NCBI GenBank assembly: GCA_963729715.1
Contig: CAVSPA010000005.1
Coordinates: 320,001 to 384,000, forward strand
Direction of reading: 5' to 3'
DNA length: 64,000 bases
From: an uncultured delta proteobacterium
GTDB lineage: Bacteria > Desulfobacterota > Syntrophia > Syntrophales > UBA2185
Below, piece by piece: positions 1 to 64,000 of the stretch (positions are counted from its first letter, which is position 1; every line of letters begins with the position of its first letter). The notes under the pieces were generated by a model that was given only the letters and a program-made list of their open reading frames with translations, had not been told where the DNA came from and did not search any database. A program made the translations under genes and the position numbers.

Positions 1-1
1 G

Positions 2-469
2 CGCCTTGGCCTCAGTAAGCATCCCCAGAGAGGCGCAGACCGTGAGGTCCGTTTCTCGGGAAATGGCAGTGGCGCTACGGCAGATGATGTCCAGTTCCTC
101 ATCTGTCGGCATATAGCCGCTTGTTACCATGGAATACCTTGTGGCCCCTCCCCTGTTTGATTCCATTGCGCTTTTCACAATCTCTTCTTCATCCAATAAA
201 GGATATGTCTTGATCTCAGTTCTGTGATGGGACGATTGGGCGCAGAAGGCGCAGTCCTCGGTACAAGAACCAGATTTGGCATTGATGATGGAGCACAGAA
301 TAGTTTCTTTTGCCTGTCGCATCTTCTTGATCTTGTGGGCGCAGAATAATAAGTCCATGGTATCCTTTTCTGGAAGACGGGCAAGTTCACATGCATCTTC
401 ATAGGAAAGAGCATCACCGCCAGCGTCAATAATCTTCTCAGTGAACTCGACGATTTTCTTATTGAACAT
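2..469 (-). CDS. bioB: Biotin synthase, 5' part (runs off the window edge)
   Basis: Manual translation from ATG at 469 (SD AGGAGA): MFNKKIVEF...CSIINAKSGSCTEDCAFCAQSSHH...GATRYSMVTSG...LTVCASLG. BioB radical SAM CxxxCxxC motif; not in the ORF track. Confidence 0.95.
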   Translation of the reverse strand, partial: MFNKKIVEFTEKIIDAGGDALSYEDACELARLPEKDTMDLLFCAHKIKKMRQAKETILCSIINAKSGSCTEDCAFCAQSSHHRTEIKTYPLLDEEEIVKSAMESNRGGATRYSMVTSGYMPTDEELDIICRSATAISRETDLTVCASLGMLTEAKA

Positions 470-567
470 ATCTTTCTCCTTATTTTAATAGGATGTTCAT
501 CTCGCGAAATAGTCCGCCGCTTGTCTGTCCGAAATGGTATTTGCCCATATCAGAGAGCGGAACGTAA

Positions 568-595
568 GTCAACCGTATTTATATTTTGGGTTGAC
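568..595. promoter_or_regulatory. BirA operator (GTCAACC-N14-GGTTGAC) overlapping a TTGACA -35 box
   Basis: Inverted repeat gtcaacc(568-574)-N14-ggttgac(589-595) between divergent bioB and birA; matches the deltaproteobacterial BirA box TGTCAACC-N14-GGTTGACA. Confidence 0.85.
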
Positions 596-625
596 AATTA
601 GACATGGCGATGTTATGAGCCGCGG

Positions 626-1612
626 ATGTCTACTAGACAGCAATTACTCATCTATCTGAAAGAAGGCAAAGGAACCTGGGTCTCTGGCGAATTCCTCGCC
701 CATAAAATGGCGGTTTCCCGGTCGGCTGTATGGAAGCATATTGGCAGTCTAAAAAACGATGGCTACGTTATCGAATCGTCACGAAAGAAAGGATACCTCC
801 TCCGCCAGACATCCGATTTGCTTCTCGCTAATGAGATCCGGGAAGGGCTGAACACAAATGTCTTCGGCAAAGGAGAAATTATTTATTTCAGGGAAACAGA
901 CTCAACCAATGCAAGGGCTAAGTATCTGGCAGGCGATGGTACTCCTGAGGGAACGGTGATTGTCGCGGAAAAGCAAACAGAGGGAAGAGGGAGAAGGGGA
1001 AGAAGTTGGTTTTCACCTCCCGGTGAAGGAATCTACACATCTGTCATCCTGAGGCCGCCCATTCCTCCAAATGAAGCGCCTAAGCTGACTTTGCTCGCAT
1101 CGGTGGCGTTAGCTGAGGCGTTGCTTTCTCTTACATCACTAGAGGTCAGTATTAAATGGCCCAACGACATCCTGATCAGGGGCAGGAAGGTTGCGGGCAT
1201 ACTGACGGAGATCAGCACGGAAATGGACAGAATCGATTATGTGGTCATCGGTGTTGGTGTAAATGTGAATACGCCTAGCAAAGGCCTTCCCCCTGATATC
1301 GCACACACGGCCACATCGGTTTTTATGGAGACGGGCAAAGAGTTCCCCAGGATAGTTCTTCTCCGTGCTTTTCTGGAGTGGCTCGAAATATATTACGAAA
1401 CATTTAAGACCAAGGGCTTTGATCCCATATTGAATCGATGGAAGCACCTTGCTGACATCATCGGGCACCGGATCAGTGTTGACCTCATGGACAGTACACG
1501 CGTCGGAAAGGTCCTAGACGTAGACAAAGACGGTTTTCTCATTCTTCAGGATCGCAAGGGAACGATTGAGAGGATAATTTCCGGCGATGTAGCCCTGTTG
1601 AGCAAGGTGTAG
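626..1612 (+). CDS. birA: Bifunctional biotin--protein ligase / biotin repressor
   Basis: N-terminal HTH (VSGE..A..MAVSRSAVWKHI), GRGRRGRSW, KWPND, KVAGIL. Confidence 0.97.
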   Translation: MSTRQQLLIYLKEGKGTWVSGEFLAHKMAVSRSAVWKHIGSLKNDGYVIESSRKKGYLLRQTSDLLLANEIREGLNTNVFGKGEIIYFRETDSTNARAKYLAGDGTPEGTVIVAEKQTEGRGRRGRSWFSPPGEGIYTSVILRPPIPPNEAPKLTLLASVALAEALLSLTSLEVSIKWPNDILIRGRKVAGILTEISTEMDRIDYVVIGVGVNVNTPSKGLPPDIAHTATSVFMETGKEFPRIVLLRAFLEWLEIYYETFKTKGFDPILNRWKHLADIIGHRISVDLMDSTRVGKVLDVDKDGFLILQDRKGTIERIISGDVALLSKV

Positions 1613-1728
1613 AGCGCAGGACGTTCTAAAGGTTTGATGTGACTTCAAGACGAAATGTCATTTCGCCTGGAGAACTGTGAAACGAGTGGCGTGATGCGAC
1701 TGAGTTAAACTAGCGAGGCTTAGGTGTC

Positions 1729-3090
1729 ATGACTTACGAAGACAGTAAAGAATTGGAGATCGACGACAAGAAGTATGTTTGGCATCCCTTTACCCAGATG
1801 CGGGGTTATGAAAAGGAAACGCCACTCATCATTGAGGATGGCAACGGATGTCTCTTAAGAGATACGGCAGGCAATAGCTATATTGATGGTGTTTCTTCGC
1901 TCTGGACGAATGTTCATGGCCATAGGAAAAAGAGACTTGACGACGCATTGAAGAAGCAGCTTGGCAAGATTGCCCACTCAACCCTGTTGGGACTTTCCAA
2001 CATACCCGCAATCAGACTGGCAAAGAAATTAATTGCAATTGCCCCTGCGGGATTGACAAAAGTATTTTATTCCGACAATGGCTCCACGGCCAATGAAATA
2101 GCCCTTAAGATGGCCTTCCAGTACCATCAGCAATGCCCTTCGGGAAAGCGCAGCAAGAAGAAATTCATTCGCCTGTCCAATGCCTATCATGGGGACACCA
2201 TAGGCTCAGTGAGCGTGGGAGGGATTGATCTCTTCCATTCCATGTATAGGGACTTGCTTTTCCCGTCTTTCAAGGCGGAAGCGCCGTACTGCTACCGCTG
2301 CGCCTTGGGAAAGTCCCATCCCACTTGCGGGCTCGAATGTCTTACGCACGTGGAGGACATAATGAATGCTCATAACCATGAGATTGCCGCTCTCATGATA
2401 GAGCCCTTGGTCCAGGGAGCCGGTGGCATATTGGTGCAGCCACCGGGATACCTGAAAGGGGTAAGAGAGTTGTGCACCCGTTACAATATCTTTATGATCG
2501 CTGACGAAGTGGCGGTCGGCTTCGGCAAGACGGGAAAGATGTTTGCCTGTGAACATGAAGGCGTGACGCCGGACATCATGACCCTGGCAAAGGGAATAAC
2601 AGGAGGGTATCTCCCGCTTGCGGCAACCCTCGTGACGGAGGAAATCTATGAAGGATTCCTCGGGGAGTTCGAGGAGTTCAAGACATTCTTTCACGGACAC
2701 ACATTTACGGGAAACCCTCTGGCATGCGCAGTTGCAAGTGCCAGCCTTGAGGTCTTCGAAGAGGAGCGCACCCTTGACAAACTCCAGACAAAAATTGCGC
2801 ACCTCGCAAAGAGGCTAGAACCATTTGCTTCTCTCAGTCACGTCGGAGAGGTGCGCCAGTGCGGCATCATGGGAGGTATAGAACTTGTTTACAATCGGGA
2901 GACGAGGCAGCTTTTCCCTCCGGAGAAGAGAATCGGCCATAGGGTCATCATGGAGGCTAGAAAGAAGGGCGTGATTATCCGCCCTTTAGGGGACGTAATT
3001 GTCCTGATGCCGCCCTTGTCAATTTCTAAAAAGGAAATGGATCTGCTCTGTCAATCTGTATACGATGCGATTCGGATTGTGACAGAATAG
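1729..3090 (+). CDS. bioA: Adenosylmethionine--8-amino-7-oxononanoate aminotransferase
   Basis: WHPFTQM, DGVSSLWTNVHGH, YHGDT, DEVAVGFGKTG, AKGITGGYLP, HGHTFTGNP. Confidence 0.97.
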   Translation: MTYEDSKELEIDDKKYVWHPFTQMRGYEKETPLIIEDGNGCLLRDTAGNSYIDGVSSLWTNVHGHRKKRLDDALKKQLGKIAHSTLLGLSNIPAIRLAKKLIAIAPAGLTKVFYSDNGSTANEIALKMAFQYHQQCPSGKRSKKKFIRLSNAYHGDTIGSVSVGGIDLFHSMYRDLLFPSFKAEAPYCYRCALGKSHPTCGLECLTHVEDIMNAHNHEIAALMIEPLVQGAGGILVQPPGYLKGVRELCTRYNIFMIADEVAVGFGKTGKMFACEHEGVTPDIMTLAKGITGGYLPLAATLVTEEIYEGFLGEFEEFKTFFHGHTFTGNPLACAVASASLEVFEEERTLDKLQTKIAHLAKRLEPFASLSHVGEVRQCGIMGGIELVYNRETRQLFPPEKRIGHRVIMEARKKGVIIRPLGDVIVLMPPLSISKKEMDLLCQSVYDAIRIVTE

Positions 3091-3105
3091 ACGTGGGACC
3101 TCGAA

Positions 3106-3432
3106 ATGGCAGGTTATAAGAAAGCATCAGAGAGAAGCCCCGAGGATGGCTCCTGGGAGGGCGTCTTCTATTTTCATCCGGATGACGGCATCTACCAGGA
3201 TCATTTCCCCGGTTACCCGGTTGTCCCCGGGAGCTTGATAGTGTATGCATTTTTGGAAGCGGCCGCAGAAGCTTGCTTCTTACCGAATTATGTTACAATA
3301 GAAAACTTCAGGTTCAGAGAGTTTCTCTCACCTGGCCATCACGCATTTCGTATCGAACTGGAGGATGACCGGCTGATATGCCAGATTTATCGGGGAGAGA
3401 AGATACTCGTTACGGGAGTCTTAAAGAAATGA
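3106..3432 (+). CDS. FabA/FabZ-like hotdog dehydratase, His-bearing half
   Basis: DHFPGYPVVPG motif, FRFREFLSPG; inside the bio operon. Confidence 0.8.
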   Translation: MAGYKKASERSPEDGSWEGVFYFHPDDGIYQDHFPGYPVVPGSLIVYAFLEAAAEACFLPNYVTIENFRFREFLSPGHHAFRIELEDDRLICQIYRGEKILVTGVLKK

Positions 3433-4172
3433 GCCTCCATTTTTCGGGAAATCGCGCCCTTATTCTGGGAGGCACCTGCGAGCTTGCTCTGGCTTTGGCT
3501 CAATCCATGATAGAGTCTAAACTTTTTCCCATTCTTACTTACAGAGATGATAAGGGTCTAAATGCAATCGGAGAGTCTCTGAGGCCCTTTCATGGGAGAT
3601 ACGAGACTTGCTATCTGAATTTCGGTCATCATGATTTGCTGGAATCAGCCTTTGCCCAAATCGGTGATGATCTCAATTTCCTGGTAGATTTTGCCCAGGG
3701 AAATTATGAAAGCCTTATCGCTGCAGCAGACGAGGACAGCGTTAACAGTTATTTCACGGAGAATATCTCCTTTCGCGCTGAGATTCTGAAAAGGGCGGGA
3801 AGGGCGATGCTGAAGAGAAGAAAGGGGCGGCTCGTCTATATTTCTTCTGCAGCAGCGTTAAGACCCAATCCCGGCCAGGGATTTTATGCGGCGTCAAAGC
3901 TCGCTTCAGAGGCCCTCTATCGCAATATGGGACTGGAACTGGGGGAACGAGGTGTGACCACGGTGATCCTTCGTCCCGGTTATATTGATGCCGGGCGGGG
4001 CAGAATTTATCTGCAAAAGCAGGATCGAAAAATTCTTGAGATGACACCGATAAAGAGGACTATAACAGTCGAAGAAATTGCCGAGACGATTCTCTTCCTT
4101 CTTTCCGACAGCGCCGTCGGCATCAACGCAACAGCGATTTCCATGGACGGCGGTCTCACATCCGTAAAATAA
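3429..4172 (+). CDS. FabG-like SDR (3-oxoacyl-ACP reductase-like)
   Basis: ALILGGTCELA, YISS, YAASK, PGYID, SMDGG; ATG 3429 overlaps the upstream stop (ATGA). Confidence 0.88.
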   Translation: MSLHFSGNRALILGGTCELALALAQSMIESKLFPILTYRDDKGLNAIGESLRPFHGRYETCYLNFGHHDLLESAFAQIGDDLNFLVDFAQGNYESLIAAADEDSVNSYFTENISFRAEILKRAGRAMLKRRKGRLVYISSAAALRPNPGQGFYAASKLASEALYRNMGLELGERGVTTVILRPGYIDAGRGRIYLQKQDRKILEMTPIKRTITVEEIAETILFLLSDSAVGINATAISMDGGLTSVK

Positions 4173-4241
4173 AAAGCTGCTGAAGCTCTCCATCGGAAGG
4201 GAAGAGAGGGCTTGAGCGGCACATCTGAAAGTTGAGGACAC

Positions 4242-4613
4242 ATGGACATTTTTACTGAATTAAAAAAAATGCTGGAGGAACTGCTTGACATCGAAGACAG
4301 GGAAATTACGCCTGAGACTCTTCTCATCCAGGATTTGGGCGCTGAGTCCATTGACCTCCTGGAGCTCGCCGTAACTATAAACAGCCGGTTTAAAATCGCC
4401 GTGAAGGATGATGAGGTATTCCTGACACGATTCAGACTCTATTCTACGGAAGCGAAGCAACAGGGCAAGGACACCATCCATTATGTTGCCGGAAAATATC
4501 CTTTTCTCGGCGAAGACCGGATAGCGGAGATAATTGCGCATATTAAAGAAGGTCCTCAGTTGAAGATAAAGGACCTCATCAGTTACGTAGAATACCGGTC
4601 ACAGAGGGTTTAA
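4242..4613 (+). CDS. Acyl carrier protein, extended (123 aa)
   Basis: DLGAESIDLLEL phosphopantetheine Ser motif; C-terminal LKIKDLISYVE helix. Confidence 0.85.
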   Translation: MDIFTELKKMLEELLDIEDREITPETLLIQDLGAESIDLLELAVTINSRFKIAVKDDEVFLTRFRLYSTEAKQQGKDTIHYVAGKYPFLGEDRIAEIIAHIKEGPQLKIKDLISYVEYRSQRV

Positions 4614-4623
4614 CGCCTTGGAT

Positions 4624-5256
4624 ATGACGCCTCTCGATAAACTGATCAATCAGCGGAGAAGCATCAGGAAGTACAAACCCGAATGCCCGCCCGAAGAATG
4701 GTTAAAAAAGATGATCCTGGCGGCAATGAGGGCGCCTTCTCCTTCCAACAGCCAGCCCGTACGGTTCATCCGCATACTTTCGCCCGAGTTGAAGGATTGT
4801 CTCCTTCGGGCCATGCGCGCAGGTGAGGAGCGTTTGATGGATGCCGTTGGGAATTCGAGCAATCCAAAAAGATTGAGAAACTGGATCAACGCCTACCGAC
4901 GGTTCTCAGAGTTCATGTTCGATGCCCCGGTACTCTTTGCCGTCGGCACCACCATGACATTTCTCAATCTTGCAGTAAGGCTAGCCCGCGCAGGTGCGAT
5001 GGAACAGGGGCATAAGAGACACCGGGACATTGACATTGCCGTGGGTCTGGCTCTTCACGGATATCTGCTTAAGGGGGAGGAACTTGGCCTGGGTTCTTGT
5101 ATTCTCACAGCTCCCCTGCTCTTTATCCAGGAACCAGAGGGAATCCTCGGATTGAAGGGGATGGAGATCGAATGCTTTGTTACAACGGGGTATCCCGATG
5201 AAGAACCACTTTATATCAAGCGAAAAGATATCACCGAAATCTACAGGGAAGTATAA
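4624..5256 (+). CDS. Nitroreductase-family flavoprotein
   Basis: RRSIRKYK, RAPSPSNSQP, GLGSC, TGYPDE. Confidence 0.9.
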   Translation: MTPLDKLINQRRSIRKYKPECPPEEWLKKMILAAMRAPSPSNSQPVRFIRILSPELKDCLLRAMRAGEERLMDAVGNSSNPKRLRNWINAYRRFSEFMFDAPVLFAVGTTMTFLNLAVRLARAGAMEQGHKRHRDIDIAVGLALHGYLLKGEELGLGSCILTAPLLFIQEPEGILGLKGMEIECFVTTGYPDEEPLYIKRKDITEIYREV

Positions 5257-6471
5257 ATGACAAGAAGGGTCGTTATTACCTCAATGGGAATTCTCTCATC
5301 TCTCGGCTCTGACCGCGAAGAGATTATAAGGAGCTTCAGAGAGGGAAAAGTAAATTTCGAAAGACCCGCCTTTGACGACGAAGTCGTTACCTCCCCCGTC
5401 AGGGGCTTCAACGTGCGGGCATATACAGGCCCGTTTAAGGATGGCCGGTATCTAAACCGCTGCTCTCAGTTTGCTGTTGCCTCAGCCATCTCAGCGATAA
5501 AGAATTCGGGCTGCAAAAACGACTATCTGGAAGGAGCAGGACTCTTTGTCGGCGCCGGACCGAACCTCGATATCGGGGGCGAGTTCCCCGAGATCAGGAG
5601 AGGGGAAATTGACCGTGAGAACCTTCAGGCCTTATGGATCCTGAGATTTCTGCCCAACACCGCTGCATCTGTTATCGCAAAGCTTACAGGTGTCCACGGA
5701 GAGAACCTCACGGTATGTACTGCCTGTTCGGCTTCCCTACAGGCAATTGGAGAGGCGTTTCGAAAGATAAAGAACGGCTATCTCGATTGCGCCCTTGCCG
5801 GAGGCGGTGATTCCCGCCTGAGTCAGGGCGGAATACTGGCATACAAAAAGGCAAGCGCCCTCTATAAAGGTGACGGCGAACCTGATAAGGCAAGTAGGCC
5901 CTTCGATTGCAGCCGGAGCGGCTTTGTCCCCGGGGAAGGAGCGGCCTTTTTTCTTCTCGAGGAATTGGAAAAAGCGAAAGCGCGGGGGGCACAGATATAT
6001 GGCGAGATTTGTGGTTACGGAAGTTCCATGGACGCTGGCGGCATGATTGCCCCGGAAGGTACTGGAAAATGGGGAAGAATAGCCGTGCTTTCCGCTTTAC
6101 AGGAGGCGGAAACGTCTCCCTCTCAGATTGATGTGATTTCCACACACGGAACGGGAACCCTCCTCAATGATGAAGGAGAGGCCAACCTCATAGACGACAT
6201 CTACATGGGCTGCAGCCCCCGGGTAATGGCACTGAAATCCTGGATAGGACACACGGCTTCAGCCTGCGGAGCTATGGAGCTTGCTCTCTTACTAATCTGT
6301 CTCCAGGAGAATTATATCCCCGAGATCAGAAACCTGAGAGATCCCTGCTCAGAGAAAATCGATTTTGTTCGGAGCGGAGGAACTTTTACATTTGGTACGT
6401 GCGTCATTGAAAATTTCGGGTTTGGAGGACAGAATAGCGCTCTCATAGTGAAACGGCAGGAAGAGGTTTAA
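5257..6471 (+). CDS. Beta-ketoacyl-ACP synthase (FabF-like)
   Basis: TACSAS catalytic Cys, HGTGT, KSWIGH, NFGFGGQN. Confidence 0.93.
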   Translation: MTRRVVITSMGILSSLGSDREEIIRSFREGKVNFERPAFDDEVVTSPVRGFNVRAYTGPFKDGRYLNRCSQFAVASAISAIKNSGCKNDYLEGAGLFVGAGPNLDIGGEFPEIRRGEIDRENLQALWILRFLPNTAASVIAKLTGVHGENLTVCTACSASLQAIGEAFRKIKNGYLDCALAGGGDSRLSQGGILAYKKASALYKGDGEPDKASRPFDCSRSGFVPGEGAAFFLLEELEKAKARGAQIYGEICGYGSSMDAGGMIAPEGTGKWGRIAVLSALQEAETSPSQIDVISTHGTGTLLNDEGEANLIDDIYMGCSPRVMALKSWIGHTASACGAMELALLLICLQENYIPEIRNLRDPCSEKIDFVRSGGTFTFGTCVIENFGFGGQNSALIVKRQEEV

Positions 6472-6504
6472 GAATCGTGTACGTGCCATGGCAGGAAGTA
6501 TCGT

Positions 6505-6972
6505 ATGGAAGCGAATAGTATGGACACGAACATTGTCATCAACACAGGACTCACAGGCTTCATAATGCTCGACAGGATTCTGGAAGTGAATGCCGCCAGC
6601 ATCGTTGGTACGAGAACATTTACCGGCGCGCCGGCCGATTTGCCTCTGGAGTCCTTTGCCCAAATTGGCGCGTTCCATATCCGCTACATTACCGGGTTTT
6701 CCAGACATGTCTTTCTTATAAAAATCGTGAACTGCTCCATCCCTTTAAGGATGCCCTTGCAGGGGAAATACGTATTAACCGGGAACCTGCTCAGTCGGAC
6801 CGATTCATCCTTTCGCTCTTCTGTGAAGGCGGAAAGGGACAAAGAAACAGCTGCCGAGGCGGAGCTTCTGTTCACCGCAGTTGATTACGATCATAATTTT
6901 AAAAAGGGCATCTTGTGCGACCACTACATGAGGGTATTTTCATGTTTGCAGAGAGATACAGAAACCGTCTGA
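6505..6972 (+). CDS. FabZ-like hotdog protein, Glu-bearing half
   Basis: MLDRILEV and LESFAQ motifs resemble FabZ LVDRI / E-x-x-AQ; no HFP motif. Confidence 0.65.
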   Translation: MEANSMDTNIVINTGLTGFIMLDRILEVNAASIVGTRTFTGAPADLPLESFAQIGAFHIRYITGFSRHVFLIKIVNCSIPLRMPLQGKYVLTGNLLSRTDSSFRSSVKAERDKETAAEAELLFTAVDYDHNFKKGILCDHYMRVFSCLQRDTETV

Positions 6973-8087
6973 TGCTGCAGCAGCAGACGGGTCTATACCG
7001 CAAACCGCCGGAAGTGAAAGAAAGAGACGGGAAGTACCTCAACATAGAGGGAAGGAGGGTATTGAATTTCGCCTCCAATGACTACCTGGGCCTCGGCACT
7101 TCTGAGGAACTGCGACAACGGGCGGCGCGAAATTTCGGGAAGTATGGAACGTCATCTTCATCATCGCGCCTGGTGTCAGGAAACTATTCTACAATAATCA
7201 ATGCGGAAAAAGAATATGCATCATATTTCGGTTATGGCGATGCCATATTCTTCCCGAGCGGTTACCAGGCGAACTTGGGCATTCTTTCCACCCTTCTGGA
7301 ACGGGGGGACACCGTCATTTTTGACAAGCATATCCATGCAAGCTCCGTAAAGGGAATGATGATGAGCGGAGCGAACTTTCTCGGGTACAACCATAATTCC
7401 ATGCCCCACCTTGAGAAGAGACTGGAAATGTGCACGGGTGAGCAGGTTGCCGTCCTGACAGAGTCTCTCTTCAGTATGGATGGAGATCTTCTGGATGTAA
7501 CTGGTCTCAGCAAATTAAAGGAGCGTTGCCGCGTCCTGGCAATCGTAGACGAAGCCCACGCTTTCGGCGCCATAGGTTCCGGAGGGCGGGGCATCGCTGG
7601 TACTATTGCGGATATTGCTGTTGGAACCTTTGGAAAGGCTTTCGGCTTTTTTGGCGCCTTTGTCCTTCTTCCCGTGGGATTCAAGGAATACCTATTTAAC
7701 TTTTCCTCTCCTCTCATTTATACCACAACCCTTCCGGAAGCCCATGCCGCAACGGCAATAGACATTCTGGAAATTGTAGAGCGCAGTAATGACAGGCGGA
7801 AACGCCTGAGAGATACCAGTCAATTTCTGAAGAAACGCTTGCGTCTTGAGGGATTTCGGGTGACGGGTGATGCTCACATTCTGGCCTTGGAGATCGGCGA
7901 TGAGGCTAAGGCTATAAATATGGCCCGGAAGCTTCTCCAAAGGAATATATTTGTCCTCCCGGCCCGCTATCCCACAGTGCCTCTGCACCGCTCAATACTG
8001 AGAATAGGCGTCACGGCGCTTCACGAAGAAAAAGATATTATATCATTCATTGACCACGTAAAGGAAGCAAGTGAAGAGCTCGAATAA
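6942..8087 (+). CDS. bioF: 8-amino-7-oxononanoate synthase
   Basis: NFASNDYLGL, SRLVSG, SGYQAN, ESLFSMDGD, DEAHA, GTFGKAFG. Confidence 0.95.
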   Translation: MFAERYRNRLMLQQQTGLYRKPPEVKERDGKYLNIEGRRVLNFASNDYLGLGTSEELRQRAARNFGKYGTSSSSSRLVSGNYSTIINAEKEYASYFGYGDAIFFPSGYQANLGILSTLLERGDTVIFDKHIHASSVKGMMMSGANFLGYNHNSMPHLEKRLEMCTGEQVAVLTESLFSMDGDLLDVTGLSKLKERCRVLAIVDEAHAFGAIGSGGRGIAGTIADIAVGTFGKAFGFFGAFVLLPVGFKEYLFNFSSPLIYTTTLPEAHAATAIDILEIVERSNDRRKRLRDTSQFLKKRLRLEGFRVTGDAHILALEIGDEAKAINMARKLLQRNIFVLPARYPTVPLHRSILRIGVTALHEEKDIISFIDHVKEASEELE

Positions 8088-8778
8088 GAAAATTCAAAAT
8101 CTATTTGTTGTGGGAACGGATACAGGGGTAGGAAAAACAGTACTTGCCCTTCTCCTGATGCAATTCTTTTTTGCTAAGGGATATAGCCCTTTCTATCTCA
8201 AGCCCGTGCAGACAGGATGCACCGATGCAGACGATGCTGACAGTGATGCAAAATTCATTTACAGGCATGTCGAATCTTTGAATGGCAGACAGCCGACTGA
8301 ATCCGTGATCTACTGCTTCAAGAATCCGAAGGCACCTCTCTATGCCGCGAGCAATGAGGGAAAATTAATAGACCTATCAAAGATAAAGAGAGTCGTAGCT
8401 CAGAAGTCAGAGGCCCACTCCCCCGTAATACTCGAAGGTGCAGGGGGTGTGCTGGTCCCCGTAGCGGAGAAGAAGCTTATAGTTGACATTATCAGCTTAG
8501 TAGATGGAACTCCCGTCATAGCCGCAAGGGCGGGATTAGGGACAATTAACCACACCCTCCTTACGATTGAAGCCATAGAAAAAAGAGGGATTAAGCCTCT
8601 CGGAATTGTCTTTATTGATGCCGGCGAAAAGGAAACACCCGCTGAGATGATTAGGGAAAACATATCCGCTATCGAAGAAACTTCCGGCATAAAAGTGGCC
8701 GGGGTTATCGGCAGAATTCATGATTTTTCGCGGCCGCCGCATGATTGCTACAAACCTTTAGCAAAGATGTTTAGTTGA
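8071..8778 (+). CDS. bioD: Dethiobiotin synthetase
   Basis: GTDTGVGKT, KPVQTG, EGAGG, LGTINHTLLT. Confidence 0.96.
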   Translation: MKSSNKKIQNLFVVGTDTGVGKTVLALLLMQFFFAKGYSPFYLKPVQTGCTDADDADSDAKFIYRHVESLNGRQPTESVIYCFKNPKAPLYAASNEGKLIDLSKIKRVVAQKSEAHSPVILEGAGGVLVPVAEKKLIVDIISLVDGTPVIAARAGLGTINHTLLTIEAIEKRGIKPLGIVFIDAGEKETPAEMIRENISAIEETSGIKVAGVIGRIHDFSRPPHDCYKPLAKMFS

Positions 8779-9061
8779 TTACGATTGTCCCCGGAAATCA
8801 GCCGCATATCTTTCATTTATAAAAATATTTCTTGACATCAATCAATTAATGATGTAGCCGACGTGTCGCAGGTGTGACTGAGAGTCATATAGTGACTGCT
8901 GTTCAACCTTTGGATTGGTTCCCTACCATCTCCTAATCATTAATTCTTCAAGTGTGGAAACGTTTCTTGTTTGAGAACTTCTTTTGTGGTAGGAACAAGA
9001 GCAATTTTCGCGTGCCAAAAATATTTAAATAATCTTAATATTATTTATTAATCTTTTAATA

Positions 9062-9075
9062 TTGATATTTATCAA
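9062..9075. promoter_or_regulatory. FNR/CRP-family-like box TTGAT-N4-ATCAA upstream of acs
   Basis: Perfect TTGATatttATCAA; a second near-match TTGACatcaATCAA at 8832-8845; AT-rich context. Confidence 0.4.
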
Positions 9076-9257
9076 TTATATGGTGTAAGGTCAGCAACTC
9101 AAGCTAAAGCCTGACCACCATCACTTCCGCCTTGGGAGAGGTTCAGAACCGCAAAGAAAGAGGCGGATTCCAGTTTACACAAGGGCCGTGCCGAATATAG
9201 GGAAACTTAATTTAATGCAAACATGAAAGATATAGAAAAGGGAGGTTATTCATTGAC

Positions 9258-11234
9258 ATGGGAGATACAGAAAAGCTTGAATTGAAGGAAGTTTATCCTG
9301 TTCCTGATTGGGCGCGCAAACAGGCGTACATTAAGAGCAGGGCCGAGTACGAGAAACTGTGGAAGCGTTCCGTGGAAGAACCTGACGCATTCTGGGCGGA
9401 GATCGCAACCGAGTATGTGGAGTGGTTCAAGAAATGGGACAAGGTAGAAGACTATAACTATGACGTTCAGAAGGGCCCAATTTACGTGAAGTACTTCGAG
9501 GGTGGTAAGCTCAATGTCTCATACAACTGTTTGGACAGGCAGCTTAAGACTCGGGGGAACAAGGTCGCCATCCAGTGGGAAGGCAACGAGCCCACTGAGG
9601 ACAAGTCTTACACCTACAAAGAGCTTTATACGGAAGTTTGCAAGTTTGCCAATGTCCTGAAGTCCCTGGGCATAAAGAAAGGTGACCGGGTATGCTTCTT
9701 TCTTCCCATGATCCCCGAGCTTGCCATCGGGATGCTGGCGTGTTCCAGGATTGGCGCTATCCACAATATAGTATTCGGCGGATTCAGCGCCGAGTCCTTA
9801 CGTGACAGGATTCAGGACAGTGAAGCCAAGATACTGGTGACCTGCGACGGGACCTTCCGTGGTGCAAAGGCAGTTCCCCAAAAGAGTGGTGCGGACGAGG
9901 CATTGAAGACCTGTCCTTCCGTCGAGAAGTCTATCGTTGTTAAGAGGGTGGGCGACAAGATCGCGTGTGAAATGAAGGCAGGCAGGGATCTCTGGTGGCA
10001 CGAATCGATGGCAAAGGCAAGCGATAAGTGCGAACCGGAGTGGATGGATGCTGAAGATCCTCTTTTCATCCTGTACACCTCGGGTTCCACTGGAAAGCCA
10101 AAAGGCGTCATGCACACAACGGGCGGGTATTTGGTGTATGTGGCCTATACACACAAGATGATTTTCGACTACCACGAGAATGACATCTTCTGGTGCACAG
10201 CCGACATCGGCTGGGTAACAGGGCACAGTTACATTGTGTACGGTCCTCTTTGCAACGGCGCTACGACGGTGATGTTTGAGGGTGTACCCAATTACCCAGA
10301 TGTGAGCCGTTTCTGGAAGGTCTGTGAAAAGTATAAAGTGACGATTTTTTACACTGCCCCTACGGCCATCCGCGCTATTGCGAAGGAGGGAACGGATTGG
10401 GTAAAGAAGGCTAACATATCATCTCTGCGGCTCTTAGGTACGGTAGGCGAGCCGATTAACCCCGAGGCGTGGCACTGGTATCATCACAATATCGGGCGTG
10501 ACGAGCTTCCTATTGTTGATACATGGTGGCAGACCGAGACCGGGGGCATTCTCATCACGCCTCTACCCGGCGCTATTGATCTCAAGCCCGGCAAGGCCAC
10601 GGTCCCCTTTATGGGAGTAGATCCAGCCATTATTGATGAAAGCGGTGCGGAGATAAAGACAACGGTTGCGAGCGGGCCCCTCTGCATAAAGAAGCCCTGG
10701 CCGGGGATCATGAGAAGGGTATACGGGGATCCCATGAGGTTCCAGGAGACCTACTTCATACAGCGCCCCGGATTCTATTACACTGGTGATGGAGCCACAA
10801 GGGACGAAGACGGCTATTATCAGCTTATGGGCCGGATCGATGACGTTATCAATGTCTCCGGGCACAGATTGGGAACGGCAGAAATTGAAAGCGCCCTCGT
10901 TGCTCATGAGAAGGTGGCAGAGGCCGCTGTTGTGGGCTATCCCCATGACATTAAGGGTCAATCCATTTACGCATATGTGACTCTCAAAACGGGCGTAAAG
11001 AAATCTGATGACTTGAGAAAAGAACTCGTAGCACACGTCAGGAAGCTCATTGGGCCAACCGCTACACCCGAAAAAATCCAGTGGGCCGATGGTCTGCCGA
11101 AGACCAGAAGTGGCAAGATCATGAGGAGGATATTGAGGAAGGTCGCTGCGAATGAGATCAGTGATCTGGGAGATACAACTACCCTGGCAGATCCTTCTGT
11201 CGTCGACGATATCGTGAAAAACAGGGTACTCTAA
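9258..11234 (+). CDS. acs: Acetyl-CoA synthetase (AMP-forming)
   Basis: [42 protein letters not shown]. Confidence 0.97.
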
Positions 11235-11250
11235 GAGAAAGGAGGCAAAT

Positions 11251-12021
11251 GTGAATATCGTAGCATGTGTAAAGCAGGTTCCGGACACAGAAACCCTTAT
11301 CAAGGTGAAGCCTGATGGAACAGGGATTGACGAAGCTGGCATTAAATGGGTCATGAATCCCTATGACGAGTTTGGTGTTGAAGAAGCCCTGAAACTGAAG
11401 GAAAAGTTCGGCGGAGATGTTACCATCGTTTCCGTTGGTCCAGCGAGGGCACTGGAGACCATCAGAACAGCCCTTGCCATGGGAGCTGATAAGGGAATAC
11501 ATATAAACGATGCGGCTCTTGAAGGTGCTGATGCCTATAACATAGCCGCTGCTCTGGCTGCGGCAATCAAAGGCATTCCACACGACATTATCTTTTGCGG
11601 ACAGCGCGCCATTGATGATGACGCCGGCCAGGTAGGTTCCGTCCTTGCAGAATTCCTGGGTATCCCTCAAGTAACCTTTGTTACAAAGCTCGACGTCGAA
11701 GGTGCGTCAATAAAGGTCATAAGGCCGATTGAAGGGGCTCAACTTCTGATCGAAAGTTCACTGCCATGTGTCGTTACCGCGCAGAAAGGGCTGAACGAGC
11801 CGCGCTATGCATCACTTCCGGGAATAATGAAGGCAAAGAAAAAACCTGTCGATGTTAAGGATGCTGCAGGTCTGGGAGTAACTGTTGCCCCCAAAGCAAA
11901 GATCGCCAAGACCTTGCCGCCTCCTGCCAGACCTCCCGGAAAGATTATCTGCGGTGAAGAGCCGGCGGAAAAGGCCAGAGAACTGGCGAAACTGCTCAGG
12001 GAAGAGGCGAAGGTTATTTAA
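11251..12021 (+). CDS. etfB: Electron transfer flavoprotein beta subunit
   Basis: CVKQVPDT, MNPYDE, AMGAD, NEPRYASL. Confidence 0.96.
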   Translation: MNIVACVKQVPDTETLIKVKPDGTGIDEAGIKWVMNPYDEFGVEEALKLKEKFGGDVTIVSVGPARALETIRTALAMGADKGIHINDAALEGADAYNIAAALAAAIKGIPHDIIFCGQRAIDDDAGQVGSVLAEFLGIPQVTFVTKLDVEGASIKVIRPIEGAQLLIESSLPCVVTAQKGLNEPRYASLPGIMKAKKKPVDVKDAAGLGVTVAPKAKIAKTLPPPARPPGKIICGEEPAEKARELAKLLREEAKVI

Positions 12022-12065
12022 GAGCTTGTGGCTGAGCTTTCTTAATATATATGGAGGAAAGTAAA

Positions 12066-13043
12066 ATGGCAAAAGGTGTATGGATCGTTGCGGAGCAGAG
12101 ATATGGAGCTTACCGCAAGATAAGTTTTGAACTTGTCAGTGCAGCCAGAAAACTCGCCGACCAACTCGGGGAAGAGGTGGGCGCCATCCTGCTTGGTTCC
12201 GGGATTGAGGGGATAGCAGGTGAGTTAGGAAAATACGGTGCAGATAAAGTCTATGTGGCGGATAACGCCCTTTTTGAACCCTACACAACAGACGCACATG
12301 CTGCGGCAATTGCAAAGCTGGTTAAGGAACAGAATCCGTCCATTCTGCTTCTTGGCGCTTCCGCCCAGGGCAAGGATCTGTCTTCACGCCTAGTGGGCAA
12401 GCTGGCAACCGGAATGGCAACGGACTGTGTTGACTTAAAGATAGCTGATGGTAAGTTGATTTCTGTAAGACCCATGTACGCCGGGAAATGCAATGGCGAG
12501 GTCGTTGTATCTGCATTTCCCCAGATGGCGTCGCTCCGTCCGAACGTATTTCCTGCCGTTGAAAATCCTAAGACGGCGGAAGTTGTCAAATTCGATCCCG
12601 GTCTGGATGCAAGTCAGCTGAAAACGAAGGTGCTTGAGGTACAGAAGGATACATCCGGAAAGGTTGACCTCACGGAGGCCAACATAATCGTATCCGGCGG
12701 ACGCGGAATGAAAGGTCCCGAAAACTACGTGATCATCGAGGAACTGGCGGACGTTTTGGGAGCCACAGTCGGAGCATCAAGAGCAGCAGTGGATGCCGGC
12801 TGGCGGCCGCAGAAGGACCAGGTGGGGCAGACCGGAAAGGTAGTCTCCCCCAATCTTTACATTGCCTGCGGCATATCTGGAGCTATTCAGCATCTTGCCG
12901 GTATGGGTTCTTCCAAATACATTGTGGCAATCAATAAAGACCCGGACGCCCCCATCTTCGCAAGGGCTGATTACGGCATTGTGGACGACCTTTTCAAAGT
13001 CGTCCCGGAACTGACGAAGGAAGTCAAAAAGCTTCTGGCGTAA
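12066..13043 (+). CDS. etfA: Electron transfer flavoprotein alpha subunit
   Basis: [33 protein letters not shown]. Confidence 0.96.
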
Positions 13044-13054
13044 TGAAACAAACC

Positions 13055-13083
13055 TGGGGGTGCTACATCACCCCCATTTTTTT
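13055..13083 (+). terminator. Intra-operon hairpin with U-tract between etfA and the FeS oxidoreductase
   Basis: tgggggtg-ctacat-caccccca followed by T7. Confidence 0.55.
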
Positions 13084-13098
13084 GTAGCGAGGAGACTT

Positions 13099-15228
13099 AT
13101 GGAACTGTCAAAGTTTTCAGTCGGTAATGAAGGACGAGAGGTTTTCTGGAATGCTGAGAATTTTGAGGGACTCCTTTTTGCCTTTACTGCTATCGCCATG
13201 GCCATTTTTGTTTACGGCATTTACAGAAGGTGGCAGTTGTGGACCGCTATCGGCAAACCAGAGATCAGAAATGATCAGATCAAGGAGCGAATCAAACTGC
13301 TTCTGAAAAACGGCCTCTTTCAGATTAAGACATTCAGAGACATCTATCCCGGCATAATGCACGGATTGATTTTTTTCGGATTCATCGGCCTTATATTCGG
13401 CGCTGCGTTTGATGCGACGGAATTCCATGTGGGCGAGCCGTATGGTTTTCCCTTCGTGATAGGAAAATTCTATCTTATCTTCTCCTTCCTCATGGAAGTG
13501 TTCGGATTGTTCGTTCTCGCCGGGGTATTCATGGCGTTGGATAGGAGATACATAACCAAGCCTGAGCGTCTCGGTTATAAGGGTGAGCCGGATAATACGC
13601 CCGATGATGCAATCGTGCTTCTTCTTCTGGGAGGCATCATCCTTACGGGATTTGTCATCGAGGCACTGAGAATCCACGTCACCAATCCACCGTGGGAAGT
13701 ATGGTCGTTCGCCGGCTATACCCTGGCAAAGGCATTCGCCGGAGTGGATAACAACACTGCAAGAATTCTTCATAAGGTAATGTGGTGGACTCACACCTTT
13801 ATGGCCTTAGGCTTCATAGCCTATATCCCCTACTCACGGCTGATCCATATCATTACCACCCCCGCGAATCACTTCATGGCATCTTTGAAACCGGTGGGTA
13901 ATATTGAACCGATCCGGGATTTTGAAACAGCAGAATCCTTTGGTGCGGGGCAACTCGAGGATTTCACCTGGAAGCAGGTGTTCGATTCCGACGCCTGCAC
14001 CCGTTGCGGACGGTGCCAGGATGGTTGCCCGGCTTACCTGTCGGGCAAGGCACTTTCTCCAAAAAAGGTCGTGCAGGATTTGAAGACCTACTGGCTTGAG
14101 AGAGCTCCATTGGTAGCAGCCGCAAAGAAAGCCGCTGGCAAAGCTACGGAAGGCTCAGCACCGGAAATGCCGGCGCCAGCAAAGGCCATGGTAGGTGAGG
14201 TCATCGATCTTCATGAATTGTGGGCCTGCACAAACTGCATGTATTGCATGGAGCACTGCCCATCGTCTATTGAACATGTTCCCAAGATCATCAACATGAG
14301 GCAGTACAAGGTCTTGACGGAAGCGGATTTTGCCCCCGAACTCCAGTTAACGTACAGAAACATGGAGAACAACTCCAACCCCTGGGGCGTCGGTTCCCAT
14401 CTCAGGTCCGACTGGGCAAAGGAATTGGGTGTCAAGACCTTGGCTGAGGATCCGAATGTAGAGTATCTGTTCTACGTCGGGTGCTCCGGGTCCTTCGACG
14501 AAAGAGGAAAGAAGGTGTCTATGGCCTTTACGAAGATCCTCCAAACGGCCGGCGTCAGTTTCGGCATCCTCGGTACTGAAGAGGGATGCTGCGGCGACTC
14601 AGCCATGAGAGGAGGAAATGAGTATCTCTCTCAGACTCTGATGCAAACGAATATCGAGATCATGAATGGCTATGGCGTCAAGAAAATAATCTGCACGTGT
14701 CCTCACGGGTATAATACCCTGAAGAAGGATTACCCCCACTTCGGCGGCAACTATGAGGTATATCACCACACTGAAATCATCGCTAATCTGATTGCCGCAG
14801 GAAAGATAACTTTGAACAAACCCGTGGACGGCATGTTCACTTATCATGACTCGTGCTTCCTCGGCAGATACAACAATATCTATGACCAGCCGAGGAGAAT
14901 TCTAGCTGCCATTCCCGGAATGAAACTGGCGGAGATGGATCGTAAGCTTGATAAGAGCTTCTGTTGCGGCGCCGGCGGTGCGAGAATGTGGATGGAGGAA
15001 CATGACGGCGAAAGAATCAATAATATGAGAACCGACCAGGCCATTGACGTAAATGCAACTAACATTGCCGTCGCATGCCCTTTCTGCCTGACCATGTTGA
15101 CAGACGGCATCAAGGCAAGAGAAAAGGAAGAAAAAATGGCTTCCCTTGACATTGCCGAAATCGTCTGGAGGGCAATGGGCTTGGAAGAGGAGAAACCATC
15201 GGCAGATGTGTGCGCAACGACTGAATAG
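13099..15228 (+). CDS. Membrane heme-b/FeS oxidoreductase with CCG domains (ETF:menaquinone oxidoreductase, EMO-like)
   Basis: N-terminal TM helices with His ligands, CTRCGRCQDGCP and CTNCMYCMEHCP, CCG motifs (GCCGD, HDSC, FCCGAGG); directly after etfBA. Confidence 0.88.
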   Translation: MELSKFSVGNEGREVFWNAENFEGLLFAFTAIAMAIFVYGIYRRWQLWTAIGKPEIRNDQIKERIKLLLKNGLFQIKTFRDIYPGIMHGLIFFGFIGLIFGAAFDATEFHVGEPYGFPFVIGKFYLIFSFLMEVFGLFVLAGVFMALDRRYITKPERLGYKGEPDNTPDDAIVLLLLGGIILTGFVIEALRIHVTNPPWEVWSFAGYTLAKAFAGVDNNTARILHKVMWWTHTFMALGFIAYIPYSRLIHIITTPANHFMASLKPVGNIEPIRDFETAESFGAGQLEDFTWKQVFDSDACTRCGRCQDGCPAYLSGKALSPKKVVQDLKTYWLERAPLVAAAKKAAGKATEGSAPEMPAPAKAMVGEVIDLHELWACTNCMYCMEHCPSSIEHVPKIINMRQYKVLTEADFAPELQLTYRNMENNSNPWGVGSHLRSDWAKELGVKTLAEDPNVEYLFYVGCSGSFDERGKKVSMAFTKILQTAGVSFGILGTEEGCCGDSAMRGGNEYLSQTLMQTNIEIMNGYGVKKIICTCPHGYNTLKKDYPHFGGNYEVYHHTEIIANLIAAGKITLNKPVDGMFTYHDSCFLGRYNNIYDQPRRILAAIPGMKLAEMDRKLDKSFCCGAGGARMWMEEHDGERINNMRTDQAIDVNATNIAVACPFCLTMLTDGIKAREKEEKMASLDIAEIVWRAMGLEEEKPSADVCATTE

Positions 15229-15258
15229 TTCAGCCAAAAAGAGAATATAGATTTTCTC

Positions 15259-15292
15259 AAAAAGCCCCATTGCTGATGAGTGGGGCTTTTTT
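15259..15292 (+). terminator. Rho-independent terminator
   Basis: aaaagccccat..gtggggctttttt. Confidence 0.85.
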
Positions 15293-15299
15293 ATTACCA

Positions 15300-16632
15300 C
15301 CTATTGCCTCATAAATAAATGTTACCGAAGGATAGCTGCATGAGAGGAACGTTGCCTCATAAAGAATGTTACCCATGGTTGTCGTTTATGGAGGAGATTT
15401 TTTTAAGTTTTGTTTCCATAGTTTTTCTTAGCAGAAAGTGGTTAAGATTTTCAAGTTGTTTAGAGAGTGAGAGTTTTACTGTTTCAGGCAAATGAGGAGA
15501 GTCCATGACTCTCTGATAAGGTGTTTTCGGTTTGTCATGTTGTTTGACAGTTTTAGAACCGATACGTTCTTTGGCAATGAGTTTCACGGAGGGGCAGAAG
15601 AAGTTATGGAAGAGCCTCCATTCGTTACGGTAGAGGTTATTAAGAAGGGGTACGGCCCGTGGATTATCTAATCTCTGGTAGCCGAGCCATTGACGTACAT
15701 GGGTCCAGTTTTTCTGTTCCACATGTGCGTTATCATCTTTGTGGTACGGTCTGCTGCGGGTGAATTTTACGGGGTGTTTTCGTTGGGTAAAATGCCTCAC
15801 GAGGTGATAATTTAAGAACTCTGATCCGTTATCGCAATCGAAGCCAAGGAGTGGGAAGGGGAGCGTTTTTTCTATGTCTTTGATTTGTTGAAGGACACCT
15901 GTTTCTCCTTTACCCCACACAGCTCTTTGTTCTGTCCATCCGGTGGCGATGTCCACGCAGTCTATGGTATATGCGTACATTCCCAGCAATGACTCGCCAC
16001 AATGGGCTACGGTATCGGCTTCAAGGAATCCCGGTTTTGATTCATCCCACTGGTTTGTTTGTATAGGGATTTGTTTTCTCAGGAGGGTCCCTGGCTTTGT
16101 AGTGGATCTGCCACGTTTCTTGTATTGTATACGGGTAGGTTGAAGGAGCCTGTCTATGGTGGCCGGGGAGATTTTCACCAGGGCTTCAACAACCGTGGGA
16201 GGAAGTTTACCAAAGAGTTGGACATAGCTTGGCAGCCAGAGCGGTAAAATAGCTTTTAGGCGTTTTGAACAGGGGAGATTCGCTGCCAGCCATATCTGTT
16301 TTAAGGGCTTCAGAATCTCCTCATTTTGATAAACGGGAGGCTTCCCTCGCTTCTTCGGTCTTGGCTTTGTGAAGCGTTTAAATCTCCTGAGAAGGCGTAT
16401 GGCATGTTTCCTATGGTATCCGCACGTTGTGCAGAACTCGTTCAGGATAATTGTTTTTTCATGGCGGGAAGCATTTTTATAGCGTAAATGGATTGCCCTG
16501 GTGTACTCTTTTTTCGATCGTGGACTCATCGATTACCCTCCTTTCGGAAGTCGATGTTCGGTAACATCGAATTATGAGTCAACGATCTCTTTTATTCACC
16601 TCCTTGGGTAACATTTAATGTGAGGCAATTCG
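15300..16632 (-). mobile_element. Insertion sequence (DDE/rve transposase), about 1.33 kb, two repeated end motifs per side, putative 4-bp TSD ACCA
   Basis: Motif TTG(C/A)CTCA..TGTTACC at 15304-15326 and 15352-15373, inverted at 16560-16582 and 16607-16628; ACCA at 15296-15299 and 16633-16636, equidistant from the IRs. Confidence 0.85.
15369..16529 (-). CDS. Transposase, integrase-core (DDE) family
   Basis: GFLEADTVAHCG, DCDNGSEF, TRSRPYHKDDNAHVEQKN. Confidence 0.92.
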   Translation of the reverse strand: MSPRSKKEYTRAIHLRYKNASRHEKTIILNEFCTTCGYHRKHAIRLLRRFKRFTKPRPKKRGKPPVYQNEEILKPLKQIWLAANLPCSKRLKAILPLWLPSYVQLFGKLPPTVVEALVKISPATIDRLLQPTRIQYKKRGRSTTKPGTLLRKQIPIQTNQWDESKPGFLEADTVAHCGESLLGMYAYTIDCVDIATGWTEQRAVWGKGETGVLQQIKDIEKTLPFPLLGFDCDNGSEFLNYHLVRHFTQRKHPVKFTRSRPYHKDDNAHVEQKNWTHVRQWLGYQRLDNPRAVPLLNNLYRNEWRLFHNFFCPSVKLIAKERIGSKTVKQHDKPKTPYQRVMDSPHLPETVKLSLSKQLENLNHFLLRKTMETKLKKISSINDNHG

Positions 16633-16828
16633 ACCATGTCATTGGAGTTGTATTTGAATGACATATGATGTAAAATCGGCGCTGCTCGCAATGGAATATT
16701 TAGATCTTAACAGCAAACATCGGCGGCGTTTGACCGTTAAGGAATAGTCCTGTTGGGCATTCACTCGCTTCCGTATTCAATACATGACCTAATAGAGAAT
16801 ACTTATACTAGAAAAGGAGGGCATGCAT

Positions 16829-18526
16829 ATGGCTGAAAAGATCAGGTACCAGGATAAACCATGGCTGAAGTTCTATGAAAAGGGAGTACCGGAAAAAATC
16901 AGTTACGAAGAGATATGCATGCCGGATATACTCGACAGGACGGCGAAAGAGTTTACCGATAAGACAGCGCTTATATTTCAGGGGTACAAAGTAACTTATC
17001 GCCAATTTAAGGAAATGGTGGATAAATTCGCAGCATGCCTCGCCGACTTCGGCATTAAGCAGGGAGATGCCGTGGCGATCCTTCTGCCAAACCTGATACC
17101 ATGTGTTGTAGCATATTTTTCCATATTGAAGGTTGGTGCAATTGCGGTGATGAATAACCCCCTCTACACGGACCGCGAGCTCGAGCATCAATTCAATGAC
17201 TCCGGTTCCAAAGCCCTGATCACTCTTGACCTGCTGGCAAACCGGATGATTGATCTCAGACCCAAGACAAAGATCAAGCAGATCGTATACACTTCCATAG
17301 GCGATTATCTGCCATTTCCCAAAAGCCTCCTCTTCCCACTCATCGCTAAAAAGAAAAAGCTTGCCGCAGATGTCAAAGAGGCGCCGGATGTATTTAAGTG
17401 GAAAGATTGCATTGCCAAGTATCCGCAGAGACCGCCGGCTGTTCAATTAGGTTTCGAGGATGTCGCCATGTACCAATACACGGGAGGCACGACAGGAGTA
17501 TCGAAGGGCGTAATGCTCACCCATGCCAACCTAAGCAAACAGGTCCAGCAGTTGGAAGCGTGGTTTCCCCAATTTGAGAAGGGAATGCAAACAGTCCTGG
17601 GGGCGCTGCCGTATTTTCATGTTTTCGGCCTTTCGACAGCCATGAATTTTGCTGTCCACACAGGTGCAAATCAAGTATTGGTTCCGAGGCCCCAGCCCGA
17701 GCCTCTTCTGGAGGCCATAGGAAAATTCAAGCCCACATTCGCAGCACTCGTGCCTACCATGTACATCGGAATGCTCAATCACCCTGCCCTGAAAGAAACT
17801 GACATGAGTTGCATCAGAGGTGCCTTTTCCGGAAGCGCTCCTCTCCCCGTAGAAGTCATCCATGAATTTGAGAGAATAACAGGGGCCGTAATTGTTGAAG
17901 GATTCGGCTTGACAGAAACGACACCGGTTACCCATATCAATCCTTTCGGGGGTGTCCGTAAAGTAGGCAGTATCGGTGTGCCCATCTCCGACACTGAGTG
18001 CCGCATTGTCAGCCTTGACGACGGTGTGACAGATATGCAGACAGGGGAGCCTGGAGAGCTGATCATCAGGGGACCGCAAGTTATGAAGGGCTACAAGGAC
18101 ATGCCGGACGAGACGGCAAACACGCTTCGTAACGGCTGGTGTTATACAGGAGACATCGCCACAATCGATCAGGATGGATATTTCTATATTGTGGATCGAA
18201 AGAAGGATATGATCATATCCGGCGGTTTCAATATCTACCCAAGGGATATTGACGAGGTATTATACGAGCACCCCAAGGTGCAAGAAGCATGTACTATCGG
18301 AATCCCCGATCCCAAGAGAGGGGAAAACGTGAAGGTATTCGTAGTCCTCAAGCAAGGAGCAACGGCGACCCAGGAAGAACTTCTGGAATATTGTGCAACA
18401 AAGCTGGCGAAATACAAACTCCCCGCAGAGATTGAGTTCCGCAAAGAGCTGCCGAAAACAAATGTGGGGAAAATCCTGCGTAAGCAGCTCAGAGCCGAGG
18501 AGCTGGAAAAAAGAAAAAAGAAATAG
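16829..18526 (+). CDS. Long-chain fatty acid--CoA ligase (FadD-like)
   Basis: YTGGTTGVSKG, EGFGLTE, TGDIA, IVDRKKDMI, PKTNVGK. Confidence 0.93.
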   Translation: MAEKIRYQDKPWLKFYEKGVPEKISYEEICMPDILDRTAKEFTDKTALIFQGYKVTYRQFKEMVDKFAACLADFGIKQGDAVAILLPNLIPCVVAYFSILKVGAIAVMNNPLYTDRELEHQFNDSGSKALITLDLLANRMIDLRPKTKIKQIVYTSIGDYLPFPKSLLFPLIAKKKKLAADVKEAPDVFKWKDCIAKYPQRPPAVQLGFEDVAMYQYTGGTTGVSKGVMLTHANLSKQVQQLEAWFPQFEKGMQTVLGALPYFHVFGLSTAMNFAVHTGANQVLVPRPQPEPLLEAIGKFKPTFAALVPTMYIGMLNHPALKETDMSCIRGAFSGSAPLPVEVIHEFERITGAVIVEGFGLTETTPVTHINPFGGVRKVGSIGVPISDTECRIVSLDDGVTDMQTGEPGELIIRGPQVMKGYKDMPDETANTLRNGWCYTGDIATIDQDGYFYIVDRKKDMIISGGFNIYPRDIDEVLYEHPKVQEACTIGIPDPKRGENVKVFVVLKQGATATQEELLEYCATKLAKYKLPAEIEFRKELPKTNVGKILRKQLRAEELEKRKKK

Positions 18527-18536
18527 CGACAACCCC

Positions 18537-18584
18537 AAAATCCCCCTGACCTTCCCTTTACCGAAGGGAGGATGGGGGATTTTT
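18537..18584. repeat. REP-like palindrome, probably a bidirectional terminator between convergent genes
   Basis: aaaatccccc-tgacc-ttccctt-taccg-aaggga-ggat-gggggatttt; related copy at 63425-63472. Confidence 0.6.
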
Positions 18585-18622
18585 GCGCCTGAACTCCTTA
18601 TTACGGAGCCTTTCCTCTAATT

Positions 18623-19831
18623 CTATGCCCCGAACTTCTCGAGTCTCCCGGCATGGGCCAAGGCAAGCCCCATCAGATGGACCATCGGCATCCTTCCCAA
18701 CCCACCTGAGATACAGTCTCTTTCGCCAAACCGCTTTACGCGGTCCGGCCTCGCGGTTGCCGAATAGAGGAGAATCGGCAACGGATGCCAGCTATGGGAG
18801 GCAAGAGCAGCCGGGGTGGAGTGATCACCTGTAATAACCAATACGTCAGGTTTGAGATCCGTAACCATGGGGACAAGCGAGTCCACCTCTTCGATAACCT
18901 TCACCTTCGCATCGAAATTGCCATCTTCGCCCCGCGAATCCGTTGCCTTGACATGAACGAAGAAGAAGTCATACTTTCCGTAGTTTTCGCGTAGGGCCAT
19001 AATTTCCCCTTTAAGCGAATCTGGCTGAGGGCCAATAACCATGCCCAGAAGCCGTGCAATGCCGCGGTACATAGGATAGGTGGCAATGGCCAAGGCATTG
19101 AGACCGAACCGTTCGCTTAAGTACGGATACCTTCTGTACGTGGAATAGCCTCGGAGGAGAAGCATATTCGCCTTCTCTTCATCGGAAAGCACTTCCTTCG
19201 CCTTGTCGATAAGCTTCTGAAGAATACCAGATGTTTCTTCCGCTTCTGGGATGAGAGCTTTCGGCGGTAACGCCTGAAGCCCCGTCTTTTGCGGGTCCGT
19301 CTCTTGAATCTCCTCCCGGAGGCGATCTCTTCTCAGGGCTAAAAGGGCACGGTGTTCCCGAACCGGCTCAAAGATGACCTCGACATCCGATACTTTCTGG
19401 ATCTTGTTCTGCAGTTTTCTGCAGATTCTCTTGTTAGTCTCATTGTCGATCCGGCCTGCGCGGCGATCAGTGATAACACCGTTCTTGTCGATCGTGGCAA
19501 AGTTGATCCTGATAAGGAGATCCCGCTCAGTCATGGGGAAGTCGATCCCGGCTGCCTCCAGTATCCCCCGGCCGATGTTGTTCTTGATCGGATCATAACC
19601 AAAGAGGGCGAAGTGGGCGGGTCCGCTGCCCGGTGTGACCCCATATCCCACAGGGTCCAGAAGGCCGCAGACGGATCTTGCGGCGAGGGCATCCATATTG
19701 GGTGTCTTCGCCGCTTCCAACTCCGTTTGATCCCCTTGTCCCATGGGTAGGCCGCCAAGCCCGTCCATGATGAGAAAAATAATCTTCGTGCTATTTTTTA
19801 CAACAAGGCTGTCAATGAATTCTGGATCCAT
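18623..19831 (-). CDS. apgM: 2,3-bisphosphoglycerate-independent phosphoglycerate mutase (ApgM type)
   Basis: DGLGG, TPGSGPAH, GRGILEA, HVKATD, TGDHSTP, HSWHP. Confidence 0.92.
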   Translation of the reverse strand: MDPEFIDSLVVKNSTKIIFLIMDGLGGLPMGQGDQTELEAAKTPNMDALAARSVCGLLDPVGYGVTPGSGPAHFALFGYDPIKNNIGRGILEAAGIDFPMTERDLLIRINFATIDKNGVITDRRAGRIDNETNKRICRKLQNKIQKVSDVEVIFEPVREHRALLALRRDRLREEIQETDPQKTGLQALPPKALIPEAEETSGILQKLIDKAKEVLSDEEKANMLLLRGYSTYRRYPYLSERFGLNALAIATYPMYRGIARLLGMVIGPQPDSLKGEIMALRENYGKYDFFFVHVKATDSRGEDGNFDAKVKVIEEVDSLVPMVTDLKPDVLVITGDHSTPAALASHSWHPLPILLYSATARPDRVKRFGERDCISGGLGRMPMVHLMGLALAHAGRLEKFGA

Positions 19832-19838
19832 AAGCGCC

Positions 19839-21131
19839 CTATACTCTTTCGAGAACTATGGCCATGCCCTGCCCGCCACCTATACACAATGTAGCCAGGC
19901 CGAGATTCAAATTTTTCTTCTTCATCTGCATGGCAAGGGTGTAAGTAATCCTGGCACCCGTACAACCAATGGGATGGCCGATGGAAATACCGCTTCCGTT
20001 GATGTTGCACTTGTCCATATCAATCTTCAGCTCTCTAATACAGGCCAAGGCCTGGACAGCGAAGGCTTCATTGAGTTCAATCAGATCGATATCTTTCATG
20101 GTCAAGCCGAGTTTCTTGAAAACCTTCCGTGTCGCCGGGATGGGACCCAATCCCATGTAAGCCGGATCAACACCACCCGCGGCAAATCCTTTGATCTTGG
20201 CCAGCGGTTTCAGACCGAGCTCTTTCGCCTTTTCCGCACTCATGACAACTACGGCCGCCGCACCGTCGTTAACACCCGACGAGTTCCCGGCTGTTACCGT
20301 CCCTCCGTCCCTCTTGAAAGCAGGTGCCAGTTTCGCCATTTTCTCAATTGAGGTGTCCATGGGGCGTTCGTCAACTTTAAATATAGTGGGATCGCCTTTC
20401 TTCTGAGGGATTACAACAGGGACAATTTCCGCGGCATATGTACCATTGGCTATGGCAGCCCTTGCCCTCTGATGACTCATCAGAGAAATTTCATCCTGCT
20501 CCCGCCTGGTGATCCCGTATTTTGCCGCGATATTTTCCGCGGTAAAACCCATGTGGTAGCTGTTGAATATTTCGTAGAGGCCGTCATATACCATGACATC
20601 CGTAATCTTGCCGAACGGCATACTCATGCGATATCCCCAGCGGGCATCCGGAAGAACGAACGGTGCATTGCTCATATTTTCCATGCCGCCTGCGACGATT
20701 GCATCCGCGTCACCGGAGTTGATTATCTGTGACGCCAGGGTTATGGCCTTCATACCCGAAGCGCATACCTTGTTAATGGTAAATGCATTGGTCTCTTCCG
20801 GCAGGCCCGCATATATGCTTGCCTGTCTTGCCGGATTCTGTCCGAGGGCCGCCTGGAGCACATTTCCCATGATGCATTCGTCAAAATAGACCGGTTTCAA
20901 TGCACGGTCGTAATCATAGTATTTCTTGTTGATATCCGTCATGTCAAATTCGCCGAACACGTCAGGACGGGCGGCTTTAACAGAATCACTGATGACAGGT
21001 CGCAATCCGGCTCTCTTGACAGCCTCTTTGATAACCAGCGAACCCAAGTCAACAGTCCTAACCCCATTGAGGGCGCACCCAAAACTTCCAACAGCAGTTC
21101 TCGCACCACTCACAATCACAACTTCTCTCAT
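19839..21131 (-). CDS. Acetyl-CoA C-acetyltransferase (thiolase)
   Basis: [25 protein letters not shown]; about 35-aa insertion near the N-terminus. Confidence 0.95.
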
Positions 21132-21206
21132 ACTTAAGAACCTCCTTACGTTAAAATATCTTGAATTTTGTTTTCTGCTAAACGGCAGATTATTTCTTGC
21201 TGATAC

Positions 21207-22676
21207 CTATGAAACACTTGGCATGTCAATGGATTCAACAAATTCTATTGCACGCGGCACCTTGTAGGATGATAGATAAGTCCTGCAATGCCGCGTAAGT
21301 TCCCTTTCATTCACCGGTATATCGGGATTCCTTACAATCAGGGCCTTGACAATTTCTCCTCTCATGAGATCGGGTTCCCCGATTACCATCGACGCCTGCA
21401 CAGCAGGATGAAGTTCCAGAACCATCTCGACTTCCCGGGGATAGACATTGAAGCCGCTGGTTATAATCATACGTTTCTTTCGTCCTGTCAAAAAAATATA
21501 GCCATCCTCATCTATCTTGGCAAGATCGCTCGTGTGGAGCCAGCCATTCCTGATGACTTGCGCGGTTGCCTCTTCATTCTTATAGTAACCTTTCATCACA
21601 TTGACGCCTCTGATGACAAGTTCTCCGATCTCACCGCGAGGAACCTCGTTACCCCGGTCATCGACTGCCTTGGCTTCGACACCGGGAATGACGGTTCCGA
21701 TCGATCCCGGCTTGTGCGCCATATCTCGCCTTCCCACAGAACATACAGGGGATGCCTCTGTGAGGCCATAACCTTCTCTCAAGATGACGTTAAATTTCTG
21801 CTCGAACACCGGAATAAATTCAGGTGGCATCGTCGAACCACCGGTAATGCAGAACCCTATTGAACTGACATCGTATTTTTCTGCATCGTTATGCATGATC
21901 ATGCCCAAAAAAAGCCGAGGTACAGCAGCAACGTAGGTGACTTTTTCCTTCTCGATAGTACTGAAAATAGCATCCATGGTGATCCGATCCAAGAGAACGA
22001 TGCTGGCACCAATTCGGATGGCGGCCAACATATTAGCCACAGCACCGAAAGCATGAAAAAGAGGAATAACAGCAAGCCCCCGGTCCTTTTCTGCGGCATT
22101 ATATACACTCCAGAGAAGATCAGATTGGGACAGCAGATTGCCATTGGTAAGTACCGCGCCGAGGGGGCGGCCAGTGAGGCCGGCAGTATAGATCATCACA
22201 GCCGGGTCGTCATCAGCAATATCCGGCATCTCAAGGGTAAAAGGCCCTTTCTCGATCATCTCTCTGAATTGAGAAGCGGTGTCAAGGCCACTGGTAGTAA
22301 TGATATGCTTACAGAGCGGGATATCCTCTCTGATTTCCTCGTACCTTTTCGCCAGCGGCGTTTCAGTGATCAGGCATTTCGTGTCGCTGTTTCCTATGAG
22401 ATGGCGAAGCTCATAGGATGTGGACAAAATATTTACCGTGACAGCAACGGCGCCTAATTTCTGAACAGCGAAATAGGATATCACGAATTCCGGGCAGTTG
22501 GGGAGCATGATGGCGACCTTATCCCCTTCTTGAATACCCCTGCTTCTCAATTCATTTCCCAGGGAGTTCACAGCGCTGTGGAGGGCCTCATAGGTTAAGG
22601 ATTTCCCGTCATAGATAGTGGCAGCATTATTTGGGTAACGATGGGCGCTTTCTTCAAGCATTCTTCCCAGACTCAT
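21207..22676 (-). CDS. AMP-binding acyl-CoA ligase-like protein with atypical motifs
   Basis: EGYGLTEASP, GEIGELVIRG, WLHTSDLA; P-loop altered to YTAGLTGRPLG. Confidence 0.85.
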   Translation of the reverse strand: MSLGRMLEESAHRYPNNAATIYDGKSLTYEALHSAVNSLGNELRSRGIQEGDKVAIMLPNCPEFVISYFAVQKLGAVAVTVNILSTSYELRHLIGNSDTKCLITETPLAKRYEEIREDIPLCKHIITTSGLDTASQFREMIEKGPFTLEMPDIADDDPAVMIYTAGLTGRPLGAVLTNGNLLSQSDLLWSVYNAAEKDRGLAVIPLFHAFGAVANMLAAIRIGASIVLLDRITMDAIFSTIEKEKVTYVAAVPRLFLGMIMHNDAEKYDVSSIGFCITGGSTMPPEFIPVFEQKFNVILREGYGLTEASPVCSVGRRDMAHKPGSIGTVIPGVEAKAVDDRGNEVPRGEIGELVIRGVNVMKGYYKNEEATAQVIRNGWLHTSDLAKIDEDGYIFLTGRKKRMIITSGFNVYPREVEMVLELHPAVQASMVIGEPDLMRGEIVKALIVRNPDIPVNERELTRHCRTYLSSYKVPRAIEFVESIDMPSVS

Positions 22677-22838
22677 AGCAATCAATACCTCGCGGCGATT
22701 TTGACCTACTTAACACATATCGGTGCTTTTTTTCAAGCAGAACTATAGTTATGGAGACTCATTTCTCCTTGATGGGACGATATTTTTCACCTATAATGTA
22801 ACCTGCAAATAGTCATGTTGAAAGATTGGGAGGGAAGC

Positions 22839-23366
22839 GTGAAGAATATTGTAATCGGTGTTCTCTTGGCACTGTTGTGGAATACATCTGCAATCGCTGC
22901 GGAACTGAGGACAGGGGATCGAGCCACTGATTTCAGTCTGAAAGACTCACTCGGCAAGGAATACACTCTAAATTCATCGGAATTGAAGGGCAGGGTTTTG
23001 TACTTCAATTACTCAGACCCCGGCTCAAAAGATATGAATAAACATGTCGATGATGCCCTCAAAGGCGATCCGGGGTTGGACCGGAGAAAGAGCTATATCG
23101 GATTGGGCATTGCCAATATGAAAGCGAGCCTACTGCCCGATTTTGCAATTGCACGGGTAATAAAAAACAAGCAGCAGGAGACGGGCGCTACTATCCTTCT
23201 CGATGATAACTACATCATACTGAATAGCTGGGGATTGAAAAATAAGGTATCCAATGTTGTCGTGCTGGATAAGGAGAGGATCTGCCGATATATCTATAAA
23301 GGGAAACTCCCTACGGCTGAGGTTGAAAGGCTGATTAGCATAATTAAAGAGTATCAGGTGAAATAG
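22839..23366 (+). CDS. YtfJ-like exported thioredoxin-fold protein
   Basis: Signal-peptide-like N-terminus, DFSLKDS.GK, NSWGL, VVVLDK. Confidence 0.65.
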   Translation: MKNIVIGVLLALLWNTSAIAAELRTGDRATDFSLKDSLGKEYTLNSSELKGRVLYFNYSDPGSKDMNKHVDDALKGDPGLDRRKSYIGLGIANMKASLLPDFAIARVIKNKQQETGATILLDDNYIILNSWGLKNKVSNVVVLDKERICRYIYKGKLPTAEVERLISIIKEYQVK

Positions 23367-23416
23367 ACGCACTGTCTGCTTTCGGTGTTCATTGTTGTTT
23401 AAAGGATTATTAAACG

Positions 23417-24277
23417 ATGGCTGTGATTATTGACGGCAAGAAGATTGCCCAAGAAATCATCGATGACGTGAAGGCGGAAGTCCTGCGCATGAAAGAAAGA
23501 GTTGGAATAATTCCCGGACTCGCTGTCCTTCTCGTCGGTAATGATCCAGCATCCAAAATCTACATCAGACACAAGGAGAACGCCTGCAAGGCGGCAGCAT
23601 TTTTTTCGCAGGAATTCAAGCTTTCACAAGACACGAGTGAGAAGGAGATCATTGCAATCATCCGTGGACTTAACCATGATAAGAAAATCCATGGCATCTT
23701 AGTGCAGCTACCCCTTCCGAAGCATATCAACCCGACGGCCGTTATCGAAGCAATTGATCCCAGGAAAGACGTCGACGGATTTCATCCGTATAATTTAGGG
23801 CGGCTCTTTACTGGCAATCCGTATCACATGGCATGCACACCTAAAGGCATACTGGAACTTATGGATCGGAGTTCGATTGCCATAGAAGGGAAGAGAGCCG
23901 TCATCGTCGGTCGAAGCAATATCGTGGGAAAACCGGTTGCACTCATGCTTCTCAACAGACATGCTACTGTTACTGTTTGTCACACGAAAACAAAACAGTT
24001 GGCGTTAGTCACAAGGCAAGCAGAGATCCTCATTGCCGCTGCCGGACGGCCGGAAATGATCAGGGCCGATATGGTCGGCGACGGCGCCGTGATAATAGAC
24101 GTAGGTATAAACAGAAGGGATGACGGCCGTTTGGTGGGAGATGTGGCATTCTCTGAGGTACTTGAGAAAGCATCCTTCATCACGCCTGTACCCGGCGGCG
24201 TAGGACCCATGACGATTGCCATGCTGCTCGTCAATACCCTCAATGCCGCCCCCGGCCGGATGCCAAGGTCAAAATAA
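23417..24277 (+). CDS. folD: Methylenetetrahydrofolate dehydrogenase/cyclohydrolase
   Basis: GILVQLPLP, KDVDGFHP, GRSNIVGKP, TPVPGGVGPMT. Confidence 0.97.
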   Translation: MAVIIDGKKIAQEIIDDVKAEVLRMKERVGIIPGLAVLLVGNDPASKIYIRHKENACKAAAFFSQEFKLSQDTSEKEIIAIIRGLNHDKKIHGILVQLPLPKHINPTAVIEAIDPRKDVDGFHPYNLGRLFTGNPYHMACTPKGILELMDRSSIAIEGKRAVIVGRSNIVGKPVALMLLNRHATVTVCHTKTKQLALVTRQAEILIAAAGRPEMIRADMVGDGAVIIDVGINRRDDGRLVGDVAFSEVLEKASFITPVPGGVGPMTIAMLLVNTLNAAPGRMPRSK

Positions 24278-24309
24278 AAACCCCCTCTCATTCTCAGGGA
24301 GGGGGTTTT
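24277..24309. terminator. Bidirectional terminator between folD and mdh
   Basis: aaaaccccctct..ggagggggtttt. Confidence 0.85.
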
Positions 24310-24333
24310 AACAGCGCGTAAGCTCGTACTCAA

Positions 24334-25314
<981 letters not shown>

Positions 25315-25353
25315 TCAAAATATTAGCCGGTTTTTGACCGGTGAAAGTTATCT

Positions 25354-26181
25354 TCACACCGTGTGAGGAGGAGCCTCAATTTTCGCTTTGTACGTAGCCT
25401 TATCGGGTTGCTTGTGAAGATGCGCACATTTATGCTTCGCCAAACCGAAGTAGCTGAGAACCAGATCCTTTTTCATAAGTTGTATAGCCCGTGCCGGGTC
25501 AACGCCCTTGGGGCATACATTGGAACATTCTCCGGCATAGTGACAGCTGAAAATCCCGTGGCTTGCAGCAACAAGATCCCCGCGGGCAGCGCGCGCATCG
25601 TCACGGGAATCGGCATTGTAGCGGTATGCCTGGGCTAATGGCGCCGGTCCCGGATACTCCCTGTCAGTAGCCATAGTCGGACATGCTGCCATGCAGCAAC
25701 CACACTTGATGCAGTATGTAAACTGGAGGAATTCCTCCAGCTGGTGTGGCGTCTGGTAATATTCATAAGTCGGCTTTTCCATTTCTTCCACATCGTTTCT
25801 CCGGATATGCAGTTGCAGTCCCTTGAGAACGCCAAACATGGGAACGAGATCAGCCACGAGGTCCTTGATAAGTTTAAAGTTGGGTAACGGCGCCAGCGTC
25901 AGCGCGGTCGTCGTCACATCAAGAATCTGTGTGTTACAGGACAGTGCTGGCACCCCATTAATCATCATTCCACAGGAGCCACAAACACCCATGCGGCAGG
26001 AAAAGCGGAAATTAATGGTGGGGTCCTGTGTCTGTTTGATCATGTGCAGCCCGTCGAGGACCGTCATCCCCTTTTCCACTTGAAGTGTATATTGCTGCTG
26101 CCGGGGAGCTGCATCCTTCTCCGGATCAAAGCGACGAATATACACCGCAATGCTATTTACTTTCTCAGTTTCTTTTTCCAT
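25354..26181 (-). CDS. sdhB: Succinate dehydrogenase/fumarate reductase FeS subunit
   Basis: SCRMGVCGSC, CIKCGCCMAACP, CHYAGECSNVCP. Confidence 0.95.
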   Translation of the reverse strand: MEKETEKVNSIAVYIRRFDPEKDAAPRQQQYTLQVEKGMTVLDGLHMIKQTQDPTINFRFSCRMGVCGSCGMMINGVPALSCNTQILDVTTTALTLAPLPNFKLIKDLVADLVPMFGVLKGLQLHIRRNDVEEMEKPTYEYYQTPHQLEEFLQFTYCIKCGCCMAACPTMATDREYPGPAPLAQAYRYNADSRDDARAARGDLVAASHGIFSCHYAGECSNVCPKGVDPARAIQLMKKDLVLSYFGLAKHKCAHLHKQPDKATYKAKIEAPPHTV

Positions 26182-26194
26182 TTTCTCACCCTTC

Positions 26195-26566
26195 CTATAG
26201 CGCTGTTTCCAAGGCTTTTGCCGCTATGGCTGCATACGTGCCAATACCGAAGAGAACCAGCCCGACTATCCACAATACAACAGTGAATCCGTCCTGAAAA
26301 GATTTCTTGGGCCCGAGTTCAAACACAATCGTCCTCAACCCATAAAACCCATGGTATAATACTGCGCCCAAAAGGATTATATAGGTAAATGCAAGGAACT
26401 GATTCTGGCTTCGGAAGGCGACGTTTCCCCAGTCTGTGACGGCACCACCTTCTGGATTAAAGACTCCAAACATGGGCAGATGCATAACCACCATATGCAA
26501 TCCTGCAATGACGAGAATTACGAGTGCTGCAATGATAAACCAAGTCCAGTATGCGGTTTCCCTCAT
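26195..26566 (-). CDS. sdhD: Succinate dehydrogenase membrane anchor subunit
   Basis: Three hydrophobic helices, His ligands (GLH, YHGFYGLR); operon context. Confidence 0.82.
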   Translation of the reverse strand: MRETAYWTWFIIAALVILVIAGLHMVVMHLPMFGVFNPEGGAVTDWGNVAFRSQNQFLAFTYIILLGAVLYHGFYGLRTIVFELGPKKSFQDGFTVVLWIVGLVLFGIGTYAAIAAKALETAL

Positions 26567-26579
26567 GAGACTACCTCCC

Positions 26580-27017
26580 TCAATGACTTCCAAAGATAGT
26601 ATTGTACCCTCCGGCAATGATGATAATGGCTACAAGAACCATTGCTACCACCATCAAGGGTCTTTGATTGTTAAGAGACGACTTGTAAGGATATACCGGC
26701 TCCTCGGCTTTACCCACGGCCAAGCCGAGCTCAATTAAAATAAGGCGGATGCCATTCAGTGCATGGAACGCAAAAAGCACAAAAACACAGAATTCGCCAA
26801 GCTTCAAAACCGGATTTTTCAAGATCTTCATGGCTGCCGCCCAACTTTCGGGGCCGCAGATCCTGACAGAGCTTGCAAATATATGCATCATGAAGAAGAG
26901 AAGAAGACCAAGCCCTGTGAGACGCTGCAAAATATAGAGATATCTTTCCACTCCCCAGCGGCCGCCGCCGAGCCATCCAACTATTCCCAAATGGTTATCG
27001 AATTGTTTGTTTGCCAT
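26580..27017 (-). CDS. sdhC: Succinate dehydrogenase cytochrome b subunit
   Basis: QRLTG, MHIF, FHALNGIR; operon context. Confidence 0.85.
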   Translation of the reverse strand: MANKQFDNHLGIVGWLGGGRWGVERYLYILQRLTGLGLLLFFMMHIFASSVRICGPESWAAAMKILKNPVLKLGEFCVFVLFAFHALNGIRLILIELGLAVGKAEEPVYPYKSSLNNQRPLMVVAMVLVAIIIIAGGYNTIFGSH

Positions 27018-27028
27018 CTTTCTTCCCC

Positions 27029-28759
27029 CTAATATTTACGCTCAACCGGTTTCCACTTGGTGATTGTTACCGGCTTATAAGAAAGTTTCGGTCCCTGCTC
27101 CGTGTACGTGACTAACGTGTGCTTGAGCCACTTATCATCGTCGCGATTCGGGAAATCATAACGGGCATGTCCACCCCGCGATTCTTCCCTGGTCAGTGCT
27201 GCTAAAACGAGGATTTCAGCGAGATCGAGGAGATTTTGGACTTCCATTGAATTCATCAGGTTCGTATTATAGACGGTCCCTTTATCCGCAATGGAGATAT
27301 TCTTATAACGTTCTTTTAGTTCCCTTACCTTTTTCAAACCGGCACTCATCTCAGCTCCCGTCCGGTAAACACCTACATAAAGGTCCATCGTCTCCCGCAG
27401 TTCTTTTTTAATATCGTACAGGTTTTCCGTGCCTTTTTTCTGGAGGATATCTTCATAGATACGCTTCTGCTCTGCGCCGACCTGTTCATTAGGCACATCG
27501 AGCAGTGGCGGATTGCTCTTTACATATTTAACAATTTCTCCTCCCGTAATTCCTCCCCATACGACGCATTCTGCAGTGGAATTGCATCCGAGACGATTGG
27601 CGCCGTGCATAGAATGGCAGGCCACTTCGCCAGCTGCCCATATCCCCTTCATTTTGGTGGCACCATTAATGTCCGCTTCAACTCCGCCCATGCTGTAGTG
27701 GGCGACAGGTCGCACGGGAATTGGTTCAAGGATCGGATCGATACCGCGATACTTCATACAGACTTCACGGATCAAGGGTAGCGCCTGATTGATTTTCTGG
27801 GCTCCCAAATGAGTAAGGTCAAGCTGGATATAGTCCAACCCCCCAGGCCCTTTAAATCCTCGACCTTCTTTAATCTCCGTAATCATGGATCGTGAAACAA
27901 TGTCACGTGGCGCCAGTTCCATGAATTTCGAAGCATACTTTTCCATGAGACGTTTGCCTTCGTTGTTCCTCAGGTATCCGCCTTCACCCCGGCACGCCTC
28001 CGTCATGAGAATGCCGCTGGGAATAAGTCCTGTGGGATGAAACTGGAGGAATTCCGGGTCCTCAATGTTTATCCCCGCGCGATACGCTATTGCATGACCA
28101 TCGCCGCTCACGGTCTGTGAATAGGTGGTAAAACCATAAAGGGTTCCCAGACCACCAGTGGCTATGAGCATCGCTTTTCCCCTTATTACCATAAATCGGC
28201 CGGTTGCCATATCAATCCCTGTAATGCCGGCAAAAACGCCGTCTTTATGGAGGATCGAGGTGGCAAAGAATTCATCGTAGCGTGCAAAATTACTGTACTG
28301 CATCAGAGTGTCATACAGAGTCTGTACCTCAAAGGCACCTGTTTTGTCCGCTCCCATCGTAGCTCTCGGAAAAGTGTGTCCTCCGAACGGACGCTGCATG
28401 ATCTTGCCGTCAGGTCGTCTTGACCATGGCATCCCCCAGTGATCAAGCAGCAGTATCTCTTTAGGACTGGTTTCCACAAAGCGATCAACTACGTCCTGAT
28501 CAGCAAGGAAGTCAGAGCCTTTGACGGTGTCCCACGCATGAAGCTCCAGGTTGTCTCCATCTTCCTCTCGCATCACAGCTGCAGTGCCTCCTTCAGCACA
28601 TACTGAATGGGGACGCTGTATCTGCACCTTCGATACAAGAGCCACATTAATCGAGTCTTTTGATTTTCGGGCGATCTCTACTGCCGCTCGAAGCCCAGCC
28701 AATCCCGTTCCAAAAATCAAGACATCGTGTGTAACTATTTCCACTTCATTTGTCTTCAT
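27029..28759 (-). CDS. sdhA: Succinate dehydrogenase/fumarate reductase flavoprotein
   Basis: HSVCAEGG covalent-FAD His, QFHPT, HYSMGG, HGANRLG, ESRGGHAR. Confidence 0.96.
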   Translation of the reverse strand: MKTNEVEIVTHDVLIFGTGLAGLRAAVEIARKSKDSINVALVSKVQIQRPHSVCAEGGTAAVMREEDGDNLELHAWDTVKGSDFLADQDVVDRFVETSPKEILLLDHWGMPWSRRPDGKIMQRPFGGHTFPRATMGADKTGAFEVQTLYDTLMQYSNFARYDEFFATSILHKDGVFAGITGIDMATGRFMVIRGKAMLIATGGLGTLYGFTTYSQTVSGDGHAIAYRAGINIEDPEFLQFHPTGLIPSGILMTEACRGEGGYLRNNEGKRLMEKYASKFMELAPRDIVSRSMITEIKEGRGFKGPGGLDYIQLDLTHLGAQKINQALPLIREVCMKYRGIDPILEPIPVRPVAHYSMGGVEADINGATKMKGIWAAGEVACHSMHGANRLGCNSTAECVVWGGITGGEIVKYVKSNPPLLDVPNEQVGAEQKRIYEDILQKKGTENLYDIKKELRETMDLYVGVYRTGAEMSAGLKKVRELKERYKNISIADKGTVYNTNLMNSMEVQNLLDLAEILVLAALTREESRGGHARYDFPNRDDDKWLKHTLVTYTEQGPKLSYKPVTITKWKPVERKY

Positions 28760-28815
28760 ATTTCTACCATCCAATTGTCTAAGTTGTGAAAATAAATTGA
28801 GGGTGTCTCTCTGGA

Positions 28816-29364
28816 TCACCCCTTCTTATATTTCTTGACATTCTCGATATAAAGGTCATTCCCCTTTGTGTCATTAATGACAATAACAGGGAAATCCACT
28901 ACCTCAAGTTTACGGATGGCTTCAGGCCCCAGATCATCAAAGGCAATGACTTCCGCTTTCTTGACTGCCTGGGCCATAAGGGCTCCTGCCCCTCCCGTCG
29001 CCCCCAGATAGACACAACCATATTTTTTCATTGCCTCTTTGACTTCCACAGCTCTTGGACCCTTTCCGATCATGCCCCTTAATCCCTTCTCGATGAGCCT
29101 GGGAGCATAGGCGTCCATGCGGTAGCTCGTCGTCGGTCCGGCTGCCCCGATGGGACGCCCGGGAGGTGACGGTGTTGGTCCCACGTAAAATATAACTGAT
29201 CCATTAACATCAAAGGGGAGAGGCTTATTACTGTCTAACAGGTCAACGAGCCTCTTATGGGCTGCGTCCCGACCCGTATAGATCGTTCCTGTAATAAGAA
29301 CCTTGTCTCCTGCTTCAAGGGCGTCTACGTCTTCTCTTTTAAGAGGCGGCTTAAGTATCTTCAA
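28816..29364 (-). CDS. Class I fumarate hydratase, beta subunit
   Basis: GRDAAHKR, GPTTSYRMD, GMIGKG. Confidence 0.93.
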   Translation of the reverse strand: MKILKPPLKREDVDALEAGDKVLITGTIYTGRDAAHKRLVDLLDSNKPLPFDVNGSVIFYVGPTPSPPGRPIGAAGPTTSYRMDAYAPRLIEKGLRGMIGKGPRAVEVKEAMKKYGCVYLGATGGAGALMAQAVKKAEVIAFDDLGPEAIRKLEVVDFPVIVINDTKGNDLYIENVKKYKKG

Positions 29365-29379
29365 TGTTCTCTCCCTCCT

Positions 29380-30219
29380 TTAAAAGTCGATCTCTGCATG
29401 CCGACTTGAATGGCAGTTAATGTTCACCGCGAGGGGAAGACTCGCAATGTGACAGGGTTCCATGATTACGTGGACATCGAGGGCCGTTATTCTTCCTCCC
29501 AAGCCTCCCGGACCAATTCCCAAATCATTGATCTTTTTGAGCATGCTTTCTTCCATTTCTGCCAGCTCTGGCTCCGGATTCCTTTTCCCGATTGGTTCAA
29601 GAAGAGCCTTCTTAGCGATGAGTGCTGCCCGTTCGAAGGTTCCCCCGACGCCGACACCGACAATGATGGGCGGGCATGGATTGGCCTGAGCCTCCCACAC
29701 CCGCTGCACGACAAAATCCTCAATCCCCTTCCTGCCATCTGAGGGCCTGAGCATAGTTACTCTGCTCATATTTTCACTTCCGCCCCCCTTGGCACAGAAA
29801 ACAATTTTTAACTTATCTCCTTTAACGATATCACAATGGATAATCGCGGGAGTATTATCTCCCGTGTTCTTCCGGGTTAAGGGATTACAGGCAGATTTCC
29901 GGAGATACGCATCTCCATAAGCTTCTCTTGTGGCCTCGTTCAAGGCATCAAAGAGAAGCCCTCCTTTAATCTTTACTTCGTCACCGATTTCAACGAAGAA
30001 GACAGCCAGTCCTGTGTCCTGGCAAAGGGGAATCTTTTTCTCCTGGGCGATTTCAGCGTTTTCGAGAAGCTGATTCAGAATCTCTTTCCCCAGAGGGGAT
30101 TCTTCTTCTGCCAAGGCGCGCCTGAAACTAGCCATGAGGTCATCTCCGGCAATGAAGGCCGCATCCATAATGGCCGCTTTCACCTTCTTCTTAACTGTGT
30201 TAAAAGGAATGGAACGCAT
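29380..30219 (-). CDS. Class I fumarate hydratase, alpha subunit
   Basis: PLCQDTG, KGGGSEN, NPCPP, CHIASLP, NCHSSRH. Confidence 0.93.
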   Translation of the reverse strand: MRSIPFNTVKKKVKAAIMDAAFIAGDDLMASFRRALAEEESPLGKEILNQLLENAEIAQEKKIPLCQDTGLAVFFVEIGDEVKIKGGLLFDALNEATREAYGDAYLRKSACNPLTRKNTGDNTPAIIHCDIVKGDKLKIVFCAKGGGSENMSRVTMLRPSDGRKGIEDFVVQRVWEAQANPCPPIIVGVGVGGTFERAALIAKKALLEPIGKRNPEPELAEMEESMLKKINDLGIGPGGLGGRITALDVHVIMEPCHIASLPLAVNINCHSSRHAEIDF

Positions 30220-30236
30220 TTGTACTCCCTCCCATT

Positions 30237-30473
30237 TTATCCGATATCTACCAGTACTTGTCCAACCGCTACGGAGTCGCCAGATTTTACATGAATACTC
30301 TTCACCTCCCCGTCAACCGGAGAGGGGAGAGGATTCTGCATTTTCATGGCTTCCAAGGTCACGACCTCCTGTCCTGCCTTCACCTTGTCACCTACCTTGC
30401 AGGTGACTTCAACTATAATACCAGGCATGGGCGCTGTTACTGAGCCGGCACCTGCTTTTGCTGTGGAATTCAT
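30237..30473 (-). CDS. Stand-alone biotin carboxyl carrier protein
   Basis: EAMKM biotinylation motif; SD AGGAGG. Confidence 0.9.
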   Translation of the reverse strand: MNSTAKAGAGSVTAPMPGIIVEVTCKVGDKVKAGQEVVTLEAMKMQNPLPSPVDGEVKSIHVKSGDSVAVGQVLVDIG

Positions 30474-30715
30474 TTACACTACCTCCTACTTTATCCGATA
30501 TTAACAAGAACCTGTCCAACTGCTACGGAGTCACCAGACTTTACATGAATACTCTTCACCTCCCCGTCAACCGGAGCAGCAAGAGGATTCTGCATTTTCA
30601 TGGCCTCCAGGATCACGACCTGCTGTCCTGCCTTCACCTTGTCACCTACCTTGCATGTAACGTCAACAATAAGACCGGGCATGGGCGCTGTTACTGATCC
30701 GGCGCCTGCTTTTGC
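30237..30715. repeat. Tandem direct duplication of the biotinyl domain (30237-30461 and 30491-30715)
   Basis: Near-identical DNA; 7 differences over 74 aa. Confidence 0.9.
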
Positions 30716-32458
30716 AGCTGGCGCTGCGGCCGGCGCTGGAGCCGCTGCAGGTCTTGGAGCCGCCGGTGCTGCTGCTCTCGCTGGTGCCGCAGGTTTCGGA
30801 GCCGCCGGTGCTGCCGCTGGTTTCGGCGGTGCGGCAACCTGCGTTACCGCAGGAGCTGCAATCATCGCCCCTCCTTCCGCTTCTACTTCTACTGCATAGT
30901 AACTGTCATCGACAAAGACGTTGAATTTCCGGATGCCGGCGCCTTTTTCGGGCGCTACCTTTTCGGGTTTTTCCACAAGTTTCCCCGCCAAGGCTTTCTT
31001 AATCAGTTCGTCTTCTTTCTTTACTTCTTCAATAGTCTTTGGCTTGGCCTCTTTGGGAACGGGCTCGAGACCATACTTCCATTTGAGGAATCTCAATCCC
31101 GTCTGCGGATAGAGGGCGTAAATGAGAACATCTCCTTTGTTTTTCGCGATATCTTTTGTCGCTTCTCTCGCTTTTTCCATTTCCGGATCTAACGCGTCTG
31201 CGGCACGGTTCGTCATGGGGGTCTCGCCACGCTTATAACCTTTCAGACACAGCTTCTGAACAGTTGGATCGATTGGTGCGGGCGGTGCACCATAGAGACC
31301 GAAACAGTAGTCCTTAACTTCCGAGGTAATCATCTTGTAACGCCCCATGAGCACGTTCATAACGGCCTGGATACCGACAATCTGGCTGGTTGGAGTGACC
31401 AGAGGAGGATATCCTAGCTCTTTCCGGGTCTGGGGAAGTTCGGCATACACCTCATTGATTCGATGCAGAGCATTTTGTTCCCTCAGATTAGACACGAGGT
31501 TGGTCTGCATGCCGCCGGGGACCTGATGGAGCAACACACCGGCATCGATGACTGCCATTCTTGTGGTGTCGAGGAACTGACGGTACTTCGGAGCAATCGT
31601 TTCCACATAATTGCCAATCTCGACAATCTTTCTCAGATCCAGACCGATTTCCCGATCTGTGCCTTCGAGGGCAACGAGGAGCGGTTCAATAGCGGGCTGG
31701 GAGGATCGCAGAGCAAAGGGAGACAGCGCCGTATCGACAATATCTACACCAGCTTCCGCAGCCTTCAGGAGTGCCATTGAACCCTGGCCGCTGGTGTAGT
31801 GGGTATGGAGCTCTATGGGAATCTTGATAGCTGCCTTCAGGGCTTTTACCAGTTCATAGGCGTCATAGGGAGAAATCAACCCTGCCATATCCTTGATACA
31901 GAAGGAGTCCGCGCCCATCTCTTCGATAATCTTCGCCTTCTTTACATAGTATTCGAGATCGTACACTTCACCACCCATGCGCCTCTGGGTCAGGGAGTAG
32001 CAGACGCTGCCCTGGATGTGCTTCCCGGCTTCCTTGATGGCCCGGAATGGCGCCTCGAAGTTTCTCGTATCGTTAACCGCATCGAAAACCCGGAAGATGT
32101 CCAGACCACATTCGCCTGTGTACAGGCAGAACTCTCTCACGACGTCATCCGCATAGTTTCTGTAGCCAACGACGTTCTGACCGCGAAGGAGCATCATCAA
32201 TTTGGTCTTGGGCATCAACTTTCTCAGTTGTATCAATCTCGACCATGGATCTTCATTCAAAAATCTGGTCGGTACGTCAAAAGTGGCACCGCCCCAGACT
32301 TCCATGCTGAACCAACCAATTTGATCCATCGCTTCCGCAACGGGGATCATGTCCTCTGTTCTCATTCTGGTCGCCAGCGAAGACTGGTGACCATCACGAA
32401 AAGTTGTATCCGTGATTTTAAGAGGATTTGCTGCTGTTTTCTTTTTCTTCTCTGCCAT
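30491..32458 (-). CDS. Pyruvate carboxylase B / transcarboxylase 5S-type subunit with fused biotin carrier
   Basis: RDGHQS, WGGATFD, KDMAG, HTHYTSG, Ala/Pro linker, EAMKM. Confidence 0.93.
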   Translation of the reverse strand: MAEKKKKTAANPLKITDTTFRDGHQSSLATRMRTEDMIPVAEAMDQIGWFSMEVWGGATFDVPTRFLNEDPWSRLIQLRKLMPKTKLMMLLRGQNVVGYRNYADDVVREFCLYTGECGLDIFRVFDAVNDTRNFEAPFRAIKEAGKHIQGSVCYSLTQRRMGGEVYDLEYYVKKAKIIEEMGADSFCIKDMAGLISPYDAYELVKALKAAIKIPIELHTHYTSGQGSMALLKAAEAGVDIVDTALSPFALRSSQPAIEPLLVALEGTDREIGLDLRKIVEIGNYVETIAPKYRQFLDTTRMAVIDAGVLLHQVPGGMQTNLVSNLREQNALHRINEVYAELPQTRKELGYPPLVTPTSQIVGIQAVMNVLMGRYKMITSEVKDYCFGLYGAPPAPIDPTVQKLCLKGYKRGETPMTNRAADALDPEMEKAREATKDIAKNKGDVLIYALYPQTGLRFLKWKYGLEPVPKEAKPKTIEEVKKEDELIKKALAGKLVEKPEKVAPEKGAGIRKFNVFVDDSYYAVEVEAEGGAMIAAPAVTQVAAPPKPAAAPAAPKPAAPARAAAPAAPRPAAAPAPAAAPAAKAGAGSVTAPMPGLIVDVTCKVGDKVKAGQQVVILEAMKMQNPLAAPVDGEVKSIHVKSGDSVAVGQVLVNIG

Positions 32459-32575
32459 AAGTAAACTCCCTTTCAATATATTATTCTTTGTTATTGTTTA
32501 TGCTCTAAAATAAATGACTTCCTATTTTCCTAAATTGACGATTCAGCCACACCTGCCATCTTTCGATCACGGCCT

Positions 32576-32785
32576 TCAGTATATCCGCATCTGCCACATG
32601 CGGCGTGTGAACATCACATCCTGCCGCCCGGCAAGTGCCCAGATATTAATGGAGGCGTAAGGTGCTGCGGAAGGCGCGGCTTCTGCTGCTGGCACTATCA
32701 GAGCTGCGGCTTCTTCTTCCAGATAGGCACCTATCGCTGCTGATATGGCTGCCATTACTTTTGGATTTATTGACTCCATGCTCAT
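32576..32785 (-). CDS. Small carboxyltransferase-associated (epsilon/delta-like) subunit
   Basis: AAISAAIGAYL..WALAGR pattern; lies between the two carboxylase subunits. Confidence 0.6.
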   Translation of the reverse strand: MSMESINPKVMAAISAAIGAYLEEEAAALIVPAAEAAPSAAPYASINIWALAGRQDVMFTRRMWQMRIY

Positions 32786-32809
32786 TTCCTTTTCTAAGTA
32801 ATTTAATTC

Positions 32810-34363
32810 CTACATTGGAATGTTGCCGTGTTTCTTCGGTGGTCTTGTTTCCCTCTTTGACCTCAGCATATCAAGGGCCCGAATGATATAACGACGGGTC
32901 TCGTGTGGCCGAATAACGGCGTCCACATAGCCTCTTGCCGCTGCCGCATAAGGATTACAGAAGGCATCCTCATATTCTTTGATCTTCTGCGCCCGCATCG
33001 CTGCTGGGTCTGCGGCTGCCTTAATCTCATTCCGGAAGATGATATTGCATGCCCCTTCAGCTCCCATGACCGCCATCTCCGCCGTCGGCCAGGCGATGAC
33101 CATATCCGCACCGAGGTCGCGGCTGCACATGGCCAGATACGATCCGCCATAGTCTTTCCTTGTTGCCAGTGTGATCTTAGGAACAGTCGCTTCTGAATAA
33201 CACCACAAGAGCTTTGCACCGTGTCGGATGATGCCTCTCCATTCCTGGTCTGTTCCCGGCAGATACCCCGGTACGTCCGCTATGGTGATCATAGGAATAT
33301 TGAACGCATCGCAGAAACGAATGAATTTTGTCGCTTTATCAGACGCATCTACGTCAAGACAGCCCGCAAGCCAAGCCGGCTGATTAGCGATGAAGCCGAC
33401 TGTATGACCTGCCATACGTCCGAACGCCACGACCATGTTCCGGGCAAAATACATATGGGGTTCCATGAAATCGCCGTTATCACAGAGTGAGCCGATCAGG
33501 ACCTTCATGTCATAATTCTTTCTTGGAGAATCCGGTACGAGCGTGTCCAGGCTATAATCAACCCGGTTTGGATCGTCACCTGTATCTACATAAGGAGGAT
33601 CTTCCATATTGTTGGAGGGCAGGAAACTAAGAAGTCTCTTGATCTGGTTGATATTGTCTTCATCGCTCTCACAGGCGAAATGGGCGACACCGCTTTTGGT
33701 GTTATGTGTCATCGCTCCACCCAGACCTTCAAAATCTATGATCTCACCGGTAACGGACTTGATAACCTCGGGACCGGTAATAAACATGTAACTCGAGTTC
33801 TTGGTCATGAATATCCAGTCGGTCATGGCCGGCGAGTACACGGCTCCCCCCGCCGTGGGTCCCATGATAGCTGATATCTGGGGAATCGTTCCTGATGCGC
33901 AGGAGTTGCGGTAGAAAATCTGGCCGTAACCCGCGAGTGAATCCACGGCTTCCTGGATTCTGGCGCCGCCTGAGTCGTTAAAGCCTACACATGGAGCTCC
34001 TGTTTTTACTGCCAGATCCATGACCTTGCAGATCTTCTTGGAATGCATCTCTCCCAGTGAGCCTGCGCGGGCGGTAAAATCCTGGGAGAAGGCGAATACC
34101 GTTCGGCCATTGACCTTTCCGTATCCTGTAATGACCGCTTCTGCCGGAACTTCCACTTTGTCCATGCCGAAATCAGTACAGCGATGGCGCATAAACAGGT
34201 CGGTTTCCACAAATGTACCGGGATCAAACAGGAGGCCTATCCTTTCCCTTGCCGTAAGCTTTCCACCTTCATGCTGCTTTGCAATTGCCTTCGGCCCGCC
34301 TTGGGCCATGGCAATGGCTTCACGTCTTTCTAATTCCTGAATTTTTGGAGGTTTTTCACTCAT
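32810..34363 (-). CDS. Methylmalonyl-CoA carboxyltransferase 12S / propionyl-CoA carboxylase beta
   Basis: DSGGARIQE, GGAVYSPAMTD, RFCDAFNIP, KKHGNIP. Confidence 0.95.
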   Translation of the reverse strand: MSEKPPKIQELERREAIAMAQGGPKAIAKQHEGGKLTARERIGLLFDPGTFVETDLFMRHRCTDFGMDKVEVPAEAVITGYGKVNGRTVFAFSQDFTARAGSLGEMHSKKICKVMDLAVKTGAPCVGFNDSGGARIQEAVDSLAGYGQIFYRNSCASGTIPQISAIMGPTAGGAVYSPAMTDWIFMTKNSSYMFITGPEVIKSVTGEIIDFEGLGGAMTHNTKSGVAHFACESDEDNINQIKRLLSFLPSNNMEDPPYVDTGDDPNRVDYSLDTLVPDSPRKNYDMKVLIGSLCDNGDFMEPHMYFARNMVVAFGRMAGHTVGFIANQPAWLAGCLDVDASDKATKFIRFCDAFNIPMITIADVPGYLPGTDQEWRGIIRHGAKLLWCYSEATVPKITLATRKDYGGSYLAMCSRDLGADMVIAWPTAEMAVMGAEGACNIIFRNEIKAAADPAAMRAQKIKEYEDAFCNPYAAAARGYVDAVIRPHETRRYIIRALDMLRSKRETRPPKKHGNIPM

Positions 34364-34394
34364 TTACATCTCTCCCCTTTTCTTTATATAGTTG

Positions 34395-34799
34395 TTATAC
34401 TTTCTGACAAAGTTCTACCAGAACGCCGTATGTGTCCTTTGGATGGACAAAGGCTATCTTCTTTCCGCCGGCTCCCATTCGGGGCACCTTATCGATCAAG
34501 CGGATGCCTTTGGCTTCCAGTTCTTTTAACGCTGCTTCAATATTGTCGACTAAGAATGCAACGTGCTGGACACCCTCTCCTTTCTTTTCGATAAAACCTG
34601 CGATGGGTCCATCCGGTGCGGTAGATTGCAGAAGCTCTACTTCAGTATCGCCCACAGGTAAAAAGGCCGTTGTGACCTTCTGTTCGGCAACAGTCTCCTG
34701 CCCTTCCAGTTTCAGTCCCAGCGTATTAGCAAAGAACTTTAGAGATGTTTCAATGCTGTTTACTGCAACACCGATGTGGTCCACCTTAATTATTTTCAT
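34395..34799 (-). CDS. mce: Methylmalonyl-CoA epimerase
   Basis: DHIGVAV, KGEGVQHVAF, AFVHPK..GVLVEL. Confidence 0.95.
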   Translation of the reverse strand: MKIIKVDHIGVAVNSIETSLKFFANTLGLKLEGQETVAEQKVTTAFLPVGDTEVELLQSTAPDGPIAGFIEKKGEGVQHVAFLVDNIEAALKELEAKGIRLIDKVPRMGAGGKKIAFVHPKDTYGVLVELCQKV

Positions 34800-34901
34800 A
34801 TAATGACCCCCCTTTGTCGGTTTTATTTTTCTGTTATGTTTGAAGGTCGTAGCGTTAACTTCTTCCACCTCAAGTATTAACTGTCCGGCTTATCAAATAA
34901 C

Positions 34902-35792
34902 CTACTTTTTCTTGCCTTTTTTCTTGCTAAGGATTTCCTGTACCCTCTTTCCTATCTCAGCCGGGTTCTTCTCAACGATGACGCCCGCCGCGTCGAGGGC
35001 TTTGAATTTTTCATCCGCGGTTCCCTTTCCACCCGAAATGATCGCACCGGCGTGCCCCATTCTCCTCCCCGGAGGGGCGGTTCTGCCGGCGATGAAAGAT
35101 ACAACCGGCTTGGTGAGGTTGGATTTAATGAATTCAGCAGCCTCTTCCTCGGCAGTTCCGCCGATTTCTCCGATCATAACGAGGGCCACTGTATCAGGAT
35201 CTTTTTCATAGAGAGCCAGCATGTCAACAAAACCTGAACCCGGTATGGGATCCCCACCGATACCGATGGACGTGGTCTGGCCTATTCCCAGATTGGTAAG
35301 CTGCCAGATCGCTTCATAGGTGAGGGTTCCACTTCTTGAGATTACGCCGACGTCGCCCTTTTTATGTATGAAGCTTGGCATAAAGCCGATCTTCCCTACA
35401 CCGGGAGTGGTGATTCCCGGGCAGTTGCACCCAATCATCCGAGCTTTAGATGTCTTGAGCACCTGTTTGACCTTGATCATATCCGTCACAGGAATACCTT
35501 CAGTCATACATACGACAAGCCCGATCCCCGCTTCAATGGATTCGATAATCGCATCCGCAGAGAAAGCTGCAGGAGTATACAAGGCAGCAACATTGGCGCC
35601 TTGCTTTTCTACCGCATCGGCAACCCTGTTATATACGGGGATTCCATCGACGTCCATGCCTCCCTTACCCGGGGTAACCCCAGCCACCACCTTGGTTCCG
35701 AATTTAACAGATTCACGGGTATGAAAGGTTCCTTCCGAACCGGTAATACCCTGAACCACTACACGAGAATTTTTATCTAAAAGTATTGCCAT
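34902..35792 (-). CDS. sucD: Succinyl-CoA synthetase alpha
   Basis: [28 protein letters not shown]. Confidence 0.97.
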
Positions 35793-35827
35793 GTTCAACT
35801 CACCCCTTCTTTTAAAATAGTCTGTTG

Positions 35828-36997
35828 TTATTTAAGCAATGCAACAACCTTTTCGGCGGCTTCATAGAGACCGTCGGCCACGGTGAATTTCAGACCCGAT
35901 TCTTTAAGGAGTTTCTTGCCTTCGTCCACATTCGTCCCCTGGAGCCTGATCACCATGGGCAGTTTCATATCGATGTTCTTGGCAGCCTGGATGATTCCAT
36001 TGGCTACGCGGTCGCACCGGAGAATGCCTCCAAAGATGTTCACCAGAATTGCTTTTACATTGGGGTCGGCAGTGAGAATCCGAAATGCTTTTTCGATCTG
36101 GTCAGGACTGGCGCCGCCGCCGACATCGAGGAAGTTGGCCGGTTCGCCGCCCGCCATCTTGATGAGATCCATTGTCGTCATGGCAAGGCCCGCGCCGTTA
36201 ACCATACAGGCGATATTCCCGTCCAACTTGATATAATTAACCCCTGCATTCTTGGCGATAACTTCCAGGGGGTCTTCCTCATTTTCATCTCTCAGTTGCT
36301 TGATGTCCGGATTGCGGAAGAGTCCGTCATCATCAAAATTTATCTTGGCATCCACGGCGATGAGGTTGCCCTCCACTGTGAGAACGAGAGGGTTGATCTC
36401 CACGAGAGAAGCATCCTTGGCCACAAATAGTTCATACAATCCCTTGGTGATGTTTGCGAATTGGGAACTGAGAGTCTTGTCGCTTCCCAATCCCAAGCCG
36501 TATGCAAGTTTCCTGGCCTCAAACGGGCTGAATCCCACGGCGGGTGGAACGGCGCATTTGATGATTTTTTCCGGAGTTGCCTTGGCTACTTCTTCGATCT
36601 CCATACCACCGGCTTCGGAAGCCATGAAAACGACACATTCCTTGTCACGCGCGCGATCTACCACCATGCCGAGATAAAGCTCTTTCTTGATATTCGATGT
36701 TTCTTCAACCAGAACCTTCTGCACCTTTATTCCTTCCGGACCGGTCTGGTGGGTAATCAGCTTCATGCCGAGGATCTTCTTTGCTGCCTCATACGCTTCA
36801 TCAGGTGTCTTGGCCACTTTCACACCGCCGCCCTTACCTCTTCCGCCGGCATGGATCTGTGCCTTTACAATAGATGTCTTGTTCAGTGATTTGGCTATAT
36901 CTCGAGCCTTTTCAGGTGTATCAGCGACTTCACCGTTGGGTACGGGTACTTTGTAGGCGCGCAAGAGACTCTTAGCCTGATATTCGTGAATCTTCAT
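35828..36997 (-). CDS. sucC: Succinyl-CoA synthetase beta
   Basis: [37 protein letters not shown]. Confidence 0.97.
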
Positions 36998-37233
36998 TAT
37001 GAACCTCCAATCACTATTAATTTGATAGTAAATTAACTTGCTGTCAGTTCTGAAAAATATTTGGTGAGTGGTCGGAGGCCGGAGAAAAAAAGACCTGCTG
37101 GACAACTTAAACACCGATGCGGGAGCTAATTTCTCTGGGAAAATCTTTGACCACTGCGAAAAAATCTACTGCCTTTCTTTTAATGAAGAGTTTGATGAAA
37201 GTGTTGCGGACTACTTGATATTGGTCGGTCGGC

Positions 37234-37262
37234 TTCATACCACCCAAATTCGTTTCTGTCAA
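37234..37262 (-). promoter_or_regulatory. Putative sigma70 promoter of the sucC operon
   Basis: Minus strand TTGACA-N17-TATGAA with a TG extension. Confidence 0.5.
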
Positions 37263-37545
37263 CTTTTTTCTGTGACTATTCTGCAATTTTTTCCACGCAT
37301 GTCATGTCAGTCTGTTTATAAGGACTGGGAGGCTGTTAGAAAAATTGGCGTGGCGTGGAAAATTATGGCAGAATGTTAAATAGTTATAACCGATCATGTT
37401 CATGGCTGTGCACCTGAGGCAGTTCATGGCGGAGTTGAGCGGGTGGAGAGACGGATTTACATAACCCACTGAGACCCTTGAACAAAGGATGATTCTTCCT
37501 TGCCCAAAGGTCTCAACGGTAATAAATCAAGCTTACCTTTCTCAA

Positions 37546-37836
37546 TTATGGGCGGTACTCATAGGCTTCGTATTCTGTTTTCTGTCCGAGCAGGGCGTCA
37601 ATCTGATCCTGGATCTTCGCCCTCTCCTTGCTGGACTGCCAGGCCCTCCAGGCGGAAAGACTATCCCATGTGCTGATAACGAGATACTCGTTCTGTCTAT
37701 CCACATTTTTCAGAGATTCCCCGGACACGTAACCCGGCTCTTTCATGCTGAGTGACCTGAGTCGCATCACAAGTTCCTTCAATTGAGCTGCCTTATCCGC
37801 GGCTACCTTTCTTTTAATGAGAATTTTGACTGCCAT
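37546..37836 (-). CDS. Antibiotic biosynthesis monooxygenase (ABM) family protein
   Basis: PGYVSGESL..YLVISTWDSL.AW..W; SD GGAGG. Confidence 0.85.
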   Translation of the reverse strand: MAVKILIKRKVAADKAAQLKELVMRLRSLSMKEPGYVSGESLKNVDRQNEYLVISTWDSLSAWRAWQSSKERAKIQDQIDALLGQKTEYEAYEYRP

Positions 37837-38181
37837 TTTCGACCTCCTACATTACTTTGTGGGTTGTCTTTCCGGGCTTAGATCTGAATTCTACCAACCG
37901 CGTTTATCTGAATTCATGATAAGCGTGTTAGGGAACACTGTCAAGTCTTTTTGTGGCGTCGTTTCATTTGAAAATAGCCAAACACAATGATGCAACTCAA
38001 TGGAAGTGAAGGTAATTTAACTGTCTGCGCTAATTATTAAGCAGAGAGTGCTCCACGTGATTGTCCCTGCGGTGAAATGTCCCGGAGTGGCTGATAAATA
38101 TAGCCGCATATAATATTCTTCCCAACGGGACCAAGTATATCATCGTTTATCCCCATCTCAATTAATCTTCATCAGCTCGAA

Positions 38182-38499
38182 TTACTCGATTGGATATCCG
38201 GCATTCTTCCAAGCCACCACACCTCCGCGAAGGACCTTGACATTTCCGTATCCTTTTTTCAGGAAGTGCTCTGCCCGACCGGCAGACGTTTTTTCCCTTG
38301 GTCAGGCTCAATAGAGGATAATTTCCTGGTCTTTTGAATATTGCGGAAGCCGGGAATAGAATTCGCTAAGCGAGATGGATCCTTCAAGATTAACCCTTCT
38401 ATATTCCTCGTCGTCCTTATAGGCGCAGACCAGAATGGCCTCCCCTGATTTTACTTTCAGATAAGCTTCTTCCGGCGATATCCGCATGGCTTCCGTCAC
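38182..38499 (-). CDS. Rhodanese-like selenoprotein, 105 aa, with two in-frame TGA codons (Y-U-A-U-P)
   Basis: Reading through TGA 38310-38308 and 38304-38302 gives EIILYUAUPREKTSAGRAEHFLKKGYGNVKVLRGGVVAWKNAGYPIE*, a complete rhodanese C-terminus; SECIS-like hairpin TCTGCC-GGTCG-GGCAGA follows. Confidence 0.82.
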
Positions 38500-38597
38500 G
38501 ACATTCCTCCTGTTTCACATATCGCATTTTTTTACCCGCATGATCGACGAAAACGATTCACGGTTATAATTATCACGGATGTCCCTTCAACTGCACC

Positions 38598-40202
38598 TTA
38601 AGTATTGTCGTCATCGAATGGATGGAGATCTACCCAATTTCGGCGTAGGGTGGCGTCATGGCACACTTCTCCCTTCTTCCCTACAAGTTCGCTGTGTTCA
38701 AGCTTTCTGAGAGCCATGTTGTCGGTCCTCACTTCCGCCAGCGTACGCTTACCATCCTTGAGACGACCAATGACTGTGGCCCGCTCCGCTTGTCCGTCTT
38801 GATCGTAGCGAATTATGTACGACTCAATCGTCAGAATACCGTCAGCCCGTTCGACGGGAGCGGGAATGGCCTCCGCGTCGATTGCCTTCTGAACAGCTGA
38901 ATCATCTCGCTCCTCCCATGGATGGCTGGGAGGTTCCGCTCCATAGATGCCGATCGCATGTTTAGAGTTGTACCAGCCGTTGGCCGTCACCATGGCCTTC
39001 AGGTGGCGATCACGACGAATGCGCTCTACTATGGAGGCAATGGCGTGCATCGTATAGTTATTGCCGGGTCCGCCAAACTGGGCAAGCCCACCGGTGACCG
39101 TAAGGTCCCTCGGATCATCTTCCGAAATACCGATGGCCTGACGGGAGATCTCTACAGCCGATGGAAAGCAGCTATAGAGATCAAAGACGTCGATGTCGGA
39201 AAGCGAAAGACCCGACTGCTTGAGAGCAAGCCGTGCCGCTTCTGTTATGGGAGGGGAATCATAGAGCCTGGGCCTCTCTGTCACATGCCAGACATTGTTT
39301 AGTTCCGCTCCTCCCATCGGATATACCCATTTGGAGCGGTCGATACCGAACGCAGTAGCATCAGCGTCATTTGTCATGATAAGCGCTGCCGACTGATCTA
39401 CGTTGATATTGGCCACAATGCGGACTGTATACGGATAGACAACGTAGCGATTTTGCGGGGCAGCTATTGTCAACTCCTCCGCCTTGTATTTTTTCCGAGT
39501 CCAGGCATAGGGATTCCCAAAGGCGACCTGGGAAAAGCTCTCATACCGATGCCCCATATAGAGCCGGTGTTCCCTGATACTCCTGCCCGATCGATAGCGA
39601 AGGGATGTTTCGAAGAAAGGATACATGAACTGCGGCAGAAAGAGATCGTAGGCTTCTTCAATGGAATTGTTGACTTCATGATACCTATCGCCCGCTCTCT
39701 TGAGCATTTCTTCCTCATGTTCGCACCCCAAGCGGAGAAGTGTATCAAAGTTGGCGGGCAGATTCTTTTCCCTTAGATGCCGAAACGTCACATTGTCATG
39801 CCAATCCAGAACTGTCTCGCCCTTGGAGGCCTTGTACATCGAATATATCGCTTCGGCGCCTGTGAGTAATACGGCCCTTCTCCCTCCCGCAGCAATATCT
39901 CGCGCAAGGCGATTTACCATCGTTTGAGGTGAATCGCCTCCGATCTGCGAATAAATCACGTTCTTAGGCCTAATGCCCAACGACCCGCTTACAGCCAGCG
40001 GCAGACGCTCATCGTCCCGGGAAAAGCTGTTGATCACGCAGACCGTGTCAATGATAGATTTTAAGGCATCACATCCGGCGTCTCTCATGGCGTCAAGGCT
40101 CGCCCTGACCATTAGGCCAAGGGGGTCAAGAATGGGATTTGCATCTTTTTGTTGAGTGTGCTGTGCAGCGCCAATGAGAATGGGAACGGGTCTCGTCTTC
40201 AT
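38598..40202 (-). CDS. Thiolase-like protein (acetyl-CoA acetyltransferase-like)
   Basis: PILIGAAQ, GGDSPQ, NVDQSAA, DLYSCFPSAV, TGGL..FGGPGNNY. Confidence 0.85.
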   Translation of the reverse strand: MKTRPVPILIGAAQHTQQKDANPILDPLGLMVRASLDAMRDAGCDALKSIIDTVCVINSFSRDDERLPLAVSGSLGIRPKNVIYSQIGGDSPQTMVNRLARDIAAGGRRAVLLTGAEAIYSMYKASKGETVLDWHDNVTFRHLREKNLPANFDTLLRLGCEHEEEMLKRAGDRYHEVNNSIEEAYDLFLPQFMYPFFETSLRYRSGRSIREHRLYMGHRYESFSQVAFGNPYAWTRKKYKAEELTIAAPQNRYVVYPYTVRIVANINVDQSAALIMTNDADATAFGIDRSKWVYPMGGAELNNVWHVTERPRLYDSPPITEAARLALKQSGLSLSDIDVFDLYSCFPSAVEISRQAIGISEDDPRDLTVTGGLAQFGGPGNNYTMHAIASIVERIRRDRHLKAMVTANGWYNSKHAIGIYGAEPPSHPWEERDDSAVQKAIDAEAIPAPVERADGILTIESYIIRYDQDGQAERATVIGRLKDGKRTLAEVRTDNMALRKLEHSELVGKKGEVCHDATLRRNWVDLHPFDDDNT

Positions 40203-40209
40203 AGTCTGA

Positions 40210-41502
40210 TCATCTGTAGAAATCCCAAGAATACCCTTCCTGATTATCGTATTTTTCGCCCTGCTGTTTGAGATAGCCCCAATAGGCAAGTTCGTCAATG
40301 TGAAGCTCCGCATCCTTCAATGCGTCAATCACGTCTTTGGTGTCCGGGGGGCAGCCGGTCACCTTTATCGCCTTCTTGATATGCGCATTTTCCTTGTTTG
40401 CCTTTATGATACAATTGCCTATGAGAATGGTATTATCATACCCTCTTTGTGCTTGCATTTTTTTGCCGTTGAGGATCTCAACCTTCGGAAGGGGCTGACC
40501 CGTAAATGCCGACAGCACAAGGATATTCACCATGTTGGCAAGAGGGGTGCATCCAGAGCAGAGAGTTTCATCATACTTGCGTAAGGCGACACCTGTCACA
40601 CCGAATTTCTCAAAGATGGAAGGGCCAGTGTTATCTTTCGTCCATCCCCAGTCCCATTTGAACGATTTGATATGATTTTCCAAGGCCTCACCTCTGATAG
40701 CATAATCTCCGAGGTCGAGAGACTTGCCGTCACGTTTGGCATACTCAACGAAATGGACTATGTCCTGCGGGTCGTAACCTATAGTTTTTGCCGCAACTAT
40801 GTCGGCTCCAAGGATATCGCGGGACGCAATTATAATGCCTTTCCTGAATGCGTTTCCGAAGTGAAGAGGGCCTCGCTCCAAGGCGTAGATACCGTCCACA
40901 ATGGTTAATGCCGGCTTTACGCAATCGGCGATGAATGTGAAACAATACTCCAGGCCGGGACTCGCATGATGGCAGATCTTCTTGGAGGAGGTTCTCAGGC
41001 AGCCTTTAAGATTTTTCAGCCCCAGGGATACTTTCGTCTGGGCGTGGGTTTTCAGAACGGGGAAGTTGATAAGAAAGTCGGACTCCACAGCCTCTTTTGC
41101 GATATGGAGAGTAGGTCCTCCCGGGATTTTGAAATTTACGGATTCGCTGGCATTAAAATCTACGAGCTTGACCCCGTACTTTCTTGCCAGTGAGTAGTAG
41201 CCGAGACCTGCGAAGGCCGCCATGGTACCAACACCCTTTTGAACTTGAACCGATCCCTCACCGATGGATATTTCTCTGCATCCGTGATCCTTGAGCATGA
41301 GGACCAGATCTTTGACGAGACGTGTCGTTGTAAACACGCCGAATGGCGCTATCTTGAACTTATCGTCCCATGTAATAAGATTTGGTTTAATTAGTACCCT
41401 GGCATTTCTCTCCAGTTCTTCAAGGCCGCAGCAAAGCTCGACGGCCTCTCTGAGAGAATCGGGACTGCCGGCATATTGAACCAACGATATGAGCGGACTC
41501 AT
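40210..41502 (-). CDS. DUF362-domain protein
   Basis: VLIKPNL, LKTHAQTKVSLGLKNLKG, TIVDGI; C-terminal Cys motifs. Confidence 0.8.
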   Translation of the reverse strand: MSPLISLVQYAGSPDSLREAVELCCGLEELERNARVLIKPNLITWDDKFKIAPFGVFTTTRLVKDLVLMLKDHGCREISIGEGSVQVQKGVGTMAAFAGLGYYSLARKYGVKLVDFNASESVNFKIPGGPTLHIAKEAVESDFLINFPVLKTHAQTKVSLGLKNLKGCLRTSSKKICHHASPGLEYCFTFIADCVKPALTIVDGIYALERGPLHFGNAFRKGIIIASRDILGADIVAAKTIGYDPQDIVHFVEYAKRDGKSLDLGDYAIRGEALENHIKSFKWDWGWTKDNTGPSIFEKFGVTGVALRKYDETLCSGCTPLANMVNILVLSAFTGQPLPKVEILNGKKMQAQRGYDNTILIGNCIIKANKENAHIKKAIKVTGCPPDTKDVIDALKDAELHIDELAYWGYLKQQGEKYDNQEGYSWDFYR

Positions 41503-41576
41503 GGCTCGCTTCCTTTGATAGAAACGTTACGTTGCTTATCCGAACGCGTAATTTTCAGGAGTCAGGTGGCATGACG

Positions 41577-42074
41577 TTATGCTTTCATGTACGAGTTGAA
41601 CCACTCCATCGCATCCTCGTCTTTGATTCCCAATTTCTTACTGTGATCGGGTTTGAATAATGCAAAGGTTCCTGTGGATTTTGCGCAAAGTTCCCCGGCT
41701 GCGTTGAAGATCATTGCCTCTGCAAGGCATTCGCGATCATTTTTGACTTCGATCACTTTCCCCACGGCCTTCAATTCCTTATCAATCGTGACGGGCTTCA
41801 GGAAGTCAACCTTCATAGACTTGGTCATTCCGAGGCATCTCATTTTATGAATAACGGCCCTCCCCATGACTTCGTCCAGGATAGTTGATATGATCCCACC
41901 GTGGACGAGGTTCTTCCATCCGCAGAGATGGGCGGGCACCCTAACCCATGAAGAAATCGATTCTCCGTCAGTGAAAAATTCCAAGCGTAGCCCTGCCTGG
42001 TTAGCCGGGCTGCACCCAAAACACATGCTGTCACTCCTGTTTGGCAGATGTTTGAGATCTTCTTTCCCGTTCAT
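41577..42074 (-). CDS. PaaI-family thioesterase
   Basis: CFGC..N..GL, VHGGIISTILDE. Confidence 0.88.
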   Translation of the reverse strand: MNGKEDLKHLPNRSDSMCFGCSPANQAGLRLEFFTDGESISSWVRVPAHLCGWKNLVHGGIISTILDEVMGRAVIHKMRCLGMTKSMKVDFLKPVTIDKELKAVGKVIEVKNDRECLAEAMIFNAAGELCAKSTGTFALFKPDHSKKLGIKDEDAMEWFNSYMKA

Positions 42075-42424
42075 AAGGTAACGCTCCGTTGGAATCGCAG
42101 TCGGCTATACATAGTATCCGTGTCGTACCTTTACCATATTTCAAATTATGATTCTGCGATTTTTTGAGCACACCGGCTTGAAATTGTTCGTTAATAGATT
42201 CAAGAAGGAAAAACTCTTCAGCAAGGGCTGATCAGAGGTTACCGCAGGATATTTGCACGATAAGACGACTACCCTTCGACCGTCTTTACGTGAGAAGAAA
42301 AAATTTATTTAAACCACGGATAATTTTACGTTGGTTCGTCTGTGTCCTTAATATTGCGGGCGCATTCCGGCGTCAAAGGCCTTGAATTCGAAATAACTGA
42401 CAGTGAAAATCAAACCCGTGAGAC

Positions 42425-42750
42425 AAAAAAAGGGTGGATGGTAAAAGGAGGGAAAAAGGAACCATCCACCCGCTCGCTATATAGACTGAAAGGGATCATG
42501 AATGCTGATCCTCTCTCAGAATCTCTGGAAAGGGGGTCGATGGACGGCAAAGGAGGGAAGGGAAACCATCCATCGATCTTAAATCAATTTCAAGCAGAAC
42601 TAAATCTCGTCGATAAAGAAATCAGGGAAAAAATGTTACGCTTTATTCATATACTATGAGTCCAGCGAGACCCCAGGAGCAATGCCTTTCATGAATTATT
42701 TCATCAGATTAAAATCCCAAAGGTGTCTTCCTGCCTTCTGAGGTCTCGTA
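42425..42750 (-). ncRNA. Candidate small RNA with two CCUCCU-loop hairpins and a terminal U-tract
   Basis: Hairpins 42432-42471 and 42537-42576 with pyrimidine loops on the minus strand; U7 tail; sigma54 promoter upstream; 5' end approximate. Confidence 0.55.
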
Positions 42751-42761
42751 ATTAACAATCT

Positions 42762-42777
42762 AGCAAAATAGATGCCA
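42762..42777 (-). promoter_or_regulatory. Sigma54 (-24/-12) promoter
   Basis: TGGCATCTATTTTGCT: GG-N10-GC spacing. Confidence 0.65.
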
Positions 42778-42919
42778 AGCTTGAAATTAACAAAAAAGGA
42801 AATTCAAATTATACAGAATTTTCCTATAAAAACAGACTATTACGAAATTTAAGGATATTGCTATTTTCATTGATGCAAAGGCAATGTGACAAGTTGCAAC
42901 GAGGCACCAGCAAGCAAAT

Positions 42920-43026
42920 AGTGCGATTCCTGCACAACATAAACTCTCATGAAATTGGCAAATGCGCGAACAGCTAATATCTTGCCTTCTGTGCATTAGT
43001 AGCACATTATGTGCGATAATGGCACA
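42920..43026. promoter_or_regulatory. Three (T)GTGC-N7-GCACA palindromes, candidate activator sites
   Basis: Copies at 42920-42936, 42990-43006 and 43010-43026. Confidence 0.55.
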
Positions 43027-43290
43027 TAGAAAAGTTGTTTTGAAAGGGATAAGAAAAGAGCGTATGGATCCTCAAAAAATGCCGCAATTGGCAATTCTTT
43101 GAAACTCCATTTTCTTCAAATTTCTGAATTTTACATTTACGATATCTGTCGACAATTAAGAGAGATCGACGATAGAAATAGTATTTTTGTGATAGCGAAA
43201 TTCTCATGGATGAAATATAATAATACCAATGTCTTGGATTCCCGCCTCCGCGAGATTGCAGCTTGAAATATTCAATAAGAGGATTCATCC

Positions 43291-44673
43291 ATGGATGGCT
43301 TTTCGGATACTGTCGCGCTTTCACGGATGCAGTTTGCCCTCACTGCAATGTTTCACATCCTCTGGCCGGTTGCAACAATTGGCGTGAGTCTCTTTCTCGT
43401 ATTCCTTGAATCTTGCTGGATATGGACCGGAAGAGAGGAGTACTATCGCCATGCACGTTTCTGGAGCCGCCTATTCTTTCTGAACGTTGCCCTCGGCGTA
43501 GCCACGGGCATTCCCCTCGAGTTTCAGTTCGGGACAAACTGGAGTTTCTTCTCACGTGCCGGGGGCGATTTTTTCGGACACATGTTGGGATATGAGGCCG
43601 CTATGGCCTTCATGCTGGAGGCAAGTTTCATCGGGATCATGATATTCGGATGGAAAAAGGTCTCGCCTCAATTGCATCTTTTCGCCACTTCCATGGTGGC
43701 TCTGGGCGCTTCGCTTTCAGCATTCTGGATCGTGGTCGCTAACTCCTGGATGCAGACACCTGCGGGCGGCTACTTCGACAAGGGAAAATTTATCGTCACA
43801 GACTATCTACGGGCCATCTTCAACCCGGACATGGTATGGAGCGTCCCCCATATGTGGGTTGCTGCTCTTGAGATATCCGTCTTCGTCGTAGGAGGACTGA
43901 GCGCCTGGTATATCCACAAGAGACGGCATACGGACTTCTTTCTCGCTTCCTTCAAATGGGCCGTTATCGCGGCCATCGTAATAACTCCCCTGCAGATCTG
44001 GCTTGGCGATGGTGCAGGCCGGGGGACTTACGACTATGATCCCGCGAAACTTGCCGCCTTCGAAGCCCACTGGCAAACCAATCCCCAGGGGCACGGTGCC
44101 CCTTTCATCGTCCTCGCCTGGCCCGACCCCAAGAAACAGGATAACAGCTGGTCTATCGGAATACCCGGCCTTCTCAGCCTGCTCACCACACATACTATGA
44201 CCGGCCAGGTCAGGGGCCTGCGCGAATTCCTTCGTGAAGACCGGCCGCCAGTTGCCATCCCTTTTTATGCGTTTCGGATCATGGTCGCAATCGGCACAGC
44301 GCTATTCCTTCTCATGCTCTGGACCCTTTGGGTGTGGCGGAAAGGAGGGCTTGATGCGATGCGCGTCGCTACCCAGAAGTGGCTACTTCGGGCTTGGATG
44401 GCGGCGCTTCCCCTGAGCTATCTCGCCATGGAGACGGGGTGGGCAACCCGTGAAGTGGGCCGCCAACCTTGGGTAATCCACGGGCTCCTACGGACGGGAG
44501 ACGCAGCCTCCAATATACCAGCCGTTACGGTAGCAGGATCACTTGCCGCTTTCGCTCTGGTTTATGCAATTCTTACGATTTTATTTTTCGCATTTGCTTG
44601 GCGCATCATCGCCCGCGGACCGGAACCGCCGAGCGAAAGCGCAGGCGGTCCCGCGAATTCTGGAAAGGAATAA
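43291..44673 (+). CDS. cydA: Cytochrome bd ubiquinol oxidase subunit I
   Basis: [38 protein letters not shown]. Confidence 0.96.
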
Positions 44674-44676
44674 ATA

Positions 44677-45690
44677 ATGGAGTGGCTTGACGCCCATGTC
44701 GCGCAGATCTGGTTCCTGATAATCGGTTTTCTTGTCCTCTATTACGCCGTCGCGGACGGCACAGATCTGGGCATTGGCATCATCGCCCTTTCTACTCGAG
44801 ATGAGGAGACGCGTGGCATCATGATGAAGAGCCTCCAAAACGTCTGGCAGGAAAATCAGACCTGGCTTGTTGTCTTAGGCGGGATGCTCTTCGGAGCATT
44901 CCCTCTCTTTTACAGCGTAGCACTTTCGGCTTTTTATGTGCCCATAATAGTGATGCTCTTCGGCTTGATGTTCCGCGGGTTGGCCTTTGAACTTCGTGAC
45001 AGCTCCAAGAGACCTTCTCTCTGGAGCCTCTCCTTCGGGTGGGGGAGCCTTGCAACCGCCCTCTCTCAGGGCTTCACCCTGGGAGGCATCTTTTACGGAA
45101 TCCCCATGGAGGGGTATACCTTTACAGGAACGGTGTGGAGCTGGTTTCATCCGTACTCTGTTCTCTTCACTCTGGGCGTGGTTTCAGGTTACATAATGTT
45201 GGCGTCAAACTACCTCATCCTTAAAACAGAGGGCGAAGTCCAACGACAGGGCAGGTTTTATTCATCCTTATCCGCTTATTTGACGTTTATCATCGCCATC
45301 TCGATTTACATCTGGACTATCGCCAGACATTCTTATATGGCGCAAAAATGGCTCGCTATGCCCGGCCTCATTAACGTTGCTATCTTTCCTTTCTTTGCCC
45401 TTCTTGCTTTTATCATGTGCCTCCGGAGTCTGCGCGGTCGATCGGAGTTTGCCCCTTTCATCTGGAATGTATCCTTCATATTCTTTGCCTTCATTGGCCT
45501 CTCCGTGGGCTTTTACCCCTACATCATCCCAGACATGGTCACTATCAGGAACGCCGCTGTGTCTTCACCCAAGACTCTTATCTTCATGCTCGCAGTGATC
45601 ATCATTGTCCTTCCGGTAATTCTCACTTACATCGGCTACAAACACTGGGTCTTCCGCGGAAAAGTTAGAAACGGCGGCTATGGTGAATAG
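44677..45690 (+). CDS. cydB: Cytochrome bd ubiquinol oxidase subunit II
   Basis: DGTDLGIG, WQENQTWLV, FRGLAFE, VFRGKV. Confidence 0.94.
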   Translation: MEWLDAHVAQIWFLIIGFLVLYYAVADGTDLGIGIIALSTRDEETRGIMMKSLQNVWQENQTWLVVLGGMLFGAFPLFYSVALSAFYVPIIVMLFGLMFRGLAFELRDSSKRPSLWSLSFGWGSLATALSQGFTLGGIFYGIPMEGYTFTGTVWSWFHPYSVLFTLGVVSGYIMLASNYLILKTEGEVQRQGRFYSSLSAYLTFIIAISIYIWTIARHSYMAQKWLAMPGLINVAIFPFFALLAFIMCLRSLRGRSEFAPFIWNVSFIFFAFIGLSVGFYPYIIPDMVTIRNAAVSSPKTLIFMLAVIIIVLPVILTYIGYKHWVFRGKVRNGGYGE

Positions 45691-46050
45691 AGACCCTTTG
45701 CTTCTCGTCATTTCCGTGCGGACTGCGTCATAATTCTCAAGTTTGTCTGTCGTCCAAAGCACTGCATGTCGGCGCAGAAGACACGAAAAATCTCAAAGAT
45801 TATTCGTATACGTTTGGAATGACATTTCTCTTTATGATGGAATAGTACTACCGTGGACGTAAGGGAGTTTTGCTCTTCCCGAAACCATCATAATTACTTC
45901 TGACACAGATTAACCTCCTCACGCGCTCATCTATTCCCTGAGCGCCAACTGCGGTATTTCGCCGCCTAAAATAAGGCATCCCTTGATAGATTAAATAAAT
46001 TATTCATCTACAATACATACAGCGGCAGGAGCTGCCATGGAGGGAATTCA

Positions 46051-47412
46051 GTGAAAGAATACGACGTCATCGTAATAGGCGCCGGCACGGGACTGAGCAT
46101 TGCGTTCAAGGCACAGGCCAGCAAACTCAAAGTCGCCCTCATTGACAAGGCGAATGTGGGAGGAACCTGCGTCAACGTGGGTTGCGTCCCATCTAAGATA
46201 TTAATCTATCATGCCGACAGGATCGCAGATATAGAAGAGGCGAAAAAGCTGGGAATCGAGGCAAAAGTGAAGCGCATAGATTTTCCTGCCATCATGGATC
46301 GCATGAAGGCAACCATAGACGAGAGCCGGACATGGATGAGAAATGAGATTGCAAGTTCGGAGGGACTGGATTTTTTCAACGATGAAGCGCGGTTTGTTGA
46401 TGACTATACCCTGAATGTTGGCAGGGAAACTGTGAGAGGCCGGAAGATATTCGTAGCCACTGGCGCTCGGCCCCTCATACCGCCCATCAACGGTGTTAAT
46501 AAGATCAATTATCTAACCAATGAAAACCTGCTCAATCTCCGGGAAAGGCCGGAAAGCATCATTATCATCGGTGGTGGCTATATCGGGGTCGAATATGCGC
46601 ACTTCTTTGCGGCCATGGGAACCAAGGTAACCATAGTCCAGAGACAAAGCAGGCTCCTCGCCAACGAGGAACCGGAGATAGCAGACCATCTTAAAGAGGT
46701 ACTCTCGAAGCGCATGGACATACTGACCAACTGGGAGACTGTGGAAGTCTGGGAGAAGAAGGGCGTTTATACTGTAATGCTAAAGAATCTTGATACGGGT
46801 TATGAGAAGGCAGTCACCGGTACCAAGATACTCGTCGCTGCAGGGCGCATATCCAATGCAGACCTCCTGGATGTCCATAAGACAGGAGTGACTACGAACC
46901 AGACTAACTACATAGACGTTGACAACACACTGCAGACCAGCAAGGCAAACATCTGGGCATTAGGCGACGCTATCGGACGCCAGATGTTCACACACGCAGG
47001 CGAAATGATGCAGCGGGTGGCCTGGCGCAATGCCACAAGCCGCAAGAAAGTATCTTTCGATTTTAGTCTCGTTCCACACGCCGTCTTTACGCGTCCACAG
47101 ATCGCCTCGCTCGGCCTCACTGAAGAACAGGCAGCGAAGAGCCACGAGATACTTGTAGGCCGGGCAAATTATTCCGACGTGGTGATGGGAGACGCCATGA
47201 TGGAAAGCGAAAGCTTCGCCAAAGCAATTGTGGAAAAGAGAACGGAGAAGATTCTCGGTTTCCATATCATCGGGCCAGATGCAGCCATCCTCATCCAGGA
47301 GGTGGTGAATGCTGTTGCACGCGGTGGAGATGTGAAATCAATAACGGATAATATGCATATCTTTCCAGCGCTTTCTGAAATCATTCCCGAGACATTGAAC
47401 AACCTGGAATAA
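46051..47412 (+). CDS. Pyridine nucleotide-disulfide oxidoreductase (Lpd/MerA/mycothione reductase-like)
   Basis: VIGAG, GGTCVNVGCVPSK, IIGGGYIGVE, ALGD; C-terminal MHIFPALSE. Confidence 0.9.
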   Translation: MKEYDVIVIGAGTGLSIAFKAQASKLKVALIDKANVGGTCVNVGCVPSKILIYHADRIADIEEAKKLGIEAKVKRIDFPAIMDRMKATIDESRTWMRNEIASSEGLDFFNDEARFVDDYTLNVGRETVRGRKIFVATGARPLIPPINGVNKINYLTNENLLNLRERPESIIIIGGGYIGVEYAHFFAAMGTKVTIVQRQSRLLANEEPEIADHLKEVLSKRMDILTNWETVEVWEKKGVYTVMLKNLDTGYEKAVTGTKILVAAGRISNADLLDVHKTGVTTNQTNYIDVDNTLQTSKANIWALGDAIGRQMFTHAGEMMQRVAWRNATSRKKVSFDFSLVPHAVFTRPQIASLGLTEEQAAKSHEILVGRANYSDVVMGDAMMESESFAKAIVEKRTEKILGFHIIGPDAAILIQEVVNAVARGGDVKSITDNMHIFPALSEIIPETLNNLE

Positions 47413-47433
47413 CAATACTTGAGGAGCCCTTTT

Positions 47434-47745
47434 ATGGAGCATAGTAAACGTTTCGCTACCGGCTGCATTTTGAGTCTGATCTTCCTGCTCGTTGCTTCGC
47501 AGCCCCTTCTTGCCGCCGAAAAAATAGTCAGAATGGTAGTCCTCGGATGCGAGTGACAGGACACTGCGAGCAGGGTACGTGATGCCCTGAAGAAAATCCC
47601 GGGTGTTCTTAAGTACAATGCGAATCCATTCACTCACGAAGTTACCGTAAGATTCGACGACACAAAAACGAGTATTGATAAGATTGTGGCGGGACTTGCC
47701 AAGGAGGACTTCCCGGTCACAGGGGAACCGAAGATAATTCACTAA
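47434..47745 (+). CDS. Exported HMA/MerP-like selenoprotein (G-C-E-U), 103 aa
   Basis: SD GAGGAG; MEHSKRFATGCILSLIFLLVASQPLLAAEKIVRMVVLGCE-TGA(47554-47556)-QDTASRVRDALKKIPGV...VTVRFDDTKTSIDKIVAGLAKEDFPV; HMA-fold pattern continues past the TGA; not in the ORF track. Confidence 0.8.
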
Positions 47746-47930
47746 GCTTGATGCTATGCGGAGTGCTCTGTCTTGGCATGTTCACAATAAAAATCGTAAC
47801 GATGTATTTTTAATTGGGTTTTGTTCGTGTGGGCGCAGCGGCACCTTAGTTCTGGTAATCCCTCAATGGAGTCGTGAGATTCTTCCACATGGGGAATGTG
47901 AAAATAGAATTACAAGACAAGGAGTATAAG

Positions 47931-48485
47931 ATGGATAATAGACGATACCTGTGGATTTGTTTCTTTGTCGGCATGTCTGTCCTTTTCATATCTGCCTACT
48001 CTTTCGCCGCTGGCATAGAGGCCTCGAAGCTGATAGGAAAGGAAACATGGAATTTCAACCTCGCCTCCACTGATGAACGGCTAATTAACTATGGTGATGA
48101 GTATTATGGAAAGTTCTACCTTATTATGACTTTTTTCCCGGCGGCATTCACACCCGTCTGAACGGGCGAGATGCAGGGGCACCAGAAGATTCTTTCTGTC
48201 TATGCCTCTCTAAACGCCCAGGTCGTGGGCGTAAGCCGGGATGACGTGATAACCCTCAAATATTGGGCACAGAAATATAAACTTACCTTTCCCCTGCTTT
48301 CGAACATCTCCGGATATCTGGGAGATCAATACGGTGTAACCGGCGCCGACAAGTTCCTCTTTAACAGGCGCACTGTAATCGTAGATAAGAAGGCTATCAT
48401 CCGGTATGCGAAGGACGGTTCACCAAACTATGAAGAAATTCTTGCCGTCCTCAAGAAGCTTAACCATGAAGAGGCAAAAAAATGA
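47931..48485 (+). CDS. Peroxiredoxin-like (AhpC/TSA, BCP-type) selenoprotein with signal peptide
   Basis: Two same-frame ORFs joined by TGA 48159-48161 at the peroxidatic position: FFPAAFTPV-U-TGEM; downstream VVGVS.D, FPLLS, RRTVIVDK. Confidence 0.9.
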
Positions 48486-49496
48486 TATTCTTGCTGCGGC
48501 GTCATTTCAACAGCATTGCCGCCCGCTGGCAAGGTCCGAAAAAAGGGAGCTGTCAGTATCCTTTGCGGAACCGGCCGTGCTTATCAAAAAATGATTTCAC
48601 GCTGTGCTTGCAAAATTCTTCATGTTCCGGAGAATTTACCTGGATCGGGAAGTGGGAAATGGTATGCATTTCGCGTCAGGTTGATATGTTTTAGATAAAC
48701 TTCTTTGAAATATCAAACTCAAGGCTGAATTCCTTATATTATTTAAATTATTCATGAATTCCTTTGCCTAAAAATCATGCAAAGAGCTTAAAATCATCAA
48801 TAATTGATGGTTTTTATGATTCATTAACATAGTCATCAACAACCTTATCAACAAGTATGTTTATCTCTGATGCGGATGCTCTCCGAAAGCGCGTCGTTGC
48901 TTGTTTCCAGCAATGGCCTCTCCTGGAACGACCGCCTATAGAGGAAATCCACGCCATATATCTGGCTGCAGAGAATTCACGCCACTTTCAGAGAGGCGTT
49001 GCGGTTAAGGCAGGTTCCGCAAGGCTCCGCAGCATGCATCCCCGAAGATCCTTATTGGTTGTGGCTTTCGTGCGTCTCCGGTTGGAAATCCTACGAAGGA
49101 ACGAATGAAACATCGAGGCTATAGCAATTCATAAGTGAGCATTCTATGCAGAAAGTGAAGATAATCGGAGAGCATTAATTGTGTATGGGAGGTCTTTGGG
49201 GATGAACCATCCAGGATTGGGGAAGCTCTCCATAATTGCCGCGCACGATCACTCTTTCGCTTTGCTGTGAAATATCAACTCTTCGCCTATCCAATACCCG
49301 CCACTTCTCCATGATGTTTCAAAAAAAGTTTCTCTCCCGTCCGCGTAACGCGTCTCGGATGCGGACACGTCTGTTGGCAGATTGACCTTATCTTCCGGCC
49401 AAATTGAATTCAACTGCATCATCGGCAATGGATTATAACTCTGATATGACGATAATAAATTTCCTTACTGGGCAAATATAAGACAAGCGACCTCGT

Positions 49497-50159
49497 TCAT
49501 ACTTTGGAGGTTGCATTTAATGGTTTCGTCTTTCTTGATTCATGGATCATCTTCGGGTAGATGATATTCTCTCTCACGCTGAGCTTCAACTTCTCCAAAT
49601 CCCCATCGACGAGGGCATTGATGATAGATTCGTGCTGAGCAACACTCAACTGGGGTATATCAAGTGAAAGATAGGCGTTATACCTTAATGCAAAGATGCC
49701 ATTCTTCAACCTGTCAAGATTGTCCGCGAGGAACCGGTTCTCAGTCATCAGATAGAGGGTCTGGTGGAATTCCTCATTTTTCAACACCATTCCTTCGATA
49801 TCACCATTCTCAACTGCTGCGGTATATTCCTTGTGGATCTTCCAGAGGAGAGATAATTTTTCCGGTGTGATCTTCTTTACCAGCAGCTCCGCTGCAAGGA
49901 GTTCCAGATTGACTCGAACACAATAAAGATCTTCCAATTCTTCGTCGGTGATGTCCGCAACTCTTGCCCCTTTGTTCGGTGTAAACTCAACGAATCCGAG
50001 ATGGGCCAGTTCCTGAATTGCCTTTCTGATCGTAAAACGCTTGACATTGAATCTCGCGATGAGTTCCGACTCCACAAGGCGCTCCCGGGGTTTCAGTTCG
50101 CTTGTCAGAATTGCCATTGCCATTCTCCAACTGAAGGAATCGGAATTCATGGTAATCAT
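49497..50159 (-). CDS. GntR-family regulator (FCD domain)
   Basis: LKPRERLVESEL..F.V.R.TIRKA, PNKGARV, NEEFH, QHESI. Confidence 0.9.
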   Translation of the reverse strand: MITMNSDSFSWRMAMAILTSELKPRERLVESELIARFNVKRFTIRKAIQELAHLGFVEFTPNKGARVADITDEELEDLYCVRVNLELLAAELLVKKITPEKLSLLWKIHKEYTAAVENGDIEGMVLKNEEFHQTLYLMTENRFLADNLDRLKNGIFALRYNAYLSLDIPQLSVAQHESIINALVDGDLEKLKLSVRENIIYPKMIHESRKTKPLNATSKV

Positions 50160-50702
50160 AACTTCACTCAGAATCTTCTAAGCAAATCTTGAAAATGTGA
50201 AGATGAGAGGCACTTCCCATATTTCTATTGAATTTATAATTATGCCTCTCTTTGCCCGATTGATTTCTGTATGAAATCTATATCAATCTTTTTGGCTTGT
50301 CGATGATTTGTTTTTAGGAAGGCATTTGCTTTTTTGAAGCGGGAAAAAATCGGTTCAGACCTATTATGTTCGAACCCGAAATCAATGAATTGAATGAACG
50401 GAAAGTTGGCGAACATTGCTAAGACCTATGACATTCAACAGTGGGCATTCATCAGAACTGCGGATTGCAGATCGGAAAGGAATGACTGTGCCAAGGTGGA
50501 GTGGCAGGTTGTATGCCGTATCTCTATTTACTCCGACCGCCCCAAAGAATAGAAGGGAGTGAAGACCTGACAAATCCCCCTTTCAGGAGAAAGCCTGCCT
50601 GCCACTCACCCATCTACCATAACTGAAAAAGTTCTTATTCAGAATATTAGAATGAGAAATAAAAAAATTTTCTTGACTAAATATGTAACATTATGATAAT
50701 CA

Positions 50703-50717
50703 AATCATCAGATGATT
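50703..50717. promoter_or_regulatory. Palindromic operator AATCATC-A-GATGATT (GntR/FadR-like) just downstream of a putative promoter
   Basis: Perfect 7-1-7 palindrome after TTGACT(50673)..GATAAT(50695); flanked by two GntR genes. Confidence 0.55.
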
Positions 50718-50754
50718 AGATATATTCTACCATATTGAAATAGTACGTAAATCT

Positions 50755-52869
50755 ATGAATACTGGAGTCGATTTGAAAGTGAGTGAAGCCTTTGCTGAGG
50801 ATGTAGGTAAAGGCATCGTACGCCTCAGTCCCGAGGACATCAATTCATTGAAAGCCGTCCTCGGCGATATCATCGAAATTGGCGGCGAGAGGACAACCGT
50901 TGCAAGAATAACGGGTACTTTCCCTGAATCGCAAGGGAAACAACTGATTCAAATCGATGGTAACACGCGTGAGAATGCCGGCGTTCATATAGGTGGACTC
51001 GTAAAGGTTAAGAAAATACCTCGAACAACTGCGGCGACAGTTGTACTGACCCCCGTTGATTTTTCGTATGTGTTGCCGGATGAGGGTGAACTTGAACAGT
51101 TTGCAAAAGTTCTCCAGGGTCTTGCGGTTATAGCCGGCGATAAAATCAATATTCCTTTTCTGGCGGGGAAAGAGCGCTTCTTTCAGATCGAGGCAACTTC
51201 TCCCACAGGCGGAGTGATTATCAATCAGAAAACAAGATTTGTATTGAAGAAACCTGATTTTTCTTTAGATGCAGCCTCGCGTGTTTCCTATGAGAATATC
51301 GGTGGCCTTGAAAATGAGCTCAGACTCGTTCGGGAGATGGTGGAGCTTCCTCTGCGTTATGCCGAGATATTCGAAAAACTTGGTATAGAGGCGCCCAAGG
51401 GTGTTCTTCTCTATGGTCCTCCGGGAACCGGTAAAACACTGATTGCCAGAGCCATCGCGAGTGAAACCAAGCTTCACTTTATGAGGATAAACGGCCCTGA
51501 GATAATCCACAAGTATTATGGCGAGAGCGAGGCGAAGCTCAGGGAAATTTTTGAGGAGGCCTCACTAAAGGCGCCGAGCATCATCTTCATCGACGAAATC
51601 GATGCGATTGCACCCAAGCGTGCAGAGGTGTTAGGTGATGTGGAAAAAAGGGTTGTCGCTCAGCTTCTTGCCCTGATGGACGGCATGGTCTCCCGAGGAC
51701 ATGTAATTGTCATAGGCGCAACTAATATTCCAGAGATTATCGATCCCGCCTTACGCAGGCCGGGTAGATTTGATCGGGAAATTGTGATCCCAGTGCCAAA
51801 CGTCGAAGGTCGTCTCGCGATACTTGGGATTCACAGTCGCAACATGCCATTATCACCTGATGTCAACCTTGATAAACTTGCCAGTATCACTCATGCCTTT
51901 GTGGGAGCTGACCTTGAGGCTCTTTGCAAGGAGGCAGGCATGGTCGCCCTGAGAAGATACCTTTCCGTGAAAGAAGGGAACCACCTCGATACGATACTCA
52001 CAAAACTGGATAACCTCCAAATCACGATGGAGGATTTTCTAACAGCGCTCCGCGAAGTAGAACCCACGGCAACTCGTGAGTTCTTCACTGAAAGATCAAC
52101 GGTAAAATGGCATCACGTTGGGGGATTGAAAAATATCAAGGATCAGCTGATATCGATTATCGAATGGCCGACACGATATCCGGACCTTTTTGCGCTGGGA
52201 AGAGTAACTGCGCCGAAGGGAATTCTTTTCTCCGGGCCTTCCGGCGCGGGTAAAACACTTATGGCAAAGGCCCTGGCAGGAGAAACCGGCCTCAACTTTA
52301 TTTCCATCAGTGCTCCTATTCTCTTCTCAAAATGGCTGGGAGAATCGGAAAAGGCGCTTCACCAGATCTTTAAGAAAGCGAAGCAGTCGGCTCCATGCAT
52401 ACTTTTTTTTGACGAGATAGATGCCTTAGGAATGAGTCGTAATGCGGCGTTAGAAGCAAGCAGTACCGTGGAGCGCGTGTCAACGCAGTTCTTCAACGAA
52501 CTTGACAATTTGAGCGACCATTCCCAGGTTATTGTCCTCGGGGCTTCAAATAGAGAGGAGTTCCTTGATCCGGCTCTCACGCGCGCGGGTCGTCTCGATT
52601 GCATCCTGAGATTCCCGATCCCTGACGAAAAAGACCGGCTGGAAATATTCAAGGTGCACACCGGTGACAGGCCAATCCATACAGATGTTGATATAAATGA
52701 CCTGGTATTATTAACTGACGGTATGGTCGGCTCACAGATTTCTTTTATCTGCCGCAGCGCCGCCATGATGGCTATTAGTGAGCGCATCAACAGCTCTGGG
52801 AGTCCACCGGCAAAGCTTATTATCAGTACCCGTCACTTTCATGATGCCATTAAAAGCCTGGAAAAGTAG
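50755..52869 (+). CDS. Cdc48/VCP-like double AAA+ ATPase
   Basis: CDC48 N-domain ([10 protein letters not shown]), GPPGTGKT and [21 protein letters not shown]. Confidence 0.93.
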
Positions 52870-52882
52870 GGGGGAGCAAACA

Positions 52883-53623
52883 TTGTTGAAAGAAGTCAGA
52901 AAAAAGCGGGCTTATGAGGATATCGTTTTACAGATTAAAGTGCTCATCGAAAAAGGCAAGCTAAAGCACGGCGACCAGCTACCCAACGAAAAAGAACTGT
53001 CAGAAACTTTTAAAGTATCTCGATTGACCGTACGTGAGGCGATACTTTCCTTGGAGACGATAAACCTTGTTGAGAGGAGGCAGGGTAATGGAACGTATGT
53101 AATGGCTACCAGCGAGGAAGCAATTATAAGACCTTTGGCAACAGCACTCTTTCACGATCGGGACAGCATCATCGATATATTTGCTCTTCGCAAGATTTTA
53201 GAACCGGAGATCGCAAGATTAGCAGCAATAAATGCATCACAAAGAAAAATAGCCCAGTTGGAAGAGATTATAGCAAGACAGGAAGAAGAGATTTCTGAAG
53301 GGCGAATGCCGGTGAAGTTGGACTCCAGCTTCCATTATACCTTAGCCACGATGTCGAAAAATAAAGTGCTTGGTCGTCTCCTTATTGCTCTTATGGGCAT
53401 TCTCCGCAAAACGCGAGAGACATATCTTCAGACGGAAGAAAGGAAGCAGAAATCACTCGCAGGCCATCAGAGCATTCTTGCGGCGATCAAGGAAGGCAAT
53501 GGAACAACTGCCCGGCAGGCAATGATGCAACACATAGAGGAGGTGGAAAACACACTGTTCAAGAAAAAAGATGCTGGTGAACAGAGAGATCGATCTTCAT
53601 TAAAACGCGTATACACACAATAA
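52883..53623 (+). CDS. FadR/GntR-family regulator
   Basis: GDQLPNEKEL..F.VSR.TVREA, RQGNGTYV, DSSFH; TTG start inferred. Confidence 0.9.
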   Translation: MLKEVRKKRAYEDIVLQIKVLIEKGKLKHGDQLPNEKELSETFKVSRLTVREAILSLETINLVERRQGNGTYVMATSEEAIIRPLATALFHDRDSIIDIFALRKILEPEIARLAAINASQRKIAQLEEIIARQEEEISEGRMPVKLDSSFHYTLATMSKNKVLGRLLIALMGILRKTRETYLQTEERKQKSLAGHQSILAAIKEGNGTTARQAMMQHIEEVENTLFKKKDAGEQRDRSSLKRVYTQ

Positions 53624-53683
53624 TATTGTGGTCTTACGTGTCAGTCTATGGCTGACCAATTTCATTTGAAGGAGGTAGTGTTT

Positions 53684-54322
53684 ATGGCGAAAGTAACTGA
53701 GATAACTGTATGGACGAGGGGCGTGGTAATGGACAAGGAAGCGCGCGACATTGCCAATGCCTTCGCTCAGGCAGCCAAAATGGACGGCAAATTCGTTCAG
53801 GCTTTTGACAATTACGAAGATTTGCCGGACCGCGTTCTTGTAACCACGAGGAAGTACGTGCGAGTCAGTGATGAAGATATTGAGATGAAATATCTCTATA
53901 CCAACAGCCATCCTGACATCGTGGTCGTTGTTGAACCAACCATTGTAAAAGGGATTAATGTTTTGAGGGGGATGCCCGAAGGAGGTCTGCTCATCATTAA
54001 CACGGCCCGGCCCATCAATTACATGCTCCAATTCATTCCCAATGCCGACATACTTGGCGCTGTTGCCACTGTCGATGCTGACGGCATTTCGGGAATAAGA
54101 ACCGTGGACTTCTCGGGATCAGAGGGCGGTGTCGATGCGTCCGGAATCGGGGCCGGTATTGCTGCTCCTATTCTGGGAGCGATGGCAAGAGTAACCAAAA
54201 TGGCGAAAAAAGAAAACCTCGCAAAGATCGTCAGCGATGTGGCAGCAATGGAACGTGGCTTCAAGGAGGTAAATCTGGAAAAATTCAGAAAATCCCGTGT
54301 CGAATATTCATGGGGAAGTTAA
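53684..54322 (+). CDS. Oxalate oxidoreductase-like gamma-domain subunit (N-terminal part of OorD)
   Basis: ITVWTRGVVMDKEARD, NYEDLPDR, SGSEGGVDASGIGAGIAAP resemble Moorella OorD. Confidence 0.82.
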   Translation: MAKVTEITVWTRGVVMDKEARDIANAFAQAAKMDGKFVQAFDNYEDLPDRVLVTTRKYVRVSDEDIEMKYLYTNSHPDIVVVVEPTIVKGINVLRGMPEGGLLIINTARPINYMLQFIPNADILGAVATVDADGISGIRTVDFSGSEGGVDASGIGAGIAAPILGAMARVTKMAKKENLAKIVSDVAAMERGFKEVNLEKFRKSRVEYSWGS

Positions 54323-54369
54323 TACATGGTTAGTTCATTATCATTAAAACTTAGAGGAAGGAGAAAAAT

Positions 54370-54699
54370 ATGGCTATAAAGATACCTAAAGACAGAGAAG
54401 TACCTTTCGGAGCAATCACTCCGGCGCCGATCAAACAGCAGGAACTCTTTATGACATCGAACTGGAGGATTGTCAGACCGGTTATCGACCACGAAAAGTG
54501 TACGAGGTGTTTTACCTGTTATGGCGCATGCCCGGATTCATGCTGGTCATACAATGAAAAAGAGGATCAAATGGAATGGAACTGGAAGTTCTGTAAAGGC
54601 TGCCAGATCTGTATCTATGAGTGCCCGGCAGATGCTATAGCTTCTGTCCCGGAACTTGATTTTGAAGACGGGGTACAGCGTTTAGAAAAACCCTTTTAA
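54370..54699 (+). CDS. 2x[4Fe-4S] delta subunit (C-terminal part of OorD)
   Basis: NWRIVRPVID, CTRCFTCYGACP, CKGCQICIYECP, VPELDF. Confidence 0.88.
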   Translation: MAIKIPKDREVPFGAITPAPIKQQELFMTSNWRIVRPVIDHEKCTRCFTCYGACPDSCWSYNEKEDQMEWNWKFCKGCQICIYECPADAIASVPELDFEDGVQRLEKPF

Positions 54700-54718
54700 G
54701 TAAGAAGGAGGAAACAAT

Positions 54719-56928
<2,210 letters not shown>

Positions 56929-57220
56929 GCTGCGACGAGAGATGAGAGTCCTTCTTGCGTTGCGTGATTAGTTGAGAGCACCCTGCCGATTCCGGCAGGG
57001 CGCTCTCAATCTCTCTAAAACTTAGATGCTTTAAACATTTCATTAGTAGGGCTGAGTATCACTAATGAAACTGCATCTCGTAAAGACGCAGATACCGCAA
57101 TGGTGGTTGGAAAAGATATGGCACCACATTTAGGCGGTATCATGGATCCAAGTATGAAACATCTCCTCACCAACATCGGGTGAGGGAAAACCTTCTGCCA
57201 AATTGATTACGGAGGTAAAT

Positions 57221-58480
57221 ATGGGAAACGGAGACGCTGCAAAGACAGGTTTCATGAATAATCCCTGGATAATGTTAACAGCCGGTGTTCTCGGTATGGC
57301 AATGATATCCAGCCTTCAGTATGCCTGGGCTCTTTTTGTTCCTGATATTCTTAAGTCTAATCCAACATTTTCAAAGGTGGAGATTCAGGCGGCCTTTGCG
57401 ACATTTGTAGCATGTATGACCTTTGCGGGCCCTCTGACCGGCTACCTGATGGATAAGTTCGGCACAAAAATTTTCTTCTCCCTTGCGGCAATACTGGTAG
57501 CGGTTGGATGGGGTAGCATTGGCGCGCACGATAAGGTGTTGCCAATGTGCATATCTTACGGATGTGCCGGCATCGGCGCAAGTTTTATATATACGGGTGG
57601 CATAGCCGCATCCTTGAAGTGGTTCCCAAAGAAGAGGGGCACGGCTTCCGGTATCATGGCTTGTGGCTTCGGTTCCGGAGCAGCACTTTTCGGATGGCTC
57701 ATAATCAAACTTGTTTCAAATTACGGCTACAAAACCGCCTTCCTTTATACCGGCATTGGGTTTGCGGTGGTATTGCTTCTGGTTGCGCAGGTACTCAGAT
57801 TCCCCCAAGGCACCGCCGATACCGCAGAGGCGGCTGTTTCCGACAAGCCGAAAGAAGCTGAAGGCAAGGGTTACAGCCCCGTAAAGATGTTCAAGACGGG
57901 GCAGTTCTATCTGATTTATGGTATGTTCGTGCTTATGGCCATCGGATATATGTTTCTTACGCCGAACATCAAGCTGATGGCCAATGACTACAAGATACCG
58001 GCGGCAATATTTACTATTACCTTTACGGCATTGGCTGCAGCAAACGGGCTTGGGAGAATCGTCTGGGGCATAATTTCAGATAAGATTGGCAGAGAAAATG
58101 CTATGTTCATTGATTTTGTCGCGTGCGGTCTGCTGTATATTCTTCTGCCGTTTGTAGCAGATAATCCGTATGCGTTCATGATCGTAGTAACGGTGGCATT
58201 TTTCTGCACCGGGCCAATGTTTGCTTTTTTCCCACCCATTACTGCCGATCGTTATGGCGAAAAATATTTGTCCACAAATTATGGCATAATGTATACGGCA
58301 AAGGGCGTTGGCGGTATGATAGGACCAACCTTTATTACTGCGCTTGCACTATACTATGCCAAGTCGCATGGTTTTGAAATTGGGTGGATCGTAGGATGTT
58401 CGGTCATTGGAGCAACGGCCATCGCTTCGGGGATTGGCGCGCTCATTCTAAAAAAGATAGCTAAACCGGTAGGGGCTTAG
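57221..58480 (+). CDS. OFA-family MFS transporter (oxalate:formate antiporter OxlT-like)
   Basis: About 12 TMs; LQYAW, KWFPKKRG, NGLGRIVWG, YTAKG. Confidence 0.85.
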   Translation: MGNGDAAKTGFMNNPWIMLTAGVLGMAMISSLQYAWALFVPDILKSNPTFSKVEIQAAFATFVACMTFAGPLTGYLMDKFGTKIFFSLAAILVAVGWGSIGAHDKVLPMCISYGCAGIGASFIYTGGIAASLKWFPKKRGTASGIMACGFGSGAALFGWLIIKLVSNYGYKTAFLYTGIGFAVVLLLVAQVLRFPQGTADTAEAAVSDKPKEAEGKGYSPVKMFKTGQFYLIYGMFVLMAIGYMFLTPNIKLMANDYKIPAAIFTITFTALAAANGLGRIVWGIISDKIGRENAMFIDFVACGLLYILLPFVADNPYAFMIVVTVAFFCTGPMFAFFPPITADRYGEKYLSTNYGIMYTAKGVGGMIGPTFITALALYYAKSHGFEIGWIVGCSVIGATAIASGIGALILKKIAKPVGA

Positions 58481-58696
58481 CCGTTGTGTCCTGCCGCAAC
58501 ACCGGCAGAGGCAGCAGCCAGGACGTCATAATCGATTGGCTGACTGAAGAAATGGCCTTGAGAGAGTTTCAAACGGGGTGCGTATGCAGGCTGCGAAGAT
58601 ACCTTGTTGCGAGTGAACGTTTCACGGAAGGGCGGCTGGTGGAAAAATGATTTCTGCTCGCCGCCCTTACTATTTTGAGAACAGAGGTAAGGCAAT

Positions 58697-59638
58697 ATGG
58701 AGGTTCTGATTGTTGGTGGCGCCGACGATGTAGGAAGATACCTGGCGAAGGTACTTCCCACAAAGGGGCACAAACTGACAATCCTCGACCAGGCTCCGCG
58801 CCCTCTATGGTTTAATGAAAATCTGCCCCTTAACTATCTTCAGGGAAATATTTCAGATGCAACAATAACCAAAGACGCTGTCCGTGGAAAGGATCTGGTC
58901 ATCCACCTTGCATGGAGTTTTGCCGATGACCCGCACACTATTTTTGATATAGACATCAAAGGTCACACCCATCTCCTAGATGCAGCTTCATCTTCAGGAG
59001 TTAAGGGTTTTATCTATACAAGCACGGCAACCGTATATGGCCATGCAGTTGTGCACCCCGTGACAGAGGTTCATCAGTGTCTTATTGGAGAAGCAAGGAA
59101 GCCTTTATACGCGCTTGGCAAGTTAACGGCGGAAGAGCTGTGCAAGTACTACCATAAGACCCGCGGGCTTCATGTCACAATCTTCCGTTTCTGGTGGGCT
59201 TTCGGCGATAGCATCGGCGGGAGTCACTTGAGGGATTTAATCAGGAAGGCTATAAACAATCAGCCCCTTGAATTGGTTCGCGGTGCGGGTGGGGTATTTA
59301 TTACCATGGCTGATCTCGAAAGCGCCATCATGCTTGCGGCGTCAAGACCTAATGCTTCAGGTCAGATTTACAATTTGGGAAGCTTTTTTCTCACATGGGA
59401 AGAAATTGTGAAGATTATTGTGCATCTCACCAACTCCAATTCGCCCATCTAGTTTATCTCTTCTGAAGAGTGGCCGGGACCTGCATTCTTAAGCGAGGTA
59501 TGGGATTTGGATTGGAGTAAGGCAACAAACGAATTGGGTTTTAGGCCGGCCGCATCTGTAGAAATGACGCTCTCCTTGTTCACTGAAGCCATGAAAAATT
59601 GTATTACCAATGTACAAAAAGATGCCATCCAAAAATAA
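58697..59638 (+). pseudogene. NAD-dependent epimerase/dehydratase interrupted by an in-frame TAG (59450-59452)
   Basis: VIHLA, YTSTATVYG, YALGK; frame continues past the TAG with DWSKATNELGFRP to TAA at 59636-59638. Confidence 0.75.
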
Positions 59639-59727
59639 ATGTCTTACCTCTTATTCTAATTGCTCATAATCATCAAGTATATCGACCTGTTGCTCTGTAT
59701 GAGAACGAAGACTTCTGAGAGTATCAA

Positions 59728-60834
59728 CTATCCGTGATGTTCGGATTTTTCAGAATGAATCATCCAGCATTGAGGATCATCTGCAAAGAGATCGGGGGCG
59801 CCTCGGGATTTCGAATAAGCGTAGGCCACAGCCCGGCAACCCCGGCAGGAAGGCCAGAGAGGGCATTCCCCGCATTCCCCCTTGTAACTTTCTCTTTGCC
59901 TGAGACGCCAGAGGACTTTGGAGGTGGACCATATCTGCCGCAGGGAGGTCTTGCTGAGGTTGCCTATCTTGAGCCCGATACGGCGGCAGGGCATGACAGA
60001 CCCATCACTGGTAATGGTCACTCCTGAGAAACCGGCGCTGCAGCCGGAGAGAGCCAACTTGCTTTCCGGTGAAGGTTTGAATCCCGAAAGGACGCCTGCC
60101 AACGGATCCCCGGAGGCGACTTGGAACGATGGCCTGTCCAAAGCGAGCGCTTTTTCATAAGCCGTCTTGATCTCCTTAGCTGTAAGGATACTGTCCAATA
60201 GGTTTTCAGCGCTTCCGCAGGGAACCAGGCGGGAAAAGCCGATTCCGGAGAAGCCAGCAACTTCTGCTATTTTTGCCGTTTCTTCAACGCTCCCGATGTT
60301 GAGGCGGGAAAGAGTCATATTTGCGCTCACGCCATTTCCCGCATCGACGAGAAGGCGGGCGCCCTTAACAGCAGCGGCAAAACTTCCGGCGCCTCTGATG
60401 CTATCGTGTATTTCGGGAGGACCTTCAAGGCTGATCTGGATATCCGCTATGCCAAGTGCCGACGCCTTTCGGGAAGCGTCCTCGGTAATAAGGCAGCCGT
60501 TCGTCAAAATAGCGACCTTGTACCCGCTCTTTCTGGCATGGGTGATTGCGTCCCACAGCCCCTTATAGAGGAACGGCTCGCCCCCCGTAAAATTAATCGA
60601 CGGGGACAGAGATATATCGTACTCCTTCTCCCAGGCCTCCAACATCTCTGTGGCCCCGTCGATGTGCTGCTTCAATTCATCAACGGACATCTCGCGAGGT
60701 CTTCTCCGCTGCTGATAACAATGCCGGCATTGGAGATTGCAACGCTCGGTCAGATGCCACTGGATAAAAAAATCAAACGTCTTTGTTGCCGGACCGGCAA
60801 CTATTTGCCTTTTCACTTCTTTCAACTGTAGCAT
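59728..60834 (-). CDS. Radical SAM/SPASM-domain protein, putative peptide maturase
   Basis: QWHLTERCNLQCRHCY, FTGGEP, SPASM CSAG..DG.VMPC..CGECPLWPSCRGCRA..DPQCW; start uncertain (ATG 60834, TTG 60825 or GTG 60816). Confidence 0.92.
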   Translation of the reverse strand: MLQLKEVKRQIVAGPATKTFDFFIQWHLTERCNLQCRHCYQQRRRPREMSVDELKQHIDGATEMLEAWEKEYDISLSPSINFTGGEPFLYKGLWDAITHARKSGYKVAILTNGCLITEDASRKASALGIADIQISLEGPPEIHDSIRGAGSFAAAVKGARLLVDAGNGVSANMTLSRLNIGSVEETAKIAEVAGFSGIGFSRLVPCGSAENLLDSILTAKEIKTAYEKALALDRPSFQVASGDPLAGVLSGFKPSPESKLALSGCSAGFSGVTITSDGSVMPCRRIGLKIGNLSKTSLRQIWSTSKVLWRLRQRESYKGECGECPLWPSCRGCRAVAYAYSKSRGAPDLFADDPQCWMIHSEKSEHHG

Positions 60835-60929
60835 AACTTACCAGACTCCGCAGACCTCATGTACAACCAGAACTTCTCTTCTTCGCGCTTGGCTCGTTTG
60901 CTCAGTTCGTTCCTTTTTAGGGTCCTCAT
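60822..60929 (-). CDS. Short peptide upstream of the rSAM/SPASM gene, candidate RiPP precursor
   Basis: SD AGGAGGTGA then ATG: MRTLKRNELSKRAKREEEKFWLYMRSAESGKLCYS-TGA; an alternative GTG frame 60939-60838 ends ...EVCGVW. Confidence 0.55.
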   Translation of the reverse strand: MRTLKRNELSKRAKREEEKFWLYMRSAESGKLCYS

Positions 60930-61096
60930 CCTTTTTCACCTCCTTTCCTATTGTTCTTAAGCCTGGGGATATAAACTCCTAAGATGATCACGCCGATCAT
61001 CAGTAGGATCATCTTTTGCTGCTGTTGCGAGAACCGAGCCTAAATAATGCTAATCGTTCACTAAGAAAGAGCGTTTCTATTCTATAAGGTAATGCC

Positions 61097-61762
61097 TCAT
61101 TTATCTTCGCCAAATGCCTTAGCCCTTTTCACGATGACCCGCGCCGGAGCGCCATCAGAATCGAGAATCATCATGGGAAGGCATATCATGTTGTAAAGAC
61201 CGGGTGGAGCATTGGTGAGATCAAGCCCCTCAATAACGAGAATCCCTGCGCCGAGCAAAGTTCTGTGAACATCCGGGCCATTTTTCTTATAGCCGCCGAC
61301 AGAGAGATAATCTACGCCCAGAGTCTTGATGCCGCGGGTGACGAGGAATTCCGCCGCATCTTTCTCCATGTAGACAAAGTCTTCGATAAAGTTATCTTTA
61401 TGTAGTAATTGGTTTGTCGAGTTTAGTGTCCTCAAAAGGATCCTCTCGCCTTTCCTAATTCTGTGTCCGGCAAGTTCCTTTTCTTTGATGGTATCGGCAT
61501 CTTCAATCTCGATGATCCTCGCAAGGCCAATCAGCGAATCAAACAAAAGCCGGTCAACTCCCTTTGCGCCTTTGATAAAATGTGCCGGGGCGTCGACATG
61601 AGTGCCGGAATGAGCGCCCATCGTTATCTTCGAGAGATTGATGGTATCGCCTTTATCCATATCGCGCACGCGCTCAATGGAAAAAGGAGGGTCAGTGGGC
61701 CAGTGCACCATGTTTGATTTCAAGGTAAGAGAGACATCGATCCATTTATCACCTTTCATCAT
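61097..61762 (-). CDS. Cyclase family protein (kynurenine formamidase-like)
   Basis: HSGTHVDAPAHF, GVDYLSV, IEGL, DGAPAR. Confidence 0.9.
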   Translation of the reverse strand: MMKGDKWIDVSLTLKSNMVHWPTDPPFSIERVRDMDKGDTINLSKITMGAHSGTHVDAPAHFIKGAKGVDRLLFDSLIGLARIIEIEDADTIKEKELAGHRIRKGERILLRTLNSTNQLLHKDNFIEDFVYMEKDAAEFLVTRGIKTLGVDYLSVGGYKKNGPDVHRTLLGAGILVIEGLDLTNAPPGLYNMICLPMMILDSDGAPARVIVKRAKAFGEDK

Positions 61763-61793
61763 ACGATTAATTCTCCTTATCCGCTTTGTCCGA

Positions 61794-62540
61794 TCAGTCG
61801 CGCTCGAGATGGCGCACGCCGCCTTTTCCGGCGACAATTACATTCGTGGCGATACGTATAAAGAGCCCGTGTTCTACGATCCCTGCGCGCGCCTTCAAAT
61901 CGGCAGCCAGTTCGGCGGGGTCTCTTATCGGACCAAAATTGGCGTCGAGAATGACATTACCATGGTCGGTTCTAAAAAGCTTTTCGTCGCTATTTCTTCT
62001 TGGCTTCACGTTAGCACCAAGTTTCTCGAGGAAAAAAATGTGGGACTGCCATCCGAAGGGGATCACTTCAATGGGGACAGCGCACCGCGTGCCTAAGACG
62101 TCCGACATCTTTGATTCATCCACAATGATGATCTCACATAGGCTTGCCTGGGCGACGATCTTTTCGCTCAGAAGGGCGCCGCCGCCGCCTTTTATGAGGT
62201 TAAGATGTTCGTCCACTTCATCCGCTCCGTCGATGGTAAGATCGATGACAGAATTTCTGTTCAAGGTAGTGAGCGGAATTCCCAGTGTCCGTGCATCTTC
62301 GAATACTTTCCGGGAACAGGGCACGCCGCGTATGTTCTGCAGAGATCCTGAACGGATCAGCTCCGCAATTCTTCTTACGGCATAGAGGGCCGTACTTCCA
62401 TGACCCAAGCCCACGATCATGCCCGATTGCACAAACTCGACGGCGCGCAGCGCCGCCTGCTCTTTCATCTTTGCAGCATTAGTTCCCACTCCTCGCGCTC
62501 TTCCTTCCTTTTCGATGCTGCGTCCATTCTTCTTCTCCAT
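61794..62540 (-). CDS. rpiA: Ribose-5-phosphate isomerase A
   Basis: GLGHGST, DGADEVD, KGGGGAL, TDHGN, VEHGLF. Confidence 0.96.
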   Translation of the reverse strand: MEKKNGRSIEKEGRARGVGTNAAKMKEQAALRAVEFVQSGMIVGLGHGSTALYAVRRIAELIRSGSLQNIRGVPCSRKVFEDARTLGIPLTTLNRNSVIDLTIDGADEVDEHLNLIKGGGGALLSEKIVAQASLCEIIIVDESKMSDVLGTRCAVPIEVIPFGWQSHIFFLEKLGANVKPRRNSDEKLFRTDHGNVILDANFGPIRDPAELAADLKARAGIVEHGLFIRIATNVIVAGKGGVRHLERD

Positions 62541-62563
62541 TATTTCAATTATGACACAGTTTG

Positions 62564-63514
62564 TTAGAGAAGGAAACGGGGCAATTTATCAAAAAACATG
62601 AACATCATGACCACGAGCATGAAGTAATTCGTCCTCTTGAAAACGCCGGCGTAACCTGATGCGTGCGATCTCATAAAATTTATCCCGTTCGTGGCAAGCC
62701 ACAGGGAGACACCAATCAGGGATATATGGATAAAGGGCGACCGAATAACGCCGAAGAAAGTGACAAGCTGCAAACTTACCGCTGTCGCTATGATCCACTG
62801 GAAGGTCAGCCGATCAAGTTGGTCACCTGTGAAGACTTCCGTGAGAGAGGGAAGGCCGGCCTTTTCATATTCCTTTCCGAAGGCAAGGAGATGGATGAAG
62901 CAGTGAGGAACCTGCCACATGAAGAAGAAGAAAGAGAGGAGCGCTAACCGCGGGTCTATGAGGCTCCCGCCTCCTGCAATCCAGCCTATGACCGGCGGGA
63001 TGGCACCGACCAGGGCCCCGGGGATCGCTGCAAAGGCACTGCGGCTCTTGAACCATGTGTAAAAACCATTATACCAGAAGACTGCGGCAAGCCCGAGGAG
63101 GGGCGCTGTTAACACACCCGTAAAGAGGAGCGCGATTGAACCCGCACATATTAGGGCAACGGCAAAGAAGAGCGCATGGCCGGGTTTGATTCTTCCCGAC
63201 GGTATGGGTCTTCTCGCCGTCCTGTGCATAAGGGCATCGGTGGAACGATCCTGCCAGTGATTGAGGGCGCAGGCACCGCAGGCCATGAGAAATACGCCTG
63301 TGATGAGGGCCGGCAATACAGGCCAGGGATCATACGCTTCCAGTAGAAGGCCTGTAGCCGCGGAAAGAGCAGCAAAGAAGGATATCTTCACCTTGCAGAG
63401 GCAGAGATAGGAACGGACATTAGAAAAATCCCTTTCTTCCCCCCTCTGCAAAGGGGGACGGAAGGGGGGGGCAGGCACTTTGCATTTTTTCAGAAACGGC
63501 CCGTTAGTCATCAT
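62564..63514 (-). CDS. ctaB: Protoheme IX farnesyltransferase (heme O synthase)
   Basis: D..M.RT..RPIPSG, GALVGAIPP..GW, WQVPH; ATGA overlap with coxB. Confidence 0.9.
   Translation of the reverse strand: MMTNGPFLKKCKVPAPPFRPPLQRGEERDFSNVRSYLCLCKVKISFFAALSAATGLLLEAYDPWPVLPALITGVFLMACGACALNHWQDRSTDALMHRTARRPIPSGRIKPGHALFFAVALICAGSIALLFTGVLTAPLLGLAAVFWYNGFYTWFKSRSAFAAIPGALVGAIPPVIGWIAGGGSLIDPRLALLSFFFFMWQVPHCFIHLLAFGKEYEKAGLPSLTEVFTGDQLDRLTFQWIIATAVSLQLVTFFGVIRSPFIHISLIGVSLWLATNGINFMRSHASGYAGVFKRTNYFMLVVMMFMFFDKLPRFLL
63425..63472. repeat. REP-like palindrome inside the 5' end of ctaB
   Basis: Minus strand ccccccc-ttccg-tccccc-tttgcaga-ggggg-gaagaa-agggatttt; same architecture as 18537-18584. 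Confidence 0.55.
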
Positions 63515-63999
63515 TTGAGCGTCTCAATATAAGAAACAATGGTCCTTAGTTCTTCGTCCGACATTGGAACCTGGGGCATCACCGGGGGATAGCCCTTGAC
63601 GAGGGCGGCTTGGGGATTAAGTATATGTTCACCGATAAAAGTGTCGTCCACTATAATGCTCTTCTCCTGCCCCGCTGCGATCACGGTCTCCTTCCTGCCC
63701 ACGAGATCTTTAAAAGTAGGACCAACTTTCGAGGTACCGTCAAGAGTGTGGCATCCGAGACACCCCTTTGCCTGCAAGATCCTCGGCCCCAGAGCGGCGA
63801 CTGTAGTAGGCGGCGGCGCGTTCATCCACTTTTCAAAATCGTCAGGCATCATGACGACAACCTTCGAGCGCATGTGGGAATGGCCGACGCCGCAATACTC
63901 AGTGCAAAAGATATCATACGTCCCTGCCTCGTTCGCAGTGAACCAGAGGTGAGTCTTCATGCCGGGGACGCAATCTTCTTTGATGCGGTACGCGGGGAT
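63511..63999 (-). CDS. coxB: Cytochrome c oxidase subunit II with fused cytochrome c (caa3 type), 3' part
   Basis: CuA motif CTEYCGVGHSHM, CxxCH (CLGCH), KEDCVPG; runs off the window edge. Confidence 0.93.
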   Translation of the reverse strand: MPAYRIKEDCVPGMKTHLWFTANEAGTYDIFCTEYCGVGHSHMRSKVVVMMPDDFEKWMNAPPPTTVAALGPRILQAKGCLGCHTLDGTSKVGPTFKDLVGRKETVIAAGQEKSIIVDDTFIGEHILNPQAALVKGYPPVMPQVPMSDEELRTIVSYIETLK

Positions 64000-64000
64000 G

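Follow-up and report, generated by a model that had tools for sequence, protein, structure and literature searches.

Gene content and order of the biotin locus

The window (the whole 64-kb stretch of DNA analysed here, from a Syntrophales host) carries a biotin operon in the order birA-bioA-[hd1-SDR-ACP-nitroreductase-KAS-hd2]-bioF-bioD, with bioB divergent. The six cassette genes between bioA and bioF are all on the plus strand, and the features of the locus are, by window position:

2..469, minus strand: bioB, 5' part; partial ORF, the gene extending beyond the window start
566..597, no strand: putative BirA-type operator AAGTCAACC-N14-GGTTGACAA, from a palindrome search
626..1612, plus strand: birA, biotin ligase carrying an HTH repressor domain at its N-terminus
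1729..3090, plus strand: bioA (TIGR00508, 555.5 bits, cut-off 405)
3106..3432, plus strand: hd1, FabZ/ApeI-like hotdog protein of 108 aa, proposed His-donating dehydratase half (PF07977, FabA-like, E 4.9e-7)
3429..4172, plus strand: SDR, FabG-like ketoreductase of 247 aa (PF13561, E 8.2e-26)
4242..4613, plus strand: dedicated ACP of 123 aa (PF00550, E 2.2e-8, residues 6-60 only)
4624..5256, plus strand: nitroreductase-fold flavoprotein of 210 aa, candidate enoyl-ACP reductase (PF00881, E 7.9e-24)
5257..6471, plus strand: KAS, FabF-like protein of 404 aa carrying a Cys-His-His triad (PF00109 and PF02801)
6520..6972, plus strand: hd2, hotdog protein of 150 aa, proposed Glu-donating dehydratase half (from a fold search; alternative start 6505)
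6942..8087, plus strand: bioF, overlapping the end of hd2 (alternative GTG start 6915)
8071..8778, plus strand: bioD (TIGR00347, 138.8 bits, cut-off 83.3)

The flanking genes include bioB (TIGR00433, 395 bits, cut-off 225), which is located at G000:C5:319504-320409 on the minus strand (window positions 1-409 plus upstream sequence), and birA (TIGR00121, 230 bits, cut-off 83.1), with an HTH domain (PF08279 HTH_11, E 6.8e-16). For bioF, TIGR00858 is the top family at 331.8 bits, under its cut-off of 426.45, and the position of the gene is conserved. The ORFs agree with the close packing of the six genes described in the first-pass annotation: hd1 starts 15 nt after bioA and overlaps the SDR gene by 4 nt, the SDR ATG overlapping the hd1 stop (the start at 3378 in the ORF list is probably too early), followed by the ACP gene after 69 nt, the nitroreductase gene after 10 nt, the KAS gene with no gap (0 nt) and hd2 after 48 nt, the latter overlapping bioF by 31 nt. 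The cassette had also been placed behind a BirA operator, and a predicted operator exists; however, it lies upstream of birA, about 2.5 kb before the cassette. Its palindromic core, GTCAACC-N14-GGTTGAC, is exact at 568-595 in the 156-bp intergenic region between the divergent bioB and birA, is the sole match in the 64 kb with at most two mismatches (chance expectation 0.13), and has the same form as sites given in Table 1 of PMC545781.

Clusters of this kind, including versions with a nitroreductase, are already in print and are not new. They were predicted by Rodionov 2004 (PMC545781), and RB-TnSeq in Desulfovibrio vulgaris Hildenborough, as reported by Trotter 2023 (PMC10102598), found growth without biotin to depend on DVU2558-DVU2565 together with the nitroreductase DVU1220. 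The latter report also describes nitroreductase genes inside the clusters of Syntrophobacter fumaroxidans and Desulfobacter vibrioformis; a requirement of such genes for biotin-free growth is known only from D. vulgaris Hildenborough (PMC10102598). The earlier statement that biochemical characterisation is lacking still holds, in that none was found in the literature searched for any member of this kind of cluster, but genetic evidence does exist in the Trotter data (PMC10102598). New here are the split of residues between hd1 and hd2, their predicted pairing, the extended ACP, and the nitroreductase as a non-universal candidate for enoyl reduction.

The window shares with the Desulfovibrio operon two FabZ-like genes, a 3-oxoacyl-ACP reductase, an ACP and a KAS embedded among bio genes, a candidate BirA site, and the absence of bioC, bioH and bioW; bioG is likewise not found. 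As in the Syntrophobacter and Desulfobacter versions, a nitroreductase-like gene lies within the cluster. It differs from the Desulfovibrio operon in its Syntrophales host, in birA heading the operon and in bioB being divergent. The tie to the D. vulgaris cluster rests on the architecture, on a Desulfovibrionales MAG member of the hd2 family, and on a nitroreductase-free cassette in the distant genome G177.

Catalytic residues of the cassette proteins

The SDR has the Asn-Ser-Tyr-Lys tetrad (N112, S140, Y153, K157), at least 90% conserved in 41 orthologs, together with an atypical glycine-rich motif (GGTCELA), and reaches 97.2 bits against the FabG model TIGR01830 (cut-off 297.75). In the KAS, C157, H297 and H332 as well as the active-site lysine K327 are at least 90% conserved in 51 orthologs, and the protein aligns to the FabF structure 5sxo. 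R187, Y196 and K198 do not vary within its family and are not the residues of the host's own FabF, which is encoded in an acpP-fabF pair on contig C7. With 273.8 bits against TIGR03150 (fabF, cut-off 493.75), the protein is not a housekeeping FabF but a distinct KAS subfamily.

The ACP has Ser36 in the sequence LGAESIDLLEL and about 60 additional, conserved C-terminal residues. It is not a standard acpP-type carrier, a four-helix protein of about 77-80 aa: at 123 aa it scores 35.8 bits against TIGR00517 (cut-off 70.45), covering model positions 3-59 only, and the ACP models end at about position 59-62 of 77-80. Across 44 orthologs both its length and its tail motifs (GP.L...D...Y) are maintained, and the long form is also kept in the distant G177 variant. 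The curated housekeeping-family cut-off is reached by none of the five recognisable cassette proteins, and the activities assigned to them are extrapolations.

The two hotdog proteins of the first reading are both real, hd2 being recognised through its fold, as its model matches FabZ structures. In an alignment of the hd1 family profile with FabZ structures (3d6x, E 2.7e-7) the HFPG-P-PG motif is matched, and H33 of hd1, the FabZ catalytic histidine, is invariant (n=30 sequences); against TIGR01750 (fabZ, cut-off 155) hd1 scores 25.8 bits, and hd2 gives no match. The FabZ glutamate position is Y47 in hd1, with Glu in none of 119 homologues and in one of 41 syntenic orthologs; hd1 of the G177 variant retains Glu. 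His occupies this position in 103 of the 119 homologues, which is non-random and leaves room for another catalytic arrangement or an hd1 homodimer. Among the hd1 homologues listed, the precomputed label is PF22818 (aryl-polyene ApeI-like), a family for which a direct scan of the genome carrying the window gave no match at E<=0.001.

No Pfam or NCBIfam match was obtained for hd2; its AlphaFold model has hotdog topology (pLDDT 72.9), and the top Foldseek matches of this model are FabZ (E 7.9e-7, TM 0.61-0.67). Its E44 (E49 when counted from 6505) shows no variation among 48 diverse members, and the H[FY]P motif is absent from all 200 of 200 family members. FabZ itself has His and Glu in one chain and forms a homodimer with two sites; in the cassette pair, hd1 has the His without the Glu, and hd2 the Glu without the His motif. 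The modelled hd1:hd2 complex reaches an ipSAE of 0.88 (runs 0.87-0.88; best control 0.00), a mark that was attained by 116 out of 157 complexes of solved structure and by 2 out of 215 mismatched pairs, although likeness to solved FabZ dimers may be the source of this pass. At least 94% of the contacts are shared between runs, the partner pLDDT does not fall below 87, and in the modelled interface hd1 S43 contacts hd2 E44, with hd1 residues 26-37, including His33, also in the interface.

PMC8041823 describes ApeI/ApeP, from aryl-polyene clusters, as a dehydratase in which the two proteins form a heterodimer sharing one active site, and both systems have two small hotdog proteins within one type-II FAS-like cluster. 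The complementary losses of His and Glu, together with the predicted binding, suggest that hd1 and hd2 form a similar heterodimer with one active site. The bio cassette differs in that hd2 fits no Pfam family and in that we infer its pathway, its product and the division of His and Glu between the chains.

Conserved linkage and known pimelate routes

The synteny survey proposed with the first reading covered 57 loci in genomes of other species, found via hd2 peptide patterns, and the linkage to bio genes proved to be conserved: hd2 has bioF immediately after it in all 51 of 51 informative loci and KAS immediately before it in 49 of 51, and the full order bioA-hd1-sdr-acp-ntr-kas-hd2-bioF is present in 34 of 38. 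Synteny extends to the Syntrophobacter and Desulfobacteraceae loci of this set, whose nitroreductases share 47-52% identity with that of the window.

The genome of origin (3.76 Mb, 100% complete, 6.48% contamination) was searched as a whole for the known routes. Its best matches to BioC (70 bits, cut-off 185) and BioH (62 bits, cut-off 207) are under the cut-offs, and there are no matches (0 each) to BioW, BioG or P450; the absence of bioC, bioH, bioW and bioI noted for the window hence extends, by profile searches, to the whole 3.76-Mb genome. The search also included BioZ, a route expected to show as a KAS III-type gene in linkage with the bio genes. The one KAS III-like gene of the genome (C5:713598-714590, 140 bits against a FabH cut-off of 292) is unlinked: it belongs to a separate, unrelated FAS-like cluster some 390 kb away from the operon.

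Forty of the 57 cassette-bearing genomes were searched for BioC and BioW, and in these BioC is over the cut-off in 0/40 and BioW is present in 0/40; one of the cassette-bearing genomes, G324, has a near-miss BioC-like gene (178.8 bits). Full-length BioC-like matches (E<=1e-45) occur in 65 of 301 genomes sampled from the phylum, 20 of them over the cut-off. In genus g74, the lone cassette genome, G177, has no BioC match, while in its three sampled congeners BioC is present and hd2 absent.

Proposed route to pimeloyl-ACP and its alternatives

The conserved linkage, the absence of the known routes and the published Desulfovibrio genetics together make it probable that the locus represents the Desulfovibrio-type extended biotin operon in a Syntrophales host, as a unit putatively controlled by BirA in which the six genes replace BioC/BioH. 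In the best-supported reading, the cassette most likely supplies BioF with a pimeloyl moiety built on a dedicated ACP. The first-pass annotation had proposed a self-contained mini-FAS; the dedicated set is the part that stands, but it is not self-contained, since neither a malonyl transferase nor a phosphopantetheinyl transferase is in the cassette and its enoyl reductase is no more than a candidate.

Here it is proposed that a housekeeping transacylase would malonylate the dedicated ACP, and that the Cys-His-His KAS would elongate a carboxyl-bearing primer with malonyl-ACP. This primer would most likely be malonyl, extended in two rounds from C3 to C5 to C7 with the free omega-carboxylate kept. 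In each round the SDR would reduce the 3-oxo group, the hd1:hd2 heterodimer would dehydrate at a single composite site formed by His33 of hd1 and Glu44 of hd2, and either the nitroreductase-fold flavoprotein or a FabK-like housekeeping enzyme would reduce the enoyl thioester, after which pimeloyl-ACP would be passed to BioF. As in the E. coli BioC/BioH route, two FAS-type rounds would lead from malonyl to a pimeloyl thioester for BioF. In contrast to that route, which uses a methyl-ester disguise and the housekeeping FAS, no methyltransferase or esterase was found in the genome carrying the window, and the cassette brings its own ACP, KAS, reductase and dehydratase, presumably working with a free omega-carboxylate.

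The enoyl reduction is the step with the strongest competing assignment. The nitroreductase (85.1 bits to PF00881, Pfam gathering score 23.5) reaches no NCBIfam subfamily cut-off, the FbiB C-domain being its best NCBIfam match, and its RRSIR and APSP.N.QP motifs are invariant. Among solved sequences, 3eo8, 3gfa, iodotyrosine deiodinase and the FbiB C-domain are the closest to it, and the enone reductase CLA-ER (4qlx, E 6e-6) is among its solved relatives. We know of no nitroreductase-fold member that acts as an enoyl-ACP reductase. The FbiB C-domain has dehydro-F420-0 reductase activity, so that with CLA-ER the superfamily offers precedent for C=C reduction. From its sequence and context, the protein is the sole in-cluster candidate for enoyl reduction, and it is not universal. 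It is possible, although we consider it unlikely, that the pathway runs as proposed with a housekeeping FabK-like enzyme reducing the enoyl-ACP, and that the flavoprotein serves in electron supply, side-product removal or another redox step. The host genome has FabK-like genes (268.6 bits, cut-off 453) that could do so, the nitroreductase is missing from 3 of 44 cassettes and from the distant G177 cassette, and two of the three genomes with a nitroreductase-less cassette gave no ortholog elsewhere at E<=1e-10; Trotter et al. leave both options open (PMC10102598). Against this, the gene sits between acp and kas in 41 of the 44 cassettes, enoyl reduction is the only elongation activity without another candidate in the cassette, and D. 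vulgaris needs its distant nitroreductase to grow without biotin (PMC10102598).

Several points count against the proposed route: a FabF-type KAS would need to accept malonyl as a non-decarboxylated primer, the 3-oxoglutaryl thioester with its free carboxylate would be chemically labile, and there are the near-cut-off BioC-like gene of G324 and the FabK-like genes of the host. A C5 starter would bypass the labile intermediate. A single round would then take glutaryl-CoA or glutaryl-ACP, glutaryl being plentiful as an intermediate in anaerobes that degrade benzoate or lysine, to 3-oxopimeloyl-ACP with one reduction cycle; glutaryl-CoA had also been named as a substrate in the first-pass annotation. 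FabF-type Cys-His-His enzymes, however, use acyl-ACP and not acyl-CoA primers, and no acyl-CoA:ACP transferase or ligase is encoded in the cassette. Precedent comes from the BioZ route of alpha-proteobacteria, likewise based on a dedicated bio-operon condensing enzyme that gives a 3-oxopimeloyl thioester, where BioZ joins glutaryl-CoA and malonyl-ACP (PMC12704756). BioZ is nevertheless a KAS III-type enzyme relying on housekeeping FAS for reduction (PMC12704756), whereas the cassette KAS is FabF-type with a Cys-His-His triad and is accompanied by its own reductase, dehydratase and ACP. Clusters of this kind are also present in Desulfovibrio (PMC10102598). A glutaryl start seems improbable, and the two-round route from malonyl is tentatively preferred.

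That the cassette yields another acyl product (a lipid or polyketide-like acid) with no contribution to biotin, as the sub-cut-off scores of all components and the aryl-polyene ApeI-like label of the hd1 homologues might suggest, is very hard to reconcile with the absence of BioC (over the cut-off) and BioW in the cassette-bearing genomes examined (0/40 each), the overlap of bioF with the hd2 end, the position between bioA and bioF conserved across orders, and the D. vulgaris genetics, which point to biotin (PMC10102598).

Operon layout and proposed route

Ten genes lie on the + strand of the window (626-8778): birA, bioA, six inner genes, bioF and bioD. The six inner genes and the divergent bioB are as follows.

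3106-3432, + strand: hd1, hotdog protein of 108 aa with a FabA-like domain (E 4.9e-7)
3429-4172, + strand: SDR of 247 aa, its start ATG overlapping the hd1 stop as ATGA
4242-4613, + strand: ACP of 123 aa (PF00550)
4624-5256, + strand: nitroreductase-fold protein of 210 aa (PF00881)
5257-6471, + strand: KAS of 404 aa, its first base directly after the stop of the preceding gene
6520-6972, + strand: hd2, hotdog protein of 150 aa, recognised by fold search only
Window start, - strand: bioB, partial ORF, divergent from birA

The end of hd2 and bioF overlap by 31 nt, and bioD also overlaps bioF. The first-pass annotation had described a six-gene FAS-like set between bioA and bioF, which is borne out by the gene order, the domains and the fold search for hd2. 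It had also placed this set behind a BirA operator; a candidate operator is present, its position being upstream of birA and not of the cassette itself. This is the exact palindrome GTCAACC-N14-GGTTGAC at 568-595, within the 156-bp bioB/birA spacer, which is the sole match in the window at ≤2 mismatches (0.13 expected by chance) and has the form of the delta-proteobacterial BirA sites in Table 1 of PMC545781. Promoter and terminator scans returned matches no more numerous than in shuffled sequence.

Here it is proposed that the cassette is probably a dedicated elongation system, acting on its own ACP and making pimeloyl-ACP. The product would be built from malonyl units without methyl esters, and dehydration would be carried out by a single-site heterodimeric dehydratase. 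A rival scheme is a single round primed with glutaryl; a malonyl start is tentatively preferred. The pimeloyl interpretation, advanced in the first-pass annotation as a candidate alternative pathway, is essentially an already published hypothesis (PMC545781, PMC10102598). Rodionov et al. 2004 (PMC545781) described an extended Desulfovibrio bio operon and suggested that a new pathway to pimeloyl-CoA is encoded there. In the available text of Trotter et al. 2023 (PMC10102598), RB-TnSeq is reported to show a specific need, in the absence of biotin, for DVU2558-DVU2565 and likewise for the nitroreductase DVU1220, which is unlinked; similar clusters are reported from two other Desulfobacterota orders and a Chrysiogenetes species, those of Syntrophobacter fumaroxidans and Desulfobacter vibrioformis including a nitroreductase-like gene. 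The literature search for later biochemistry returned nothing beyond PMC10102598 and its preprint; this kind of cluster is known genetically. The available text of the December 2025 BioE paper (PMC12704756) gives only BioC-BioH, BioI-BioW and BioZ as prior routes, does not contain the word Desulfovibrio, and states that BioE requires oxygen. The locus adds a compact member to the published kind, in another order, and the additions made here are modest: a split catalytic pair, an extended ACP and linkage statistics.

Candidate dehydratase, reductase and other components

The hd2 protein remained unmatched by Pfam and NCBIfam up to E 10, and its profile found nothing meaningful among solved sequences (best E 0.18, a ribosomal protein). 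At E≤0.001, 214 of 1.84 billion cluster representatives belong to its family, every named member being annotated as "hypothetical protein". An AlphaFold model built with 28 homologues (pLDDT 72.9) has hotdog topology, with FabZ enzymes as the best structural matches (4h4g, E 7.9e-7, TM 0.61-0.67). When compared profile to profile, hd1 and hd2 did not match significantly (probability 1%).

The hd1 profile aligns to FabZ structures via the HFPG-P-PG motif, in which His33 is invariant. Where FabZ has its catalytic Glu, 14 residues past this His, the window protein has Tyr47, and a Glu is found there in 0/119 motif-bearing homologues and 1 of the 41 syntenic orthologs. The position is mostly His (103/119 homologues), a conserved residue where a dead position was expected. 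The hd2 family carries a Glu within an LE(S/A)xAQ motif of the central helix, invariant in 48 diverse members, and the H[FY]P motif is absent from all 200 family members compared. In FabZ dimers, each active site combines the His of one chain with the Glu of the other; therefore, an hd1:hd2 pair would hold exactly one complete site. The modelled complex reached an ipSAE of 0.88 vs 0.00 for the best control, a mark attained by 116 of the 157 solved complexes and by 2 of the 215 mismatched pairs, with runs agreeing in ≥94% of contacts and a partner pLDDT ≥87. In the model, hd1 S43 touches hd2 E44 and the His loop of hd1 lies within the interface. FabZ dimers are among the solved structures, so this pass may reflect mere likeness to them. 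In the distant variant of genome G177, hd1 retains the FabZ Glu; its hd2 still lacks the His, so the single-site logic holds there too. Taken together, a heterodimeric hd1:hd2 dehydratase is the moderately favored assignment. It resembles ApeI/ApeP of aryl-polyene clusters, described in the available text of PMC8041823 as a hotdog dehydratase that is heterodimeric and has one site. A precomputed ApeI-like label is attached to hd1 homologues; the own genome, scanned directly with the ApeI-like family, gave no match.

The nitroreductase-fold protein has invariant FMN-site motifs. Among solved sequences, profile search places it nearest to two uncharacterised proteins from clostridia, to iodotyrosine deiodinase and to the FbiB C-domain; a match to the enone reductase CLA-ER (E 6e-6) also appears, thus giving a precedent for C=C reduction in this fold. 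In the protein atlas it matches only generic nitroreductase clusters. The missing activity was named in PMC10102598, as far as its available text goes, as an enoyl reductase, to come from either the nitroreductase-like protein or a housekeeping enzyme. The nitroreductase gene is not in every cassette, and FabK-like genes are present in the own genome. Its assignment as the enoyl reductase of the cassette is plausible, if slightly doubtful, the rival being that it has some other role.

As for the remaining components, ACP models match only residues 2-60 of the 123-aa ACP; the other ~60 residues, whose length and motifs are kept in 44 orthologs and which are also present in G177, are, judged by sequence, enough to set the cassette ACP apart from acpP. 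The KAS retains the Cys157-His297-His332 triad and Lys327, and its R187, Y196 and K198, invariant in 47-49 of 49 cassette KAS and differing from the genome's own FabF, would lie in the acyl pocket, going by FabF structures. The SDR retains the Asn-Ser-Tyr-Lys tetrad, with an atypical glycine motif.

Conservation and the known pimelate routes

A peptide-pattern scan of one genome per species, with a closer hd2 alignment, found 57 loci in MAGs of Syntrophales, Syntrophobacterales, Desulfobacterales and Desulfarculales; this set is therefore biased towards relatives that have two exact peptide patterns in common, with Desulfovibrio-type copies under-sampled. Gene order was tallied by tblastn with the window proteins. 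bioF lies directly 3' of hd2 in 51/51 informative loci and KAS directly 5' of it in 49/51 (exceptions L045, L046), while the nitroreductase gene sits between acp and kas in 41/44, being absent from L048, L062 and L063. The synteny survey found the linkage to bio genes conserved, the full order bioA-hd1-sdr-acp-ntr-kas-hd2-bioF being kept in 34 of 38 informative loci (exceptions L046, L062, L064, L065). A cassette product unrelated to biotin is a rival that this linkage speaks against.

The own assembly (G000; 3.76 Mb, 19 contigs, 100% complete, 6.48% contamination), in which the window occupies G000:C5:320001-384000, was searched for the other routes. BioC and BioH remained below cut-off (best 70 bits vs 185 and 62 bits vs 207, respectively), and BioW, BioG and P450 (BioI) gave no match. 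The sole KAS III-like gene of the genome (140 bits vs the FabH cut-off of 292) is ~390 kb from the bio operon, in a separate FAS-like cluster outside the window.

G000:C5:708840-715831, - strand: second FAS-like cluster of the own genome (locus L018)

This cluster contains genes for an acyl-CoA dehydrogenase, the KAS III-like protein, a FabA-like protein (198 aa), an SDR, a FabZ-like protein (159 aa), a KAS (430 aa), an acyltransferase and a phosphopantetheinyl transferase. It has no bio genes and was rejected as a BioZ-like source because it lacks bio linkage. No FabZ or FabH exceeded the curated cut-offs in the own genome, the best scores (71 and 140 bits) both falling in this cluster; therefore, it may belong to housekeeping lipid synthesis, or else to an aryl-polyene-like pathway.

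Among the 40 of the 57 cassette-bearing genomes that were examined, BioC over cut-off was found in 0/40 and BioW in 0/40. The sole near miss was a full-length BioC-like gene in G324 (locus L059; 178.8 bits vs 184.95). The cassette contig of that genome is short (4.2 kb) and the genome's record states a coverage of 0.71, so a mixed bin is possible. In a sample of 301 genomes of the phylum, 65 had a full-length BioC-like match at E≤1e-45, which exceeded the cut-off in 20. Strong hd2-profile matches occurred in three (the own genome, G231 and G177), too few for a statistical co-occurrence test; 10 further matches at E 1e-8 to 1e-5 resemble ordinary FabZ and were not counted. Both hd2 and BioC were absent from all nine same-order genomes sampled. 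G177 has a distant, high-GC cassette, hd1-sdr-acp-kas-hd2-bioF (G177:C22, locus L095, 8453-12992), without a nitroreductase gene and with no BioC match in the genome; its three sampled congeners have BioC and lack hd2, which resembles an exchange of pimelate routes within the genus. The counts, drawn from non-independent kin and a pattern-biased locus set, fit a route standing in for BioC.

Wider reading and neighboring genes

The biotin locus bears on the source of pimeloyl in anaerobes without BioC, BioW, BioI, BioZ and the oxygen-dependent BioE. One operon holds every candidate part, the possible reductase among them, which makes the locus a convenient template for reconstitution. If the proposal is true, it would offer a route to pimeloyl-ACP that needs neither oxygen nor methyl esters and could be of use in biotin production, and might add a new enoyl-ACP reductase class. 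A broader joint reading, unlikely to hold as a whole, takes the cassette as an orthogonal and complete type-II synthase whose dicarboxylic acyl chains bear a free omega-carboxylate. In it, the nitroreductase-fold protein would be an FMN-dependent enoyl-ACP reductase, adding one more structural class to FabI/L/V and FabK; the hotdog dehydratase would have a split dyad, with His from hd1 and Glu from hd2; the conserved His53, Arg55 and His63 of hd2 would read the distal carboxylate; and the insert-bearing ACP would insulate the pathway from the housekeeping FAS.

After a 480-bp gap 3' of bioD, the window encodes at 9258-12021 an acetate-CoA ligase (NF001208, 1035 bits), together with the beta subunit of an electron-transfer flavoprotein, with no link to the bio operon seen. 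A second biotin-ligase homologue is located at G000:C6:430839-431570 of the own genome, with 39% identity to residues 85-327 (the catalytic part) of the window birA product, and D. vulgaris also has a second biotin ligase.

What the first reader, a model, noticed from the sequence alone, without database searches (positions are those of the whole stretch)
38182..38499. Rhodanese-like protein with two selenocysteines in a U-A-U motif
Seen: the ORF track stops at ...EIILY, but TGA-GCC-TGA is followed in frame by 39 residues forming a typical rhodanese C-terminus (GYGNVKVLRGGVVAWKNAGYP). The first TGA occupies the catalytic Cys position. A hairpin TCTGCC-GGTCG-GGCAGA has its loop 21 nt after the second TGA and 27 nt after the first. 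Known: E. coli fdhF SECIS has a GGUC-containing loop, and C-x-U rhodanese-related selenoproteins exist. Inference: a rare U-x-U protein where one SECIS may serve two UGA codons; a candidate selenium carrier or diselenide redox protein.
Basis: partly seen in the sequence, partly recalled or inferred. Interest (0 to 1): 0.82.

Follow-up and report, generated by a model that had tools for sequence, protein, structure and literature searches.

The report
Rhodanese protein with two selenocysteines
A small bacterial rhodanese-like gene has two in-frame UGA codons two codons apart that are likely both read as selenocysteine from one RNA hairpin; this double form was noted once in 2007, and here it appears to have arisen many times, almost as freely as a silent mutation.

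Summary
Window 38499-38182 (-) reads as a 105-aa rhodanese-fold protein with Y-U64-A-U66, one hairpin 27/21 nt behind the two TGAs, and the genome has selA, selB, selD and tRNA-Sec. The first TGA is no private nonsense change: 24 of 122 family genes are UxU (97 CxU, 0 UxC), the frame behind it is under purifying selection (dN/dS 0.145), and independent contigs read it. The UxU rhodanese form is already in print (Zhang & Gladyshev 2007), so the motif is not new. What these data add: (1) UxU needs about 11 changes on the tree and one origin is rejected; (2) Cys-Sec swaps at position 64 run at about 0.8 (0.4-1.4) of the silent transversion rate, while Sec66 is almost never lost (<0.04); (3) UxU genes keep the same single hairpin as CxU genes, and the 27-nt spacing is the one single-Sec HdrA uses in these organisms (22 of 22). 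Best reading: one SECIS serves both UGAs, and the first Sec is a tolerated passenger rather than an adaptive diselenide. Protein chemistry is untested; neighbours give no clue.

The parts
38182..38499 (-). Gene for a 105-aa single-domain rhodanese-fold (seleno)protein, GTG start, TAA stop; annotation pipelines truncate it at 63 aa
   Evidence: PF00581 E 1.8e-9; best NCBIfam NF041203, 69.5 bits, below cut-off 115; 46 of 72 database homologs end just before column 64
38308..38310 (-). TGA 1 = predicted Sec64, at the rhodanese active-site Cys position; Cys in 98 of 122 family genes
   Evidence: covered without change by contigs of runs X2 (DNA) and X20 (RNA library)
38302..38304 (-). TGA 2 = predicted Sec66, the family's conserved Sec (CxU); Cys in CxC homologs
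   Evidence: TGA in 121 of 122; CxC in 38 of 91 single-domain protein rows
38270..38286 (-). Bacterial SECIS-like hairpin, 6-bp stem, 5-nt loop GGUCG (38280-38276), loop 21 nt after TGA2 and 27 nt after TGA1
   Evidence: stem pairs 17-21/27-31 kept in 19 of 19 UxU and 71-77 of 77 CxU genes; loop G in 96 of 96; CxC controls lack the loop G, 0 of 5
38425..38427 (-). Cys25 of the L-V-C-A-Y motif, which stands where DVR-type rhodaneses have Asp; marks the sub-branch
   Evidence: invariant in alignment A1; Cys in 84 of 91 single-domain rows; D-V-R in the paralog L043
38506..38511 (-). Shine-Dalgarno-like AGGAGG, 6 nt before the GTG
   Evidence: read directly

Best explanation
The gene has two in-frame UGA codons followed by one conserved hairpin, and is likely translated through both as selenocysteine by SelB bound to that single hairpin, giving a rhodanese-fold protein predicted to move sulfur or selenium atoms with a U-A-U active-site loop. 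Steps: (shown) both TGAs, the hairpin, the Sec machinery and selection on the downstream frame. (Inferred) SelB-GTP-Sec-tRNA binds the GU loop; the ribosome reaches UGA64 with the loop 27 nt ahead and takes Sec; two codons later it reaches UGA66 with the loop 21 nt ahead, the upper stem still folded, and a second SelB complex delivers the second Sec; release factor 2 would compete at both codons and give 63- and 65-aa by-products. (Inferred) Sec66 is the selected residue; because its SECIS also reaches codon 64, a one-base TGY>TGA change makes a second Sec at almost no cost, so UxU keeps arising from CxU and reverting. (Least certain, about 50%) chemistry: residue 64 takes up a sulfane S or Se atom as in rhodaneses, and Sec66 attacks it or closes a selenenylsulfide/diselenide ring with 64, so the protein would act as a small chalcogen shuttle/redox relay, with Cys25 a possible third thiol.
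For: Sec machinery in the own genome and in UxU genomes: selB in 20 of 22 distinct genomes checked, selA in the other two. dN/dS behind both TGAs 0.145 in the own 9-gene UxU group, with dS 0.24 in the SECIS zone against 0.79 after it; pN far below pS after the SECIS for all 24 UxU genes against their nearest CxU gene, no TAA/TAG in their aligned parts. Same hairpin position and energy in UxU and CxU (p 0.56), no second hairpin shifted by 6 nt. 0 UxC among 122 genes: the first Sec appears only where the SECIS exists. Both spacings fit the 16-37 nt consensus (PMC13188914). Single-Sec HdrA of the own genome and kin has a GGUC-loop hairpin 26-27 nt after its UGA in 22 of 22 Sec forms and 0 of 7 Cys forms. 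11 changes on the tree, single origin rejected, p-AU 5e-47. Relative Cys-Sec rate at 64: 0.82 (0.37-1.44), 0.58-0.82 across five subsets/settings; Sec66 loss <0.05; C25 gain <0.17. Fold: pLDDT 93.5, TM 0.80 to GlpE.
Against: No protein-level evidence of Sec at either site. In E. coli fdhF the minimal stem-loop sits 11 nt from the UGA (PMC8659212 passage); here the upper stem starts 15 and 21 nt away, so geometry differs from the best-studied case. In naked-RNA folding an alternative helix that pairs the second UGA region with the SECIS loop is the MFE (-20.9 kcal/mol); it competes in 10 of 19 UxU and 40 of 77 CxU genes. The HdrA loop is 4 nt, this one 5 nt. The tree rests on 103 columns, many forks are open, and starred branches force only 4-5 changes; the sample was drawn around a UxU query. 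The rate test cannot exclude weak selection either way. No conserved neighbour supports any particular chemistry, and the branch lacks the Asp of the DxR motif, so sulfurtransferase activity is not given.
Confidence: 0.75

Rival explanations
1. Both codons are Sec, but the first Sec is adaptive: U64-U66 forms a diselenide (or a better nucleophile) that is selected in some lineages or selenium-rich habitats.
For: UxU is kept across whole groups: 9 of 10 genes in the own starred clade and a group of 5 with dS about 1.6 upstream; the loss-rate profile allows values as low as about 0.1-0.2 of silent.
Against: Best estimates of gain (0.78) and loss (0.90) are near the silent rate; the TGA share (24 of 122) matches A at four-fold sites (0.18); a CxU gene sits inside the own clade (L055).
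Confidence: 0.17
2. UGA66 is Sec but UGA64 is read at low efficiency by near-cognate tRNAs (Trp/Cys) or mostly terminates, so little full-length protein is made.
For: Spacing for UGA64 is longer than in E. coli fdhF; a competing helix exists; two recoding events in three codons are untested in bacteria in the papers I could search.
Against: Column 64 holds only TGC, TGT and TGA, never TGG, in 122 genes; a strong yield loss should depress the gain rate, which is near silent; HdrA uses the 27-nt spacing.
Confidence: 0.06
3. The first TGA is a nonsense mutation or assembly error and the gene is a pseudogene.
For: TGY>TGA is one base; one UxU orthologue (L020) has a frameshift near the C-terminus.
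Against: Shared by 8 other genomes of the own genus/family, read in independent contigs, purifying selection downstream, no TGA at other Cys columns.
Confidence: 0.02
4. Rival for the chemistry only: the protein is not a chalcogen shuttle but binds a soft metal(loid) (As(III), Hg, Cu, Zn) or acts as a thiol-disulfide-type oxidoreductase through C25/U64/U66.
For: Three conserved thiol/selenol positions; canonical DxR Asp replaced by Cys; scattered stress/redox neighbours such as bacterioferritin, SOD, peroxiredoxin, nitroreductase in single loci (no background rate).
Against: Position 66 is Ser, Asp or Thr in many full-length homologs (13 CxS, 4 CxD, 2 CxT of 91 rows) while 64 stays Cys, as in ordinary rhodaneses; closeness of C25 to 64 was not measured.
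Confidence: 0.3

Closest known systems
UxU form of the 'rhodanese-related sulfurtransferase' selenoprotein family, Olavius algarvensis symbiont (Zhang & Gladyshev 2007, PMC1976440; passages read, Fig. 3A not visible)
   Same: Same motif, same family, same inference (second Sec evolved on a CxU background). A Y-U-T-U gene over the NF041203 cut-off is present in an Olavius delta-1 genome (L130), probably the kind they saw.
   Different: L130 is of the DVR-type branch; the window's gene is of the LVCAY (Cys25) branch and an independent origin by the tree. The passages seen give one sentence, with no census, SECIS geometry or rate analysis.
[quoted passage not shown]
   Same: Best NCBIfam hit (E 2e-19); C/U-x-U-x-x-E loop; same SECIS position; two paralogs over the cut-off in the own genome.
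   Different: 69.5 bits against cut-off 115; no N-terminal extension; Cys25 instead of the DVR Asp; Sec at 64.
Other close double-Sec bacterial proteins: UxxU in Prx-like, NF041115 metal-binding and FmdB-family proteins, UxxxxU in TsoB (table in PMC13188914)
   Same: Two predicted Sec a few codons apart, which pose the same one-SECIS question.
   Different: Different folds or fusions; spacing of 3-5 codons rather than 2; their SECIS use was not examined here.
E. coli GlpE single-domain sulfurtransferase (PDB 1gmx) and related rhodaneses
   Same: Fold (TM 0.80); residue 64 at the catalytic Cys position (by alignment to 6mxv and BH2092).
   Different: 22% identity; active-site loop two residues longer than in 6mxv; second chalcogen at +2; DxR Asp replaced by Cys.

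Membership tests
Rhodanese-like domain (PF00581) | Profile match over gathering threshold | tested here: met
   38.4 bits against 22.2 (U read as C)
Rhodanese-like domain (PF00581) | Rhodanese alpha/beta fold with Cys-equivalent at the start of the active-site loop | tested here: met
Active sulfurtransferase (GlpE-like) | Persulfide formation and sulfur transfer | not testable with these tools
   needs an enzyme assay
NF041203 rhodanese_LYCAU | HMM score at or above 115 bits | tested here: not met
   69.5 bits, 56.1 in the genome search: a sister branch, not a member
NF041203 rhodanese_LYCAU | [FY]-C-x-U motif with downstream SECIS | tested here: met
   met with U for C at the first position
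Bacterial selenoprotein | selA, selB, selC, selD in the genome | tested here: met
Bacterial selenoprotein | In-frame TGA aligned with Cys in homologs, homology on both sides | tested here: met
   position 64: 98 TGY of 122; position 66: CxC in 38 of 91 rows and L213-L217
Bacterial selenoprotein | bSECIS model: 3-9 nt loop, 4-16 bp stem, G in first two loop positions, 16-37 nt spacing, MFE <= -7.5 | tested here: met
   5-nt loop GG.., 6-bp stem, 21 and 27 nt, -14.6 kcal/mol; bSECISearch itself was not run
Bacterial selenoprotein | Selenium in the protein at both sites | not testable with these tools
   needs 75Se or MS

The most novel reading that the evidence does not exclude
One bacterial SECIS decodes two UGAs two codons apart so efficiently that Cys64-to-Sec is close to a silent change. 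The family is then a natural, many-times-repeated experiment showing that new Sec residues can be born neutrally within reach of an existing SECIS, with no new RNA element and no selective gain, and that SelB can reload on the same hairpin within two elongation cycles.
Probability: 0.5. Interest if true: 0.62.

Novelty: new member of a known kind. Interest (0 to 1): 0.42.

Why it matters
Bacterial SECIS elements are usually treated as one hairpin per UGA at a fixed distance. A 105-aa gene with natural CxC, CxU and UxU versions and one invariant hairpin is a compact test bed for whether, and how well, one SECIS serves two codons, which bears on making multi-Sec proteins in bacteria. The near-silent Cys/Sec exchange offers a measurable case of neutral Sec gain against the usual assumption that each Sec is selected for catalysis. 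Practically, these genes are truncated to 63-aa hypotheticals in databases (46 of 72 homologs), and the 2026 catalogue lists the family with one Sec.

Tried and rejected
A direct DNA-motif census of all genome contigs was not obtained, so the counts rest on the best 80 of 158 loci plus genome samples, not on the whole collection. No ESM Atlas look-alikes were obtained. Gene neighbourhood: clustering of 1496 ORFs from 83 loci and Pfam scan of 121 nearest neighbours showed only synteny among close kin (ABM monooxygenase, SucC, thiolase; QueF/cupin/aldo-keto reductase in another clade); rejected as a guide to function. A second SECIS for the first UGA: not found. The alternative UGA-sequestering helix as a UxU-specific switch: rejected, equally common in CxU. 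Stronger hairpins in UxU: rejected (p 0.56). A first genome-wide hairpin scan was too noisy, and its 'HdrA-like' candidate at C3:231822 had no family hit. Runs X1 and X3 do not cover the TGAs; only contigs were available, no raw reads, so expression level and strand are not shown. Earlier scan findings: none by sequence. Literature: eight full-text searches found UxU with rhodanese only in PMC1976440 and no test of one bacterial SECIS on two UGAs; the library lacks most subscription papers, Haft & Tolstoy 2025 (PMC12013261) was not held, and no supplements were read, so such a test or census may exist.

Full report
Observation. The minus strand of window 38499-38182 reads, with TGA as Sec, a 105-residue protein ending ...EIILY-U-A-U-PREKTSAGRAEHFLKKGYGNVKVLRGGVVAWKNAGYPIE. 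An AGGAGG lies 6 nt before the GTG. Against shuffles it is only mildly stable (z -1.1 to -2.2). The genome (G000, 19 contigs) has tRNA-Sec, selA, selB and a TGA-containing selD, all over their cut-offs.

What the protein is. It matches Pfam Rhodanese (38.4 bits) and, best among NCBIfam models, NF041203 rhodanese-related (seleno)protein, but below its cut-off (69.5 against 115). The AlphaFold model (U as C, 12-row alignment) has pLDDT 93.5 and matches GlpE with TM 0.80. U64 aligns with the active-site Cys of solved rhodaneses; the loop is two residues longer than in 6mxv and equal to BH2092. The branch has L-V-C-A-Y where NF041203-type paralogs have D-V-R; Cys25 is present in 84 of 91 single-domain rows among the 150 best representatives, which show CxC 38 times, a C-x end 20 times and CxS 13 times. 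The closest named records are Syntrophales MAGs; the branch spans Thermodesulfobacteriota, Nitrospirota and some Acidobacteriota.

Is the first TGA real? Among 101 related genomes, eight others of the own genus or family carry the orthologue with both TGAs at 77-87% identity, one has TGC, one is cut short. In the protein database 46 of 72 homologs end exactly before column 64 and 20 end after C-x. The best 80 of 158 confirmed loci in the genome collection hold 81 genes: 64 CxU, 16 UxU, 1 CxS. The top 30 loci of a 401-genome phylum sample gave 23 CxU, 6 UxU (two from the own genus), 1 CxS. Pooled and de-duplicated (rows without a C/U-x-C/U/S motif or without E/D/Q/G at column 69 left out): 122 genes, 97 CxU, 24 UxU, 1 CxS, no UxC; TGA occurs at columns 64 and 66 only, not at C25 (104 TGY) or column 33 (28 TGY), and column 64 never holds TGG. 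In the own nine-gene UxU group dN/dS is 0.186 before and 0.145 behind the TGAs, with dS 0.24 in the 13 SECIS codons against 0.79 after them; two other UxU groups and three CxU groups behave alike. All 24 UxU genes show pN well below pS behind the SECIS and no TAA/TAG in the aligned part; one (L020) has a late frameshift. Contigs of a DNA run (X2) and an RNA-library run (X20) from related strains cover both codons without a change; two other runs do not cover them. selB was found in 20 of 22 distinct UxU genomes checked, and the two without have selA. A nonsense or error reading is excluded.

One SECIS for two codons. Across 96 TGA-bearing genes the stem pairs at 17-21/27-31 after TGA2 hold in 19 of 19 UxU and 71-77 of 77 CxU genes, with two-sided changes (T-A/C-G, C-G/G-C), and the second loop base is G in 96 of 96; third codon positions 21, 24 and 27 are 93-99% fixed. 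Five CxC genes have 3-4 of 5 pairs and no loop G. UxU genes have no extra or shifted hairpin and the same energy as CxU (p 0.56). Both spacings lie in the 16-37 nt consensus (PMC13188914, passages), though further out than E. coli fdhF (PMC8659212, passage). The own genome offers an internal standard: its single-Sec HdrA has a hairpin with a GGUC loop 27 nt after the UGA, found at 26-27 nt in 22 of 22 Sec forms and 0 of 7 Cys forms among 29 of 30 loci with the motif; a HesB-like gene shows 25 nt and selD 16 nt. So this SelB appears to work at both 21 and 27 nt. Against: in free RNA an alternative helix pairing the UGA66 region with the loop is more stable, but it is as common in CxU genes (40 of 77 against 10 of 19) and would be opened by a ribosome on codon 64 (inference; folding from 10 nt behind either codon restores the loop in 17-18 of 19).

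How UxU arises. With the two trait columns removed, the label needs 7 changes on the 97-gene tree and 11 on the 122-gene tree; starred branches force 5 and 4. On a 45-row subset (21 of 24 UxU rows; L130 and two partial rows left out) a single UxU clade is rejected, p-AU 5e-47. A likelihood model calibrated on 20 four-fold sites puts Cys-Sec exchange at codon 64 at 0.82 of the silent transversion rate (0.37-1.44), 0.58-0.73 without the own clade or within the Cys25 branch; Sec66 loss is under 0.05 and Sec gain at C25 under 0.17. The simplest reading is that Sec66 is selected, and that Cys64, the only Cys within reach of its SECIS, drifts in and out of Sec. Caveats: short alignment, poorly resolved tree, sample centred on a UxU query, and a loss-rate profile that still allows moderate retention.

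Function. Neighbourhoods are not conserved beyond close kin and show no selenium genes. From fold and active-site position I favour a chalcogen shuttle/redox relay: S or Se loaded on residue 64, resolved by Sec66 (about 50%, inference from rhodanese chemistry, recalled). Metal(loid) binding or thiol-oxidoreductase activity through C25/U64/U66 is the main rival; the nearness of C25 to the loop is recalled from the fold and was not measured.

Comparison and novelty. Zhang & Gladyshev 2007 already wrote that in a rhodanese-related family of Olavius symbionts 'a second Sec evolved ... resulting in a UxU motif' (PMC1976440, passages; figure not seen). An Olavius delta-1 genome does hold a Y-U-T-U gene over the NF041203 cut-off, in the DVR branch. 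The 2026 review lists the family as CxU with one Sec and names other close double-Sec proteins. deep-Sep (PMC12013277) has none of the terms searched; the Haft preprint passages do not mention rhodanese; Haft & Tolstoy 2025 could not be read. So the motif is known; this gene is a further, independent instance in a sister branch that NCBIfam does not yet name. The recurrence, the near-silent rate and the HdrA spacing match were not found in the eight searches made. Verdict: real, new member of a known kind, interest 0.42, because it makes the one-SECIS-two-UGA question and neutral Sec gain directly testable.

Noticed in passing
G000:C5:187086 (-), L176: HdrA selenoprotein (DCSI-U) whose SECIS shares the 9-nt core GCCGGUCGG with the rhodanese SECIS, loop 27 nt after the UGA.
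   Followed up: yes
G000:C5:63364-63714, C6:159738-160109, C3:226608-226931: Three further CxU rhodanese paralogs in the own genome, two over the NF041203 cut-off, one fused at the end of a ~320-aa frame; all with the loop at 21 nt.
   Followed up: partly
G000:C7:236860, C4:367988, C5:622715, C7:476851, C18:19166: Other predicted selenoproteins: IscA/HesB (NF038090 over cut-off), an OsmC-like UxxT candidate without family hit, CoA-disulfide reductase-like, UXX-star family 1 (over cut-off), and a CKT-U candidate not scanned.
   Followed up: partly
L101:3001-4400: A CxU and a UxU paralog lie about 1 kb apart in one locus, a natural side-by-side pair.
   Followed up: no
P0134 cluster, P0075, P0007: Database entries with W-x-W or C-x-W at this motif; the P0134 cluster mixes 116-aa W-G-W calls with 63-aa truncated calls, so these are probably UxU/CxU genes called with TGA=Trp.
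   Followed up: partly
window 38270-38296 (+): Read on the plus strand the SECIS hairpin is followed by a T run and scores as an intrinsic terminator; probably a by-product of the Glu-Lys codons.
   Followed up: no
window 38598-40313 and 37546-37836 (-): Upstream thiolase-like gene (PF18313) and downstream ABM-monooxygenase gene before sucCD and a methylmalonyl-CoA/biotin carboxylase cluster; syntenic only within the own genus group.
   Followed up: partly
L020 (G006) and L030 (G009): A UxU orthologue with a frameshift near the C-terminus, and an orthologue cut by TAA before the motif: decayed copies or assembly errors.
   Followed up: no
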